Shown: positions 1 to 64,000 of the stretch, piece after piece | Layout: each line of letters opens with the position of its first letter | Position numbering within the stretch: position 1 is the first letter of the stretch | From: Candidatus Woesearchaeota archaeon | Lineage (GTDB): Archaea; Nanobdellota; Nanobdellia; Woesearchaeales; JAFCFN01 | DNA: 64,000 bases | Direction: 5' to 3' | NCBI GenBank assembly: GCA_017608625.1 | Contig: JAFCFN010000002.1 | Location: 28,099-92,098, forward strand | Translations under genes and position numbers: made by a program | The notes under the pieces: model-generated | What the model was told of the DNA's origin: nothing | Seen by the model: the letters and a program-made list of their open reading frames with translations, nothing else | Database searches by the model: none

Positions 1-35
1 CAATTTCCTGCTGGTGCGATTAGTTCTGGTTTCAT
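1..35 (-). CDS. U32-family peptidase-like protein, 5' end only (runs off window)
   Basis: Minus strand reads ATG AAA CCA GAA CTA ATC GCA CCA GCA GGA AAT = MKPELIAPAGN, the typical U32 N-terminus; only 11 codons visible. Confidence 0.7.
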   Translation of the reverse strand, partial: MKPELIAPAGN

Positions 36-116
36 GGTCTTTAAGAAAGAGATTTATTTTATAAAGCTTACCAAGAATCCGTAAGATTTATAAAATAATC
101 ATCACTCCACAATAGT

Positions 117-536
117 ATGAGGGGGTTAAAAGCTTTGTTAATAGGTATGGGAATGTTAACATATACTTCTTTATATTCTCAAGACATATCTGAAAGATTA
201 AATAAAATTGCTGCAACAATAAGAAGCATAGGAATTAAATGCAACTATGCTCAAAAAATAAATGTAGATGGCAAAAATATAATTACAGCTTATTTACCTC
301 AAATCAGCCATAATAATAAATCATATCAGTATGACATAAGAATATCATCAATGAATACAGTTGAAAGCTGCTATGTTGATGTCACAGATCTTAAACACAA
401 AGAAATAAAAAGATTTTTTTGGAATAGTGATGGTGCTAAAGAGTTCAAAAATGGAAGTTGGACATCTGTAAGTACAACTACTATTTCTGGATTAGTTGAG
501 CATTTAGAAAACAGATATAATATAAAAAAGAAATAA
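117..536 (+). CDS. Hypothetical protein with probable signal peptide
   Basis: 139-aa ORF with hydrophobic N-terminus; no family recognised. Confidence 0.6.
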   Translation: MRGLKALLIGMGMLTYTSLYSQDISERLNKIAATIRSIGIKCNYAQKINVDGKNIITAYLPQISHNNKSYQYDIRISSMNTVESCYVDVTDLKHKEIKRFFWNSDGAKEFKNGSWTSVSTTTISGLVEHLENRYNIKKK

Positions 537-1166
537 TCAGATATCTTTAATATTAATTATATTAGAGGAATAATCAGCTAATCTTGGACATGCTGTGTTA
601 ACCCAACAGTCTATAAAAGGGTAATTTTCTAAATCAGTTAGATCAATTGTGTCTGCTATAAAAACATAGCATTGTTTGTTCTTTAATTTTTTCTTTAATT
701 CAAATGCCTTTTTCAAATTTTCTTGGCCAGGTTTTGTGCTAACTAAAATGCCAATTGTTTTTGCTGAATGAAATTTTATCAATGCTGTTTTTTTCTTTGC
801 TTTTAGTTTTTTAATATCTGCTTCATTTACTTTGCTAACATTCCCACTTAAAGGATTTGCTATAATAACATCTTTGTTTGTAGCTAATTTAACACCAATT
901 GGGTGGAAATAACCAGAGCCAATATAGAGAAATGCATCAATTTTTTTTGCTATTTTTTCTGCTGATTTTACATTACAACCAAGGATTTGTCCTCCAATTA
1001 ATGCTTTTTTATTGTTTTTCTCTAAAAAAGATTTTACTTTTAATAATTGATCAAGAAATTGGATTGTGCTAATTAAGCCGATGTTTTTTGGAAGTAGTTT
1101 TAGAGCCTTTGCTACAACAGGCATTACATCCTGCTTGCTTTTTGCTGGAATAAATAAAGTTTTCAT
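537..1166 (-). CDS. dph2: Diphthamide biosynthesis protein Dph2, N-terminally short form
   Basis: GQILGC, GSGYFHP, GILVSTKPGQ and NTACPR motifs; 209 aa. Confidence 0.9.
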   Translation of the reverse strand: MKTLFIPAKSKQDVMPVVAKALKLLPKNIGLISTIQFLDQLLKVKSFLEKNNKKALIGGQILGCNVKSAEKIAKKIDAFLYIGSGYFHPIGVKLATNKDVIIANPLSGNVSKVNEADIKKLKAKKKTALIKFHSAKTIGILVSTKPGQENLKKAFELKKKLKNKQCYVFIADTIDLTDLENYPFIDCWVNTACPRLADYSSNIINIKDI

Positions 1167-1221
1167 CCAAATGTTTTAACAGAAAGATAGCTTTTTATAG
1201 TTTACTGTATTACTAGTAAAT

Positions 1222-1728
1222 ATGCCATTAGAAGAGTGTATGTTTTGCCAAATTGGAGCTGGCAAAATAAAATCAATAACAGTTTATGAGGATACTAAAT
1301 GTAGAGCTATACTAGACATCAATCCAGCTAATCCTGGCCATGTTTTGTTAATACCGAAAGAACATCATGTTGTTTGGCAACTGATGCCTGATGACCTGGT
1401 AAGTCATTTGGCTTTGGTTAGCAGAGACATCTCTAAAGTAATGCTTTCTGTATTAGGTGTTAAAGGAGTGAATATTTATATGGCAAATGGAGAAGCAGCA
1501 GGGCAAAAGGCACCTCACTTTATTATGCACATAATTCCTAGGCAGGAAGGAGATGAAATTAACTTTATGTGGCAACCAAAAAAACTATCAGAAGATGAGA
1601 TGAAAGTAATTGGTTTAAAACTGGCAGAAGGGATGAAAAAGTTTGTAAAACAAGAAGAAAAACCAGTTATCAAAGAAGAGAAAAAAGAAGAGATCTCTGA
1701 AGAAGAACTGCCAAAGAGAATGCCTTGA
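1222..1728 (+). CDS. HIT family hydrolase
   Basis: CMFC, NPANPGHVLLIPK and HFIMHIIPR (HIT-like) motifs. Confidence 0.9.
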   Translation: MPLEECMFCQIGAGKIKSITVYEDTKCRAILDINPANPGHVLLIPKEHHVVWQLMPDDLVSHLALVSRDISKVMLSVLGVKGVNIYMANGEAAGQKAPHFIMHIIPRQEGDEINFMWQPKKLSEDEMKVIGLKLAEGMKKFVKQEEKPVIKEEKKEEISEEELPKRMP

Positions 1729-2018
1729 TTAAAATTATCTCTTAAAATTTCTTAATTGTTTATGATTTTAATTGGTATTTTGAGATTGGCTTTGGAAAAC
1801 TTGGTGAAGGCTGATAATTTAATTGATAAAGGGTTGTTTTTTCTGATTTAAATCTCTGCATTATTTCTCTTAAATTAACTGCACTTAGTTCTTTTATGAA
1901 TTCTTCGAGTGTTTTTTCTCCAAATCTCTTTTTAAGTTGGTCTTCTACTTCTTGATGTGATGCTTGGTATTTGCCCTATTTTTAATAAAGACAAATGGAT
2001 TATATAAAAATTTTTGTA

Positions 2019-2861
2019 TTATAGCAATAACAAAAACAAATTACCATAAATCAAAGTTAGAATAAAAGCAATTAAAAAACTAGGAACAAATGGGATTCCT
2101 TGTTTTATTAAGACCTTTTTGACATTCAGCCTGATTAATTGTTTAATCTGTTTTTTACTAATGCCAAGGTCTTTTGGACCAACAATTCTTTTTCCTTTAA
2201 CAATAATATCTTTTACTACCCAGTCACCTTCTGTTAGTTTGGAAACAGGAACAAACTTAAACATACAACCTGTTTCAACTGCTTTAACAAATAACCAAAT
2301 ATAAAACATTACAAAAGTAATGAAAGCCAAAACAATAAAACCTAATCTTAAAGATGGTTCAAAAAAGAATGATACTGTTATTAAAACCAAAACTAATAGT
2401 AACATTGCTCTTTTTGTAGCATTGATAGTTTTCTTTTTCAGAAGTTGTTTTAGTTTTTTTAGTAACCTTCCTGGATATAAGAACGCCAAAACAATAGAAT
2501 AAAGAATTGCATAAATAGCTCCTACTAATAGAACATTGATTATAAATGAAATTAAAAATGTGTCTACACTAAATTCTAGTCCAATTAATGCTCCCAAGCC
2601 CATCAATAGTTTACTATCTCCTCCACCCCACTGGCCTGTGTAAAACAAAATATAAGCTAATATCAAAAATACAGTAAATCCAGCCGCACCATAAACAAAA
2701 AACATGATATCAGAATAAATAATTGAGTACAATCCCCTAATCCCTAATCCAATAAAAATTAAAGAATAGGTTACCCAATTTGGAACTTCTCTTGTTTTTA
2801 TGTCAGTTATTGTTGCAATAACCAATGCTATTAAGATTATTATTGCTATCAGTGGTTCCAT
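2019..2861 (-). CDS. A24 family prepilin/prearchaellin peptidase
   Basis: TDIKTREVPN and GGGDSKLL aspartate motifs, multiple TM segments, C-terminal IPFVPSF. Confidence 0.9.
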   Translation of the reverse strand: MEPLIAIIILIALVIATITDIKTREVPNWVTYSLIFIGLGIRGLYSIIYSDIMFFVYGAAGFTVFLILAYILFYTGQWGGGDSKLLMGLGALIGLEFSVDTFLISFIINVLLVGAIYAILYSIVLAFLYPGRLLKKLKQLLKKKTINATKRAMLLLVLVLITVSFFFEPSLRLGFIVLAFITFVMFYIWLFVKAVETGCMFKFVPVSKLTEGDWVVKDIIVKGKRIVGPKDLGISKKQIKQLIRLNVKKVLIKQGIPFVPSFLIAFILTLIYGNLFLLLL

Positions 2862-2914
2862 TTTACTATCAAAGAATAAGAAACTTTATAAATATTGTTG
2901 TATAAAGTAAAGAT

Positions 2915-3577
2915 ATGAAACTCAAACATATAGCGTTAACAATGGTTGGCAATAGAGAATGGGCTAAAAGGCATAAAACTGATTTAGCTCGTGCATATAA
3001 AAAATCATTTCAAAATCTTAAATCAATAATTAAACAGCAGGTAAAGCTGAACATACCAATTATGACAGTTTATTTATTGCCTTCAAAAGTTAAAGATCCT
3101 GAGCAATTGTTTGTTTTGGTTGATTCTTTGATTACTTTTTTTAATGATTTAATTGAAAGCAATATTTTACAAAATAATATGATAAAAGTAAGTATCCTTG
3201 GTAAATGGTATGACTTACCTAGTAGAATAGTTGAGCCTGTTAAGGAGATTGTTAATTTAACAAAAGAATATGATCATTTCTTTTTGAATTTTTGTTTGAA
3301 TTATGAGGGTCAAGAAGAAATAGTTGATGCGTGTAAATTAATAGCAAGACAGGTTAAAGCAGAAAAAATAGATCCAGAAGCAATTAATAAACAGATGATT
3401 AAAGAAAATTTATATTCATCTTATTTTATTCCTCCTGATTTGATAATAGCAACTGGAAGAGAAAGGAAATTTAACTCTTTTTTATTATGGGATTCTGCTT
3501 ACTCTAGTTTTTATTTTCCTAGGCTATTATTTCCTGACTTCACAGCCAAGGAATTTGTGAAGATTGTTAAAAAGTAG
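2915..3577 (+). CDS. cis-prenyltransferase (UppS-like), catalytic motifs degenerate
   Basis: HIALTMVGNREWA, NFCLNYEGQEEI, PPDLII and FLLWDSAYS..F..LFPDF align to UppS regions. Confidence 0.85.
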   Translation: MKLKHIALTMVGNREWAKRHKTDLARAYKKSFQNLKSIIKQQVKLNIPIMTVYLLPSKVKDPEQLFVLVDSLITFFNDLIESNILQNNMIKVSILGKWYDLPSRIVEPVKEIVNLTKEYDHFFLNFCLNYEGQEEIVDACKLIARQVKAEKIDPEAINKQMIKENLYSSYFIPPDLIIATGRERKFNSFLLWDSAYSSFYFPRLLFPDFTAKEFVKIVKK

Positions 3578-3691
3578 AAATTAGAAACCTTTTTAAACCC
3601 TAAACTTTTTCTAATTACTGTAAGGAGAAAGGAGAAGAGGAAGAATGTGCTATTTTCTCCAAATAAATAGGTTATTTAGGGTTTAAAAGTT

Positions 3692-4042
3692 ATGAAAAAA
3701 GCAGTTTTGCCAAGTTTAAGAGAAAAAAAAAGATATTTGGCCTTTGAAATTATCTCTCAATATAAATTTGACTTTATGACAGTTAAAAATGCTATACTAT
3801 CCAGCTGTCAACTATTTTTAGGGCAGCTAGGAATGGCTAAAGCAGGCATTATTGTATTAGCAGATAATTTTGATAATAAAAAACAAAAAGGTTTAATAAG
3901 GGTTAACAATAAATATATAAATGAACTAAAAGCATCCTTGGCTTTAATCAATAAAATAAATAATAAAAATATAATAATCAAAAGCCTGGGTGTTTCAGGT
4001 ATACTAAAAAAAGCTTATGACAAATATATAAAAGGAGGTTAA
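3692..4042 (+). CDS. rnp2: RNase P protein Rpp14/Pop5
   Basis: LPSLREKKRYLAFEI and GVSGILKKA motifs; upstream of psmA. Confidence 0.9.
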   Translation: MKKAVLPSLREKKRYLAFEIISQYKFDFMTVKNAILSSCQLFLGQLGMAKAGIIVLADNFDNKKQKGLIRVNNKYINELKASLALINKINNKNIIIKSLGVSGILKKAYDKYIKGG

Positions 4043-4044
4043 AA

Positions 4045-4782
4045 ATGGTTGAAGAAGCACCATCTCATCAATTAATGGGTTATGATAGAGCAATTACTAT
4101 GTTCTCACCAGAAGGAAGATTGTTACAAGTAGAGTATGCTAAAAAAACAGTTAGACAAGGCAGTACTGCAATTGGTGTTGTTTGTAAAGATGGAGTTTTA
4201 TTGGTTTCTGATAAAAGAATTCTGGAAAAATTGGTTGTTCCAGAAGCAATTGAAAAGATATGGCAGATAGATGATCACATAGGAGCAACAGCAGCAGGGA
4301 TACTTTCAGATGCAAGAGTATTAATAGAAAGGGCTCAGCTAAAAGCTCAACAGCATAAAGTAACTTATGATAGTCCGGTAGATGTATTAAGTATTGTTAA
4401 GGATATTTGTGATATAAAACAGATTTGCACACAAAGTGGAGGATTAAGACCTTTTGGTGTAAGCATACTGATTGCAGGAGTTGATCAAACAGGACCAAAG
4501 TTGTTTGAAACAGATCCTACCGGAATATTTTTCCAGTTCAAAGCAACTGCAATTGGAGAGGGTGAAACAGAAATAGTTGACATATTGAATAAAAAGTATA
4601 AAGAGAATATGACGATTGAAGAGGCTTTGAAGTTATGCATCTGGGCATTAGCAAGAGTTGTTCCTGATAAATTCAGTGCAGAAAGAATTGATACTGCTTA
4701 TATAAAAATAGATGAAAAACAGTTCAAAAAATTTAGTAAAGAGAAAATAGAAAAGATCGTAAAAGAAGTAAAGAAAAAATAA
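4045..4782 (+). CDS. psmA: Proteasome subunit alpha
   Basis: GYDRAITMFSPEGRLLQVEYA signature; SD GGAGGT upstream. Confidence 0.98.
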   Translation: MVEEAPSHQLMGYDRAITMFSPEGRLLQVEYAKKTVRQGSTAIGVVCKDGVLLVSDKRILEKLVVPEAIEKIWQIDDHIGATAAGILSDARVLIERAQLKAQQHKVTYDSPVDVLSIVKDICDIKQICTQSGGLRPFGVSILIAGVDQTGPKLFETDPTGIFFQFKATAIGEGETEIVDILNKKYKENMTIEEALKLCIWALARVVPDKFSAERIDTAYIKIDEKQFKKFSKEKIEKIVKEVKKK

Positions 4783-4783
4783 A

Positions 4784-5485
4784 ATGCAAAGAGTACATGA
4801 TAAAGAAAAGACTAAACTAACAGTAGCTAGATTAAAAAAAGATGGAGAAAATTTTGAAGTAAGTGTTGATTCAGAAGCTGCAATTAGGTTTAAGAAAGGT
4901 TTAGGGGATTTCAGTGAGGTTCTTAAAAATGAGAATATTTGGGCTAATGCAAAAAAAGGTCAGCTTGCATCTGAAAAAAAATTAAGAGCTGTTTTTAAAA
5001 CAGATGACAAAATTGAGATTGCTAAAACAATAGTAAAAGAAGGAGAAATACAACTAACAGCAGAATACAGAGCTAAGCAATTAGAAGAGAAAAAAAAGAG
5101 AATTATAGAAACAATTCATAGAAATGCTATTGACCCAAGAACAAATGCAGCTATTCCTATAACAAGACTTGAAAATGCATTTAAAGAAGCAAAAGTAAGG
5201 ATTGATGAGAGACCAATTGACCAACAGATGCAAGACATAATAAATAAATTGAGACCTGTTCTTCCGATAAGGTTTGAAATAAAAAAGATACAAGCTGTTA
5301 TTCCTGCTCAATATGCAGTAAAAAGTTATCATATCTTAAAAACATATAAAATATTGGAAGAAGAGTGGCAGAATGATGGTAGTTTAAAGGTAAGTATTGA
5401 GCTGCCGTCTGCTATGCAAAATGATTTTTTTGATAAAATAAATAGTGCAACACATGGCAGTGTTGAGACAAAGGAGATAAAATAA
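4784..5485 (+). CDS. Ribosome maturation factor SBDS/Sdo1
   Basis: ARLKKDGENFEV, GEIQLTAEYR and NAIDPRT motifs; conserved synteny. Confidence 0.95.
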   Translation: MQRVHDKEKTKLTVARLKKDGENFEVSVDSEAAIRFKKGLGDFSEVLKNENIWANAKKGQLASEKKLRAVFKTDDKIEIAKTIVKEGEIQLTAEYRAKQLEEKKKRIIETIHRNAIDPRTNAAIPITRLENAFKEAKVRIDERPIDQQMQDIINKLRPVLPIRFEIKKIQAVIPAQYAVKSYHILKTYKILEEEWQNDGSLKVSIELPSAMQNDFFDKINSATHGSVETKEIK

Positions 5486-5546
5486 AAGTAGGCTTTTTCT
5501 TTCTTTTAGAAAAAGAAAGAAAAATCCCACACGGCAAAAAGAAAGA

Positions 5547-5587
5547 AAAGGGGACTAAGCGAACAAACAAGCAATGTCGCCTAAACG
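5547..5587 (+). repeat. Structured dispersed repeat, family A, copy 3 (core)
   Basis: AAAGGGGACTAAGCGAACAAACAAGCAATGTCGCCTAAACG closely matches the core of the copies at 11243-11308 and 25704-25777. Confidence 0.85.
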
Positions 5588-5622
5588 ATCAACCCGTTTG
5601 TGGGTTGTGGAGATAAAATAAA

Positions 5623-6318
5623 ATGGGAAAATTACTAGTTAAGGAAAAAGAAGTTGTAGTTCCTGGAGAGGATCTGGCAGAAGGTATGGATCTTTTACCA
5701 GGCGAAGGCTGTTATAGAGATGAAAACAAAATAGTTGCTGCAAGATTGGGATTGGTTAAAGTAGGTGGCAGATTAATAAAATTAATACCTCTATCAGGAA
5801 AATATCTACCAAAGAAAAATGATGTTATTATTGGTAAAATAACAGAAATAACATTAATGGGATGGAGAGTTGATACTAATTCTGCTTATCCTGCAATGTT
5901 GTCTTTAAGAGATGCAACATCAGAGTATATAGCAAAAGGAGCTAATTTATCGCAATATTACGCAATAGGAGATTACATTGTTGCCAAAATAACTAATGTT
6001 ACATCTCAAAATCTAGTTGATTTAACAACAAAAGGTCCTGGATTACATAAACTAAAAGGTGGCAGAATAATCTCTGTTCAACCTACAAAAGTGCCAAGAA
6101 TAATTGGAAAAGCAGGGAGCATGGTTAATATGATAAAAAAAGCAACTAACTCAAAAATAATTGTTGGCCAAAATGGTCTAGTATGGATTCAAGCTGAGCC
6201 GAAAATGGAGTTGATTGCTGTTGAGGCAATAAGAATGATAGAAAAATATGCTCATGTTGAAGGTTTAACAGACAAAGTAAAAGAGTTTTTAGACAAAGCA
6301 ATTAAAGGTGGGAGATAA
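5623..6318 (+). CDS. rrp4: Exosome RNA-binding subunit Rrp4
   Basis: VVVPGEDLA; S1 and KH domains (VPRIIGKAGSM). Confidence 0.96.
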   Translation: MGKLLVKEKEVVVPGEDLAEGMDLLPGEGCYRDENKIVAARLGLVKVGGRLIKLIPLSGKYLPKKNDVIIGKITEITLMGWRVDTNSAYPAMLSLRDATSEYIAKGANLSQYYAIGDYIVAKITNVTSQNLVDLTTKGPGLHKLKGGRIISVQPTKVPRIIGKAGSMVNMIKKATNSKIIVGQNGLVWIQAEPKMELIAVEAIRMIEKYAHVEGLTDKVKEFLDKAIKGGR

Positions 6319-6319
6319 G

Positions 6320-7018
6320 ATGTCATACAAAAGAAAAGATAGAGCATTAGATGAACCTAGAGCTATAGAAGCAAAGGTTGGTGTAATCAAAAGAGCTGAT
6401 GGATCTGCAATGTTTAAGATAGGTAAAACAACAGCTTATGCTGCTGTTTATGGACCTCGAAATATATATCCTAGATTTTTAGCTGATCCTACAAAAGGTA
6501 TTTTAAGAGCTTCTTATGCAATGATGCCTTTTGCAGGTGTTGGAGAGAGGGTAAGACCTGGACCGAATAGAAGAAGTAGAGAAATAGCTTTAGTGACTGA
6601 GCAGGCTTTACTGCCAGTTCTTGATTTATCAGAGTTTCCAAATTCTGTTATTGATGTTATAGTTGAGCTTCCTCAAACAGACGCTGGAACAAGATGTGCT
6701 GGAATATGTGCAGCTGCAATGGCACTAGCTGATGCTGGTTTAACAATGAAAGATTTAGTAGCAGCTGTTGCTGTTGGTTGCATAGATGGAACACCTATTG
6801 TTGATTTGAGTAAGGAGGAGGAAGATTATGAAGGAGAAGTTGCTGATATTCCTATTGCTGTTTTGCCAAGAAGTGGTAAGATTTCATTATTGCAACTGGA
6901 TGGAGAGATTGATAAAGAGAATTTAATGAAGGCGATTGAAATGGGTAAAAAAGTTTGCAGAAAGATTTATCAGATTCAGAAAGCAGCACTCAAGAAAAAA
7001 TATGAGGTGACAAAATGA
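6320..7018 (+). CDS. rrp41: Exosome core subunit Rrp41
   Basis: RNase PH fold (RADGSA, DAGTRCAGI); start moved to ATG 6320 just after the rrp4 stop. Confidence 0.96.
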   Translation: MSYKRKDRALDEPRAIEAKVGVIKRADGSAMFKIGKTTAYAAVYGPRNIYPRFLADPTKGILRASYAMMPFAGVGERVRPGPNRRSREIALVTEQALLPVLDLSEFPNSVIDVIVELPQTDAGTRCAGICAAAMALADAGLTMKDLVAAVAVGCIDGTPIVDLSKEEEDYEGEVADIPIAVLPRSGKISLLQLDGEIDKENLMKAIEMGKKVCRKIYQIQKAALKKKYEVTK

Positions 7019-7794
7019 ACTACAGAGAAGCAAAAGAGCATATAGAAGGTTTGTTGAATCAAGGAATAAGGTTAGATGGTAGAAAGTTAACTGAGTATAG
7101 AAAACCGATTAAAGTAGAACCTGGTTTTATAGAAACAGCAGAAGGTTCTGCAAGAGTAATCATAGGGGAAACAGAGGTTATTGTTGGAGTAAAGATGGCT
7201 GTTGAAGAACCTTACCCAGACACTCCTGATCAAGGTAATTTAATGGTTGGTGCAGAGTTAACACCTTTATCAAATCCTGAGTTTGAGTCAGGACCTCCTG
7301 GAATACAAGCAATTGAGCTTGCAAGGGTTATTGATAGAGGTATTAGGGAAAGTAAAATGATTGACTCAAAAAAATTATGTATTAAAAAAGGAGAGAAAGT
7401 TTGGGCTGTTATGATTGATATAAGCCCTATAAATGATGCAGGTAATTTATTTGATGCTGGTGCTTTAGGAGCAATAGCTGCTTTGAAAAGCACAAGATTT
7501 CCTGAGTATGATGGAGAAAAAGTAAATTATAAAAAACATACAAACAAAAAGTTACCTTTAAATAAAATCCCAATATCTGTTACTGTACATAAAATAGGTG
7601 AACATTTAATTATTGATCCTCTGACAGAGGAAGAGAATGTAAGTGATGCAAGATTAACAGTAGTGGTAAGAGATGATGGAAAAATTTGCGCTTTACAAAA
7701 AGGAGGAAGCATGCCTTTAAGTTCAGAGGAATTAGATTCTATGCTTAAGTTGGGTGCTGAAAAAAGTAAAGAATTAAGAAAATTTATTGAATAA
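7015..7794 (+). CDS. rrp42: Exosome core subunit Rrp42
   Basis: GIRLDGRKLTEYR, TAEGSARV and ELARVIDRGIRES motifs. Confidence 0.96.
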   Translation: MNYREAKEHIEGLLNQGIRLDGRKLTEYRKPIKVEPGFIETAEGSARVIIGETEVIVGVKMAVEEPYPDTPDQGNLMVGAELTPLSNPEFESGPPGIQAIELARVIDRGIRESKMIDSKKLCIKKGEKVWAVMIDISPINDAGNLFDAGALGAIAALKSTRFPEYDGEKVNYKKHTNKKLPLNKIPISVTVHKIGEHLIIDPLTEEENVSDARLTVVVRDDGKICALQKGGSMPLSSEELDSMLKLGAEKSKELRKFIE

Positions 7795-7814
7795 GTTGTA
7801 AAAGGAGGTAAAGC

Positions 7815-8021
7815 ATGGTTGAGAAATACACAAAATATGAAAAAGCAAGAATAATTGGTGCAAGAGCATTGCAGATAGCAATGGGTGCTCCTTATCTAAT
7901 AAAACTTAGCAAGGAGGATTTGGAGAAAATAAAGTTTAATCCTATTGAAATTGCAAAAATGGAATTTGAGGAAGATGTAATCCCTATTACTGTTAAAAGA
8001 CCTTTACCTAAACGCAGTTAG
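7815..8021 (+). CDS. rpoK: RNA polymerase subunit K (Rpo6)
   Basis: [21 protein letters not shown] signature. Confidence 0.97.
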
Positions 8022-8023
8022 TT

Positions 8024-8632
8024 TTAGTTTAACAAAGGAGTTATAAGAGGAGCAATTCTTAAGAAATATACTAAGTTAACACCTAAATGAAAAAATGAAT
8101 TAACAACTGGTTTGAATTCTATATTTCCATATAAGTAATTTATACCAAGACCAAGTCCAAAATAGGCTAGCGATACAAAAACTCCTATTGAAGATATCGG
8201 AAGTGAAAAAAGAGTCGAGATATAAGCAAGACCTATGATCAGTATATAATAAGGCAAACCAAGCGGGTCAATTATTCCTACTACAAAAAATGATGGAATG
8301 ATATCTGCCAAAAATATAAAAACAAGCATATATGAAAAACCATAGTAATTGATTATCAAAACTGAGAGAAAAAAGATAGGAGAAAAGTCAAAAGGAATAT
8401 CAAAACGAGAGATATATTTTAATACAATGTACTTTATATAACCACCTATGATAATTAGAAAAATAAATACTGTCAACTTTTTCCAAAACAAAAAAGCAAA
8501 AGAGAATATGGCTAAACAAAGAACATATTTACCTAATTTTATTTTGTTTTGATCTATGTAATTTTTTAGATTGTTTGTCCACTGAAGTATGCTCTTACCT
8601 ACAAAATGCTTGGAATTTTCAAAGGATGACAT
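8024..8632 (-). CDS. Hypothetical multi-pass membrane protein
   Basis: 202-aa ORF with several hydrophobic segments. Confidence 0.65.
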   Translation of the reverse strand: MSSFENSKHFVGKSILQWTNNLKNYIDQNKIKLGKYVLCLAIFSFAFLFWKKLTVFIFLIIIGGYIKYIVLKYISRFDIPFDFSPIFFLSVLIINYYGFSYMLVFIFLADIIPSFFVVGIIDPLGLPYYILIIGLAYISTLFSLPISSIGVFVSLAYFGLGLGINYLYGNIEFKPVVNSFFHLGVNLVYFLRIAPLITPLLN

Positions 8633-8712
8633 AGTTTAAATCTAATTTATACTTTTTATTCAAATTGGCTAATGCAGAAACATTAATAAATGAATTATAT
8701 AAATATTTTGTT

Positions 8713-8994
8713 ATGAGAATCATTAGCAAAAAAAGACTAGAAAAAGAGTTTAAAGTTACAGGAGCTGCTTTGGAAAGTATTGAAATTATTGCTAGAGGTG
8801 AAATGAAGAAAAAGGCAGAAGAATGTCTTGACATGGCTAAGAGGTATCATAATGATGCAGAGCACTTTAAAGCTAAAGGTGATTTTGCTAGTGCATTTGG
8901 TGCTTTAAATTATGCTCATGGATGGCTTGATGCAGGAGTAAGATTAGGTGTTTTTAAGGTTTTGAAGAATAAAGAGTATTTCACCATTGATTAA
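8713..8994 (+). CDS. DUF357 family protein
   Basis: MAKRYHNDAEHF..GDFASAFGALNYAHGWLDAGVRLG motif; start uncertain (8665 or 8713). Confidence 0.85.
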   Translation: MRIISKKRLEKEFKVTGAALESIEIIARGEMKKKAEECLDMAKRYHNDAEHFKAKGDFASAFGALNYAHGWLDAGVRLGVFKVLKNKEYFTID

Positions 8995-9329
8995 GGATCC
9001 ACAATTCTCAGGTTTTTCATGTTCTTGCTGCTATTCCAATAACCGGCCTCCACTAGCAGATCAGTATTTTCTGATTCTAAGATTTTGGCAAGAATTGTAT
9101 TTTCTCCAATATCATGCTTTGCTTTAGCTCTGTGATGACCATCTAATATATAAGAAAAACCACTTTGTTTGTCTTTAACTGCAAGGATTTCTTCCATATC
9201 TTGCATGTTTTTGTATTTTTCATAGATTTTTTTATAAATAAATGCTCTTGTGGGCAAAAGATCTTTTATGGGAATCATTGTATAATATATTCTTCCACCA
9301 TATTTTTTTAACATATCTTCTAAAATCAT
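8991..9329 (-). CDS. ParB/sulfiredoxin-like domain protein
   Basis: YILDGHHRAKA motif; ATGA overlap with the cbf5 stop. Confidence 0.75.
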   Translation of the reverse strand: MILEDMLKKYGGRIYYTMIPIKDLLPTRAFIYKKIYEKYKNMQDMEEILAVKDKQSGFSYILDGHHRAKAKHDIGENTILAKILESENTDLLVEAGYWNSSKNMKNLRIVDP

Positions 9330-10312
9330 TTTATTCTCGGATAAATATTAGGTAACATAAATACTTTACTAATCTTAACAGCAATGCCTTTTTCTTTTTT
9401 CATTATTTGCTCTGAGGAAAGCTTTACTGTTCCTAAAGCAATTAATTCATCTTTTAAACTCATAACAGCAACCAAATCGTTTTCTTCAATTCCTGAGTTC
9501 AGTTTGCTTATTCCTGGGATTGCTAAGTCTATGCCATGACATAATGCATTTACTGTACTATCTAAGACCCATATTTTTGGTAAATGTTCTATTGCTTTCT
9601 CAATTGGCTGAATACAGTATCTTAAATATTTTTCATTATTTTCGTTTTTCCAAAAGTGATAAGCGTCTGCCAAATCTTGTAAAGTGATTAAATTGCTTTG
9701 CTCATCAAAACAAGCCACTTTTGTTCTTCTTAGCTCTGACATATGTGCCCCACATCCTAATTTAACTCCAATATCATGAATTAGTTTTCTTACATATGTT
9801 CCTGCTTCACATCCTATCTTTAATAAAACATCTTGGCCATCCATCTCAAGTAACTCAAGATAGTATATCTCTTTCTCTCGTAGTTTTCTTTTGACAGCTG
9901 ATCTTACAGGAGGCAGTTGTTTGATTTTTCCTGTAAATTCTTTTAGAACTGATTTTAGCTTTCCACCAGCAACTAACTTATGTAAATGCATTACAGCAAC
10001 ATATTCCTTACCTGCTTTCAGTAATGTTTGCACTATTCTTGTTGCTCTACCAAGTGCTGTTGGCAAAACTCCTGTTACTTTTGGATCTAGTGTCCCAGAA
10101 TGACCTGCTTTTTCAATATGCAAGATTTTCTGAACATAATCTGAACATTGATGAGATGTTGGACCAGCAGGTTTATCTAGATTTATGATTCCATAATTAA
10201 TCAGCTCTTCTATTGGTCTATTATCCGGATAATTTCCATACTCATTATTTGTTCTTGACCTTTTTTTAACTAAGATTTCTCTTTTTATATTTTCAAAAGG
10301 GAGTTTTGACAT
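9326..10312 (-). CDS. cbf5: H/ACA pseudouridine synthase Cbf5
   Basis: DKPAGPTSHQ, GHSGTLDPKVTG, CEAGTYVRKL and C-terminal PUA domain. Confidence 0.97.
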   Translation of the reverse strand: MSKLPFENIKREILVKKRSRTNNEYGNYPDNRPIEELINYGIINLDKPAGPTSHQCSDYVQKILHIEKAGHSGTLDPKVTGVLPTALGRATRIVQTLLKAGKEYVAVMHLHKLVAGGKLKSVLKEFTGKIKQLPPVRSAVKRKLREKEIYYLELLEMDGQDVLLKIGCEAGTYVRKLIHDIGVKLGCGAHMSELRRTKVACFDEQSNLITLQDLADAYHFWKNENNEKYLRYCIQPIEKAIEHLPKIWVLDSTVNALCHGIDLAIPGISKLNSGIEENDLVAVMSLKDELIALGTVKLSSEQIMKKEKGIAVKISKVFMLPNIYPRIK

Positions 10313-10711
10313 AAGAATTACTGTTTTGGTTTTTATTTATATAAATTGTGCTAAAAACCTGTATCATGCCCACACCAAAAACCAAGCCAATAAAACTCAG
10401 AACAAGATATGTAAAGGCAAATATTGTGGCTAGACCTAGTGTAAGATCATGATATTTTGATAAAAATGTTGAAAATGGTTTTAGTCTAGCAGCCCAATGT
10501 TTATTACAAGAAGTATATGAAGCAGGATAAATATCCCTGCGATAAATGATGTCCAGAATCCAATTGTTTTCCCAAATATCAACATTAAATTATTTTTTAA
10601 TAATGTAAAAGTTGATTTTTTTGTTTTTTATTTTTATAGAGCATGCTTTTCTCCTAAAAAAGAGTATAAAAAAACAATTTATCTATATCTGAAAACAAAA
10701 ATAGAAATATA

Positions 10712-11242
10712 TTATTCCTTTTTAGCAGCTAACTCAGCAGCTGTTGGAACTTTTTCAGGTTTTTTCTCTTTTTCTTCTTCCTTTGGTTTGGTTTCTTCTT
10801 TCTGAGCAGGTTTTTCTTCTTTAACTTTTTCTTCTTTCTTTTCTTTAACATTCTTCTCCTCAGCCTTTGCCTCTTCCTTCTTCTCCTCATTCTTTTCTGC
10901 AGGTTTTGTCTCTTTCTTTTTTTCTTCTTTTGCTTCAGGCTTTTTAGCAACCTCTTTGATAGGTTTACCAATTAACTCTGCCTTAACCAAACCTTTATCA
11001 TCTTTTATAGCATTTATTTTAATATGATGAGGAGGATTTCTCATTCCTCTTTGCCAGATTGCTTCATTAAGATATTTACCAATTTTAATATTGTCTGATT
11101 TCATATGTTTAATTAGAAATTGTTTTAGAGCTGTTATTGCTTTTTTAGCTCTTTTGTATTTTGGAACTTTAAGCCATTCTTTTCTAAGAGGAACATTATA
11201 AGTTCTTTCCAATACTATTTTTGGAGTTGTTTCTTTTGCCAT
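10712..11242 (-). CDS. rpl31e: 50S ribosomal protein L31e with long Lys/Glu-rich C-terminal tail
   Basis: ERTYNVPLRK, RAKKAI and IWQRGMRNPP motifs followed by low-complexity tail. Confidence 0.95.
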   Translation of the reverse strand: MAKETTPKIVLERTYNVPLRKEWLKVPKYKRAKKAITALKQFLIKHMKSDNIKIGKYLNEAIWQRGMRNPPHHIKINAIKDDKGLVKAELIGKPIKEVAKKPEAKEEKKKETKPAEKNEEKKEEAKAEEKNVKEKKEEKVKEEKPAQKEETKPKEEEKEKKPEKVPTAAELAAKKE

Positions 11243-11308
11243 AACCGTTAGCCAGTTAACGTCTGGGGAACATTGTTTGTTTGTTCGCTTAGTTCCCCTT
11301 TGTTAACC
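11243..11308 (-). repeat. Structured dispersed repeat, family A, copy 1 (between SD and ATG of rpl31e)
   Basis: GGTTAAC-AAA-GGGGAAC-N20-GTTCCCC-AGAC-GTTAACT-GGCTAAC-GGTT, immediately followed by ATG. Confidence 0.9.
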
Positions 11309-11322
11309 TTTACCTCCTTTCA

Positions 11323-11496
11323 TTATGCTTTTATTTTAGTTCTTCTCCAAGATCTTTTAACAGCAGTATGCCTGCCAGGATGAATTCTTCTGCCTTTACC
11401 ATAAATCTTTGGAACTGTCCAAAAAGGCGCCCATTTTGTTTGTTTGTGGGCTTTTGCAAGTCTCAGCTTTTTTGCTTTTGGTTTATACTTTGCCAT
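11323..11496 (-). CDS. rpl39e: 50S ribosomal protein L39e (not in ORF track)
   Basis: Hand translation MAKYKPKAKKLRLAKAHKQTKWAPFWTVPKIYGKGRRIHPGRHTAVKRSWRRTKIKA; sits between rps19e and rpl31e. Confidence 0.9.
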   Translation of the reverse strand: MAKYKPKAKKLRLAKAHKQTKWAPFWTVPKIYGKGRRIHPGRHTAVKRSWRRTKIKA

Positions 11497-11497
11497 T

Positions 11498-12052
11498 TTA
11501 GGATTTCTTTTCTTCAGTTCCTTTCTTCTTTCTTGGTCTGCCTCTTTTCTTTTTTGGTTTTTCTTCTTTTTCTGCCTTCTCTTTTTCTGGTTTTTCTTTT
11601 TTCTTTTTCTCTTTTCTTGCTATTGGTTTGCCAGTAATTTGAGAGACTATATTAAGCAAAAATGAATTTCCTTTAACTGTAAGAATTCTTCCTTTATGAA
11701 CTCCTTTTTGAGCTTGTTTTATTAGACCAGCTTTCTCTAGAGCTTGCAAAATTTTTCTGATTATGTTTCCGGATCCTTTATAGAAATGTTCTGGTTTATG
11801 GCCTCTTCTTTTTCTGCCACCAAACTTTGTCCTCAATTTACTAACTCCCACTGGACCTAACAAAGCTATCTTTCTCAATACAGCTGCAGCTCTTATATAC
11901 CACCAGTCTGGGTCTACAGGAGGTCTTTCTTTATGCATTCCTGTTTTTACAAAAGCTGCCCATCTAGGTGGTTTTAGTTCTGGCAGTTTCTTAAGTTCTT
12001 CTGCTGCTTTTTTTATTAATTGATCAGCGTTTACTTCATGTATTGTTGTCAT
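11498..12052 (-). CDS. rps19e: 30S ribosomal protein S19e with basic tail
   Basis: WAAFVKTG, ERPP and DWWYIRAAAVLRK motifs. Confidence 0.97.
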   Translation of the reverse strand: MTTIHEVNADQLIKKAAEELKKLPELKPPRWAAFVKTGMHKERPPVDPDWWYIRAAAVLRKIALLGPVGVSKLRTKFGGRKRRGHKPEHFYKGSGNIIRKILQALEKAGLIKQAQKGVHKGRILTVKGNSFLLNIVSQITGKPIARKEKKKKEKPEKEKAEKEEKPKKKRGRPRKKKGTEEKKS

Positions 12053-12170
12053 ATTCCTCGTTTAGACGAAAAACTGTCTATATATAAATATTCCTATTAG
12101 AACCTCTAAACCCGGTTGAAGGGTTTTTCTTAAACTTTAAAAATGTTTCGGAAAATTTATATATCCAATA

Positions 12171-12503
12171 ATGTGTTTTTTTAATATGGCATTAAATAAA
12201 GATTCTGATGTAGGAGCACTTTATAAAAGAGAAGCAAAAATCGTTTATAAAATTACATGTAAAAAATGTAGTGGAAAAGGAGAGACATATAATTTATGCT
12301 CTTTAATTAATGGAAATATGTATGCAATGAACCAGGCTGGTTTGATATCTAACCATTTTTTGAATACTCAGATAATCAACACTAAAATTTGCCCTATGAA
12401 GAAGATAAAGGGCTATTATCCAAGAATTAATTTCTTAAGTAAAATAATACAATTTGAACTTGAAAAGGATAGATTTAAAAATTCCCTTGAGAATAAAATA
12501 TAA
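12171..12503 (+). CDS. Hypothetical protein with CxxC motif
   Basis: 110-aa ORF abutting lhr; CKKCSG. Confidence 0.5.
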   Translation: MCFFNMALNKDSDVGALYKREAKIVYKITCKKCSGKGETYNLCSLINGNMYAMNQAGLISNHFLNTQIINTKICPMKKIKGYYPRINFLSKIIQFELEKDRFKNSLENKI

Positions 12504-15095
12504 ATGCTCAGTTTTCTGAACAAACCTTACAAAAAAGAACAACTCACTAAAATACTAAACCCAACTGTAAAGAAGTGGTTTTTTTCTAAGTTTAAAGATT
12601 ATTCTTTACCTCAACTATATGGTGTTATGGAAATCCACAAAAGGAATAACATCTTGATCTCAGCTCCAACAGGAGGAACAAAAACACTAACTGCTTTTTT
12701 ATCAATATTGAATGAGCTTGTTGATTCTGCTGAAAAAGGAATTTTAGAGGACAAAGTTTACTGTGTTTATGTTTCTCCTCTTAAAGCATTAAATGAAGAT
12801 ATTAAAGTTAATTTAATAGAACCATTAAAAGAGATAGAAGGGATTGCAGAAAAAAGATTAGGCATAAGGATAGCAGTAAGAACAGGAGATACTCCTGTAT
12901 CTGAGAGAGCAAAGATGACCAAAAAACCTCCTCATATTTTGATTACAACTCCTGAAAGTTTAGCTATATTGTTAACTTCAACCAAATTTAGAGAGCATTT
13001 AAAGCAAGTTGATTGGTGCATTGTTGATGAAATTCATAGCTTGGCAGAAAGCAAAAGAGGAGTTCATTTGAGTTTAAGTTTAGAAAGGTTGCAGTATCTT
13101 TGTGGCTATATGACAAGAATTGGGTTATCAGCAACAATAGCTCCTCTAGAAGAGATTGCGAAATATTTAGTTGGTTATGAAAATAATGAACCAAGAGATT
13201 GTAAAATAGTTGATGTCCAATTCACAAAAAAGATGGGCCTCAAGGTTTTGTGTCCTGTTAAAGACTTAGTTAATACAACCGGGGATGAGATGCATAACAA
13301 TCTTTACCAGTTAATACATGATCTGGTACAAAAACACAGAACAACCCTTATTTTTACTAACACTAGAGCAGCTACAGAAAGAGTTGTTTATAACCTAAAA
13401 GATATGTTCCCCCAATTTTATAATGAAGAAAATATAGGTGCTCATCATGGAAGCTTGGGAAAATATAAGCGACACAGAATAGAAGACAGATTGAGGAAAG
13501 GGCTAATGAAGTGCGTTGTAAGCTCTACTTCTCTAGAACTAGGAATTGATATAGGATATATTGATTTAGTTATTTGTTTGACTTCACCAAAATCAATAGC
13601 AAGATTAGCACAGAGATTGGGAAGAAGTGGACATAGGTTACATGAAACAATAAAGGGAAGATTGATTGTAATGGATAGAGATGATTTAGTTGAGTGTGCT
13701 GTTATGCTAAAAAATGTGTTGGAAAGAAAGATTGATAGAGTGCATATTCCTACTAATTGTTTGGATGTTCTTGCTCAGCAGATAGATGGTATTGCTTTAG
13801 AACAGGTTTGGGAAGTAAAGGAGCTGTTTAAATTAGTAAAGCAGAGTTATAATTATCGTGAACTTTCTAAAAAAGATTTTGATGCTGTAATCGATTATTT
13901 GGCTGGAGAGTACAGTAGTTTGGAAGACAGACATGTTTATGCAAAAATATGGCATAAAGAGGGTAAAATTGGAAGAAGAGGAAAATTGGGCAGAGTAATT
14001 TATATGACAAATATAGGAACAATACCTGATGAAACCTATGTTACAGTAAAAATTGGTAATCAAGTAGTTGGTAAGATTGATGAAGCATTTTTGGAGAGGC
14101 TGAAAAAAGGAGATGTTTTTGTTTTAGGAGGAGAAAAATATGAGTTCTTATACAGCAAAGGAATGACCTGCCAAGTTAATGCCTCCACTTATAGACCACC
14201 AACAATTCCTAGCTGGTATTCAGAGATGTTGCCTTTAAGCTTTGATTTGGCTTTGGAAATAGGAAAATTCAGAAGATTAATAGAAGATAAACTAAATGCT
14301 GGAAAAGGTAAAAAAGAGATTGTAGAGTTTATTAATAATTATTTGTATGTTGATAAGAACTCTGCAAACGAGATTTATAATTATATAAAAGAGCAGTATC
14401 TCTATGCTTCTGTTGCTCATGATAAAAAGATTGTTATGGAGAATTATAGTGAGAACAACAAAAAATATGTTATTTTTCATTCTTTGTTTGGCAGAAGAGT
14501 GAATGATTGTTTAAGCAGAGTTATTGGATATGCTGTTGGAAAATTAAGAGGTAGAGATGTTGAGATAGGTGTGAATGATAATGGTTTTTATATTGCGTCT
14601 GATAAAGTATTATTGATAAAACCTGTTTTGAAGTTGCTGAAAAGTTCAAGATTAAGAGAACTAGCAGAACTTGCTATTAATAGAACAGAGGTCTTAAACA
14701 GGAGATTTAGACATTGTGCAGCAAGGGCTTTAATGATTTTGAGAGAGTACATGGGTAAACATAAGAGGGTTGGAAGGCAACAGACAACTGCTATGATTTT
14801 GATTAATGCTGTTAAAAGGATTAGCAAAGATTTCCCTATTTTGAAAGAAGCAAGAAGAGAAGTTTTGGAAGATTTAATGGATATAGAAAATGCAACAAGG
14901 ATTTTAAAAGAAATTGAAGCAGGAAAAATAAAAATTGAGGAAATAAATACAACAACTCCTTCTCCATTTGCATTCAATTTAATAATGCAGGGCTATACTG
15001 ATATCTTAAAGATGGAAGACAGAATAGAGTTCTTAAAGAAACTGCATTCTTATGTGTTGGCAAAGATTGGAAAAACAACATCTTTGCAAGATTAG
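12504..15095 (+). CDS. lhr: Lhr-core ATP-dependent helicase
   Basis: APTGGTKT, VDEIH, IGLSAT, SSTSLELGIDIG and QRLGRSGH motifs; 863 aa. Confidence 0.95.
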   Translation: MLSFLNKPYKKEQLTKILNPTVKKWFFSKFKDYSLPQLYGVMEIHKRNNILISAPTGGTKTLTAFLSILNELVDSAEKGILEDKVYCVYVSPLKALNEDIKVNLIEPLKEIEGIAEKRLGIRIAVRTGDTPVSERAKMTKKPPHILITTPESLAILLTSTKFREHLKQVDWCIVDEIHSLAESKRGVHLSLSLERLQYLCGYMTRIGLSATIAPLEEIAKYLVGYENNEPRDCKIVDVQFTKKMGLKVLCPVKDLVNTTGDEMHNNLYQLIHDLVQKHRTTLIFTNTRAATERVVYNLKDMFPQFYNEENIGAHHGSLGKYKRHRIEDRLRKGLMKCVVSSTSLELGIDIGYIDLVICLTSPKSIARLAQRLGRSGHRLHETIKGRLIVMDRDDLVECAVMLKNVLERKIDRVHIPTNCLDVLAQQIDGIALEQVWEVKELFKLVKQSYNYRELSKKDFDAVIDYLAGEYSSLEDRHVYAKIWHKEGKIGRRGKLGRVIYMTNIGTIPDETYVTVKIGNQVVGKIDEAFLERLKKGDVFVLGGEKYEFLYSKGMTCQVNASTYRPPTIPSWYSEMLPLSFDLALEIGKFRRLIEDKLNAGKGKKEIVEFINNYLYVDKNSANEIYNYIKEQYLYASVAHDKKIVMENYSENNKKYVIFHSLFGRRVNDCLSRVIGYAVGKLRGRDVEIGVNDNGFYIASDKVLLIKPVLKLLKSSRLRELAELAINRTEVLNRRFRHCAARALMILREYMGKHKRVGRQQTTAMILINAVKRISKDFPILKEARREVLEDLMDIENATRILKEIEAGKIKIEEINTTTPSPFAFNLIMQGYTDILKMEDRIEFLKKLHSYVLAKIGKTTSLQD

Positions 15096-15134
15096 AAAAT
15101 TTTTTAAATAAAATCATATTATATAAAACTAACG

Positions 15135-15575
15135 GTGGTCGAGAGCCATTACAAGGCAAAACCTTATACATACAAGTTTCATTCTGCAATGTTTGGGGTA
15201 GACAGTAAACTCCTTAATAATAGCAAAAGGCTAGAACAAATTCTTGTTGAAGCATCTAATATAGAAGGATATACTATTGTTGATAAAGCTGTTTACCAAC
15301 ATAAACCGCAAGGTGTTAGTGTCTCAGTTATAATTGAAGAGTCTTACCTAACTATTCAAACATGGCCCGAATATAATTCATTAATACTTGATATATCTAG
15401 TTGTGCAGGACCACCAATAAAAGCTTTTGAATACATATTGAAATCTTGTAAACCTAGACTATTTAATTTTAAAGACGATATTATATCAGTAAGAGAAGAT
15501 ATCGCTAAAAATCTGTATGAGTTTAATGAAGGAGTCTTAAAAAATAGACATTATTTAAATGGGAAAAAATTATAA
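15135..15575 (+). CDS. Pyruvoyl-dependent AdoMet decarboxylase-like protein (class 1B fold), divergent
   Basis: PQGVSVSVIIEESYLTIQTWPE and DISSC align to the GVS...AESHISIHTWPE...DVFTC pattern. Confidence 0.75.
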   Translation: MVESHYKAKPYTYKFHSAMFGVDSKLLNNSKRLEQILVEASNIEGYTIVDKAVYQHKPQGVSVSVIIEESYLTIQTWPEYNSLILDISSCAGPPIKAFEYILKSCKPRLFNFKDDIISVREDIAKNLYEFNEGVLKNRHYLNGKKL

Positions 15576-15598
15576 AAAGCATTGACATTAGGATTTCT

Positions 15599-16300
15599 AT
15601 GAATTTAATTAAAGGAATAAAGATAATTGATTTAGCATTATTTCTGGAGAAGAAAAAAACATTAATTATAGCAGATTTACATATAGGATATGAAGAAGCA
15701 TTAAATAAGCAGGGGATGCTTGTGCCTAGGTTTCAGTTTAAAGAGATTTGTCAAAGACTGATGAATATTTTAGAAAAAACAAAGCCAGAAATTGTTATTA
15801 TTAATGGCGACTTGAAGCATGAGTTTGGAACTATTTCTGAGCAAGAATGGAGAGAAACTTTGAAAATTTTAGATTTAATTTCTAAGTATTGTAAAAAGAT
15901 AATCTTGATCAAAGGAAATCATGACACCATTTTGGGGCCAATAGCAAAAAAGAGAAATATAGAAGTTGTTGAGGATTATAAAATAAATAATCTTCTTATT
16001 TTACACGGACATAAATTAGTTAAAACAAATGCTGAAACATTAATTATTGGACATGAACATCCTGCTATTTCTTTAAGAAAAGGTTTAAGGCAGGAAAAAT
16101 TCAAATGTTTCTTAAAAGGCAAATATAAAAGAAAAAATTTGATTGTTATGCCCAGTTTTTGCTTGGTTACAGAAGGAACTGACATACAAAAAGAAGAATT
16201 ATTAAGCCCATATCTTCAACAAAGTTTGGATGATTTTGATATTTATGTTGTTGCAGAAGGTAAGGTATATGAATTTGGAAAGGTTAAAAATTTAAAGTAA
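15599..16300 (+). CDS. Lhr-associated metallophosphoesterase
   Basis: IADLHIG, NGDLKH, KGNHD, LHGH and GHEHP motifs. Confidence 0.92.
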   Translation: MNLIKGIKIIDLALFLEKKKTLIIADLHIGYEEALNKQGMLVPRFQFKEICQRLMNILEKTKPEIVIINGDLKHEFGTISEQEWRETLKILDLISKYCKKIILIKGNHDTILGPIAKKRNIEVVEDYKINNLLILHGHKLVKTNAETLIIGHEHPAISLRKGLRQEKFKCFLKGKYKRKNLIVMPSFCLVTEGTDIQKEELLSPYLQQSLDDFDIYVVAEGKVYEFGKVKNLK

Positions 16301-16798
16301 CTCATAATTAAGTATCTTGTTTAACTTTTCTTTATCAGGCACTAATTCATGTAAATGGCCTCCTGGAATTAATTTTCCTCCTGATTCTAAATAAGAAGCA
16401 TACTGTCTTATGCTTTCAGGATCATCTGGATTAACTAAGTAATTAAGATAAAACCATGCAATTAAATCCTGAGAATAAGCAAAACAGTTGGTTATTCTAC
16501 AGAATAAAGGTTTAACTTCATGTATCTTACATCCTTCAACTTTGTCAAAAAATATACATTGACCATAAGGTTTATCACCTTTTATCATGATAGGTTTGAA
16601 CACTTTTGTATGAAAAAGCTCATGCTCTGTTAAATGAGTTTTGATAAACAAGTCTTTATCCATTTTGAGAAATTCAGCTATTCTGTCTATGTCTTCCTCG
16701 ATCATAAAACCAGAATTGAATCTACAGCAGTGTCCACATCTATTGCAAGGTTTGCCTATCTCTAGTATTTTACTTAAAGGAGTTGATCTTGTGATCAT
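16292..16798 (-). CDS. YkgJ-family CxxCxxCC cysteine-cluster protein
   Basis: CNRCGHCC and CIFF...CKIHEVKPLFCR motifs. Confidence 0.88.
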   Translation of the reverse strand: MITRSTPLSKILEIGKPCNRCGHCCRFNSGFMIEEDIDRIAEFLKMDKDLFIKTHLTEHELFHTKVFKPIMIKGDKPYGQCIFFDKVEGCKIHEVKPLFCRITNCFAYSQDLIAWFYLNYLVNPDDPESIRQYASYLESGGKLIPGGHLHELVPDKEKLNKILNYELL

Positions 16799-17232
16799 TC
16801 TACTTTAATTTTTTTCTTAACTTTAATTTTTTTCTTTGCTTTTGGTATTTTTATTTTTAAAATTCCCTGTTTATATTCTGATTTTGCTTTTGATGGCTCA
16901 ACCAAACAAGGCAGTGTTAAAACCCTGTAAAATCCTTTATAGCTTCTTTCTTGCTTGTAAAAATCCTTTCTCTTTATCTCCTTTTCTGCCTTTTTCTGAG
17001 CCTTGATTTCTACTTTATCTTCTTCAATAGTAAGAATTATGTCTTCTTTGTTTATTCCGGGCAATTCAGCTGTAACTATAACATTATTTTCTGTTTCAAG
17101 AACATCTATTAAAGGTTGTCTTAATTCAGGCAATTTTGGTGTTGGTAATCTAGGAAATGTTGTTTCAAATCTCTCGAATAGTTTGTCCATCTGCTTTCGT
17201 ATTCTTTTGAACTCTTCAAAAGGATCCCACAT
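16795..17232 (-). CDS. Small heat-shock protein Hsp20
   Basis: WDPFEE, ELPGINKEDI, ERSYKGFYR and YKQGILKI motifs; C-terminal IKVE. Confidence 0.95.
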   Translation of the reverse strand: MWDPFEEFKRIRKQMDKLFERFETTFPRLPTPKLPELRQPLIDVLETENNVIVTAELPGINKEDIILTIEEDKVEIKAQKKAEKEIKRKDFYKQERSYKGFYRVLTLPCLVEPSKAKSEYKQGILKIKIPKAKKKIKVKKKIKVE

Positions 17233-17309
17233 ACTATCACCTCTTTTTGATTAATTATAAGAATACTCAAATATAAAGCTTTTGGAATAAAAAAATAAAG
17301 AAAAAGACT

Positions 17310-17477
17310 TTATTCCTCAGAAGGTGATTCTTCTGAAGGAGCTTCTTCTGAAGGTTGTTCTTCAGAAGGTTGTTCTTCAGAAGGTTGTTCTGAAGGTTCT
17401 TCTGAAGGTTGTTCTTCAGAAGGCTCTTCCGTCGGTTCTTGTGTTGGCTCTTGTGGAGCCTCTTGTCCTTCTTCCAT
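17310..17477 (-). CDS. Small acidic E/P/S/Q repeat protein (55 aa)
   Basis: GGAGGT SD 7 nt upstream of ATG 17477; 12-15 nt tandem units encode (E)EQPSE. Confidence 0.6.
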   Translation of the reverse strand: MEEGQEAPQEPTQEPTEEPSEEQPSEEPSEQPSEEQPSEEQPSEEAPSEESPSEE

Positions 17478-17564
17478 GATTATTACCTCCATTGTATTTA
17501 TTTATATTAAAAAACTAATATAGTTCATTTAAAAAGATTTTGGTGTTATAGAATATATAAAAAT

Positions 17565-18083
17565 TTATTTTTTGATTCTGCTTTTTCTTCCAGCAGATGT
17601 TAAACCTCTAAATACTCTTCTTGTATGTTGAGGCTCAGTTATCCAAGAAATAGTTTTATCTGATAGAATTGCTGGATGAGATTTATCAACTAAAATAACT
17701 TCATACCAGTAATAAAGAGGGTCTTTTCCAACCCAATAAGAATTTAATACCTCACAATTGGGATATTTTTTTGCTGCTCTTTCTTCTGCTATTTGCTGAT
17801 AATTCTTAATTAAAGTCATTCTTAGATGATATCGCTTGCTTCTTCTTCCTTTTCTTCCAACATGAGTTCTTCTGTGACCTCCTCTTCTAACCCTTTGTCT
17901 AACTATAATAAAACCCTGTTTTGCTCTATAGCCAAGAGATCTTGCTCTGTCTAATCTTGTTGGTCTTTCTAATCTAACTGTTGCAGGCTGTTTTCTCCAC
18001 TCTCTAATCCTTTCTTTATACAACTCACCAAGATTCTCCTTTGGCTGATTCCATAGTTGTCTTATATATTTGTATACACCCAT
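17565..18083 (-). CDS. rpl15e: 50S ribosomal protein L15e
   Basis: [18 protein letters not shown] and LNSYWVG motifs; start placed at MGVYKY. Confidence 0.96.
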
Positions 18084-18121
18084 AGAATGATTAGAAAATG
18101 GAGAGGATTTAAAAAGGTTTT

Positions 18122-18166
18122 GAAAATCCAAAGGATTTTCAAGAGCTTAGAAAATCTTTGATTTTC
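18122..18166. repeat. AT-rich double-hairpin repeat, family B, copy 1
   Basis: GAAAATCC-AAA-GGATTTTC-N8-AGAAAATCTTTGATTTTC; related copy at 30758-30803. Confidence 0.8.
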
Positions 18167-18244
18167 GTAAGGTTTTGGATGAAGTTTTTCTAGAAAGCAA
18201 AAATATTTATATTAACATCAATTAATTAAAGTCGAGGTGGTTAG

Positions 18245-19228
18245 ATGGACTTTAACTATGATGTTGATAAAAGTAATATGGGTTTAATCTTGTCAAAATT
18301 CCCTCAGCAATGTAGGGATGCTTTAAATTTAGCAAAAGAAATTAAAATAGAGACTAAAATTAGTAATATTGTTGTAGCTGGAATGGGTGCAAGCGGTATA
18401 ACTGGCCAAATTTTAAAGGATTATTTAGGAAATAAGATTCCAATATATGTTAACCAAGATTACAGTTTGCCAGAGTTTGTTAATGCATATTCATTGGTTT
18501 TTTGTGTTTCTTATTCTGGCGATACAGCTGAAACTATTGCTGCTTTTAGAAATGCTGTTAGAAAATCTGCACAAATAGTTGTAATAACAACTGGCGGAAA
18601 ATTAAAAGAATTAGCCAAAAAATTGAACAAAGCAATAGTTGAAATACCAAAAGGAATTCCTCCACGAACTGCTTTAGGTTATTTGTTTATACCTATGTTA
18701 ACTATTTTGCAGAATTCTGGTATTATACCTGATAAAACAGCTGAGCTTAAAAAAATGATTGATTCATTGATGAACGTTAATTTTGAAGAAAAGGCTCAAG
18801 AATTAGCAATTAAACTTCAAGATAAGATTCCAATAATTTACTCTTCTAATAAATTAAGATCTGTTGCATTAAGGTGGAAGGAGCAGTTTAATGAAAACAG
18901 TAAAGTTCATTGCTTTTGTAATGTTTTTCCTGAACTCAATCATAATGAAATAATGGGTTATGAAAATCTAAAAGGTGATTATTTTGTAATTATATTAAAA
19001 GATGAAGATGATAAGTTTGAGATTAAGGAAAGAATGAGTATAACAAAAAATATGATTGCAAAAAATTGCCCTGTAAGAGAGATTATTATAAAAGGTGATA
19101 GTTTATTAACAAAGATATTCTCAACTATTTATTTAGGAGATTTGGCTTCTTTTTATCTTGCCTTATTATATGGCATAGACCCAACACCTACTCCTGCAAT
19201 TGAAGAGATTAAAAAGGCAATAAAATGA
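18245..19228 (+). CDS. Bifunctional phosphoglucose/phosphomannose isomerase
   Basis: AGMGASG, VSYSGDTAET, ENSK and PELNHNEI motifs. Confidence 0.93.
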   Translation: MDFNYDVDKSNMGLILSKFPQQCRDALNLAKEIKIETKISNIVVAGMGASGITGQILKDYLGNKIPIYVNQDYSLPEFVNAYSLVFCVSYSGDTAETIAAFRNAVRKSAQIVVITTGGKLKELAKKLNKAIVEIPKGIPPRTALGYLFIPMLTILQNSGIIPDKTAELKKMIDSLMNVNFEEKAQELAIKLQDKIPIIYSSNKLRSVALRWKEQFNENSKVHCFCNVFPELNHNEIMGYENLKGDYFVIILKDEDDKFEIKERMSITKNMIAKNCPVREIIIKGDSLLTKIFSTIYLGDLASFYLALLYGIDPTPTPAIEEIKKAIK

Positions 19229-21288
19229 TTCTCAAGTCTCTAAAATTAGAGAACATTAGAAGCCATGTTAATCAAAATATTAGTTTTCCTACTGGTTCTA
19301 TCTTATTAGCAGGAGATATTGGTGCTGGAAAAAGCAGCATATTATTAGCTATAGAATTTGCTTTGTTTGGAATAAGGAGAAAGCATTTAACAGGAGAGGC
19401 TTTGCTGAGGAATGGAAAAAATAGAGGTTCTGTAGAATTAAATTTTGAAATTAATGGCAAGGATGTTATAATTAAGAGAGAACTTGTAAGAAAGAGAAGT
19501 TCAGTTGAGCAGGATAAAGGTTTTATTATTGTTAATGGTCTGAAAAAAGAGGGAACACCCATTGAGCTTAAAGCGGAGGTTCTTGACTTATTGGGATATC
19601 CAAAAGAACTGTTAACAAAAAGTAAGAATCTTATCTATAGATATACTGTTTATTGCCCTCAAGAAGAGATGAAGCAAATTTTGTTGGATGAAGAGGAGCA
19701 CAGATTAGGAACATTAAGAAAAGTCTTTGGGATTGATAAATATGAAAGAATAAGGGAGAATAGCAGCATAGTACTAAAGCAGATAAGAGAAGAGATAAAA
19801 GAAAGCCAAGGAATGATTATTGATTTAGACGAAAAGATAAACAGAAAAAAGGAGCTAGAACAAGAAGTAGCAAGATTAAAAGAAAGTTTAGAAAGAATAA
19901 TTCCAAAACTTGAGCCAATTAAAAAAGAGGTTGAAGAAAAAAGAAAAAAAATAAAAGACATTGAACTGAAACAAGCAGAGTTAAATAAATTAAAGAAAGA
20001 GCTTGCAGTAATTGATGCTGAATTGAATGCTAAAATAGATCAAAGAAGCAGAAATAAAATAGAATTAGAAAGATTAGAAAAAGATATTTCTTTGTTAAAA
20101 AAGAGTTTGGAAGGAAAAGAGGAGCTAAAAGCTGAAAAAATTTTAGCAGAAATAAAGCAAAAGGAATTACAAATACAGGAAAAGGAAAGGGGAATATTAG
20201 AAATAACAAGGAAAATAAACGAGTTGCAGGTTAAAAAGAGGCACTCTGAAGGAATTAAAGACAGAATAACTAAATTACAAGAGTGTCCAACTTGTGAGCA
20301 AAAAGTAGAGGAAGAACATAAAGCATTTATTATTAATAGAGAAAACAAAAATATAGAGGAATTTAATCAAAAATTAAAATCTTTTTCTGAAGAAGAAAAT
20401 AAGCTAAAACTAGAATTAAACTCTTTAAAAAAAGAGTTAGAAGAATTAAAGAAAAAAGAGAATCAGTTAGAAGTAATAGAAATCAGGATGAATAATTTAA
20501 AAGAAAAGACAGAGATAAAAAATAGATTGCTTAAAGAACAGGATGAACTAAAAGCAATAGTAGGACAATTGAATATTAAAAAATTAGAATTGAATAAAAA
20601 ATTAGGCCAGTTCAAAACAATAGATGAAGAATCTGAACAACTTAGAAAAGAACTTGATAGTGTACTGCTTGAGGAGAAAAAATTAGAGATAGAAAAAATA
20701 AGTATTCAAAAAGAGATTGAAGGAGTAAACAAGATACTGGCAGATCTAGAGAAAGAGATAGAGTTAAAGCTGAAAACAAAAGAAAAAGTAACAAGATTAT
20801 CTGAGTTAAAGACTTGGTTGGAGAGTTATTTTGTTAATTTGATGTCAATTATAGAAAAACAAATTATGCTGAAAGTTCATTATGATTTTAATAGCGCTTT
20901 TCAGGAGTGGTTTAATTGCTTGATAGAGGATGAAGGAATGGTTGCCAGATTGGATAATGGATTTTCTCCAATAATTGAGCAGAATGGTTATGAAGTTAAT
21001 GTTAGTAATTTAAGTGGAGGGGAAAGAACAGCTTGTGCTTTGGCTTATAGACTATCTTTAAATAAGACAATAAATGATTTAATCGGAGGTATAAAAACAA
21101 AGGATTTAATTATTTTGGATGAACCAACTGATGGTTTTTCTAATGAGCAACTAGATAAAGTAAGAAATGTTCTTGATCAGCTTAATGTTCATCAGATAAT
21201 TTTAGTTAGCCATGAGAGTAAGATAGAAAGTTTTGTTGATCATATTATAAGAATTGGAAAGCATGAGAATTCAAGTTTTATTGTTTGA
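19225..21288 (+). CDS. Rad50/SbcC-like SMC-family ATPase
   Basis: Walker A GDIGAGKSS, zinc hook CPTC, LSGGE signature, Walker B ILDEPT and long coiled coils. Confidence 0.9.
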   Translation: MILKSLKLENIRSHVNQNISFPTGSILLAGDIGAGKSSILLAIEFALFGIRRKHLTGEALLRNGKNRGSVELNFEINGKDVIIKRELVRKRSSVEQDKGFIIVNGLKKEGTPIELKAEVLDLLGYPKELLTKSKNLIYRYTVYCPQEEMKQILLDEEEHRLGTLRKVFGIDKYERIRENSSIVLKQIREEIKESQGMIIDLDEKINRKKELEQEVARLKESLERIIPKLEPIKKEVEEKRKKIKDIELKQAELNKLKKELAVIDAELNAKIDQRSRNKIELERLEKDISLLKKSLEGKEELKAEKILAEIKQKELQIQEKERGILEITRKINELQVKKRHSEGIKDRITKLQECPTCEQKVEEEHKAFIINRENKNIEEFNQKLKSFSEEENKLKLELNSLKKELEELKKKENQLEVIEIRMNNLKEKTEIKNRLLKEQDELKAIVGQLNIKKLELNKKLGQFKTIDEESEQLRKELDSVLLEEKKLEIEKISIQKEIEGVNKILADLEKEIELKLKTKEKVTRLSELKTWLESYFVNLMSIIEKQIMLKVHYDFNSAFQEWFNCLIEDEGMVARLDNGFSPIIEQNGYEVNVSNLSGGERTACALAYRLSLNKTINDLIGGIKTKDLIILDEPTDGFSNEQLDKVRNVLDQLNVHQIILVSHESKIESFVDHIIRIGKHENSSFIV

Positions 21289-21379
21289 TGACATTTTTTA
21301 GGTTTTGAGTTGCCTGTTTTTCAGTATTTTTCAAAACATTTATATATAAGTAAAGCAAACTTTTAAAAAGGGTGATTAG

Positions 21380-22804
21380 TTGATGGGCAATAGGAAGTTT
21401 GGTATTTTATTATTTATAGTGTTAATGATTTCTGCATTTTCTGTGATTGCAGATGATTTCACAGTAAGTGTTACTCCTGTTAAAGACAAGATATCTTCAA
21501 ATGAATCAGCTATTTTTAATTTAAGCATAAAAAACTATCAGGGAGATGATAGATTTACTTTATCAAGTAAAGATCCAAGATGGAGTTTACTAACAAAACC
21601 TTTAACTCATTTTACATCAGGGATCTCAATTAAAAATGGGTCTACTGAAAAAACCACTGTTTATCTTACACCTGTTGATCTTGCAGCTGGCAGATATATG
21701 GTTGGTTTAGAGGTGACAGCGAGCAATACAGGTAAAACAAAAGAGGTTTTGTTGGATGTTACAATAGGTTCTTATGTTGCTGGTAAACCAGTTGTAGCTG
21801 TTGGTTTAGAGTTAGTTCCTGCTGTTATTTTACCTGGTTCTAAAGTTTCTATCAAAGTTAATTTAGAGAATAAAAATAATCTTAATCTAAAAAATCTTAG
21901 CTTGGAAATTAGTTCTGATTTGATAAATAAAGAAGAAAGCTTTGATTTAGCTGCTCTTGAAAAGAAAACAGTTGAGTTTACTGCTGACATTGATAAAGCA
22001 GCTAAAGCGCAGGATTATAATGTAAATGTAGTTGTTAAAAGAGGTGATGAGACTCTAGGAAAAGCGAGTGCTGTATTGAGTGTTTTAACCTCTTTGCCAG
22101 AATTCAAGAAAGAAATAACCCGCTCAGTAGGATTTTTGAAATCAATTGATGAACTAACAGTAATAAATGATGGGAATGCAAGAATTATTCAAACAGTTAA
22201 AGTGCCTGTTAGCTTTTTTAACAAATTCTTTGCAGCTACTGAACCAGAAGCAACAATTATCAAAGAAGAAGGTAAAAGATATCTTGCATGGGAGGTTGAT
22301 TTAAAACCTGGGGAGTCAACAAGAATAGCAATTACAAAAGATTACAGAACATTTACTTTGATTATTGTTCTTATCATAGCCATTATAATTGCCTATTATA
22401 TGCTTAGACCATCTTTAAAAGTAAAGAAGATAGCGATAAAAGCTATTAAAAAAGAAGGGGGAATTGGGGAATTAAATATATTGTTGAAAATTAAAAACAG
22501 AAGAAATAAAGAAATTCAAGATGTTAAAGTAGAAGACAGCATTCCTAAGATTGCTGAATTAGTTAAAGAACAATATATAGGAACACTTGCTCCTTCTTCT
22601 GTATTTAAGCATGAAGCTAAAGGAACTATTCTCAGATGGGAGATAGGCAATTTAGAACCAAAAGAAGAAAGATTATTAAGATACAGGTTAAAATCTAGAT
22701 TGAGTATATTAGGTGCATTTTATTTACCTAAAGTAAAGGTAAAATACAAAGAAGAGGATAAACCAGTGATTGTTTATAGCAGAAGAGTCAAAGTTGTTGG
22801 TTAG
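21380..22804 (+). CDS. Secreted Ig-like domain protein with membrane anchor
   Basis: Signal peptide, beta-rich repeats, TM segment near residue 325, then a DUF11-like segment. Confidence 0.7.
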   Translation: MMGNRKFGILLFIVLMISAFSVIADDFTVSVTPVKDKISSNESAIFNLSIKNYQGDDRFTLSSKDPRWSLLTKPLTHFTSGISIKNGSTEKTTVYLTPVDLAAGRYMVGLEVTASNTGKTKEVLLDVTIGSYVAGKPVVAVGLELVPAVILPGSKVSIKVNLENKNNLNLKNLSLEISSDLINKEESFDLAALEKKTVEFTADIDKAAKAQDYNVNVVVKRGDETLGKASAVLSVLTSLPEFKKEITRSVGFLKSIDELTVINDGNARIIQTVKVPVSFFNKFFAATEPEATIIKEEGKRYLAWEVDLKPGESTRIAITKDYRTFTLIIVLIIAIIIAYYMLRPSLKVKKIAIKAIKKEGGIGELNILLKIKNRRNKEIQDVKVEDSIPKIAELVKEQYIGTLAPSSVFKHEAKGTILRWEIGNLEPKEERLLRYRLKSRLSILGAFYLPKVKVKYKEEDKPVIVYSRRVKVVG

Positions 22805-22855
22805 CGATAGTTTTTTAAATAGATCATATTTCTATCTTTTTATTAGGGGGTCAAT

Positions 22856-23359
22856 ATGGCAGAGTTTAAACTTGTTATATCAAATCCTAAGATTGGAAGA
22901 ACTATTCAAAGAGAAGTAAAAGGAGAGGATGCAAATAGGTTAATTGGTCTTAAAATAGGTGATGTTGTTAAAGGGGAACTTATTGGATTAAGTGGTTATG
23001 AGTTTGAGATTACTGGAGGGAGTGATTATTGTGGTTTTCCAATGAGAAGAGATGTAGCAGGAACAAAAAGAAAAAGAATTCTAATTGTTAAAGGAGTTGG
23101 TTTAAGAAAAACAAAAAAAGGTATGAAAAAAAGAAAAACAGTTGCTGGAAATACAATTCATGCTAAGACAGCGCAAATAAATTTAAAAATTATTAAAGAA
23201 GGTAAGGAAAAGCTTTTTGAGGAGAAAAAGGAAGCAGAAGTTGAAGAGAAAAAGGTAGAAAAGAAGGAGGAAGAAGCAAAGCCAAAAGAAGAACCTAAGC
23301 AAGAAGATAAACCAAAGGAAGAAGAAAAAGAGAAAAAACCTGAAGAGGCTGAAAAATAA
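22856..23359 (+). CDS. rps6e: 30S ribosomal protein S6e with Lys/Glu tail
   Basis: [16 protein letters not shown] and KKTVAGN motifs. Confidence 0.96.
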
Positions 23360-23361
23360 TC

Positions 23362-24588
23362 ATGGTGGATATAATCAAAGGTCAACCAGAGATTAATATT
23401 GGTTTAGTTGGTCATGTAGATCACGGAAAAACAACTCTTGTTAAGGCATTAAGTGGTAAATGGACCGACACTCATTCTGAGGAATTAAAAAGAGGAATTA
23501 CAATAAGATTAGGTTATGCAGATTGTGTTTTTTATAAATGTCCTAAATGTAATAGCTATAGTGTTACAAATAAATGTTCTTGTGGAGGAAAGGCTGTTCC
23601 TACAAGAAAGGTGAGTTTTGTTGATGCGCCTGGACATGAAAGTTTAATGGCAACTATGCTTTCAGGAGCCACAATAATGGATGGTGCATTATTGTTGATT
23701 GCTGCAAATGAAGGTATACAGGCGCAAACAAGAGAACATTTAATGGCATTACACATAGCTGGAATTAAGAACATTGTTATTGCTCAAAACAAAATTGATG
23801 TTGTTAGTGATGAGCAGGCATTAAAGAATTACAATGAGATAAAGGAATTCTTAAAAAATACAGAATATGAAAATGCTCCTATAATTCCTATTTCTGCTCA
23901 ACATAATATAAATATTGATGTTTTAGTTAAAGCAATAGAGGAGCATATACCGACACCAAAAAGAGACTTAACTAAAGATCCTCTAATGTTAGTTGCAAGA
24001 AGTTTTGACATAAATAAACCAGGAACTGAGATAGAGAAGATTAAAGGAGGCGTGTTAGGTGGAGCATTAAAGCAGGGTAAACTAACGGTTGGACAAGAAA
24101 TAGAAATAAAACCTGGAAGAAAAGTAGAGAAAAAAGGCCAAATTAGCTGGGAACCAATAAAGACAAAGATTACTGGTTTGATGACTGGAGGAGAAAGTGT
24201 TGAAGAAGTACATCCTGGAGGAAATGTTGCTCTGCTAACAAGTTTAGACCCAAGTATTACTAAATCTGATTCTTTAACAGGGAATGTGGTTGGATTGCCT
24301 GATAAGCTATCTAAATTATGGAAAGAAGTTGAGTTAGAAGTTCATTTATTAGAAAAGGTTATTGGAACAAAGGCTGAACTAAAAGTAGAACCAATTAAAA
24401 CAGGAGAACCTCTAATGCTTAATGTGAATGCAGCAACAACTCTAGGAGTGGTTACAGGATTGGGAAAAGGAACAATTCATTGTAAATTAAAGATTCCTGT
24501 TTGTGCTGATGTGGGAAATACAATGACTATTTCTAGAAGAGTTGAGAATAGATTTAGGTTAATTGGATATGGAGTTATTGAAGGTTAA
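23362..24588 (+). CDS. eif2g: Translation initiation factor aIF-2 gamma
   Basis: [18 protein letters not shown] and NKID motifs; zinc knuckle. Confidence 0.98.
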
Positions 24589-24595
24589 GCCATAT

Positions 24596-25096
24596 TTATT
24601 GATTTTTTGAAGAAGTATTTCTCTCAAACAAAATATTATTAACAGGGAATCCTATATTCTTTAATAAATATGTTGGAACTTTTTCAAAATAAGCTGTAGA
24701 AATCTTAATGTTCTTTAATCCATGATCTTTTGATCTTTCAATTGAATCAGCAAGTTCTTGCTGAGTTGGCCTTCTCCTTAGTTGCACTATGCTATATATT
24801 CCCTCTTTTCCATGAACTACTAAATTCTCAGAGATTCCCTTTGTTTCTTCTGCAATGATTTTTTCTATTTCTCCGAGATCTCTTTTATCTTCATTATGAC
24901 TACAGAGAATAATGTGTGGTCCTATAGGGCCATTGCAATTATAAACTGCAGCGTATTTCTTACCTTTCTCACTTTCAAATTCGAAATTCAATTTTGACAA
25001 GTGTTTATTTGGAATATTACTTAATTTTAAATGTGCAGTTTTTAGATCTTGAACATTAATATTTAAATAACGAGTTTCAATTTTTATTTTTGGCAC
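24596..25096 (-). CDS. Hypothetical protein
   Basis: 166-aa ORF with GTG start; no family recognised. Confidence 0.55.
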   Translation of the reverse strand: MPKIKIETRYLNINVQDLKTAHLKLSNIPNKHLSKLNFEFESEKGKKYAAVYNCNGPIGPHIILCSHNEDKRDLGEIEKIIAEETKGISENLVVHGKEGIYSIVQLRRRPTQQELADSIERSKDHGLKNIKISTAYFEKVPTYLLKNIGFPVNNILFERNTSSKNQ

Positions 25097-25130
25097 TTTT
25101 ACACCCCCTAAATTTTAACTAAAAGAAGTA

Positions 25131-25703
25131 TTAGACTCCAACAAACAACAAATGTTTTTCTTTACCTTCTAATTCAGCAAGGATCCTTTTTATGATAATC
25201 TCTTCAGGATTAGGTATTAACTTAACTCTCTTTTTGATGTCTTCAAAACTCTCAAATGGTTTCTCCTTCCTTGCTTCAATTATTTCCCACATGTGTTTTT
25301 TGCCTATTCCTGGCAGTAGCTCTATCTGATGAATCCTTGTACTTAATGGTTGTGCTTTGTTGAAGAAATCCACAAACCTCTGCTCATTTTTCTCAACAAG
25401 GTCTTTAATTACAAATTTTAATTCATTCCTTGCTGTTGCAGTGAGTTTGTTAAAGGGTAACTTACCTAGTATGTGATGTATTTTATCCCTTTTTTCTGTA
25501 CCTATATAAACCTCTTCATAAGGTTGTAAAAAAACATCCTTTTTTGGAACTAACTCCAATAATGTAAAGTGATCTTTACCAATTGCTTGAGCAATGGCTG
25601 TTTTTCTGTGAGCAGGTCTAGGATCAAAAGGATAACCATGCGGCAGATAGTCTAGTACAATTACCCATTCTTCTCTTGGCCTTTCTTTTTTTTCAACTAT
25701 CAT
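25131..25703 (-). CDS. DUF655 predicted RNA-binding protein
   Basis: VLDYLPHG, FTLLEL and ELLPGIGKK motifs; follows rpl21e-rpoF. Confidence 0.93.
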   Translation of the reverse strand: MIVEKKERPREEWVIVLDYLPHGYPFDPRPAHRKTAIAQAIGKDHFTLLELVPKKDVFLQPYEEVYIGTEKRDKIHHILGKLPFNKLTATARNELKFVIKDLVEKNEQRFVDFFNKAQPLSTRIHQIELLPGIGKKHMWEIIEARKEKPFESFEDIKKRVKLIPNPEEIIIKRILAELEGKEKHLLFVGV

Positions 25704-25777
25704 AACCGTTAGCCAGTTAACGTCTGGGCGACATGCGCTCGCAACAAAGTTGCTCGCTTAGTCCCCCTTTGTTAACC
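25704..25777 (-). repeat. Structured dispersed repeat, family A, copy 2 (between SD and ATG of DUF655 gene)
   Basis: 28 nt (plus strand CATAACCGTTAGCCAGTTAACGTCTGGG, start codon included) identical to copy 1; far end also near-identical. Confidence 0.9.
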
Positions 25778-25838
25778 TTACCTCCATTTCTTTTTGAACT
25801 AATCATTTTTAATTAATGTTAGAATTTAACCCTGTTAT

Positions 25839-26183
25839 TTATTTTGGTAGATATTCTTGCAAAATATCTACGATTTTCTTTAAATTTTCATTCGTTACGG
25901 ATATGGAATATCCCTGAAGAATTACTTTAAGATTATTAACTGTTTTAGGCATCATGTCAACTATTTTTACAATGTGCTGCTCTTTAAGCCTTGGTATTTT
26001 CAAATCAACGAGCTTTTTCTTGATTTCATCTACTTTTGCTTTATCAAGAGATACAAATTTATTCAAAAATTCTAGAGTTTTGTTTGACCTAAAGTTAAGT
26101 TCTTTTTCTTTTTTCTTTATTGCCTCTAATTCTAACTTTAATTCAGACATTGTTATTGGTTCTTCTTTAATTATCTCTTCCAT
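25839..26183 (-). CDS. rpoF: RNA polymerase subunit F (Rpo4)
   Basis: KIVDMMPKT motif; position between rpl21e and DUF655. Confidence 0.9.
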   Translation of the reverse strand: MEEIIKEEPITMSELKLELEAIKKKEKELNFRSNKTLEFLNKFVSLDKAKVDEIKKKLVDLKIPRLKEQHIVKIVDMMPKTVNNLKVILQGYSISVTNENLKKIVDILQEYLPK

Positions 26184-26193
26184 TTTTTAAACC

Positions 26194-26484
26194 TCAAATA
26201 GCCTTTAAATGAACAGGATGCACTTGTAATAATTTTTCTTTTCCCTTGTCTCTGACTGAAACTAGATAGCATCTTCCTATCTTCTCTTTTATTACGCCTA
26301 TCTTACCATGGAATCTTGGATGAAATCTGCCTTTTTGTATAGAAGGGTTTGTTTTAAGGCACACTTTCTGGCCAGCATCAAAGCTCTGAAAAAAAGCATT
26401 TAAGCTAAGTTTGCCTTTTTCTCTAAAGCTTTTCCTGTATTTATGCCTTGTTTTTCTTATTGATGATCCTATTCTCTTAACCAT
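26194..26484 (-). CDS. rpl21e: 50S ribosomal protein L21e
   Basis: RKTRHK, FHPRFHGKIG and VHPVHLK motifs. Confidence 0.96.
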   Translation of the reverse strand: MVKRIGSSIRKTRHKYRKSFREKGKLSLNAFFQSFDAGQKVCLKTNPSIQKGRFHPRFHGKIGVIKEKIGRCYLVSVRDKGKEKLLQVHPVHLKAI

Positions 26485-26624
26485 ATAATAAAGGATTAAG
26501 AGAGTGCTATTATAAAAAGCTTTCTTTTTAAATAACTAGCTTAAAAAACAAAACATTTAAATATTTGTGAAATAAACTAAACACTACAAGTATACTATTT
26601 ACACTATTCAAAAGGGGGAAAACG

Positions 26625-27020
26625 ATGAAAAAGGCTTTTGCACAAATCAAAGAAAAACTTGCTAAAACTTTTGGTTCTAAAGAAGAGGAGCCTGAAGAAA
26701 GTTATTTGGAATTAGAAACAGAACCAAGAGAAGAGGAAAGGGCAAAAATCATTGTGAGGCCGTTCACTCTTCAAACCTTTGAGGATATTAAACCAATACT
26801 AGATTCTTTAAGAGAGGGTTATACAATTGCTTTAGTTAATATAAGACCTTTAAAAGATAAAGATTTAATTGAATTAAAAAGAGCTGTTAATAAACTAAAG
26901 AAAACTTGTGATGCAATTGATGGTGATATAGCAGGATTTGGTGATGATTATATTGTTGTTACTCCAAGTTTTGCACAGATTTATAGATCAACTGGAACAA
27001 GTGAAGTTAAGAGTGAGTAA
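26625..27020 (+). CDS. sepF: Cell division protein SepF
   Basis: LREGYTIALVNIRPL, LKRAVNKLK and GDIAG..IVVTP motifs. Confidence 0.88.
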   Translation: MKKAFAQIKEKLAKTFGSKEEEPEESYLELETEPREEERAKIIVRPFTLQTFEDIKPILDSLREGYTIALVNIRPLKDKDLIELKRAVNKLKKTCDAIDGDIAGFGDDYIVVTPSFAQIYRSTGTSEVKSE

Positions 27021-27053
27021 ATTTAATAAACAGTTACTCTTTCTTTTATTTTT

Positions 27054-28544
27054 ATGAAACCATTAATGCTGGTTATTTTGGATGGTTTTGGTCTAAGAAA
27101 GGAAAAAAGAGGGAATGCTGTTGCTAAAGCTAAAACGCCTAATTTTAATTTTTACTGGAAAAATTATCCCCACTGTAAATTAAAAGCTAGTGGAGAAGCA
27201 GTTGGTTTGCCAAAAGGAACCTTAGGAGGGAGTGAAGTAGGTCATTTAAATATTGGCGCTGGAAGGATAGTTTATCAAGAGTTAACAAGAATAAATAAAG
27301 CAATCAAAAATGGCTCTTTCTTTAAAAACAAGGCATTACTAGGAGCAATAAATCATGTTAAAAAGAATAATTCTAGTCTGCACTTAATAGGATTGTTGTC
27401 AGATGCAGGAGTTCATTCTGATTACAGACATTTGTTTGCATTATTAAAATTAGCCAAAAAGAACAAAGTGAATAATGTTTATATTCATGTGTTAACAGAC
27501 GGAAGAGATACTGCACCAAGATCTGCTTTAAAATATATCAAAGAGCTAAAAAAACAAATAAAGAAATTGAAAATAGGAAAAATAGCAACTGTAATTGGGA
27601 GATATTATGCAATGGATAGAGACAAAAGATGGAATAGAACAGAAAAAGCATATAATTGCATAGTTTTAGCTAAAGGGTTAAGAGCAAAAACAGCTGAACA
27701 AGCAGTAAAGAATTCTTATGAAAAAAACGTTACAGATGAATTTATTTTACCAACAGTTATTGGAAATTTCAAAGGGATAAAAGACAAAGATTCTGTTATA
27801 TTATGGAACTATAGGGCAGATAGAGCAAGACAAATAAGTTATGCTTTTGTTAACAAAGAATTTGACGAATTTAAGAGAAAAAAAGTAAATATTAATTATA
27901 CTTGTATGTGTGAGTATGATGAAAAATTAAAAGTGCCTGTTGCATTTCCTCCTTTAAAATTGAAAAATATCCTGGGAGAGGTTTTAAGCAGAAAAGGGCT
28001 ACATCAGTTAAGAATAGCAGAAACTGAAAAATACGCTCATGTTACCTTTTTCTTTAATGGTGGGAAAGAGAGGCCTTTTAAGAAGGAGGATAGAATATTA
28101 ATTCCTAGTCCTAAAGTTGCCACTTATGATAAAACTCCTGAGATGTCTGCTTATAAAATTACTGAAGAATTAATAAGTCAAATTAATTTAAGATGGTATG
28201 ATTTTATTTTGGTAAATTATGCTAATCCTGATATGGTTGGACATACAGGAGATTTTAAAGCTACTGTTAAAGCAGTGGAGGTTGTTGATGAGTGTTTAGG
28301 AAAAATTGTGAAAGCAATGCAAGCTCATAATGGAATTATTATAATAACAGCTGATCACGGAAATGCTGAGGATATGAAAAGATATCGAACATCTCATACA
28401 CTAAATCCTGTTCCTTTTATTATTCTTGAAAAAGGATTAAAATTAAGGAATGGAATTTTAGCAGATATTGCTCCAACCATTTTGCAACTAATGAATATTA
28501 AAAAGCCAAAAGAAATGAAAGGGAGAAGCCTAATTAAAAAATAA
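27054..28544 (+). CDS. gpmI: 2,3-BPG-independent phosphoglycerate mutase
   Basis: ILDGFG, GSEVGH, DGRDT, AETEKYAHVTFF and TADHGN motifs. Confidence 0.97.
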   Translation: MKPLMLVILDGFGLRKEKRGNAVAKAKTPNFNFYWKNYPHCKLKASGEAVGLPKGTLGGSEVGHLNIGAGRIVYQELTRINKAIKNGSFFKNKALLGAINHVKKNNSSLHLIGLLSDAGVHSDYRHLFALLKLAKKNKVNNVYIHVLTDGRDTAPRSALKYIKELKKQIKKLKIGKIATVIGRYYAMDRDKRWNRTEKAYNCIVLAKGLRAKTAEQAVKNSYEKNVTDEFILPTVIGNFKGIKDKDSVILWNYRADRARQISYAFVNKEFDEFKRKKVNINYTCMCEYDEKLKVPVAFPPLKLKNILGEVLSRKGLHQLRIAETEKYAHVTFFFNGGKERPFKKEDRILIPSPKVATYDKTPEMSAYKITEELISQINLRWYDFILVNYANPDMVGHTGDFKATVKAVEVVDECLGKIVKAMQAHNGIIIITADHGNAEDMKRYRTSHTLNPVPFIILEKGLKLRNGILADIAPTILQLMNIKKPKEMKGRSLIKK

Positions 28545-28545
28545 C

Positions 28546-29214
28546 ATGTTATTAAAACAAATCAAGAAAAAATTAAATCAAGATTTTTATTCAATTCTAG
28601 AAAAACAAGGAATAAAAGAGCTGAGGCCTTGTCAAGAAAAAGCAATAAAAGATGGTTTATTGGAAGGAAAAAATTTGCTTGTTTGTACTCCAACTGCTTC
28701 TGGTAAAACCTTAATAGCAGAGATAGCTGCTTTACAGTCAATATTGAACAAAAAAGGAAAAACAGTTTATGTTGTACCATTAAGAAGTTTGGCTAATGAA
28801 AAATTTAAGGATTTTAAGAGGAAGTATGATAAATTGTGTAGAATTGCATTGAGCATAGGAAACATTGACAGTGCTGATCCTTATTTACAGAATTATGATT
28901 TAATTATAACAACTGCTGAAAAATTTGACAGCTTAATAAGACATCATGCTGTTTGGTTAGAGCAAGTTGGAGTTGTTGTTTTCGATGAGATTCATTTGCT
29001 GAATGATGTAGAAAGAGGTCCTGTTGTTGAGATATTAATAACAATAATAAAGCAGTTATTAAAGAATGTTCAGATTCTTGCTTTGTCTGCAACAATAGGA
29101 AATCCAGAAGAATTAGCAGAATGGCTGGACGCAGAGTTAGTAATAGACAACTGGAGGCCTGTTAAGCTGGAGAAAGGAGTTTATTTTAATAATGAAATAG
29201 ATTTTAAAAAATAG
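28546..29214 (+). CDS. Hel308/Ski2-like helicase, first RecA domain only
   Basis: PTASGKT, DEIH and LSATIGN motifs; ends shortly after WRPV. Confidence 0.85.
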   Translation: MLLKQIKKKLNQDFYSILEKQGIKELRPCQEKAIKDGLLEGKNLLVCTPTASGKTLIAEIAALQSILNKKGKTVYVVPLRSLANEKFKDFKRKYDKLCRIALSIGNIDSADPYLQNYDLIITTAEKFDSLIRHHAVWLEQVGVVVFDEIHLLNDVERGPVVEILITIIKQLLKNVQILALSATIGNPEELAEWLDAELVIDNWRPVKLEKGVYFNNEIDFKK

Positions 29215-29218
29215 TTTT

Positions 29219-30346
29219 TTATTTTTCTTCTTCTAACCCTAAATTTTTTAGAATAATCGATGGATTGAATTTCTTTAAATCATCATAATCCTGCCCAGTT
29301 GCTAAAAAAAGAATTGGTTTTCCTGTGACATAACTAATTGAGATAGCAGCTCCTCCTTTTTCATCTACATCAGCTTTTGTAAGTATGATTCCATCAATTC
29401 CTATTTTGTTGTTAAATTCTTTTGCTTGCTCAACACAATCATTTCCAGTAATTGCCTCACCAACAAATATTTTTAAATCTGGCTGAGCAACTCTATTTAT
29501 TTTCTTTAACTCATCCATTAAATTAATATTAGAATGCAATCTTCCTGCTGTGTCTATTAAAACAGCATCTATATTGTGAGCTTTTGCATATTCAACTGCA
29601 TCATAAGCAACAGCTGCTGCATCTGCGCCATAATCGTGTTTAATCAACTTTAAACCTAAATTATTTGCATGCAGCTGTAATTGGTCTATTGCAGCTGCTC
29701 TGAATGTATCAGAAGCAGCAAGAACTGATTTTAAATTATTTTTCTTTAACAAATGAGCAATTTTAGCAATGGTTGTTGTTTTTCCAGAACCATTAATTCC
29801 AACAAAGGATATTATAAAAGGTTTTTTTGATTTGACCTTTTGAATGAAATCTGCTTCTTCAGTTATAAATAGATTGCTAATTGTTTCTTTTAGTGTATCT
29901 TTGATTACATTATTTATATTACTTCTTTTTATTCGCGTGTTAACTAATTTGTCTTTCAAATTTTGTTTTATTTTTTCAATGATTTCTACAGCAACATTAT
30001 TTTCCAATAGAATTAATTCTAAATCCCAGAAAATGTCATTAAATTTATCTTCAGAAAGGGAAACTGTTGTTATTAGTTCTTTCTTTTTTACTATCTCTTC
30101 TTTTATTTTTTGAAGAATGCTTTTTTTCTCTTCTTTTTCTCCAAGGAGTTCCTTTATTTCTCTAGCTGCTTTTTCCTCTAATTCTTTTCTTTCTTTTGCT
30201 CTTTCTGCTAATTCTGCTAATTTAGGCTCTGGTTTCTTTTCTTCTTTTGGAAGTTCCTCTACTTTAACTGGCTGGGCTTCTTCTTCAACCTTTTTAGATA
30301 ATCCAGGAATTATCTTCTTTAGCTTTTCTTTTAAGAAACCAAACAT
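29219..30346 (-). CDS. ftsY: SRP receptor FtsY
   Basis: GINGSGKTTT, DTFRAAA, DTAGR and TKAD motifs. Confidence 0.97.
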   Translation of the reverse strand: MFGFLKEKLKKIIPGLSKKVEEEAQPVKVEELPKEEKKPEPKLAELAERAKERKELEEKAAREIKELLGEKEEKKSILQKIKEEIVKKKELITTVSLSEDKFNDIFWDLELILLENNVAVEIIEKIKQNLKDKLVNTRIKRSNINNVIKDTLKETISNLFITEEADFIQKVKSKKPFIISFVGINGSGKTTTIAKIAHLLKKNNLKSVLAASDTFRAAAIDQLQLHANNLGLKLIKHDYGADAAAVAYDAVEYAKAHNIDAVLIDTAGRLHSNINLMDELKKINRVAQPDLKIFVGEAITGNDCVEQAKEFNNKIGIDGIILTKADVDEKGGAAISISYVTGKPILFLATGQDYDDLKKFNPSIILKNLGLEEEK

Positions 30347-30347
30347 T

Positions 30348-30809
30348 TTATTTTGCTAGCTGAGAAATTTCTTTTTCAATTTTCTCAGCTTGTGAATTTA
30401 AGTTTTGAATATTTTCAAACACTTCTTTCTGTATTTTTTGAATTTCTATAAATTGTTTTTCAATTAGTTTTTTTGTATCTTCTACTGTTTTTTTTACTGT
30501 TACTGCTGCACCAACATTTACAATTAATTCTTTATTGTTTTTTAGAGTTGCTTTGGCAAATATGCCTGGAGATATTGGAACTAGAATATTGCTTCCTTCT
30601 CTTATATTTTCAAACTCATCTAAAGTTTTTTTTGAATTAGCTAACTCCACTAATTGATTTTCTAATAGCTGCATCTGCTTCTGTTGTTCTCTTATCTGAG
30701 CTGTAATAAGTTGCAACTCAAGATATTTCTGCTGTAATTGATCTTTCTGTTTATTTGGAAAATCCTGCGGATTTTCTGAATTCTTAAAAATCTTTGATTT
30801 TTTAGACAT
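30348..30809 (-). CDS. pfdA: Prefoldin alpha subunit; N-terminus contains a family B repeat
   Basis: ILVPISPGIF and IVNVGAAV motifs with coiled coils; upstream of ftsY. Confidence 0.92.
   Translation of the reverse strand: MSKKSKIFKNSENPQDFPNKQKDQLQQKYLELQLITAQIREQQKQMQLLENQLVELANSKKTLDEFENIREGSNILVPISPGIFAKATLKNNKELIVNVGAAVTVKKTVEDTKKLIEKQFIEIQKIQKEVFENIQNLNSQAEKIEKEISQLAK
30758..30803. repeat. AT-rich double-hairpin repeat, family B, copy 2 (in frame within pfdA)
   Basis: GAAAATCC-TGC-GGATTTTC-N8-TAAAAATCTTTGATTTTTA. Confidence 0.8.
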
Positions 30810-31518
30810 TTTGCACCTTTCTTAATAAAATTTCAATTTCACCAAAATGTTGTTTTTGTAAAAGATCTATTCTTCTCTGATTGGTAAGATGTAATAAAGG
30901 CATGAATGTCAAAACCTTATCTTTTTTCGTGTCAGAAGGAACTAATTGAGCAAAAGTTAGTCTTCTATTTTTGTCTCTTGAAAAGAATATGATTATTTTG
31001 TGATATATTTTTTTAATAACATCATTAATATTTGTTTTTCTCTCAGGCACATTAACTGGTGCTGGAGGTATAATTCTCATAACTCTTCTCTTTTTAACTT
31101 CTAATGCTTTTTGAAGTGCATTAACTAAATCATAAATAGATACTTTCCTTTTTCTTGGTTGAGGTGTTCTTGGTATAAGTTTTGGTGTTTCAATAATCGT
31201 AGGCAGTAACCCATCCTCATCTTCATAAAGAATTTCCTCTTCTTGGGGGTGAAGCAAGGAATCTAGGTAAGCTAAATCTTGATTCATTAATCTGTCTGAT
31301 TTCATTTTAAGTAAAATTGCTGCTGCTAAAATTACTTTCCCTGACACTTTAAAGTCGAGTTGTTTTAGTGTTTTTATCATTTCGAGATATTTTTTAGAAA
31401 GCAAGCTTATATCAATATCCCATGGATTCATTTTTTCTGATCTAACTAAATCATAAAGAATAGATTGCCAAGTAATTTCATCTTTTTCAAATAATAACTC
31501 AAAAATCTGATCCTGCAT
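30802..31518 (-). CDS. scpA: Segregation and condensation protein A (kleisin)
   Basis: MNPWDIDIS, GKVILAAAILLKMKS and TFMPLLHL motifs. Confidence 0.92.
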   Translation of the reverse strand: MQDQIFELLFEKDEITWQSILYDLVRSEKMNPWDIDISLLSKKYLEMIKTLKQLDFKVSGKVILAAAILLKMKSDRLMNQDLAYLDSLLHPQEEEILYEDEDGLLPTIIETPKLIPRTPQPRKRKVSIYDLVNALQKALEVKKRRVMRIIPPAPVNVPERKTNINDVIKKIYHKIIIFFSRDKNRRLTFAQLVPSDTKKDKVLTFMPLLHLTNQRRIDLLQKQHFGEIEILLRKVQNV

Positions 31519-31616
31519 AGTCTAAAAGATAAATTGATGATATATAAAGTTATTGAAAAAAGACAGTTATTTTCAACGAAAAGTATTTAAAACAAACAAA
31601 TAACCTTCAGTTTTAA

Positions 31617-31754
31617 GGGCCCGTGGTCTAGTGACTCAAGCAAAAATATTTGCTTGTTGCTAGATGCTATGACAACGCCCTTACAAGGCGTAGGTCACCG
31701 GTTCGAATAAACCAAAATAAATTAATAGTGGTTATGAAACTCCGGTCGGGCCCA
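31617..31754 (+). tRNA. tRNA-Val(TAC) with introns in the D-loop (31634-31665) and at 59/60 (31708-31740)
   Basis: Removing both BHB-flanked inserts (central helices CUAG/CUAG and UUCG/UGAA) gives a standard cloverleaf; anticodon at 31682-31684. Confidence 0.92.
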
Positions 31755-31787
31755 TTTATTTAAAAAATATAACTTTATATTTTAAAT

Positions 31788-31965
31788 GCGGTAGTAGTCC
31801 AGCAACCTTTTTTGAATGAAAGGTTGGACAATGGTAAGATAGCACCCTGCCACTAAAGTAAATCTTTGGCGATGGTGCTGACCCGGGTTCGAAAACAGTA
31901 TGTAATGAAGTAGCATACTGTATAATAACTAGTAAAAAGCTATTTCGAAAATCCCGGCTACCGCA
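31788..31965 (+). tRNA. tRNA-Gly(GCC) with three introns: 15/16 (31803-31831), 38/39 (31854-31873), 59/60 (31894-31951)
   Basis: BHB helices GUCC/GGAC, UGCC/GGCG and UUCG/CGAA; acceptor GCGGTAG/CTACCGC. Confidence 0.9.
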
Positions 31966-32043
31966 TTCCAAATTTTTAAAAATCTTAAACTTTCAAATTT
32001 CTACGAAAGTTTTAAAAAAGGATTAAATCTCTTTTTGTTTTAT

Positions 32044-32228
32044 GGGCCTGTAGCTCAGCCTGGTTAGAGCACTGGTCTTATATGTCCATTGCTTTATCAA
32101 GTTGAGATAAAATTAAAAGTCTCAACAAAGCTAAGAGAGCCAGGGGTCTGGGGTTCAAAAACAGTGTGTAGTACAGTAGCATACTGTAACAGCTAGTAAA
32201 GCTGTTTTTGAAAGTCCCTGCAGGCCCA
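32044..32228 (+). tRNA. tRNA-Ile(TAT) with introns at 37/38 (32083-32137) and 59/60 (32160-32214)
   Basis: BHB helix CUUA/UAAG fixes the anticodon TAT at 32079-32081; acceptor GGGCCTG/CAGGCCC. Confidence 0.88.
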
Positions 32229-32241
32229 TATTTAATATTAT

Positions 32242-32346
32242 GCCCCGGTGGTGTAGTCCGGCCAAGCATAATGGCTTTTCGAGCCATTGACATGGGTTCA
32301 AATTTTGTAGGTTAATGCTTACATAATGAAATTCCCGTCCGGGGCA
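32242..32346 (+). tRNA. tRNA-Glu(TTC) with intron at 59/60 (32303-32332)
   Basis: ATGGC-TTTTCGA-GCCAT anticodon arm; BHB helix UUCA/UGAA. Confidence 0.92.
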
Positions 32347-32367
32347 TCTTCTCTAAAGGTGATATTA

Positions 32368-32481
32368 ATGAAAAGAAGTTCAAGAAGGTGGAAAAAGAAA
32401 GGACAGATGAGATGGAAGTGGCAAAGAAAAAGGATGAAGAAAGAGAAAAGAAAAAGGAAGATGAGAGCAGGAAAAATATAA
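32368..32481 (+). CDS. rpl41e: Ribosomal protein L41e-like (37 aa; not in ORF track)
   Basis: MKRSSRRWKKKGQMRWKWQRKRMKKEKRKRKMRAGKI resembles archaeal eL41; GGTGA SD upstream. Confidence 0.85.
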   Translation: MKRSSRRWKKKGQMRWKWQRKRMKKEKRKRKMRAGKI

Positions 32482-32517
32482 AATAATAAAATGCAACGAA
32501 TTTACAATATTTATAAA

Positions 32518-32532
32518 CGAAAGCTTTAAATA
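32518..32532 (+). promoter_or_regulatory. BRE/TATA promoter of the rRNA operon
   Basis: CGAAAG-CTTTAAATA about 140 nt upstream of the 16S start. Confidence 0.55.
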
Positions 32533-32672
32533 GGACTGCTTTATTTTTATTAATACATCACCTTTCTTATTAAGAAATTCACCTATCGGTGAGTTTCTTT
32601 TTCAGATGTATGCTTGACTGAAAGTCAAGTATGAAATAAGAGTTATTTGATTGAAAGTTGGTCTTGCTCCTA

Positions 32673-34135
32673 ATTCCCGTTGATTCTGCGGGAGGTTGCT
32701 GCTATCTGGTTGAGACTAAGCCATGCAAGTCTGCTTCTCTTCGGAGAGGCGGCGAACTGCTCAGTAACACGTCGGTAATCTGCCCTTAGGTCCAGGATAA
32801 CCTTGGGAAACTGAGGCTAAACCTGGATAGGAGATTGAAATTAGAAAATTCTTTCTCTGAAAAGAAATGCCTAAGGATGAGCCGGCGGCTGATTAGGCTG
32901 TTGGTGGTGTAATGGACCACCAAACCTACGATCAGTACGGGCCTTGAGAGAGGGAGCCCGGAGAAGGGTACTGAGAAACTGATCCTAGCCCTACGGGGTG
33001 CAGCAGGCGCGAAACTTCCACAATGCACGCAAGTGTGATGGAGTCAACCAGAGTGCTCATGTTCTCATGGGCTTTTGCCAAGAGTAAATATCTTGGCGAA
33101 TAAGGGGTGGGCAAGACTGGTGCCAGCCGCCGCGGTAACACCAGCGCCCCAAGTGGGAACCGCTTTTATTGGGCCTAAAGCATCCGTAGCCGGTTCAACA
33201 AATCTTCTGTGAAATTGTTGGACTTAATCTAACAACGTGCAGAAGACACTGTTGAACTTGGAACTGGGAGGAGTTAGAGGTATTTCGGGGGGAGCGGTAA
33301 AATGCTATAATCCCCGAAAGACCACCTGTGGCGAAGGCGTCTAACTAGAACAGCTTCGACGGTGAGGGATGAAAGCTAGGGGAGCAAACCGGATTAGATA
33401 CCCGAGTAGTCCTAGCCGTAAACACTGCGAGCTAGATGTTGCATCTTCTTAGGGAATATGCAGCATCGAAACGAAGGTGCTAAGCTCGCCGCCTGGGAAG
33501 TATAGTCGCAAGACCGAAACTTAAAGAAATTGGCGGGGGAGCGCCACAACGAGTGCGGCGTGCGGTTTAATCTAATTCAACGCAGATAACCTCACCAGGG
33601 GCGACGGCAGAATGAAGGTCAGTCTGAAGGGCTTACCTAACAAGCCGAGAGGTATTGCATGGCCGCCGTCAGCTAGTGTCGTGAGATGTCCTGTTAAGTC
33701 AGGTAACTAGCGAGACCTATATCTACAATTGCTACCAAGCTATGCGATTGGGCACATTGTAGAGACTGCCTGGGAAACCAGGAGGAAGGTGTAGGCGACG
33801 GTAGGTCTGTATGGTCCGAATCTCCTGGGCTACACGCGCGCAACAATGGTAGGGACAATGGGATGCAACTCCGAGAGGAGAAGCTAAACCTCTAAACCCT
33901 ATTTTAGTTCAGATTGAGGTTTGCAACTCAACCTCATGACGTCGGAATTCGTAGTAATCAGGCTTAAGCATAGCCCGGTGAATATGTCCCCGCTCCTTGC
34001 ACACACCGCCCGTCATCCCAGCCGAGCAGGGTTTAGGTGAGACTTAGTTTTTGACTAAGGCGAATCTAAACTCAGTGAGGAGGGGCAAGTCGTCACAAGG
34101 TAACCGTAGGGGAACCTGCGGTTGGATCACCTCCT
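32673..34135 (+). rRNA. rrs: 16S rRNA (archaeal, no intron seen)
   Basis: ATTCCCGTTGATTCTGCG start, GTGCCAGCCGCCGCGGTAA, TTGCACACACCGCCCGTC and 3' GGATCACCTCCT; flanks 32637-32655 and 34142-34160 form a perfect 19-bp processing stem. Confidence 0.98.
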
Positions 34136-34168
34136 TTTTACTTCAATCAAATAACTCTTATGTTCAAT

Positions 34169-34307
34169 GGGCCTGTAGTTCAGTCTGGAAGAACATCGCC
34201 CTTGCAAGGAAAGAGAGTGTTTTATCATTTCTTTCCAAAGCAAGGCGGGGGTCACGGGTTCAAAACAATTACTCGTTTGAGTAATTATGAATTTCCCGTC
34301 GGGTCCA
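34169..34307 (+). tRNA. tRNA-Ala(TGC) in the rRNA spacer, introns at 37/38 (34207-34242) and 59/60 (34265-34293)
   Basis: G3:U70 pair, anticodon TGC, BHB-like flanks. Confidence 0.92.
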
Positions 34308-34399
34308 TTTTTTAGATTAAGTTTTATGCAATTCAAAAGCTTAGCTTTTGAATGAAGGGTAAAGACTTCATGTTTATGATACCATGCATAGATTAAAAG

Positions 34400-37295
34400 A
34401 CGCTATTAGGTGGATGACTAGGCTCAAACGCTGATGAAGGGCATGGCAAGCTGTGATAAGCTCCAGGTAGTCGCATGCAGACTTGGATCTGGAGATGCCT
34501 GAATAGGACTTCCTGTCAGAGTAAAACTCTAACACTCCGTAAGGAGGGGGAACGCAGGGAATTGAAACATCTTAGTACCTGCAGGAAAAGAAATCAATTG
34601 AGATGCCGTAAGTAACAGCGAGTGAAAGCGGCACAAGGCAAACTGAATTCTCAAAAGAAATTTTGAGAAGATGTGGGGTTGTAAGGCTGCTCCTTTAAAT
34701 CCTCTTTAGGGAACTTGAATTTCCTTGGAAAAGGAAGCCATAGAGGGTGATAGCCCCGTAGAGGTAACTTAAAAGGATGTGGAGCAGTTCTTGAGTACTG
34801 CTTATTGAATATTAAGCAGGAAACTAGGAGCCATTAACTTCTAACCTTAAATACGTTTTGAGTCCGATAGCAAATCCAGTACAGTGATGGAAAGTTGAAA
34901 AGAACCCTTAACAGGAAGTGAAAAGATCCTGAAACCTAATAGCTATAGTGGGGTACAGCTCTTAGGAGTTGTACTGTCCGTTTTGAATAACGTGCCAGGG
35001 AGTGTATCTAAGTGGCGAGGATAATTAAAAAGGATCCAAAGGGAAACCAATAAGCCTGCAGCTTGCGAGAGGCAAGGTATGAAAGTGCCTGGAGTCACTT
35101 GGATACGACCCGAAACCAGGCGATCTAGCCGTGGGTAAGGTGAAGCAAGGGTAAAACCTTGTGGAGGCCTGCAGAGGTTCTACAGACAAGTGTTCTTCTA
35201 ACCTATGGCTAGGGGTGAAAAGCCAATCGAGCCTGGTGATAGCTGGTTCCTACCGAAGTTGGCCGTAGTCAAGTTTCGGAGGAGATGGCTAAAACGATAA
35301 AGCTACGGATTGGGGATTTAGGTTCCGAAAGGAATTGGTCTCCTGTCCAACTCTGAATGTTTTAGCATCATAGAATTCGAAAAACGGGGGCCCGGGGTAA
35401 GCTTGGGTCCCGAGAGGGGAACAACCCAGACTATGGTTAAGGTCCCTAAAAACTGACTAAGTGTTAAAGGGTGAAGAGTGTCCATGGCCCAAGACAGCGA
35501 GGAGGTTGGCTTAGAAGCAGCCATCCTATAATAAGTGCGTAATAGCTTACTCGTCGAGGTTGTGGGCCTCTAAAATGGACGGGGCTAAGTCAGTTACCGA
35601 TACCATAGACTATCTAAAAGATAAGTGGTAGGTAGGCGTTTTACTGGGGTAGAAGTATACTCAAAAGAGTATATTGACCCAGTAAAAATGAGAATCCTGG
35701 CGAGAGTAAGATCTTAGCAGAGTGAGAATCTCTGTCACTGAAAGGGCAAGGGTTCCTTGGCAATGCAGGTCAGCCAAGGGTAAGTTGATCCTAAATTGCA
35801 ATATAACTTATTGCTTTGAAAGGGAAAAAGGTTAACATTCCTTTACTGTCTGAGTATGTGTGGTGACACAAGTTCAGTTTCTGACCCTTCGGAATAGACA
35901 GACATCAACTGTCGTTGATGTTAACAGAGATAAATCAGAGGAGTATTATAATGATGAGAATCTGATTAAACTCTGGAATAGCAGATCTTTGGTCTGTTCT
36001 GTTGATTTCTGGAGGCCTTGAAAAGGGAACTGAAAAAAATCTCAGGCAATCATACCCAGAACCGGCACAGGTGCCCCTAGGTGAGAAGCTTAAAGTGTGA
36101 AGGACTAATCTAGTTAAGGGAATTCGGCAAATTAGCCCCGTGCCTTCGGTATAAGGGGTCCCTGCTCTTGTTTCTGTATAGAAGCGAAAGCAGGGTGCAA
36201 TGACAAGGGATGTCTGACTGTTTAACAAAAACGTAGCCTTCTGCTAAGCTGTGAAGCTGTGTATAGAAGGTGACGTCTGCCCAGTGCGCGTACTTTAAAC
36301 TCTCTTCCAAGAGAGCTAAGAGCGCGTAAACGGCGGGAGTAACTATAACTCTCTTAAGGTAGCGAAATGCCTTGCCGTTTGAATGACGGCCTGCATGAGT
36401 GGCGTAACAAGATGTCCGCTGTCCCCAACTAGAATCCTCTGAACACTCTTTCCTGGTGCAAAGGCCAGGGATTTCCAGTGGGAAGCAAAGACCCCGTGAA
36501 ACTTTACTGTAGCCTGTCATTGCAATGCGAGTTTTATTGTATAGCGTAAGTAGGAGTCGTTATGTCTTGGTCGCAAGATCAAGAATAGACGCCAATGTAA
36601 CACTACTCTTTAGAACTTGTGTTGCTAACTTAGCAATAAGGACAGTAGCAGGTGGACAGTTTGGCTGGGGTGGCACCCTGCTGAAAAGATATCAGTAGGG
36701 CCCAAAGGTTGGCTCAAGTGGGTCAGAAATCCACTGTGGAGTGCAAGGGCAAAAGCCAGCCTGATTGGATTTCTAACAAGAAGAAATCCAAAAACGAAAG
36801 TTTGGCCTAGCGAACCTCTGTGTCCTCCTTAATGGGGGTCAGAGATAACCGAAAAGTTACTCCGGGGATAACAGAGTGGTCGCGCCCGAGAGCTCAAATC
36901 GACGGCGCGGTTTGCTACATCGATGTCGGCTCTTCCTATCCTGGGCGTGCACAAGCGCCCAAGGGTGAAGGTGTTCACTTATTAAAAGGGATCGTGAGCT
37001 GGGTTCAGAACGCTGTGAGGCAGTTTGTTTGATATCTACTGGAAATGTTGGATGTCTGAAAGGAAAGAAGCCATAGTACGAGAGGAACTGGCTTCTGAGG
37101 CCTCTGGTTTACCGGATATCTGACAAGGTAAATCCGGGCAACTACGCCTTATGAGGATAAGAGCTGAAAGCATCTAAGCTCGAAGCCTCCCTTGAAAAGA
37201 GACATCCTAGAACACAGATAGAAGATCTGTTTGATGGGAGTGGTGTGTAAGCACCAAGGCAACGAGGTGTTCAGCACGCACTTTCCAACAGTTCG
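34400..37295 (+). rRNA. rrl: 23S rRNA (ends approximate)
   Basis: GAATTGAAACATCTTAGTA, GGTAGCGAAATGCCTTG and GGGATAACAG motifs; flanks 34381-34396 and 37298-37313 form a perfect 16-bp stem. Confidence 0.97.
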
Positions 37296-37428
37296 TATTA
37301 ATCTATGCATGGTTTATTTTTATTCTTCAATAAGATTATGGACATATAGCGATAGCTCTCTTTATCAAACAAACTAACTGAACCCAGCTCACTAAAAATT
37401 TTTAAACAACAATTCTTTTTATTATAAT

Positions 37429-37833
37429 ATGGCACGCCTGTATAGAAATATGCAAATATGGCAATTGGGTTACAATCTAGTAATAGATATTTACAAACTT
37501 ACTGAAAAGTTTCCAAAAGATGAAAAAAGTAATTTAATCTCTCAAATGAGAAGAGCTGCCACGTCAATACCTATAAACATTGCTGAAGGAAGTACAAAGA
37601 GGTCTTATAAGGAATTCTTAAATTTTTTATCTTATGCTTATGGTTCTGCTAAGGAGCTTGAAGTTTTATTATTGTTGTCCAGCGATTTAAGATATATTAC
37701 AAATAAAAAATATAAACAAATAGAGAAAAAACTTGATGAATTGATGGCTAAATTATTTCTTTTCATGAGCAACATAGAGAAAAGAATTAAAGATAAGAAA
37801 TACAATTTTTTTAGAAAATGGAGATTATTTTAA
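37429..37833 (+). CDS. Four-helix-bundle protein (23S rRNA IVS-protein/Avd-like family)
   Basis: [34 protein letters not shown] signature. Confidence 0.9.
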
Positions 37834-37834
37834 A

Positions 37835-38809
37835 ATGATTTGTTTAGGAATAGAAAGCACTGCACATACATTTGGAATAGGAATAGTTGATGATAAAGGC
37901 AAGATTCTTGCTAATGTGAAAGATGTTTTTACAACAGAAAAAGGCGGGATGATTCCAGTGGAGGTTGCAAAACATCACAGAAATTGTTACAAAGACGTTA
38001 TTCAAAAGGCGTTGGATGTGGCTGGAATCAAATTAGAAGATGTTGGTTTAATAGCATTCTCACAAGGTCCTGGTTTGGCTCCTGCTTTGTTGGTTGGACT
38101 GGATGTTGCAAAAGAATTAGTGAAAAAACTAAATGTTCCTGTAATTGGTGTTAATCATTGTATTGCTCATTTGGAAATTGGGAACTTAGTTACTGGAGCA
38201 AAAGACCCTGTTCTACTTTATGCGTCTGGTGCTAACACTCAGATTATTGCTTATGAAGGAAGCAAATATAGAATCTTTGGAGAAACTCTTGATATGGGTG
38301 TAGGTAATTTTATTGATTCATTTGCCAGAGAGATGGGAATAGGTTTTCCTGGTGGTCCTAAGATAGAAAAATTAGCTTTAAAAGGAAAAAATTTTATTGA
38401 GCTACCTTATGTTGTCAAAGGAATGGATGTAAGTTTTTCAGGATTATTAACTAATCTAAAACAGAAATTTCATTCTGGAAAGTTTAGTAAAGAGGATTTA
38501 TGTTACAGTATGCAAGAAACAGTTTTTGCAATGTTATTAGAGGTAAGTGAGAGGGCAATGGCCCATTGTAATAAGAATGAATTGTTGCTTGGAGGAGGGG
38601 TTTGCTGCAATAAAAGATTACAGGAGATGGCTAAAAAGATGTGCCAAGAAAGAGGTAGCAAATGTTTTATTCCTGAAAACAGTTTGTTAGTAGATAATGC
38701 TGCAATGATAGCATGGTTAGGAATCACTGAACATAAAGCTGGAGTTAAAACAGAATTAGACATTAAACCTTATCAGAGAACTGACCAGGTGGAAGTTAAA
38801 TGGAGATAG
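37835..38809 (+). CDS. kae1: t6A biosynthesis protein Kae1
   Basis: GIESTAH, VNHCIAH, GETLD and DNAAMIA motifs. Confidence 0.97.
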
Positions 38810-38842
38810 ATTTAAAAATATATTAAAAAATCTTATTCTCAT

Positions 38843-38959
38843 AGCCCTGTGGTGTAGTGGTCAAGCATTGCTGGCTCTGGCCCAGTAGACCCAGGTTCGA
38901 ATCAACCGTGAAATCAGTACTGCTTTACATTCGCGGTTACGAGTCTCCTGGCAGGGCTA
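38843..38959 (+). tRNA. tRNA-Gln(CTG) with intron at 59/60 (38902-38945)
   Basis: GCTGG-CTCTGGC-CCAGT anticodon arm; BHB helix UUCG/CGAG. Confidence 0.92.
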
Positions 38960-39027
38960 TCATCATTCTAAAGATTTAAATGGATTTAAACGAGGACTAT
39001 ATATAAGAAAAAGCAAACCTAATTCTT

Positions 39028-39192
39028 TTATTTTGCCCTTACTCTCTCGAACTTTTTTTCTTTCTCTGGTATTAATGGTTCAAATATTGCACCACAAGCT
39101 TTGCAGATTGTTTCATCTTTCTTTGGATTATATACTACATTTAAAGATCCGCATTCAGGGCATTCTTTTCTGAATTTTTTTGGTGTTGTCAT
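39028..39192 (-). CDS. TFIIB-type zinc-ribbon mini-protein (54 aa; not in ORF track)
   Basis: MTTPKKFRKECPECGSLNVVYNPKKDETICKACGAIFEPLIPEKEKKFERVRAK. Confidence 0.8.
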   Translation of the reverse strand: MTTPKKFRKECPECGSLNVVYNPKKDETICKACGAIFEPLIPEKEKKFERVRAK

Positions 39193-39233
39193 CTTATTCT
39201 TCTTGAATTCAGCTAATTAATAAACTTTTTGTT

Positions 39234-41096
39234 TTATTTAGCACAAGTAATTTTTTTTAGAATCTGTTGTTTACCTCTCCAGTCTAAGGCCTGCTTAAGC
39301 ACTTGTTCTATTTTCTCAACAGGAATTACTTTTATTCTATTTAACTTTTCTTTGCTTAGTATTATATCATTCAGGTTTGCTTTAGGAACGATAACTCGCT
39401 TTATACCAGCTTCTATAGCTGCTTCTATTTTTGAGCTTACTCCTCCTACTGGTAAAACATCTCCCCTTACTGATAAGCTGCCAGTCATTGCTGTATCTTG
39501 CCTTATTGGAATTTTTTTTAGTGCAGATATTATTGATGTTGCAACTGCTATTGAAGCAGAGTCGCCTTCCACACCCTCATAAGTCTGTAAAAATTGTACA
39601 TACAAATCATATTTTTTAATATCCTGACCAAAGTATTTCTTTATTATTGCTGAGACATTCTTTACTGCTTCTTTTGCTATCTCTCCTAATTTTCCTGTTG
39701 CGATTATTTCTTTTTCTTTTCCACCCAAAGCAACCTGACTTTCTATTGGCAAGATTATTCCTGAGTATGTGTCTGCTCCACCTATAACAGCAAGACCATT
39801 AACTCTTCCTATTTTGTTTCCAGCTGTCATAATTACATCATATTCTTTTTTTCTTTCAATGTATTTATCAGCTATTTGTTGTTCAAGAGTTCTTGCTATT
39901 GTTTTTGCATTCATAACATGTTTTGCTAAAACCAGTTTTGATTTATCAGCTGCTGCCAGATCTCCTGCTGCTCTTACTAATCCTCCTAATTCTCTTAATC
40001 TTAAGGTTAAATGGCCTTTTCTGTTTGCTCTTTTTCTCGCTTCTTCTATTATAGCTAAAACAGCATCTTTAGTGAAATGAGGGATTTTTTTATCTTTAAT
40101 AACTTCTTGAGCAATGAACAAAGCAATTTTTTTCCTATTTTCTAGAGTGTCAGGCATTGTTTCATTCATATAAACTTCATAACCATAACCTCTTATTCTT
40201 GATCTTAAAGCAGGATGCATGTTTTTTATTGTTTCAACATTTCCAGCTGCAACTAGAATAAAATCGCAAGGAACTGGCTCAGTTCTTACCATTGCACCTG
40301 CTGACCTTTCTGATTGGCCAGTTATTGAGAATTGCTTTTCTTGTAAAGCTGTTAATAATTCCTGTTGTGTCATTGGATGTAAAGTGGCAATCTCGTCTAT
40401 GAACAAAACTCCTTTATTTGTTTTGTGAATCATTCCTGCAACAACCCTTTCATGAGCTGGTGTGCCTAATCCTCCTGATTGAAATGGATCATGTAATACA
40501 TCGCCTAGTAAAGCGCCAGCATGTGCTCCTGTTGCATCATAGAATGGTGCTTGTTTTTTTCCAAAATTATCTACTATTAATTTAGGAGCCAAAGTTCTGA
40601 TAGGCATCCTGGCACCTAGTTTAACAAATATAACATATGCTCCCAAAAATATCATTGAACCAATAAAAAATGCAGCAAACATTATGTCTGAGTTGTAGTG
40701 AGATCTTACCCACCAAGGAGCAATCATTGCTAGAATAACCAAGAAAAAAAAGAATATGTTAGAACCTTTTGTCATTCCTAATGCTTCATATCTTGCTTTT
40801 GCAACTATTTCTCTTCCTTTTCCAGCTGGAACAGTTTTTATTAAAGGAGCATTCTCATCATGAGGATTAGGATAAGCAAGAATATCAACTAACTTCTCTT
40901 TTGGCAAAAGTTCTGCTAATGCCATACCAAGCATGCTTTTACCAGTTCCTGGTTCACCTATTAATAGAACATGTCTTCTTTGTTTAGCTGCTTTTTTAAT
41001 TACATTAACTGCTTCATCCTGACCAATAACTTGGTCAACTATTTTTGAGCTTACTTTTAGTTCTGCTGTTGATTTAAAATCAAGGCCATCCCCCAT
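39234..41096 (-). CDS. lonB: Membrane-anchored archaeal Lon protease
   Basis: GEPGTGKS, TM insert, FIDEI and catalytic GDSAS motif. Confidence 0.96.
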   Translation of the reverse strand: MGDGLDFKSTAELKVSSKIVDQVIGQDEAVNVIKKAAKQRRHVLLIGEPGTGKSMLGMALAELLPKEKLVDILAYPNPHDENAPLIKTVPAGKGREIVAKARYEALGMTKGSNIFFFFLVILAMIAPWWVRSHYNSDIMFAAFFIGSMIFLGAYVIFVKLGARMPIRTLAPKLIVDNFGKKQAPFYDATGAHAGALLGDVLHDPFQSGGLGTPAHERVVAGMIHKTNKGVLFIDEIATLHPMTQQELLTALQEKQFSITGQSERSAGAMVRTEPVPCDFILVAAGNVETIKNMHPALRSRIRGYGYEVYMNETMPDTLENRKKIALFIAQEVIKDKKIPHFTKDAVLAIIEEARKRANRKGHLTLRLRELGGLVRAAGDLAAADKSKLVLAKHVMNAKTIARTLEQQIADKYIERKKEYDVIMTAGNKIGRVNGLAVIGGADTYSGIILPIESQVALGGKEKEIIATGKLGEIAKEAVKNVSAIIKKYFGQDIKKYDLYVQFLQTYEGVEGDSASIAVATSIISALKKIPIRQDTAMTGSLSVRGDVLPVGGVSSKIEAAIEAGIKRVIVPKANLNDIILSKEKLNRIKVIPVEKIEQVLKQALDWRGKQQILKKITCAK

Positions 41097-41150
41097 AATT
41101 CTTTAATTTAAAGGAAAGATATTTAAAAAGCTTGTGATTTTAAAAATAGA

Positions 41151-41492
41151 ATGAGAGAATTAACTCTTCTCAAAATTGCTCTCATTGTTTCTTTGTCAGG
41201 TTTGATTCTATTGTATTTCATGTCAGAAAATATAGAAATTGATGAAAGCTCTATTGAGAAGATTAACAAAGGTGAGATAGGTGAGGTTGTTAAAGTTAAA
41301 GGTGTTATTAAAAGTATTTCTAATGCTAAAGGAGTTACTTTCCTGACTATTGCAAAGCCTGAAGAAGTAAAGGTTATTTTGTTTGATGAGATTGATTTTG
41401 ATAAAGGCCAGTATGTAGAGATAGTTGGAGAGATTGGAGAGTATAATGGTGAGAGGGAAATTATTGGGAATGCTGTTAGAATTATAAGTTAA
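41151..41492 (+). CDS. Membrane-anchored OB-fold protein
   Basis: N-terminal TM, then VKVKGVI...VEIVGEIGEYNGEREII. Confidence 0.8.
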   Translation: MRELTLLKIALIVSLSGLILLYFMSENIEIDESSIEKINKGEIGEVVKVKGVIKSISNAKGVTFLTIAKPEEVKVILFDEIDFDKGQYVEIVGEIGEYNGEREIIGNAVRIIS

Positions 41493-41493
41493 A

Positions 41494-42705
41494 ATGTTCA
41501 GTCAGCTTTTGTTGGCTGTTTTGATTGGATGTTGTTTTGGCATAATAACTGGCCTTATACCAGGAATACATGTCAACTTGATTTCTGTTTTGTTAGTTAG
41601 TATTTCTGGATATTTGCTAGGATTTACTCAACCAATTGTCTTGGCTGTTTTCATTATTGCTTTAGCTGTTACACATACTTTTCTGGATTCTATACCAAGC
41701 ATATTTCTTGGAGCACCTGATGCTGATATGGCATTGAATGTTTTACCTGGGCATAGAATGTTATTAGAGGGAAAAGGTTATGAAGCTGTTAAATTAACTG
41801 TTATTGGATCTTTGTTAGCTTTGGTTTTGACTATTATAATAATTCCGTTTATGATTCCATTTGTTCCAAAAATTTATTTGAGTTTACAACATTATATGGG
41901 TTACATTTTAATTTCTGTGGTCTTGTTTATGGTTTTAAAAGAGAAGGGATTAAGCAAAAAATTGTGTGGTTTTTTTATTTTTATTATATCTGGAACATTA
42001 GGAGTAATTGTTTTGAATTGGCCTAATTTAAGACAACCTCTTTTTCCAATGTTGTCTGGTTTGTTTGGTATCTCTGCTTTAGTGCTTTCTTTAAGCCAGG
42101 ATGTTTCATTGCCTAAGCAAAGAGTTACTGAAAGCATTAAAGTTGGAAAATCTAGGGGGATAAAAGCAATATTAGCTGCTGTTTTTTCTGGTTCTCTTAC
42201 TGGAATTTTTCCTGGTTTAGGAGCTGCTCAAGCTGCAATTATTGCAATTCAAATAGTTGGGAATATCGGAATGTATGCATTTATGGTATTAATTGGAGGT
42301 ATTAATACTGTGAATTTTGTTTTTTCTTTAGTAACATTCTATACTTTAGAAAAGGCAAGAAATGGGGCTGTTGTTGCAATATTAGAAATACTGAAAACAA
42401 TAGATATTAATGGTTTGGTTATATTTTTAGGAGCTGCTTTGCTGGCAGGAGGAATTGCTACTTTTCTTGCTTTATTTTTTGCAAAATGTTTCTCAAATCT
42501 TATTAGTAAAATTAATTACAAATTACTAGTATTTTTTATTATTTTGTTTATAACAACTTTGACACTACTCTTTTCAGGACTCATTGGTTTTATTATTTTA
42601 TTAACATCATCAGCAATTGGTTTGACAGCACCCCTATGTAATGTTAAAAGAAGTCATGCAATGGGTTGTTTATTGCTGCCGGTTATATTATTTTTCCTGA
42701 TCTAA
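41494..42705 (+). CDS. TctA-like tripartite tricarboxylate transporter permease
   Basis: GLIPGIHVN, SIPSIFLGAP and LPGHRMLLEGKG motifs; many TM segments. Confidence 0.85.
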   Translation: MFSQLLLAVLIGCCFGIITGLIPGIHVNLISVLLVSISGYLLGFTQPIVLAVFIIALAVTHTFLDSIPSIFLGAPDADMALNVLPGHRMLLEGKGYEAVKLTVIGSLLALVLTIIIIPFMIPFVPKIYLSLQHYMGYILISVVLFMVLKEKGLSKKLCGFFIFIISGTLGVIVLNWPNLRQPLFPMLSGLFGISALVLSLSQDVSLPKQRVTESIKVGKSRGIKAILAAVFSGSLTGIFPGLGAAQAAIIAIQIVGNIGMYAFMVLIGGINTVNFVFSLVTFYTLEKARNGAVVAILEILKTIDINGLVIFLGAALLAGGIATFLALFFAKCFSNLISKINYKLLVFFIILFITTLTLLFSGLIGFIILLTSSAIGLTAPLCNVKRSHAMGCLLLPVILFFLI

Positions 42706-42790
42706 GTATATTATAATTATTATAATTTTTATAAATATTATATCTTATTATATTAATTATATTTATTATAATTTTTATAAATATTATAAC

Positions 42791-43069
42791 TTACCTATAT
42801 TTCTCGAATAGTTTCTCAATTCTATGACAATACTTAGCAGCTTTTTTTAACTCATAAAATGTCCTATCTTTTTCGATTTTTTTGTCACAAGTTGTTATAT
42901 CGATGTGAACTAAATATTGCTTTCTGTGTTCTTTTTCATCTAAACAAAGATATAGTAAAACGTTGCTCTCTCTAATTATTTCTTCTATTTTAGAGCAACC
43001 TGTTTTATCATCTCGTGTATAATTCATAATTTTATGTGGAGTGAAACATATTTTAGTATGCATCTTCAA
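42791..43069 (-). CDS. Hypothetical protein
   Basis: 92-aa ORF, ATGA-coupled to the upstream ORF. Confidence 0.5.
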   Translation of the reverse strand: MKMHTKICFTPHKIMNYTRDDKTGCSKIEEIIRESNVLLYLCLDEKEHRKQYLVHIDITTCDKKIEKDRTFYELKKAAKYCHRIEKLFEKYR

Positions 43070-43521
43070 TCAACTCCAATGTATTGTAAACCTTTCTTCA
43101 ATGGTTTGTATTCTTTTCTTAGAAAATTTTGAATGTATCTCAATGCTTCTTTTAAGTGCATTCTCTTAGCTACAGCATATTTTTCATTTGCATGTTCTTT
43201 TTGGATTAACAGTTCTCTTTCCCCTTTAATCTCCTTACCATCGTGTTTTAAATTATATCCTTTGTCTGCATGTTCTACAAAACCATCTCTAACTGCCATA
43301 TGAACTAACACTATTTTTGGAATATGGTTATATCTTTTAATTATAATCTCAAGATCTCCTTGACCATTACTTTTGTAGAAATATTTCAAAACATCACCGT
43401 TTTTACCATTTATTTTGGCTTCTGCAATTGGCCTCCAGCTACTTTGCTTTTCCATGACAGTATTCTGTCTACTCAAATCATATAGATTGATTGATTTTAA
43501 ACCATCAAGTTTTATTGACAT
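43066..43521 (-). CDS. Hypothetical protein
   Basis: 151-aa ORF; no family recognised. Confidence 0.55.
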   Translation of the reverse strand: MSIKLDGLKSINLYDLSRQNTVMEKQSSWRPIAEAKINGKNGDVLKYFYKSNGQGDLEIIIKRYNHIPKIVLVHMAVRDGFVEHADKGYNLKHDGKEIKGERELLIQKEHANEKYAVAKRMHLKEALRYIQNFLRKEYKPLKKGLQYIGVD

Positions 43522-43642
43522 TTTACTATCAATTAGTAATAATAATTACTAATATTTAAATCTTTCTATTTTGTTACTACTTGTTAGGGATGAAGATAGA
43601 AACGAGAAAACTATATAAAGGCACTATAATTTTTCCCTATTT

Positions 43643-43909
43643 ATGGATGGGATAATAGTAAATTTCAGAAGAAGTAGGCATAATCAGAAATGCTCTCACT
43701 TAATTATACAACCAGAAGGTATAGATAGCAAAGATAAGGCTAAAGATTTAGTTGGCAAAGAAGTAGTATGGCAGAATCCTATTGGAAAGAAAAAGGTTCA
43801 GATAAAGGGAAAAATAGTCAGTACTCATGGAAACAAAGGTTGTGTGAGGGTTATTTTTGAAAAAGGACTGCCTGGTCAAGCATTAGGTGGAAAAGTTAAG
43901 ATTATATAA
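43643..43909 (+). CDS. rpl35ae: 50S ribosomal protein L35Ae
   Basis: GIIVNFRRSRH and HGNKGCVRVIFEKGLPGQALG motifs. Confidence 0.94.
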   Translation: MDGIIVNFRRSRHNQKCSHLIIQPEGIDSKDKAKDLVGKEVVWQNPIGKKKVQIKGKIVSTHGNKGCVRVIFEKGLPGQALGGKVKII

Positions 43910-44156
43910 TGCTCTGCTATTTGCTGAAAGTAGTTCTTTGACTGTTTGTAATTATCTATGTTAACTGAAGATCTAAACAAAAGGTAATTCATAAGTTTAT
44001 TTCTATATACATACAAAGATGTCTATATATTTTTGTATACTATAAAAAGTTTAAAACTTTTTATGTACAGAAAATTATTTAATAATTTTCTCGTATCTAA
44101 AAGAGTATATAGAAATAAAAAGATTTAAATATATGTAAATATATTAACTTGTAAAT

Positions 44157-44309
44157 ATGGTCAATAAGAGGGTTACTCTTAGTTTGGATGCAAAAACCTA
44201 TGATGAATTCCAGCGTTATTGTAGGGAAAATGCTATCATGCTTTCAAAAAAGATTGAATTATGGATGAAAGAATTTTTAAAAGAAAGTAAAAAAGAGGGT
44301 AATAAATAA
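44157..44309 (+). CDS. Ribbon-helix-helix regulator (50 aa; not in ORF track)
   Basis: MVNKRVTLSLDAKTYDEFQRYCRENAIMLSKKIELWMKEFLKESKKEGNK has the RHH strand-helix-helix pattern; TAATG overlap with the next gene. Confidence 0.8.
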   Translation: MVNKRVTLSLDAKTYDEFQRYCRENAIMLSKKIELWMKEFLKESKKEGNK

Positions 44310-46111
44310 TGGTGCTACCTCAATTAATTCAAAATTGGTCTACAGATTATTGGCAAGTTATTAATTTTATTCTTTATTTTGCACTATTTGGCATTATCAT
44401 AAAAGAAGCATTGAAACATAGTCCTTTAAAAGATAGTGCTTCTAAATTAGGTGTTATTTTAGGGCTAATATTTGCAATTGCTTTAAGTTCTTTTGAATTT
44501 GTAAGGCGAGGAATAATAAGAATTCCTGGAATTAGCTTGCCAACTGTTTCTGGATATAGAGGAATAGTGTTTTCAGCAGGCAGTTTAGTTCCTTTTTTGA
44601 TGTTGATAATGTTTATAGTATTAACATATGGTGTAGGAAAATGGATTGGAGCAGGAAAGAAAAACTGGTGGCTTTGGCCTATTGCAGGAGTTATTGTTTT
44701 TATGGTGCTTGGCAATGTATCGCCTGATTTATCAGGGATGATTGGAGCAGGGATATATAACATACTGTTAACTTTTAGAAAGGTACTTGATCCTATAATT
44801 GACCTTGTATTTTTCGGTTTCTGTATTTGGTTGTTATGGATGCTTATCAAAAATATAAAGATGGGTCCTGTTGAAAGGGATATTCGCAAAAAGACGAAGG
44901 AAGAACGTGAACAAGAATGGATTCAAAAGAAAAGCATAAATAAAGAAAAAAGTGCTATAAAAAATCTTGAAAAAGGATTAAAAAATTTAAAAGATAAAAC
45001 TCAAGCAGAAGCATTAGAAACAATAAAAGATCTTCTTGGGAGGGTGCAATATGCAGAAACAACTGAAGAAGCAAAAAAATTGGCTGATGCAATGCTCTCT
45101 GAGATTTCCAGCAAGATAGACAAATCAAAACCTGACAGAAAGAGTACAATCGAAGTTCTAGAAGCATTGATAACTGAACTTAAAAAGATTAATGCCAGTG
45201 AAAGTGAAATAAATGTTAAATTATCAGATGTAGCAATTAAAAAAGTAGAGGATATAAAAAAGATTATTCCTGAAAAAAGCAGAGAGATAGAAGATTTGTT
45301 TACAAAACGAGTAGATAAGATATCTAAAAACGTGAAAGAATTAATTGATGGAAAAAATCAGCATTTACGAGCATTAGAACAAATCAAAGCTAAGATTGAG
45401 GGATTAAATATTCAGTTTAATACCAAAATTGACGAATTAAGAAGAAATATTGAAGGAAGAGATTATATTTCTGCGAGAAAAAGTTGTGAAGAGGCCATTA
45501 TTATTGAAGAACATCTTCAAAAAGCTTTAGACAGAGCTGTGGAAATCAGAGATAGTTATGTTAGATGGACTACCGAGCATGAAAAAAGATTAGATGTATT
45601 GATGGCCAATGAAGATGCCCTTTCTGAATATTTTAAAGACATAGAAGAAAAAATAAAAAAAGAACTTAAAATCAGAATAAAAGTGATCAAAAGGTTCTTA
45701 GATAAAATAAGGAATAATAAAAAAACTCATGAAAAAGGATGGAAAGAAGAACCAATTCATTATATGACTTATGTTGCTTTGGATAAAGAAGGATTTGGAA
45801 AAACTACAATGGAAAAGTATAATAAGTTTATCAAAAATATATGGGAACGTTACTTCAGTTCAAAATGGGATGCTGGAGAAAGGGGAAAGCTTGTAGAGAT
45901 TAGGGATATTCTCGATGAAGTTGATTCTTTCTATAATAAGATTGGCTGGCCCGTAATTGCCAGGATTAAAAGGTTAGTAGATGAAAGAAAACCTTTTGCA
46001 ATACGAAGTGAAAAAGAATATTTTGATAAAGAAGTGAGAGATCCGATAATAAAATTTTTTGACACTTGTGAAAGATTTTGCAAAATTGCAATTAAAAGTT
46101 ATAAAAAATAA
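44309..46111 (+). CDS. Hypothetical membrane protein with long cytoplasmic coiled coil
   Basis: About five TM segments in the first 180 aa, then about 400 aa of charged helix. Confidence 0.75.
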   Translation: MVLPQLIQNWSTDYWQVINFILYFALFGIIIKEALKHSPLKDSASKLGVILGLIFAIALSSFEFVRRGIIRIPGISLPTVSGYRGIVFSAGSLVPFLMLIMFIVLTYGVGKWIGAGKKNWWLWPIAGVIVFMVLGNVSPDLSGMIGAGIYNILLTFRKVLDPIIDLVFFGFCIWLLWMLIKNIKMGPVERDIRKKTKEEREQEWIQKKSINKEKSAIKNLEKGLKNLKDKTQAEALETIKDLLGRVQYAETTEEAKKLADAMLSEISSKIDKSKPDRKSTIEVLEALITELKKINASESEINVKLSDVAIKKVEDIKKIIPEKSREIEDLFTKRVDKISKNVKELIDGKNQHLRALEQIKAKIEGLNIQFNTKIDELRRNIEGRDYISARKSCEEAIIIEEHLQKALDRAVEIRDSYVRWTTEHEKRLDVLMANEDALSEYFKDIEEKIKKELKIRIKVIKRFLDKIRNNKKTHEKGWKEEPIHYMTYVALDKEGFGKTTMEKYNKFIKNIWERYFSSKWDAGERGKLVEIRDILDEVDSFYNKIGWPVIARIKRLVDERKPFAIRSEKEYFDKEVRDPIIKFFDTCERFCKIAIKSYKK

Positions 46112-46185
46112 ATGAAATCGAAAAGCTTATGAAGGATAACAATTTAAATTAACTAAGTTATGATCAAGATATAAGGTGATAAAAA

Positions 46186-47058
46186 ATGGTAAGTGTTTTC
46201 AAGTTTTGGCATTTGAAATCTGATAAAAAGTTAGCAAAGATGGATAAGAAGGCTGCTGGAGAGATAAGAAAATCAGAAAAACTAACAGGAAATATAAAAG
46301 ATAAGATAGCTAAAGATATTGCAAACGCAGATATCGATGCCGTTTATAAAGATATTCTAAGTTTCTTGAATAGTATAAGAGTAGAAGAACAAGATTTGAT
46401 AAGAATAGATAAAAATGCTCAAATACAAGAGTATGATTTATTGAAAAGAATAGAGGATGTTGAAAAACTCATAGAAAGAGTTTCTATCAAAGATAAGAGA
46501 ATAGAAGAGCAGCTTGAAGAAATCGTCAAACTCAAAGAAGAAATTCACAACTTAATAGCAAAAGCAAAAACAGATGCAAGAAGATTAAAAAGAGACAGAG
46601 AAACAATCTTGGTAAAATTAGCAGAGATTAAGTCAGGTACAAGAAGAGCAAAAAGAATAAGAAAATTAGAAAAATGGATAAGGAAAAACATTAAGAAAGA
46701 GATTCAAATTGAAAAGCTAATTGAAGATGCTGTTAAAAGTATAGAAAAAACAGCGGGTACAGAGGAGATGAAGAAGTACGTTGGTGACTTATATATCTTA
46801 ACAAAAAAATTTATTGAGGATGCTAGAAAAGAAGCTGAAGAGATTTATGAAATCGAATATAATGATGTCCTATTAAGTTTTGGGGTGCATAGAGAGATGG
46901 AATACTTACAAAAACTGTTTAAAGAATTAGAAGAAAAAGGCTTTCCTAGAGATAAAGAAAGAGAATTATGGAACTATTTCAAAAGAATAGAACAAGAATT
47001 AGAAGCTAGCGAAAGAGAACTCTATAAAATGGAGAAATATTTGGTGAGAAAAACTTAG
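46186..47058 (+). CDS. Hypothetical all-helical coiled-coil protein
   Basis: 290 aa, K/E/R/I/L-rich; GGTGA SD. Confidence 0.75.
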   Translation: MVSVFKFWHLKSDKKLAKMDKKAAGEIRKSEKLTGNIKDKIAKDIANADIDAVYKDILSFLNSIRVEEQDLIRIDKNAQIQEYDLLKRIEDVEKLIERVSIKDKRIEEQLEEIVKLKEEIHNLIAKAKTDARRLKRDRETILVKLAEIKSGTRRAKRIRKLEKWIRKNIKKEIQIEKLIEDAVKSIEKTAGTEEMKKYVGDLYILTKKFIEDARKEAEEIYEIEYNDVLLSFGVHREMEYLQKLFKELEEKGFPRDKERELWNYFKRIEQELEASERELYKMEKYLVRKT

Positions 47059-47092
47059 AATTTAACTTCCAACTTTTTCTTTTTTATTCTTC

Positions 47093-47506
47093 TTAAAATA
47101 AGAAAGAATCTAGAATTAAGAATATTCCTGCAAGTGTAAGTAAAATGTTACTTGGCATTGCCAACAAGATACTAGGCATTGTAAATGAGATTAATCCCAA
47201 TGTATTAAGTAGAGGTACTGCTCCGACAAATATCACCAATAAAGCAATTATCAGACTTATATATCCTATTGCTTCTGTAGATGTTCCTGCTATTTCCATG
47301 CAGCCAGATATAAACAACCATATGCCTCCAATAGTTAGTAAGATTGACAAAACGATTCCTGTAAGCGTAAATGGTAAATCAAATGCAATAACATTTAGGT
47401 TTTTTAGTAGAGGAATGATGCCAAAAGCGCCCATTATCAGACCGATAAGTAAAGTGAAGAAACTCTTTCCTCCTTCCCAATCTCCTTTTTTATTGATCAC
47501 AAGCAT
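47093..47506 (-). CDS. Hypothetical four-TM membrane protein
   Basis: 137-aa hydrophobic ORF; GGTGA SD. Confidence 0.7.
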   Translation of the reverse strand: MLVINKKGDWEGGKSFFTLLIGLIMGAFGIIPLLKNLNVIAFDLPFTLTGIVLSILLTIGGIWLFISGCMEIAGTSTEAIGYISLIIALLVIFVGAVPLLNTLGLISFTMPSILLAMPSNILLTLAGIFLILDSFLF

Positions 47507-47564
47507 AAAGTCACCTCTCTTAGTGTAATTAAACTAAAAGAGTATTTAAACTTTTTGAAAAACT

Positions 47565-47900
47565 TTAACAAGTAGAATGTAACACTGCATTAACTCTCTC
47601 TCCTTTTTTTCTTAACTCATTAAAAATCCTGCATGCTTCTTGGGTTTTTGCAATGATAAGTTTAATTCCTTGCTGTTTGATTTTTTCTTTTATGTCGTCG
47701 GAAACTTGTACTACACCAGAAGAGCCTGTGCCAATAACTATTATTTTTGGTTTTGTTTTTACAACAGGCTCTACATCTTCCCAACTCAATCCATGATCAT
47801 GCCAGATTTCTATTATATTATCAATAATTCTTATGTCTGAATCATACTCTTTTCCGTCGACAATAAAGTATCCAAAACGATATTCATCTATGTGCGGCAT
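47565..47900 (-). CDS. Mth938/DUF498 domain protein
   Basis: FGYFIVDGKEYDSD, IVIGTG, TQEACRIFN and LHSTC motifs; start placed at MPHID. Confidence 0.9.
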   Translation of the reverse strand: MPHIDEYRFGYFIVDGKEYDSDIRIIDNIIEIWHDHGLSWEDVEPVVKTKPKIIVIGTGSSGVVQVSDDIKEKIKQQGIKLIIAKTQEACRIFNELRKKGERVNAVLHSTC

Positions 47901-47997
47901 TTTAATTAATTGATTTTTGTAATTTAAATATTTTTTGTCGTTTGTTTCCCGACGGTGAAACAAAAGGTTTATATACTACAATAGATATCTTTAAAAC

Positions 47998-48705
47998 ATG
48001 GAACTAAAACTTTATAAAAAACCAAAAAAAGTTACAATAATCGAGGGTTTCCCTGGTTTCGGTCTGGTTGGAACAATTGCAACTGAATTCTTGATTAATC
48101 ATCTAAAAACAGAAATGATTGGAAGAGTTAAAGCAGAAGAGTTGCCTGCTTTAGCTGCTATTCATGGTGATAAAGTTGTTCAGCCCTTAGGAATTTTTTA
48201 TAACAAGCGATATAATTTGATAATACTGCATGCTATTACTTCTCCAACTGGTTTAGAGTGGAAGATAGCAGATATTCTGGAGAAACTTGCCTTAGAATTA
48301 GAAGCAAAAGAAATTATTAGTATAGAGGGTGTTGGTTCAACAGAACTTGGAAAATCAAGAACATTTTTTTATACAACTAATGAAAAGAGAAAAAGGTTAT
48401 TAAAAAAAATTGGACTAGCGCCGTTAGGAGAAGGAATAATTATAGGAGTAACAGGTGCTTTATTACTTAAAAGATTGAAAACACCTTTTTCTTGTATTTT
48501 AGCAGAAACACATACCTCTTTGCCTGATTCAAAAGCAGCTGCTGAAATAATAAAAGCTTTGGATGCTTATTTAGGTTTAAAAGTTGATTACAAACCTTTA
48601 ATTAAGATGGCTGCTGTTTTTGAGGATAAGATAAAGAGCTTAATAGAGAGGGCAAAAGCTGTTAGTGAAGAGCAGAAAAAGAAAAAATTGAGTTATTTAG
48701 GATAA
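47998..48705 (+). CDS. PAC2-family proteasome assembly chaperone
   Basis: EGFPGFGLVGTIA, IISIEG and LPDSKAAA motifs. Confidence 0.9.
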   Translation: MELKLYKKPKKVTIIEGFPGFGLVGTIATEFLINHLKTEMIGRVKAEELPALAAIHGDKVVQPLGIFYNKRYNLIILHAITSPTGLEWKIADILEKLALELEAKEIISIEGVGSTELGKSRTFFYTTNEKRKRLLKKIGLAPLGEGIIIGVTGALLLKRLKTPFSCILAETHTSLPDSKAAAEIIKALDAYLGLKVDYKPLIKMAAVFEDKIKSLIERAKAVSEEQKKKKLSYLG

Positions 48706-48763
48706 AAACGAAAAATTTAAATACGTTTATTCTTATATTATTTACTTCTAAAGAGGAGTTAAA

Positions 48764-49495
48764 ATGGACAAATTACATAATAAATACCTAAGTATCCTTA
48801 AAAAGGAAAAGAAAAAAGTAAATAAAGTTCCAGAAATCATTGAATTAGATAATAAAAAAGATAAAGAAATTATAAAATCTCATATTAAAGAGCACTTTTA
48901 TTATGCTGGTTCTGTTAAAAAAGATCATATTGATGAGTACTTAGATATTAAAAAGACAACAAAAGGTTATGATTGTAAAGTTTTGGTTGAGTGTCATAAT
49001 GGAAAAATAGACAAAAGCTTTTATTTTGAAGTCCATTCTACTGATGAAGAAAAAGCAAGAAATGTACTAGGAAGCTTAGAACCAGGAGAGGAGTTACATA
49101 TTCATATTAAAGGGAAGGATTATCAAGAAGTATCCAAAAAATTAAGTAAATATCTTCCAAAAGAGATTAAAGAAGAAGTAAGTGAGAACGGCTATTCCAA
49201 AGTAAAAGTCAAAATAACAAATAGAGCTGGATTGCATATAAGACCAGTAGGTATGCTTGTTCAAGAAGCAAATAAATATAATGCAGAGATCTATATAACA
49301 TATGAGGATTTGGATCAGAAAGTAGGAAGAAAAATAAATAACAATTATTATGCTGATGCTAAATCAGCTTTAGAGGTATTGCAACTAGGAGCAGGGTATG
49401 GAAAAACTTTAGAGATCATAGCTAAAGGTAAAGATAGTGAGAAAGCATTGAAATCACTTGAAAATCTTGTAAAATCAGGGTTTAATGAAAATTAA
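48764..49495 (+). CDS. Unknown N-terminal domain fused to an HPr phosphocarrier domain
   Basis: C-terminal ITNRAGLHIRP (His15 motif), DAKSALEVLQLG (Ser46 motif) and GKDSEKALKSL. Confidence 0.85.
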   Translation: MDKLHNKYLSILKKEKKKVNKVPEIIELDNKKDKEIIKSHIKEHFYYAGSVKKDHIDEYLDIKKTTKGYDCKVLVECHNGKIDKSFYFEVHSTDEEKARNVLGSLEPGEELHIHIKGKDYQEVSKKLSKYLPKEIKEEVSENGYSKVKVKITNRAGLHIRPVGMLVQEANKYNAEIYITYEDLDQKVGRKINNNYYADAKSALEVLQLGAGYGKTLEIIAKGKDSEKALKSLENLVKSGFNEN

Positions 49496-49548
49496 AAATT
49501 TTTAATTTTTGATTAAAAGTTTTATTTCTAGCAAAACTTATATATATT

Positions 49549-49576
49549 AGTTCGTATAATGAGTATTATACGCATA
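49549..49576. other. dif-like Xer recombination site
   Basis: AGTTCGTATAA-TGAGTA-TTATACGCATA: 11-6-11 layout, inner TAA/TTA arms, CGTATAA/TTATACG inverted repeat; 23 bp upstream of xerA. Confidence 0.75.
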
Positions 49577-49599
49577 AATAATATATAGTATTATCTAAA

Positions 49600-50421
49600 A
49601 TGGATAAAAAAGAGGTTGGGCAAAAGATAGAAACAGAGTTAAAGTTGCAGGGAAAGAGTAAGCAGACAATAAAGATGTACTCTTTCTATAACCTAGGTTT
49701 TCTGGATTTTATTAAAAAAGACCCTGAACAGATTAGAGAGGATGACATAAAACAATATCTAGCAGATTTGCTTGAAAAGGGCAATGATATAGGAACAGTG
49801 GCTTTAGCAAGGTCTGCTTTAAGGTTTTTTTATGATGGAATGCTAAAAAAAGGTATAACTGTTGATATTAAAACGCCAAAAAAACAGAGAAAACTGCCTG
49901 ATGTGCTAACAAAAGATGAAATTAAGGCATTGATCAATGCTGCTGATAATTTAAGAGACAAATTACTTATAGAGTTTATGTATTCTGCTGGTTTAAGAGT
50001 GAGTGAATGCGCTAGTTTAAAGAGAAGTGATTTGAATATTGAGGAAAAAACTGGTTTGTTAAAGCATGGCAAAGGAGGGAAAGATAGGTTTTTCATTTTA
50101 TCAGATAGGCTTACAGAAGACTTAAAACAGTATTTGGCCAACCATAATAATGAGTATATCTTTCCTGTTGAAAACAAGCCTATATCTACAAGAAGAATAC
50201 AGGCTATTGTGCATAAATTAGCAAAAAAAGCAGGCATAAAGAAGAAAGTTTATTGCCATTTATTAAGACATAGTTTTGCAACTCATCTGCTAGAAGCAGG
50301 AGTTGATATTAGAAAGATACAAGAGTTACTTGCACATTCAAATTTGCAAACAACACAGTTTTATACTCAAGTTAGTAAGAAAGAATTAAAGAAAGTTAAG
50401 AGTCCTCTTGACAGTTTATAA
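49600..50421 (+). CDS. xerA: XerA-like tyrosine recombinase
   Basis: R-K-H-R-H-Y catalytic set: GLRVSE, GKGGKDR, HLLRHSFATH, LLAHSNLQTTQFY. Confidence 0.93.
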   Translation: MDKKEVGQKIETELKLQGKSKQTIKMYSFYNLGFLDFIKKDPEQIREDDIKQYLADLLEKGNDIGTVALARSALRFFYDGMLKKGITVDIKTPKKQRKLPDVLTKDEIKALINAADNLRDKLLIEFMYSAGLRVSECASLKRSDLNIEEKTGLLKHGKGGKDRFFILSDRLTEDLKQYLANHNNEYIFPVENKPISTRRIQAIVHKLAKKAGIKKKVYCHLLRHSFATHLLEAGVDIRKIQELLAHSNLQTTQFYTQVSKKELKKVKSPLDSL

Positions 50422-50488
50422 TGTTAAATAGGTTAACAAATAAGCTTTTAAAAGATAGTTTATAAGTTTTAAGTTTTGATTAAAAGTT

Positions 50489-51031
50489 TTAATCTAATAT
50501 TTTTTGATCAAAAGCATCAAGAGTTAATTGTGGTTTTATTTTTACAATATTATGCTTTGTTTGGAGTTGTCTAAAATAAGGGTTTAATTTAAAGTGCATT
50601 CTACCGTTAATTACTCTTTTTATTATAGGTATGCCTTTTTTAATTAGGCTGTCTATATAGTATCTTGCTGTTGATTCTGAGATGTTGTGTAAAGCTGCTA
50701 TATCTGCATAACTTAAGTAGTTCTGTTCTTCCTTGTATATGGTTAAGAATATCTTTTTTTCTTTGTGATTTAGTTGTTCTATTTCCTGTTTTTCTATGTT
50801 TTGGGAGTTTAGGGCTAATTCTAAAGCTTCTAATCTTTCTTCTATTTTTTCTAGTTTTAGAGAAAGTTCAGCTATTAGCTCATAGTTGCTCTCTATTTCA
50901 TTTGTATTTTCGTTAATAGCTGTTAAATGGTCTTCTAATTCCTCTTTTAAGGCATTAATTTCCTCTTTTAGAGAATTATCAAGATTTAAAAGCTGTTTTT
51001 TGCTATTTAAGTCAAGAATAATACTTACCAC
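50489..51031 (-). CDS. Coiled-coil plus winged-helix protein
   Basis: N-terminal heptads, then LSYADIAALHNISESTARYYIDSLIKKG HTH with wing. Confidence 0.8.
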   Translation of the reverse strand: MVSIILDLNSKKQLLNLDNSLKEEINALKEELEDHLTAINENTNEIESNYELIAELSLKLEKIEERLEALELALNSQNIEKQEIEQLNHKEKKIFLTIYKEEQNYLSYADIAALHNISESTARYYIDSLIKKGIPIIKRVINGRMHFKLNPYFRQLQTKHNIVKIKPQLTLDAFDQKILD

Positions 51032-51085
51032 CCCTCTGTTTTTAGCAAGGGTGTTTAGCTTAAAAATATTTCTGTGATTAAATAG

Positions 51086-51571
51086 TTATTTTCTTGTTAA
51101 AATTTTTGCTAAATATTGCTTTTCTTTACCTTTTTTGATCACTGTTATCTCGTCGGTATCCTCAATTTGCTCTAGAATTCTGTAAAAAGTACTTTTAGAA
51201 CATAATGCTTGTTCTTCAACAATGATGTCTCTTAATTGTAAGGCTGTAATTTTGCCATATTTTTGTATTAAAGAAAGGATAGAATGCCTGAGATAGTCTT
51301 TTGACTGCCTCTTTATTGTTTTTATAATCCTTGTGCTTATTGTTTTTCTTTCTACTGGCTGAAGTTTATATGCTTCAAGAACCTCTTTTACTATTCTTCT
51401 GATTCTTTCTTCAGAGACTTGAGAGGTTAAATAGTCTATTTTATCGTCGGTAAGTTTATGTTTCTTATTAAAATATTCAATCCAACTGGCCAGCTTATTT
51501 ATATCAGATTTAACTTTAGAAAAAGCTAATTTTATCTCTTCCATCAATTTGTTTTTGTTAAAAAAGATCAT
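51086..51571 (-). CDS. Coiled-coil plus C-terminal winged-helix-like protein
   Basis: ILSLIQKYGKITALQLRDII...SKSTFYRILEQIE; start may be Met10. Confidence 0.75.
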   Translation of the reverse strand: MIFFNKNKLMEEIKLAFSKVKSDINKLASWIEYFNKKHKLTDDKIDYLTSQVSEERIRRIVKEVLEAYKLQPVERKTISTRIIKTIKRQSKDYLRHSILSLIQKYGKITALQLRDIIVEEQALCSKSTFYRILEQIEDTDEITVIKKGKEKQYLAKILTRK

Positions 51572-51616
51572 TTTTTATTAGAAAATAGTCTTAAATATAT
51601 AAATTTTTTGTATTTT

Positions 51617-51749
51617 TGGGAATATTTTGGGAATATATTGAGACTATTCTGGGAATATTTTGGGAATATATATCGTCGATAAATAATATAAAATTGAGAC
51701 TATTATGAGACCATTTTGAGACTATCTTAGGAATGTTCTGAGAATGTAA
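51617..51749 (+). repeat. 11-bp tandem array, 5+5 units
   Basis: Units start at 51617, 51628, 51639, 51650, 51661 and 51695, 51706, 51717, 51728, 51739; consensus TGRGAMTATTY. Confidence 0.88.
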
Positions 51750-51921
51750 GATAAAACAAAAATAACAATTATTTTTTCAAAAATATGATAAAAATGTTTT
51801 GAAAATTTTGATTTAGTTTTTTGAATTTTTAATTTTTTACAAAAAGTAAGTAGTGAAGTTAAAATTTGAAGTTTAGAAATTAAATGAAGAGTTGATCAAA
51901 GCAGGATGAGTTGTATTTTAA

Positions 51922-52213
51922 ATATAAAGTGAGATTAGGAGGTAGGGGTTTTGGGAAGATAGACCTCTCAGAAGAGTTTTTGATATACAAAAGTGAGAGT
52001 TAAGGTATTAAAAAAAGGTATAGAAAGGGGTTTAAGGCCTTTAAATAGGGCTCTGATATATAAAAGTGAGAGTTAGGTACATGGTCAAAGGGGCTTTTAA
52101 AGGTCTGAAACATGGGTAAGATGGTCCAATATATAGGAAAGTGAGAGTTTAAATATAAGTGGTTGTATGGTTGATGCAGGCAATTGGCCTTTTTTTATAT
52201 AGGAAAGTGAGAA
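51922..52213 (+). repeat. Five same-orientation iteron-like repeats ATATA(N1-3)AAAGTGAGA
   Basis: AAAGTGAGA starts at 51926, 51990, 52063, 52138 and 52204. Confidence 0.88.
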
Positions 52214-52217
52214 TAAA

Positions 52218-53453
52218 CTATAGGAAGGCTGTTAATTTTGGTTGTGTTTTAAGCTTATTCAGGATTTTGCTCCTTTTTAAGATGTAGTCTGCATTAAACC
52301 TGAATCTATGCTGTATAAGCTGCTTTACATAACGTAGCATTTCATTTTTATCCTTAAAAGTGAGAGGTTTAGTGTTTAAGGCCTTTCTAATAGCTGATCT
52401 GCAAACCCACACTCCTAATGGACAGTAGTATTCTCCTGTTATGAATCTTAAAACCAGCGCAGATGCCTGTTTTTTGAGTTTAGAGAGCTTTTCTAGCACA
52501 GATAGTCTTGCTGCATAATAACCGCCTCCTGTTTGCTCTGCATAGGTTTTTCTACCTTCATAAGGCTCATAATCAGTCATAGTTTGTATTTCAGAGCTTA
52601 TATTCCAGCTAGATTTGGGCAGATATGTCTCAAAAAGCTCGTATTGCCATATTTCTGGCATAAATAAAGCTAAATAGTAATTTCCCAAATAAGAGCCAAA
52701 ATAAAGGCTGTAATGCATTTTTTCATAGTTCTTAATGTCTGATATTAGCTTTTTTGCTATAATGTCATCTACAGCTGTTATTGCCCATCTGGTTGGAACT
52801 AGCTTTCTCTGGGTTTTTAAGCCTAAGTTAGCTGTTGACAGTAGTTTAGCTAGTTGATTTTCATCCAAACCATGTTCGTATAATGATATGATTGAATTGT
52901 GAGCCTTCAAATCTTGGGCATCTACAGCCTTCTCTACTATTTTTGGGATTTTGGGATTAGAGGTTATCTTAGCTTGCTTTATTTTGGCATTTGGACCTAT
53001 AGGAAGCAAATATGGAGGAAAATTAAGCTGTGGCTTTGGCTTTTCTTTTAGGTTGATTTCAACATCAACTGGCTTTATTGCCATTGCTATTTCTTTGCTT
53101 ATATCAAGGAGTTTATTGCTCTGTTTTACTTCTAGCTTAAATCTCGAGTTTATTAGGCTAGATCTTAGCTGAATGATTTTTTGTATTTGGAAATTGTGAT
53201 CTGCCCAGTAAGTCTGGGCATCATAAAGCCAAATATCTTGGGTGTTTTCAGGAGGAGCCAATATTCCTATGTTAAGATAAGGATAGTTGTGCCTACCGAC
53301 AAAAATAGAGGGAGAAGCAGAGTAGAACTCTTGCTTTTCTAGTTTATTTTTTATTTTAAAGAATGCGTTTGTTTTGGCTAAAATAGGACAATAGATTCTC
53401 CCACAAAATCCTCTACCTTTGCATTTAAGACACTGGATTTTCATAAAAAACAA
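52218..53453 (-). CDS. nreA: Nre-family DNA repair protein with C-terminal PIP box
   Basis: CLKCKGRGFCGRIYC, RKLVPTRWAITAVD, YYAARL and terminal QPKLTAFL. Confidence 0.9.
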   Translation of the reverse strand: MFFMKIQCLKCKGRGFCGRIYCPILAKTNAFFKIKNKLEKQEFYSASPSIFVGRHNYPYLNIGILAPPENTQDIWLYDAQTYWADHNFQIQKIIQLRSSLINSRFKLEVKQSNKLLDISKEIAMAIKPVDVEINLKEKPKPQLNFPPYLLPIGPNAKIKQAKITSNPKIPKIVEKAVDAQDLKAHNSIISLYEHGLDENQLAKLLSTANLGLKTQRKLVPTRWAITAVDDIIAKKLISDIKNYEKMHYSLYFGSYLGNYYLALFMPEIWQYELFETYLPKSSWNISSEIQTMTDYEPYEGRKTYAEQTGGGYYAARLSVLEKLSKLKKQASALVLRFITGEYYCPLGVWVCRSAIRKALNTKPLTFKDKNEMLRYVKQLIQHRFRFNADYILKRSKILNKLKTQPKLTAFL

Positions 53454-53476
53454 AAAAGAAGAAGAGATATTTTAAT

Positions 53477-53665
53477 TTATTCTTTCAGATCAGAAATTCC
53501 TGTAAAGAACAAGCCAAGTCCTATCATTATTAACATCAATACAATCCCTCCTTTAATTACAGCTAGTGTTGCTGCTGCCCAACTTACAAATGTTGGTGTC
53601 ATTACTAAATATATTGGTCCAATAATAAGTACTAGGCCAATTAATAATTCTAACCATTTATTCAT
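53477..53665 (-). CDS. Small two-TM membrane protein
   Basis: 62 aa; GGTGA SD. Confidence 0.7.
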   Translation of the reverse strand: MNKWLELLIGLVLIIGPIYLVMTPTFVSWAAATLAVIKGGIVLMLIMIGLGLFFTGISDLKE

Positions 53666-53730
53666 TTGGCATCACCTAATTAGAAAATACCTATTAGATA
53701 TAAAAATGTTTTTATTTTTCAAAAAAAGAA

Positions 53731-54048
53731 TTATTTAATTTCTATTCTTTTTGCTCTAAAACCTTTTTTTTGTATATGGGTTTTGCCGCATTCTTTGCAT
53801 TTATATCTTAAATCTGTTTTCTTTGTTGTTTTTGCTCCTGTCATCTTAAACTTAGAAACTGCTTTTTTTGAGTATCTTCCTAAATTTCCAAGACCTCTTG
53901 CTTTTCCCCTTCTTTTAGCTCTTTTCTTACTACCATAACTCATAGGATGAGCCGAACCTGGTGTTTTTCTTTTAGCTTGGGTTATAGTATGCTCTGTGTG
54001 CTTTTTACAGTAAGGGCAGTATCTCTTAGTAGTTTTAGGAATTTTCAT
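53731..54048 (-). CDS. rpl44e: 50S ribosomal protein L44e
   Basis: YCPYCKKHTEH, KTTKK and YKCKECGK motifs. Confidence 0.96.
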   Translation of the reverse strand: MKIPKTTKRYCPYCKKHTEHTITQAKRKTPGSAHPMSYGSKKRAKRRGKARGLGNLGRYSKKAVSKFKMTGAKTTKKTDLRYKCKECGKTHIQKKGFRAKRIEIK

Positions 54049-54083
54049 ATTGCTGAAGAAAAACAGCTAATTTAAAAATCTTG

Positions 54084-54710
54084 CTATATTTTGGCTGCTT
54101 TACCTCTGTTAATTAGCACTTGAGCTATTTCTGCTGGCAACTCCACTTCATCTCCGTCTTCGAATGGGCCATATTCTTTTAAGTCTAGACCAATGAATTT
54201 CTGAACAAAATCTTTTATCTCAACTTTGATTGTGTCTTTTTTTGGAATTTCTTCTTTAACATCTTCTTTTGGAACTTCTTTTTCTTCTATTTTAACAGAA
54301 GGAGAATTGCCTTGGAGAACATTCATTATTATGTCTTGTCTGTTTTTGTTTAAGACTTTTAGTAAAGAATTAAAGAGTTGCTCTTCCTCTTTTAGTAGGG
54401 CTGAGGTATCAATGATAGCATGCTCTGTTCTGCTTTTATTTAATGCCATGTCTATTATCTTTTTTTCTCTTCTTTCGTACAGCTCTTTTAGAATCTTTTT
54501 TATGTTCTCGATTTGTTTTTCTGTTTTTTCTCTTTCCTCTGCATCAAAAAGCTCATCTTTTTTTTGCTTAACAAACATGATTTTTTCATTTAGATAAGAA
54601 ACAACATCAATAAAGAAAGTATCAGGAAGTTTTTGTAAGTCTTTTCTGCTTTTTTCTCTTCTCAAAATTTCAAAAAGAGTTTCATATGTGATGTTCACTT
54701 CTTTTTCCAT
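54084..54710 (-). CDS. GINS complex subunit (Gins51-type)
   Basis: Helical A domain (LQKLPDTF, LYERREKKI) then B domain (FIGLDLKEYGPF..GDEVELP..A..LI). Confidence 0.85.
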   Translation of the reverse strand: MEKEVNITYETLFEILRREKSRKDLQKLPDTFFIDVVSYLNEKIMFVKQKKDELFDAEEREKTEKQIENIKKILKELYERREKKIIDMALNKSRTEHAIIDTSALLKEEEQLFNSLLKVLNKNRQDIIMNVLQGNSPSVKIEEKEVPKEDVKEEIPKKDTIKVEIKDFVQKFIGLDLKEYGPFEDGDEVELPAEIAQVLINRGKAAKI

Positions 54711-54826
54711 GGATGTTAAAATAAGTCAAGGTGTATATAAGCTTTTTTGTGATAGAGAATAGTCTTTACTCAAGATGATTTGGCTTTAAAATATAAAGAA
54801 AAAGAAAGAAAAATTTATTTTCTTTC

Positions 54827-57178
54827 TTATGCTGTGCTTACGCTAATGTCTGTTAGTGTTGTACCAGACACAGTTACTTCTTCCCCTGATAAAGTGTATT
54901 TATCAGGCTGAGCAACTACACTGCAAGCTCTTCTTGTGTCATCAGCTGTCCATCCAGCTACTACCAAAGCTACATTTCCGTTAGCATGTGTTACTAACTT
55001 AATTATAGCTTGGTTTTCTGGTATGGTTGATGCAGCGCCACATGCTGGATAGTCTAATCCAAGTGCAGCTGCTGCTGCTTTGTTGACACAAGGTCCACCA
55101 ACAATTATAGCGTTTTGTGCAGTTATGTCAGTAACTTCTGTGTCTAGTTTTGATGTACCAACAGACATTGGTGTTACTTGTACTGCTCCTTCAGCAACTG
55201 ATGTTGTGGTTGTTGCTGCTAGTTCAGTTACATATACATTGTAATCATTCTCTTCTTCTGGTACCCATATTTTTAAGTAGCTTCCATCATCTTTGTCAAG
55301 AACCATATAGGTTCCAAATGCTGTAAGTTCGTATTCTACTTCATTGTCATTGTCTGCTCCTCCGTCAAATGTACCTGTTAAAGATCCAATTTCTACATCA
55401 TTGTCATCAGTAGAGGATATTGTCACTTCTAGATCTGTTGCTTCACTTACATCGCTGTCTTCATCAATATTATCGGCTGATTCATCAAATTCGATTGTTG
55501 CGGTTCCACTGCTAGGATCCTTCAGTGTTATATTCATGTCATTTTTCGTCTGCAGTACATTTATAACGTCAATTATTTTACTTGCATTAGAGACATTACA
55601 AGGTGCTGCTACATTACATAAAGTAATCTTACCATTGCTTGGAATATCTGTTCCTCCTGTTTCATTCAACACATAAATTGTTGGTGAATCTATCAAAGTT
55701 TCATTAGTCTGTACTGTTGTTTTAGAACCTGTACTTAAATCCTCAAATACAACTTCATCCTCACTAGCGTCTATATCATATACTTCATAAATTTTTGTTA
55801 CTGCATTATCACCTGTACCTTCATTTAAGATAATTATTTTGTCTTCCTCTATTCCTTTATATTTCCCTGTAAGATTAAATAAATCAGCGTATTTTGTAAT
55901 GTTTGTATCTGGATAACTTCCCTCATAAGGTGTAAAGCTATATGCTTCGCCATCTCTGTTAGTAAATGTTATTTTTAATTTATCTCCGCTTCTAGACAAC
56001 TCAATATAGTCCTTTGAACTAGAATCCAATGCTGGGTCTACTGAAACAAAGCTTAGCTTAAATGTTCCAAATAGCGGATCAATAAATTCTTCTCCTATTT
56101 CTAAATAGTTTTTCTCATCATCATCCATATCTGAAGGAGTTACTGTGAAAGTTATGGTATCTATTGCTTCAATATTACTTACTGTGGCTGTTACACCTTC
56201 TAAGTCTTCCCCATCAACTTCTACTTGTTGATCAGTAGTACCTTCTGGAATAACTATTTTATCGCTTCCAACAAAGATTTCTACAGATGCTGTTTCTGTT
56301 GGAACTGTCTGCATAAAGATCTCGCTGATATAGTAATCTCCTGCAACTGTATCTCCTTCTTCAACTTGATATGCTTTGTCATTTATCTTTATTGTTGCTT
56401 CGTCTGTATCTGTGTTAGCTCCAACTAATTCTATTGTATCATCTCCTATGGTTACTGTTTCTCCAACAGCAATAGTTTGTGTTACATCTGAAGCATAAAG
56501 CACCAATTCATCGTCGCCTGCATCCATATCTGGATCAAATGTTAATTCCTTGCCTGCGATTACAATCTTTTCATTGTCATCTAAAGCGGTAGCATTCAAT
56601 GTGTCGTCAAAGTCTACTACTATTTTATATGCGTATCCTGAATCTTGGTTTAAGTATAGAACAGGTATTTCGTCACTTGCTTTATCAGCATTAGCAACGT
56701 AATCCTCTTCATTTAATGAACCAAAAGTAACAGCGTCACCACTCAACTGAATTTCCTGAGTATAATCATAGTCTTCGTCTTCTGATTCATCAGTCACTGT
56801 TCCATCTGCTAAAATTGTTGGAAGATCAGCTTTTTTGAGTTCTCTGTCAGTCTCATTTAATCCTTCTCCATAGTTTAAATCATCAGCTGTTCCTTGAATA
56901 AGTACGCTTTCTCCAGTCACAGTCACAACTTCTGCTGCTCCTTCTACTGGTGTTGTCATTCTAGCTTGCAAACTTGCAGCTATGTCTGTTACACCAATTA
57001 CGTCAGAACTAGCTGCATCTGCTCCTACCACCAATATTGTATTTAGCTCACCATCTTTCAAGAATGGTGATGGGTAGTCGCTCAGATCTGCTGCCATTGC
57101 TCCTAACACAGTTGCTCCTAGCATCACTGCGCCAGAACCTATAGCAGCAATCCTTTTGATTGCTTTCTTCAGTTTCAT
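54827..57178 (-). CDS. S-layer protein
   Basis: KRIAAIGSGAVMLGAT signal, DLSDYPSPF, VVGADAASSD and C-terminal IIVGGPCVN; very acidic; GGAGGT SD. Confidence 0.9.
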   Translation of the reverse strand: MKLKKAIKRIAAIGSGAVMLGATVLGAMAADLSDYPSPFLKDGELNTILVVGADAASSDVIGVTDIAASLQARMTTPVEGAAEVVTVTGESVLIQGTADDLNYGEGLNETDRELKKADLPTILADGTVTDESEDEDYDYTQEIQLSGDAVTFGSLNEEDYVANADKASDEIPVLYLNQDSGYAYKIVVDFDDTLNATALDDNEKIVIAGKELTFDPDMDAGDDELVLYASDVTQTIAVGETVTIGDDTIELVGANTDTDEATIKINDKAYQVEEGDTVAGDYYISEIFMQTVPTETASVEIFVGSDKIVIPEGTTDQQVEVDGEDLEGVTATVSNIEAIDTITFTVTPSDMDDDEKNYLEIGEEFIDPLFGTFKLSFVSVDPALDSSSKDYIELSRSGDKLKITFTNRDGEAYSFTPYEGSYPDTNITKYADLFNLTGKYKGIEEDKIIILNEGTGDNAVTKIYEVYDIDASEDEVVFEDLSTGSKTTVQTNETLIDSPTIYVLNETGGTDIPSNGKITLCNVAAPCNVSNASKIIDVINVLQTKNDMNITLKDPSSGTATIEFDESADNIDEDSDVSEATDLEVTISSTDDNDVEIGSLTGTFDGGADNDNEVEYELTAFGTYMVLDKDDGSYLKIWVPEEENDYNVYVTELAATTTTSVAEGAVQVTPMSVGTSKLDTEVTDITAQNAIIVGGPCVNKAAAAALGLDYPACGAASTIPENQAIIKLVTHANGNVALVVAGWTADDTRRACSVVAQPDKYTLSGEEVTVSGTTLTDISVSTA

Positions 57179-57442
57179 CTAAACACCTCCGTGTTTTTTT
57201 CTGAGGACTAGAACTCTTTTCGGCTAGCCTCTTTTTTATTTTTATTTGCGCAAATCTTCAGCCTCAATAGCTGAGACTGAATATAGCTATAGCATATATG
57301 ACGGTTTATAAAGTTTTCGGTATTTCTATATGCTACAAAATATATTTAGAAAAATAATTATCAAATTTTAGCGTCGATATTTTTGTTACTAAATGGGGGA
57401 TAAAGAGTGTATTACTATTATCAAACTTGTTTTTGAAAAAAA

Positions 57443-57655
57443 TGCGGGGAGGAGGAATTTCGTATAACCGCAAAGGGGACTTCGGTTGCTGAAGGCAACT
57501 AGAAGTCGCCTAAAGCGTTAACCGATTTTGCGGTTAATTCGAACCCCCGTAGGCACTAAGCCAACAGGTTGCCTACACATGAAGTGGCCTAAGCTTAGAC
57601 TTTTCTAAAAATTGATTAGGATAACTGTCCCGTTTGACCACTCCGGCATCCCCGC
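57443..57655 (-). tRNA. tRNA-Leu(TAG) with three introns: 30/31 (57595-57624), 37/38 (18 nt), 59/60 (57457-57537)
   Basis: BHB helices GGAC/GUCU, CUUA/UAGG and UUCG/CGAA; long variable arm; acceptor GCGGGGA/TCCCCGC. Confidence 0.9.
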
Positions 57656-57704
57656 AAATAAAAACATAAAATTATGTTGTGTTATAAAAAGCTATTGTTT
57701 TTGG

Positions 57705-58100
57705 TTATAATTTCGCGTTTATCAATCTTTTTAGTTTTTTTATTAATTTTAGAAATTTGTCTTTTTTGCTCAATAGATAGTCTTTATCAATCATTTTTCC
57801 TTCATAAAAACTCTTGTTTCTTTTTATTCTTAAATCATTCATCAAGAGTATCTCATCCTCGCTAAATCCATAATTAAGCAAATAATCTATTAATTCTTTG
57901 TGTGCTCCTTCTCCTGTAACCTTTAATCCATCTAAGAGGATTAGTGCTGTGGCAAGTTCTTTGATTATTTCATAATAATTTTCTCCAACAATTGTGGAAA
58001 ATTTTTCTATGTCTATTGAAGGAATAAAATCTTCTCTATTTTTTATTAGCTTGAGCATCGATTTTACTCTTTCTTTGTCAGGTGTTACTCTGATTATCAT
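57705..58100 (-). CDS. HEPN-like putative toxin
   Basis: YYEIIKELATALILLDG, HKELIDYL and RIKRNKSFYEG; directly downstream of the MNT gene. Confidence 0.75.
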   Translation of the reverse strand: MIIRVTPDKERVKSMLKLIKNREDFIPSIDIEKFSTIVGENYYEIIKELATALILLDGLKVTGEGAHKELIDYLLNYGFSEDEILLMNDLRIKRNKSFYEGKMIDKDYLLSKKDKFLKLIKKLKRLINAKL

Positions 58101-58106
58101 TTTTGT

Positions 58107-58631
58107 TTAGAATAGTTTAAGAAAACCTTTTAGTACTATTCCATTTATTAAATTATTTTTTAATTCTTTTGGAATTTTTTTTGTGTCTTGCTCAAACATG
58201 AGATGTATTTTTTTACCAAATTTTTCCTCAAATTTTCTTAAGTCTATTTTTCTTTCTTTTCCAATAATAAAGATGTCTATATCAGACGTTTCAATTGATT
58301 CCCCCTTTGCGTAAGAACCATAGAGAACAATTGCATCTGGAGAAATCTTTTCCCATAACTCATCAACCAATCCAGCAATATTAAGTTCATAGATTATACT
58401 TATTTTTTTGTAAAGAATGAATCTTTTGTTTTCTCTATTTGCTTGATAAAATGGGATGCCTCTTTTCTCATATCTTTTGATTAGTTCTTCTTTCTCAAAT
58501 TCTTTAAGATAGTTTATGACTGATGGCGGAGATATCTTGCTAAGCCTACTTAATTCTCTCAGCCTAAAACTATCTGTTGGAAAGTCCAGAAATATTTTCA
58601 AAAGCTTATACTTGTTATATTTTTCTAACAT
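58107..58631 (-). CDS. HTH-fused minimal nucleotidyltransferase (MNT)
   Basis: N-terminal HTH (LRELSRLSKISPPSV) and GSYAKG...SDIDIFII. Confidence 0.88.
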   Translation of the reverse strand: MLEKYNKYKLLKIFLDFPTDSFRLRELSRLSKISPPSVINYLKEFEKEELIKRYEKRGIPFYQANRENKRFILYKKISIIYELNIAGLVDELWEKISPDAIVLYGSYAKGESIETSDIDIFIIGKERKIDLRKFEEKFGKKIHLMFEQDTKKIPKELKNNLINGIVLKGFLKLF

Positions 58632-58656
58632 ACGTTATATAATTATAACAAATGTT
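58627..58656. promoter_or_regulatory. Palindromic operator-like site over the MNT start codon
   Basis: AACATACGTTAT-ATAATT-ATAACAAATGTT, arms 10/12 complementary. Confidence 0.55.
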
Positions 58657-58670
58657 TAAAAATTTTTCGA

Positions 58671-58838
58671 TTATTTCTTCTTTTGCCAGTTGTATTTCCT
58701 TAACCTAGAACTTTCACCATAGCCACAAGAAGCACATTTCTTTTTTCTTATATGGTATGTTCTTTTACCACACCTTCTACATCTAATCATATTCTTTTTT
58801 CCAGATTTCTTACCCATAGAAGGAGTTCCTTTAACCAT
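58671..58838 (-). CDS. rpl37e: 50S ribosomal protein L37e (not in ORF track)
   Basis: [55 protein letters not shown]. Confidence 0.95.
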
Positions 58839-58852
58839 TTTCTACCAAAGAC

Positions 58853-59074
58853 TTATTCTGGAGAGATTATTGTTATTGTATCTCCTCTAATAAATACTGA
58901 ACCAAGCTTTCTTGTTATTTTTCCAGCTTCTCTCTCTTCTGCATCTTCCAAAACAATGTTAATATGGATGTCAAATGCTTTTAGTTTTCCTATGAATTGT
59001 TTGTTATTCTTTAGTTCAACAACAACTCTTTTATCTCTTGCTGCATTCAACATATCTAATGGTCTGTTTTCCAT
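58853..59074 (-). CDS. Sm-like (Lsm) RNA-binding protein
   Basis: GKLKAFDIHINIVLEDAEE (Sm1) and FIRGDTI (Sm2); upstream of rpl37e. Confidence 0.95.
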   Translation of the reverse strand: MENRPLDMLNAARDKRVVVELKNNKQFIGKLKAFDIHINIVLEDAEEREAGKITRKLGSVFIRGDTITIISPE

Positions 59075-59211
59075 CTATACACCCCCTAAAAACAAAAAAC
59101 ATAATTGAAAATTATTTGTTTATTTATAAATCTTTTCAATTAACAAACTGTATTTAGAATAAAGTTGTTAAAAGGAAAGATATATAAAGAAGCTGAGTAA
59201 CTTCCTGGATT

Positions 59212-59589
59212 ATGATAACTCAAAGAAGATCTAAAAGAAAAGTAAGTGGCGGAAGATACAAAAAAGATAGAAAGAAAAAACTGTCAGAAATAGGCAGAAC
59301 ACCTTCTCTAACAAGAATTGGAAAAACAAGAGTAAAAAAACTAAGAGTAAGAGGAGGGAATCTAAAATTCAGGTTATTCTCAACAGATGTTGCAAATGTT
59401 TTTGACCCTAAAACAAAAAAATATTCCAAAACAAAGATTCTCTCTGTTGTTGAAAATCCTGCTAACAGACACTATACAAGAAGAAATATTATGACTAAAG
59501 GCACTATAATTGAAACAGAACTTGGAAAGGCAAGAATTACCTCAAGACCAGGCCAGGAAGGCAATATTAATGCTGTTTTGATAAAATGA
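59212..59589 (+). CDS. rps8e: 30S ribosomal protein S8e
   Basis: RVRGGN, VVENPAN and ITSRPGQEG motifs. Confidence 0.97.
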   Translation: MITQRRSKRKVSGGRYKKDRKKKLSEIGRTPSLTRIGKTRVKKLRVRGGNLKFRLFSTDVANVFDPKTKKYSKTKILSVVENPANRHYTRRNIMTKGTIIETELGKARITSRPGQEGNINAVLIK

Positions 59590-59852
59590 AAGAACTTATT
59601 GCCTTGTTAATGAAAAAGATTCCAGAGGTTAAACAAGACAATATCTTTAACTTTGTTCTTTCAATCATTAAGGAGAATAATATAGCAGATTTGGATCAAT
59701 TAAAAAGCTATTTGAATACTGATATTGGTTTTTGCCAAAGATGGTTGGATGAAAACAGAGAAGGACCAACAATAAACACAATAAGAAGGGAGTATGCAAA
59801 AAAACTGGCTAATCTAAAAGCTGCAAAAGAGTTAATTGATAACTACTTATAA
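59586..59852 (+). CDS. Hypothetical protein
   Basis: 88-aa ORF, ATGA-coupled to rps8e. Confidence 0.6.
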   Translation: MKELIALLMKKIPEVKQDNIFNFVLSIIKENNIADLDQLKSYLNTDIGFCQRWLDENREGPTINTIRREYAKKLANLKAAKELIDNYL

Positions 59853-59893
59853 GTAACGAAAAATTTATAAATAAGTATAATTTCTATTTCTGT

Positions 59894-60700
59894 ATGAAAC
59901 AAGAAAATTTGTTTATTTTTACTCCTCAAGGAATTTTTCCTAATCCAACTCTTAATTTTGAACCTATTCATAGAAAAAATTTTGGATTCCAAAGAAATTA
60001 CATAGATGATTGTTTCAGAGAGGATGTGCCTTACTATAACAAAAATCATAATCCTTATTCTGCTAAACAACTTTATTATGGTATGAAAAATACAGGCTAT
60101 AATCCTCTGCTTTATGATTTGCTCAATTTTAATGAGATAACAGCATTAATGATAGAAGTATGGAAAATCAAAAAGAAATGGGGTCCTAGGTATAGATATT
60201 ATGGTGATTTTCTTTGGAAGGAATTAAAAAAAGATCCTGATAAATTTTTCTCACATTCTTTTACAAAAGGAGATATCAGAAGCAATGAGTATCAAAATTA
60301 TTTGTATGTAAAAAGGAGATATAATTTCTTAAAAAAATTTGACTCTGTTCCCCTAGAAAAAAGATTATATGAATTGATTACCAGAGGCAGTATAAGACTA
60401 AATAGATGGAAAAGTGAAGGATTAATACAAATCAGAGATAAATATAAACCAAAAAATAACATTATTAATCCTTATCCGAGAGGTATAAGATTAGAAAAAA
60501 GACTTTCTTTCTTGGATGATTATGCAAAAGGTCTATTTAGAGCTAATTTAGAGGAAGACAGAAAAGATCCTCGTAAGGAAAAGGAGCCATACTCTGATGG
60601 TGATTTCTCAATACCATATACCTCAAGAGAAGCAGCAGAAAGAATTTTTGGTATTGCAAAAAGATGGGAAGAAGAATATCAAAAAGAGAAAAATAAATAA
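59894..60700 (+). CDS. Hypothetical protein
   Basis: 268-aa Tyr/Lys/Arg-rich ORF; no family recognised. Confidence 0.6.
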   Translation: MKQENLFIFTPQGIFPNPTLNFEPIHRKNFGFQRNYIDDCFREDVPYYNKNHNPYSAKQLYYGMKNTGYNPLLYDLLNFNEITALMIEVWKIKKKWGPRYRYYGDFLWKELKKDPDKFFSHSFTKGDIRSNEYQNYLYVKRRYNFLKKFDSVPLEKRLYELITRGSIRLNRWKSEGLIQIRDKYKPKNNIINPYPRGIRLEKRLSFLDDYAKGLFRANLEEDRKDPRKEKEPYSDGDFSIPYTSREAAERIFGIAKRWEEEYQKEKNK

Positions 60701-60725
60701 TCTCTTTTCTTTTCTTACTCTCAAA

Positions 60726-61349
60726 ATGAATAAACTTATGAGAGTATACAACAAACTGCTCGAATATTTTGGTAGGCAAAACTGGTGGCCAACTATTTCT
60801 AAGAATAGGAGATTTGAAATAATAGTTGGAGCTATATTGACACAAAACACATCTTGGAGGAATGTTGAAAAAGCAATTAAGAATCTGAATGATGCTAATT
60901 TAATTAGTGCTAAGAAATTATCTAAAGTTAATACTAAAAAACTTGCTTCTTTGATAAAGTCAGCAGGGTACTATAATCAAAAAGCTGAGAGATTAAAGAT
61001 AATTGCAAAATTTTTGCTGAAGAATAAAAACCCAACAAGAGAAGAATTATTAGATGTAAAAGGGATTGGACCAGAAACAGCAGATTCTATTTTATTGTAT
61101 GCTTTTAACAAACCTGTTTTTGTTATTGACGCTTATACAAAAAGAATTATGCAAAGGCTTGGTTATAAGCAAGAAAGTTATGAGGAATTGCAAAGATTAT
61201 TTGAGAGCAGTTTGCCTAAAAATTACAGATTATTCAATGAGTATCATGCTTTATTGGTTGAATTAGGTAAGCATTATTGTAATAAAAAACCAGTATGCAA
61301 GAATTGTCCTATTAAAGATTTGTGTAAGACTAGAAAGATTAATAAATAA
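60726..61349 (+). CDS. Endonuclease III-related HhH-GPD glycosylase with 4Fe-4S motif
   Basis: GAILTQNT, KGIGPETAD, VIDAY and C-N-K-K-P-V-C..C-P-I..C; start placed at MNKLM. Confidence 0.9.
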   Translation: MNKLMRVYNKLLEYFGRQNWWPTISKNRRFEIIVGAILTQNTSWRNVEKAIKNLNDANLISAKKLSKVNTKKLASLIKSAGYYNQKAERLKIIAKFLLKNKNPTREELLDVKGIGPETADSILLYAFNKPVFVIDAYTKRIMQRLGYKQESYEELQRLFESSLPKNYRLFNEYHALLVELGKHYCNKKPVCKNCPIKDLCKTRKINK

Positions 61350-61383
61350 AAAGAATAAATATATTTAAAAAAAGAGGTGTGTA

Positions 61384-62139
61384 ATGGATATTAGTCTTGC
61401 TTTTATCTTAGTATTGTCTGTTCTTGTGTTAGGAGTGGTGGGAAAGGTTGTGAAGTGGACATTCAGAATAATTAGTTTAATATTTTTAATAGGTTTTGTA
61501 TTAAGTTTAGTTTTGGGTTTTTTTGTTTACAAGGATTTAACTGATCTAAAAGAGAATTGGCCAGATTCTGATAAACTTCTTTTGTTGGCTAATGACAAGA
61601 TATATGCTGGCATGATAACGACATTTGGAGAGGGGAAAGAACCTGTGTTTGTTGAAAATTTAGAGGATTATCAAACTGCTTATCAAAATAAAAATTATGA
61701 AGTGCTTTTGGGTTCTAATTATAAGCTGTTTATTTTTAAGTTAAGTATGTTTGAGAAGAGTAGTGAGGAAATTGAATTTGGTGATGCAAGAATTAGTCAG
61801 CAAGTAATTATTAATGCTATAGAAAGTGATGATCCATATGAGTTTATTGCCAGTGATCTGATCGAAAAAGGAGAGATTAGTTCAAAAGAAAACTGGAAAT
61901 CAGATATGATTAAAGAGATTGGAGATATTGTTAAATTTAAAGGAATACTATTTGGGATGCTTCTGCAAAATGAAATGGCAAAAGATCCCTTATTTATATT
62001 TAAACAATATAATCAAAGAAATGTTATAATTTATCCAGAGAGTATCTCCTTCAAACTAATTAAAATTGTTCCTTTTTCCTTAATGGAAGGGGTTACTAAA
62101 AAAGTTATTGGAGGAGTAGAAGAAAAATTAATACAATGA
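61384..62139 (+). CDS. Hypothetical membrane-anchored protein
   Basis: Two N-terminal TM segments; 251 aa; GAGGTG SD. Confidence 0.7.
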   Translation: MDISLAFILVLSVLVLGVVGKVVKWTFRIISLIFLIGFVLSLVLGFFVYKDLTDLKENWPDSDKLLLLANDKIYAGMITTFGEGKEPVFVENLEDYQTAYQNKNYEVLLGSNYKLFIFKLSMFEKSSEEIEFGDARISQQVIINAIESDDPYEFIASDLIEKGEISSKENWKSDMIKEIGDIVKFKGILFGMLLQNEMAKDPLFIFKQYNQRNVIIYPESISFKLIKIVPFSLMEGVTKKVIGGVEEKLIQ

Positions 62140-64000
62140 GAAAAATAATATATTTGATTATCTTGCTAACCTGTATAACTTCTGTTGTAGCTGCTGAAGA
62201 AAAATTGATTTTTGATAACTGGATTTTTTCTGAACAAAGTGTTTATGTTAATAATCAGGTTTTTTATTTCTGGATAACAGCTGGCCAAACAGAGATAACA
62301 GTAAGATATGATGATGTTTATTTGAATGTTGACAGAGGAGAGTGTAAAATTAAAGATTATATAAAAATATGTTATAATGAGAGCGAGTATGATGTTAAGG
62401 AAAGAGAGTATAAAGCTAAAGTCAAGATATATTCACTAAAGCCTGATATAAAAATAACTAGGACAATTGATAAAAGCTCTTTCTTAATAGGAGAGGAGGC
62501 AACAATTAATGTTGAGATAAAGAATGATGGAGGAAAAACAGCTCAGAATGCATATTACAGAGAGAGTTTTCCTTCTTTTATCGAGATAACAGATGTTGAT
62601 GGTGGAGAAGTAATTGGATCAACAGTTGTATGGGAAGGAAGCATTAAAAAAGGTGAAACAAAAGAATTAAAATATGTAATCAAATCAAGTAAAGAACTAG
62701 AACAGCAAATAAAAGCAAGATTTGAGTATTTTGATGGTTTAATAAACAGGACTATTTATTCTAGTGCACTTAAGTTAAATATTAAGCATTTCCTTGATAT
62801 AAATGCTGTTGTTAGTGAGGATGTTATTGTAGGAGGGGAGGCAAATCTAACTCTTAATTTGTCAAATAAATATGAAAAAAAAATAATTATTAACTCCTTA
62901 CAACTAGACATTCCTAATAGCTTGGAGATTCTAAAATATTCAAGAGGAATTGAAAAGAAGGGTAACTCTCTTCTATGGGAAGGAAGCATTGATGAAGGAA
63001 AGAGTGTTGAATTAAAATTCAAATTTGATACAAAAAGGGTTGGGATCAATACAATATTTATTACAGCAAATATAAGTTATGACGATAAAACTGAAGTAAT
63101 AACAAAAAAAGTAGATTTGGTAGTAAAGAATATTGATTTGTTCATAAACACAAACCTTGAGAATAATGAAGCTTTAGAAGCAGGTTATGAAAAAAGATTA
63201 AAGATTTGGGTACAGAATCCTAATCCTTATTTAAATTTCACAAATATTAAAATTATTGTTGACACAAACCTAACTTACATAGCTCCAGTATTCATAGATC
63301 TATTGAATTCAACAGAGCTAAAGAAGATTATTGATTTTGTGTTTATTGCTCCAAATATTACAAAAACTACAAACTATCCTTTTAAAATAAAAGCTATATA
63401 TAACACGCAATATGGAGATATTTTTACAGAGGAATTAGAGGTTAAAAATTTGAAAGTAGAGCCTATAACTCCTCTAACAATAACTCATTCTTTCTCAAAA
63501 AGTAAAGTAGAAGAAGATGAGGAGATAAGACTAACTGTTAAAGTTAAGAATAATAGAAATGTTGATCTAAAGATGATAAATGTATATGATAATTCTTCTG
63601 TGCTTTTGTTGAAAGAAGGGGTTTCTTCTGCTTTAGTTGATATTAAAGCAAAGAAAACTGTTACTGTTTATTCATATTTAATCACTGCTCCTAAAGTAAA
63701 AAATGAAACTAAATTTGCTATTACTACAACAGCAGATTATGAGTTTGATGGTATTGATTATAGAGATAGAAAAACAAGTTACTTAACTGTTGTTCCTAAG
63801 AGGATTAAGATAAAAGTTAGCAAATCTATTGACAAAGAAGATAAGTATTATGCTGGCCAGATATTGGATGTGGATTACACTATAACTAACACAGAAGATG
63901 AAGCTGTAAAAGACATTATAATTTATTTTCCAAAACAAAAAGAGTTTGATGTTATTGGAAAAGAGTTTTACTTCTTTGAGAGCTTGAATCCAGGAGAAGA
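62136..64000 (+). CDS. Large secreted DUF11/Ig-like repeat protein, 3' end outside window
   Basis: Signal peptide MRKIIYLIILLTCITSVVAAEE; repeated 'I.I.R.IDKS.F..GEEA.I.V.IKN' type modules; no stop seen in the parts I translated. Confidence 0.75.
   Translation, partial: MRKIIYLIILLTCITSVVAAEEKLIFDNWIFSEQSVYVNNQVFYFWITAGQTEITVRYDDVYLNVDRGECKIKDYIKICYNESEYDVKEREYKAKVKIYSLKPDIKITRTIDKSSFLIGEEATINVEIKNDGGKTAQNAYYRESFPSFIEITDVDGGEVIGSTVVWEGSIKKGETKELKYVIKSSKELEQQIKARFEYFDGLINRTIYSSALKLNIKHFLDINAVVSEDVIVGGEANLTLNLSNKYEKKIIINSLQLDIPNSLEILKYSRGIEKKGNSLLWEGSIDEGKSVELKFKFDTKRVGINTIFITANISYDDKTEVITKKVDLVVKNIDLFINTNLENNEALEAGYEKRLKIWVQNPNPYLNFTNIKIIVDTNLTYIAPVFIDLLNSTELKKIIDFVFIAPNITKTTNYPFKIKAIYNTQYGDIFTEELEVKNLKVEPITPLTITHSFSKSKVEEDEEIRLTVKVKNNRNVDLKMINVYDNSSVLLLKEGVSSALVDIKAKKTVTVYSYLITAPKVKNETKFAITTTADYEFDGIDYRDRKTSYLTVVPKRIKIKVSKSIDKEDKYYAGQILDVDYTITNTEDEAVKDIIIYFPKQKEFDVIGKEFYFFESLNPGE

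Follow-up and report, generated by a model that had tools for sequence, protein, structure and literature searches.

We know of no settled account of the origin of non-canonical archaeal tRNA introns. Their fate in the transcript is established knowledge, since archaeal introns are cleaved out by EndA and the exons are ligated by RtcB. In the Thermoproteales, transposition of tRNA introns has been inferred, by a mechanism given as unknown (Fujishima et al. 2010, as summarised in PMC4090602). As far as that summary goes, similar introns occupy non-canonical positions in different tRNA genes within the same genome, their removal needs only a bulge-helix-bulge motif, and gain after speciation is inferred. 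The T-loop introns described here resemble the Thermoproteales introns in these respects. What is new with respect to this precedent is the DPANN lineage (Woesearchaeota), an empty site, the occurrence of family members also outside tRNA genes, and their opposite orientation relative to the host transcript; moreover, all copies in tRNA genes are at one position, 59/60. To our knowledge, family members outside tRNA genes have not been reported for the Thermoproteales.

Among prokaryotic MITEs and small intergenic repeats, Correia/NEMIS, REP and ERIC sequences are comparable. The element of this work is like them in being small, non-coding and hairpin-forming, in being scattered over intergenic spacers, in many cases presumably on one transcript with the following gene, and in its variable presence. 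In contrast to them, it has no common terminal inverted repeat, no fixed duplication and no cognate transposase, and its copies are very few. The introner elements of eukaryotes are transposon-derived spliceosomal introns. In both cases, the inserted repeat and target or target-duplicated sequence would together supply what host splicing needs, so that insertion is harmless. Here, however, a protein endonuclease and a bulge-helix-bulge motif take the place of the spliceosome, the hosts are tRNA genes, and copies are few. Finally, disruption of tRNA genes via integrating elements has been discussed (Randau and Soll 2008; Sugahara et al. 2012, PMC3293823), and PMC3293823 states that direct evidence of a link between mobile elements and the disruption of tRNA genes is lacking. 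This model likewise ties mobile DNA to archaeal tRNA intron gain, and direct repeats of tRNA sequence at the borders have a parallel in one of our contigs (L118, see below). It differs in that its elements are kilobases in size, encode an integrase and use attachment sites at the ends of tRNA genes, whereas the insert here measures 65-81 nt, lies inside the T-loop and comes without an integrase.

The tRNA-Leu gene and its T-loop intron

The window, by which we mean the whole 64-kb stretch of DNA that was analysed, is AT-rich (~30% G+C) and contains an archaeal 16S-23S rRNA operon. The nearest relatives of its proteins are proteins named Candidatus Woesearchaeota. A contig from JGI sample 3300033141 (L119) is identical to the window across the tRNA-Leu locus, and the two are therefore from the same population. 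ARAGORN places a tRNA-Glu(ttc) at 32241-32315, ~360 nt upstream of the 16S gene, which is absent from the Rfam results at E<=1. The 250-nt spacer between the 16S and 23S genes (34135-34386) has no detectable tRNA.

The tRNA-Leu(UAG) gene lies on the minus strand at 57443..57655 (213 nt) and contains three introns. In the raw sequence at 57.4-57.7 kb, neither ARAGORN nor Rfam finds a tRNA. Our exon model comprises 57655-57625, 57594-57588, 57569-57538 and 57456-57443 (minus strand). When these exons are spliced, ARAGORN calls a tRNA-Leu(tag) of 84 nt with normal arms. The interrupted gene encodes an acceptor stem of 7 bp, a D-arm, a variable arm that is long, and the T-stem GGGGG/CCUCC. Intron 1 (57624-57595, 30 nt) is at position 30/31 and has the central helix GGAC/GUCU, and intron 2 (57587-57570, 18 nt) is at the canonical position 37/38 with the central helix CUUA/UAGG. 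Their removal leaves the anticodon arm ACAGG-CUUAGGA-CCUGU. Intron 3 (57537-57457, 81 nt) interrupts the T-loop at position 59/60. With only intron 3 removed, ARAGORN finds a class II tRNA, which it proposes to be tRNA-Cys(gca) with one 50-nt intron. The anticodon of this candidate is misplaced, and we reject it because of the long variable arm; the solution with two introns gives the proper Leu(UAG) anticodon arm. The initial annotation, made from the letters of the window, was accurate in the coordinates and sequence of the 81-nt intron, in the identity of the tRNA and in the T-loop position.

The gene was searched for bulge-helix-bulge motifs, taken as 4-bp helices with 3-nt bulges on both flanks. 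The best candidate in the gene, GGG UUCG AA|U UAA ... CGAA AU|U CCU, excises exactly 57537->57457, and the minimum-energy fold of the precursor has the same arrangement at 59/60. The motif consists of the UUCG/CGAA helix, the bulges AAU and AUU, the T-stem outside and a 10-bp stem inside. It is a relaxed form, with two unpaired nucleotides opposite the 5' bulge. An EndA with an L3 loop and broadened specificity has been reported in DPANN lineages with many disrupted tRNA genes (PMC5829648). No EndA gene was identified in the window.

Read in the sense of the tRNA, intron 3 is composed of 1 nt, the reverse complement of the core of a dispersed element, and a 15-nt tail, GCGGUUAUACGAAAU, which resembles the preceding T-arm, GGGGUUCGAAU. 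The CGAA of this tail pairs with U54-G57 because TTCGAA is palindromic. The T-loop-like tail can thus pair with the T-loop itself, and the repeat brings its own closing stem. The GCGGUUA of the tail and the preceding UUU pair with the 5' end of the insert, which yields the 10-bp inner helix. On the plus strand, this helix corresponds to the 10-nt closing inverted repeat TAACCGCAAA/TTTGCGGTTA, with the left arm at 57465..57474 and its partner at 57527-57536. The arms are 100% complementary, and the repeat is as exact as had been claimed. The initial annotation had also let the element supply the intron stem. This is right for the inner helix, which is the closing stem of the element, but not for the central 4-bp helix, which comes from the T-loop and the T-loop-like tail and not from the core. 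With the inner helix contributed by an element that has a closing stem, it is thus the T-loop and the tail that provide the central helix and the bulges. The folds of the leader copies of the element contain no bulge-helix-bulge motif.

A dispersed repeat with two hairpins

The element is a non-coding repeat of ~60 nt (core about 55-65 nt) with two hairpins. The first, P1, has the form RGG-G-GAC ... GUC-G-CCY; its G.G mismatch is conserved, whereas its tip varies. It is connected by the linker YAAAGYG, also conserved, to the second, P2, of the form YAACNN-loop-NNGUUR. Most copies also have a closing helix, which is copy-specific in sequence. We count ten distinct copies in ten different contexts, four of them in the window (c1 to c4) and six elsewhere (L013, L043, L055, L060, L091 and L108), the latter all in Woesearchaeota/Nanoarchaeota contigs.

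Two covariance models were used. R1 was built from nine copies, c4 not among them, and recovered c4 as a more divergent copy in the window. R2 was built from the 8 intergenic copies, and both tRNA-intron copies were left out. Copy c1 (5547..5607, plus strand; 75.8 bits with R2) is located in the spacer between the SBDS and Rrp4 genes (Pfam assignments), 15 nt before the Rrp4 start. The SBDS and Rrp4 genes belong to a stretch of the plus strand (4045-8021) in which the ORFs after Rrp4 have the sizes expected for Rrp41 and Rrp42, a comparison of size only. Copy c4 (11242..11300, minus strand; 34.6 bits with R1) abuts the start codon of L31e (Pfam assignment). It had been overlooked in the initial annotation, as had two further T-loop introns. 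Copy c2 (25703..25769, minus strand), found with both models, is in the RpoF/DUF655 spacer and abuts the DUF655 start codon; it reads as the initial annotation had quoted it. The 3' end of P2 in c2 and c4 overlaps with the start codon (CGGUUAUG), and GGAGGU is found just 5' of the element. In the predicted structures, folding would bring this sequence, which is like a ribosome-binding site, near the start codon. Copy c3 (57472..57536, plus strand) is antisense to tRNA-Leu and forms the core of its T-loop intron.

The paired structure is supported by the alignment of nine copies, in which 98% of cells pair, compared with 23-47% in slid controls, and compensatory changes are seen in 4 of the 12 pairs. 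The divergent copy c4 has GGGGAAC/GUUCCCC in P1, where the G.G mismatch is replaced by a G-C pair and a G-C pair by an A-U pair, again in a compensatory manner.

The initial annotation had described the tRNA-Leu intron as a reverse-oriented relative of the leader copies, and this is confirmed. R2, which contains no intron copy, assigns 54.1 bits (E=3e-13) to c3, and R1 gives 63.5 bits. The R2 match in the intron is confined to 57472-57536 (+), with nothing on the tRNA-sense strand. The core of c3 has P1 of the form RGG-G-GAC..GUC-G-CCY, the linker UAAAGCG and the P2 hairpin UUAACCG..CGGUUAA, so that the plus strand of the intron reads TAACCGCAAA-GGGGAC-hairpin-GUCGCC-UAAAGCG-UUAACCGAUUUUGCGGUUA. 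A comparison with shuffled sequence had been suggested: GGGGAC-N10-40-GTCGCC is present 3 times in the window and 0 times in 100 dinucleotide shuffles, and the three RGGGGAC sites of the window are all within c1, c2 and c3. In the alignment, the 3' half of c3 is close over its whole length to L055, a copy in the leader of a BatA-like gene from a different assembly. Similarly, c1 in the Rrp4 leader and L091 in an S15 leader from another sample are close over the whole 3' half. As far as the c1/L091 and c3/L055 alignments indicate, the likeness between copies is independent of genome or context. Copies c2 and c4 have ~95 nt in common, flanks included. The 81-base T-loop intron of tRNA-Leu thus holds, in reverse, a small repeat of hairpins that is also present just upstream of ordinary genes.

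The element is rare. A scan of species-representative genomes (596 Gb) gave 72 matches, of which 68 were unrelated, mostly GC-rich bacterial sequence. The four true copies (L013, L043, L055 and L060) are all in Woesearchaeota/Nanoarchaeota assemblies. The metagenome scan added L091 and L108 and found three known copies again, and scans of viral contigs gave only chance or coding-sequence matches. Searches with the Rfam 15 families at gathering and permissive thresholds, which covered the window, every single copy and L060/L091, returned only noise below the gathering scores. Several known structures were considered by eye and rejected. There is no GA tandem as in a K-turn, and there are no C/D or ACA boxes as in C/D box or H/ACA RNAs. 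The topology is wrong for the double pseudoknot of HDV-like ribozymes, and other small ribozymes do not match either. A split-tRNA half would have a T-arm, which the element lacks. Integron attC sites and IS200/IS605-type ends do not match, the hairpins being too short or too unlike each other.

Two contigs contain further repeated sequence near a copy. A partial second copy, AAUGUCGCC-UAUUGUG-CCAACCGAUUGC..., is present in L013 (~4040-4110, minus strand), ~100 nt upstream of the full copy; it has no GGGGAC, and its P2 seems to be split by ~45 nt. In L043 (7050-7170, minus strand), GC-rich repeated GAGCGAGC/AAGCGAGC units lie between the element and the next gene. Words like AAGCGAGC also occur within P1 of c1, c2 and c4 and in an insertion in L118.

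The element had been taken for a miniature palindromic mobile element, but the data do not establish it as a MITE. The terminal inverted repeats differ between copies: the closing helices are CCCACA/TGTGGG in c1, TAACCGCAAA/TTTGCGGTTA in c3 and GGTTAAC/GTTAAC in c2 and c4, and L108 has none. Flanking duplications are of 11 nt (L108) or 31 nt (L091) or are absent. The copy number is low, the species-representative genomes (596 Gb) having yielded 4 strict matches. No transposase, reverse transcriptase, other mobilising gene or cognate autonomous element was seen in those ORFs of the window that were scanned. As in a MITE family, on the other hand, copies are dispersed at non-orthologous sites and vary in presence, with empty sites in L118, L123 and L124. 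The element works like a MITE or a eukaryotic introner, yet it has neither the shared inverted repeats nor the fixed duplication of a MITE.

Other T-loop introns and empty sites

The initial annotation was to count as refuted if no other tRNA intron in this lineage matched the repeat, but further matching introns exist. One is a copy, antisense within a tRNA-Trp gene of another genome and again at 59/60 (L060/L107; 46.6 bits with R2). When 69 nt between 59 and 60 are removed, ARAGORN calls a tRNA-Trp(cca); the gene also has a 50-nt canonical intron. Its T-loop is UUCAAAU and the intron partner is UGAA, opposite UUCA, whereas the Leu intron has CGAA. The 4-nt intron partner thus co-varies with the T-loop. 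The same gene (L107 6121-6330, plus strand) has an unusually long stretch, UGUCCGCAAGGACAC, in place of a class I variable loop, which may be a third small intron. The neighbourhoods of aIF5A homologues (L125-L128) contain no syntenic tRNA-Trp.

Within the window, a search for GGTTCRAWT led to two more tRNA genes, both missed by ARAGORN and Rfam. The tRNA-Gln(CUG) gene (38843-38959, plus strand) is called as Gln(ctg) by ARAGORN after intron removal. Its 59/60 intron (38902..38945, 44 nt, plus strand) aligns with the antisense of linker and P2, and P1 is missing, which is what excision of this hairpin would leave. The score of its 5' 26 nt against the Leu intron was reached by 16 of 2000 shuffles, and the two introns are probably related. 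The tRNA-Val(UAC) gene (31617-31754, plus strand) has a ~30-nt intron in the D-region and a 59/60 intron (31708..31740, 33 nt, plus strand), of which only the AACC/GGUU closing hairpin and the tail resemble the others; taken alone, its likeness is not significant in the shuffle test. The three 59/60 introns of the window start with N-YAACC and end in G(C/U)GGUUA-(0-2 nt)-YGAR-NN. Probably related introns are thus found in one genome in tRNA genes of different identity, Leu and Gln, with Val sharing the ends only. One sequence family is seen in intergenic spacers and as a tRNA intron, in the latter case complete and probably also in a decayed state. The T-loop complement is separated from U60 by exactly 2 nt in all four T-loop introns. 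Such a constant distance is not what a plain target duplication yields, so movement as a ready-made intron fits better.

Relatives provide empty sites. Contig L118 has the same gene order as the window, a similar spacer upstream of the S-layer gene, and 67% identity in the S-layer protein. It begins inside the orthologous tRNA-Leu gene and reads UACGGGGGUUCGAAUCCUCCUCUCCGCA, with the uninterrupted T-arm GGGGGTTCGAATCCTCC. In this one orthologue, of the kind that the initial annotation had proposed to inspect, the 59/60 intron is absent. With one orthologous tRNA-Leu compared, the difference may reflect loss in L118 instead of gain here. More distant S-layer homologues (L120 and L122, 49% identity) have no tRNA upstream. 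At the DUF655 site, c2 is absent from three relatives (L001, L123 and L124) with 82-87% protein identity. The spacer without the element measures 47 nt in L123 (82% identity) and 28 nt in L124 (87% identity), while L001 (87% identity) has another, unrelated insertion at the DUF655 start. L001, the closest relative, has no copy of the element in 20 kb.

Clear flanking repeats are found at 2 of the 10 copies. A direct repeat of 11 nt, without mismatch, borders the copy in L108 (54 nt) at either end, and the insert in L091 is flanked by a 31-nt repeat with 94% identity. No target duplication was detected at c1, c2 or c4. Unrelated small insertions in the relatives also carry repeats, of 25 nt in L118 and 35 nt in L001. 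In L118 (1-132), the intact tRNA-Leu is followed by a 76-nt insertion, unrelated in sequence to the element, and then by the 25-nt repeat of the tRNA 3' end, which starts at the GGTT of the T-arm (GGTTCGAATCC... compared with GGTGGGAATCC...). In L001 (9831-10035), the DUF655 start is perfectly duplicated over 35 nt around the unrelated 135-nt insertion, and the upstream repeat copy opens an ORF of 57 codons. This insertion holds, in reverse, AGTCGGCAAAAGCGTTAA, an 18-nt match to c3 that neither R1 nor R2 detects.

Of the eight intergenic copies, seven have the orientation of the gene that follows, and of all 10 copies, 9 fold more stably on the sense strand, which suggests selection on RNA and not neutral insertion. 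The element could therefore be primarily a functional RNA module in mRNA leaders, for instance a hairpin for stabilisation or processing, a site for protein binding, or a spacer of defined structure that separates ribosome-binding site and start codon. It would be kept by selection and sometimes duplicated, with the tRNA-intron copies as by-products. The position of the sense copies directly before a gene fits such a module, as do the covariation in support of the structure, the conserved G.G mismatch of P1, and the ends of c2 and c4, which share GGAGGU on the 5' side and finish in GGUUAUG, start codon included. However, the downstream genes are unrelated (Rrp4, L31e, DUF655, S15, BatA-like, T2SS-F-like and an unknown membrane protein), the copy in L108 is antisense to its neighbours, and there is no Rfam match. 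A cis-regulatory leader would be conserved in orthologous leaders of one gene family, and the DUF655 leaders of L001, L123 and L124 lack the element. We consider a primary role as a leader module a serious rival reading, but an unlikely one. The term leader element, as used in the initial annotation, is apt for the position but not for a proven function, since the copy is not kept at the orthologous DUF655 site.

Origin of the T-loop introns

The reading that we favour, and hold to be rather probable, is that a low-copy, non-autonomous dispersed element becomes a T-loop intron. It starts from the membership of the intron in the family, its orientation, the geometry of the splice motif, the empty orthologous sites and the recurrence in a second genome. 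Insertion at the level of DNA, the direction from element to intron and actual splicing are what we infer from them. The direct link between a mobile repeat and tRNA intron gain that the initial annotation had drawn is strengthened in part, by the empty site in L118 and by the antisense copy in tRNA-Trp at 59/60, but the direction and the mechanism of movement belong to the inferred part.

In the proposed scenario, copies of the element would arise at new sites in the DNA, for the most part in the short spacers that precede genes and that may tolerate a compact hairpin. Occasionally, a copy would enter a tRNA gene at 59/60, and in the cases seen it is always antisense to the tRNA. The T-loop is the most conserved sequence common to tRNA genes. 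In the predicted fold, the T-stem stacks on a 4-bp helix formed by U54-G57 (UUCG) of the T-loop and CGAA of the T-loop-like 3' tail, the cleavage sites lie in two 3-nt bulges, and the closing stem of the element (UAACCGCAAA/UUUGCGGUUA) serves as the inner helix. By analogy with other archaeal introns, EndA would make its two cuts after A59 and in front of U60, and ligation of the exons by RtcB would yield a normal tRNA-Leu(UAG). The T-loop intron may later be copied to other tRNA genes. Its interior would be free to decay, which would account for the lack of P1 in the Gln intron and, with less certainty, for the Val intron with the closing hairpin only.

The direction could also be the reverse. 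The T-loop intron would then be the source, and excised intron RNA, abundant and probably circular, or intron DNA by way of recombination, would have been copied elsewhere to give the intergenic copies. Three T-loop introns with related ends in one 64-kb window and a fourth in another genome agree with this, the invariable spacing of 2 nt and the co-variation of the 4-nt T-loop complement point to a unit that is fitted to the T-loop, and small insertions in these genomes have flanking repeats of variable length (11 to 35 nt). Yet the intergenic copies have no T-loop-like tail, the Gln and Val introns look like decayed derivatives rather than sources, and no reverse transcriptase was seen among the window ORFs scanned. 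Moreover, where helices contain G.U pairs, these speak for the strand complementary to the intron RNA, even in the intron copies. On balance, we regard an intron as the source of the family as quite improbable. A chance likeness of GC-rich hairpins in an AT-rich genome can be dismissed as practically negligible. In its favour, some pairwise local alignments are weak (the c2 to c3 score was reached by 23 of 500 shuffles), but the shuffle counts for the motif, the pairing of the alignment, the R2 score of c3 and the full-length match of its 3' half to L055 from another genome refute it.

An element that becomes a T-loop intron may tentatively be compared with the introners. It could be their archaeal counterpart, a tiny non-autonomous repeat that makes new bulge-helix-bulge introns on entering the T-loop, although here our confidence falls somewhat short of an even judgement. 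If this is true, a route by which non-canonical tRNA introns are gained would be open to direct observation. Such introns could also be why standard tools fail to report some tRNA genes of DPANN genomes. Four tRNA genes were found in the window, and three of them (Leu, Gln and Val) are hidden by these introns from ARAGORN and from Rfam at the gathering threshold. Of 123 complete Woesearchaeales genomes, 30 are reported to lack tRNA-Trp (bioRxiv 10.64898/2026.05.13.725050). The incomplete tRNA sets reported for Woesearchaeales may therefore be annotation gaps. With an empty orthologous site and three states of one family, the question of intron origin becomes testable in a defined lineage, which should be of interest for work on archaeal tRNA genes and on mobile DNA.
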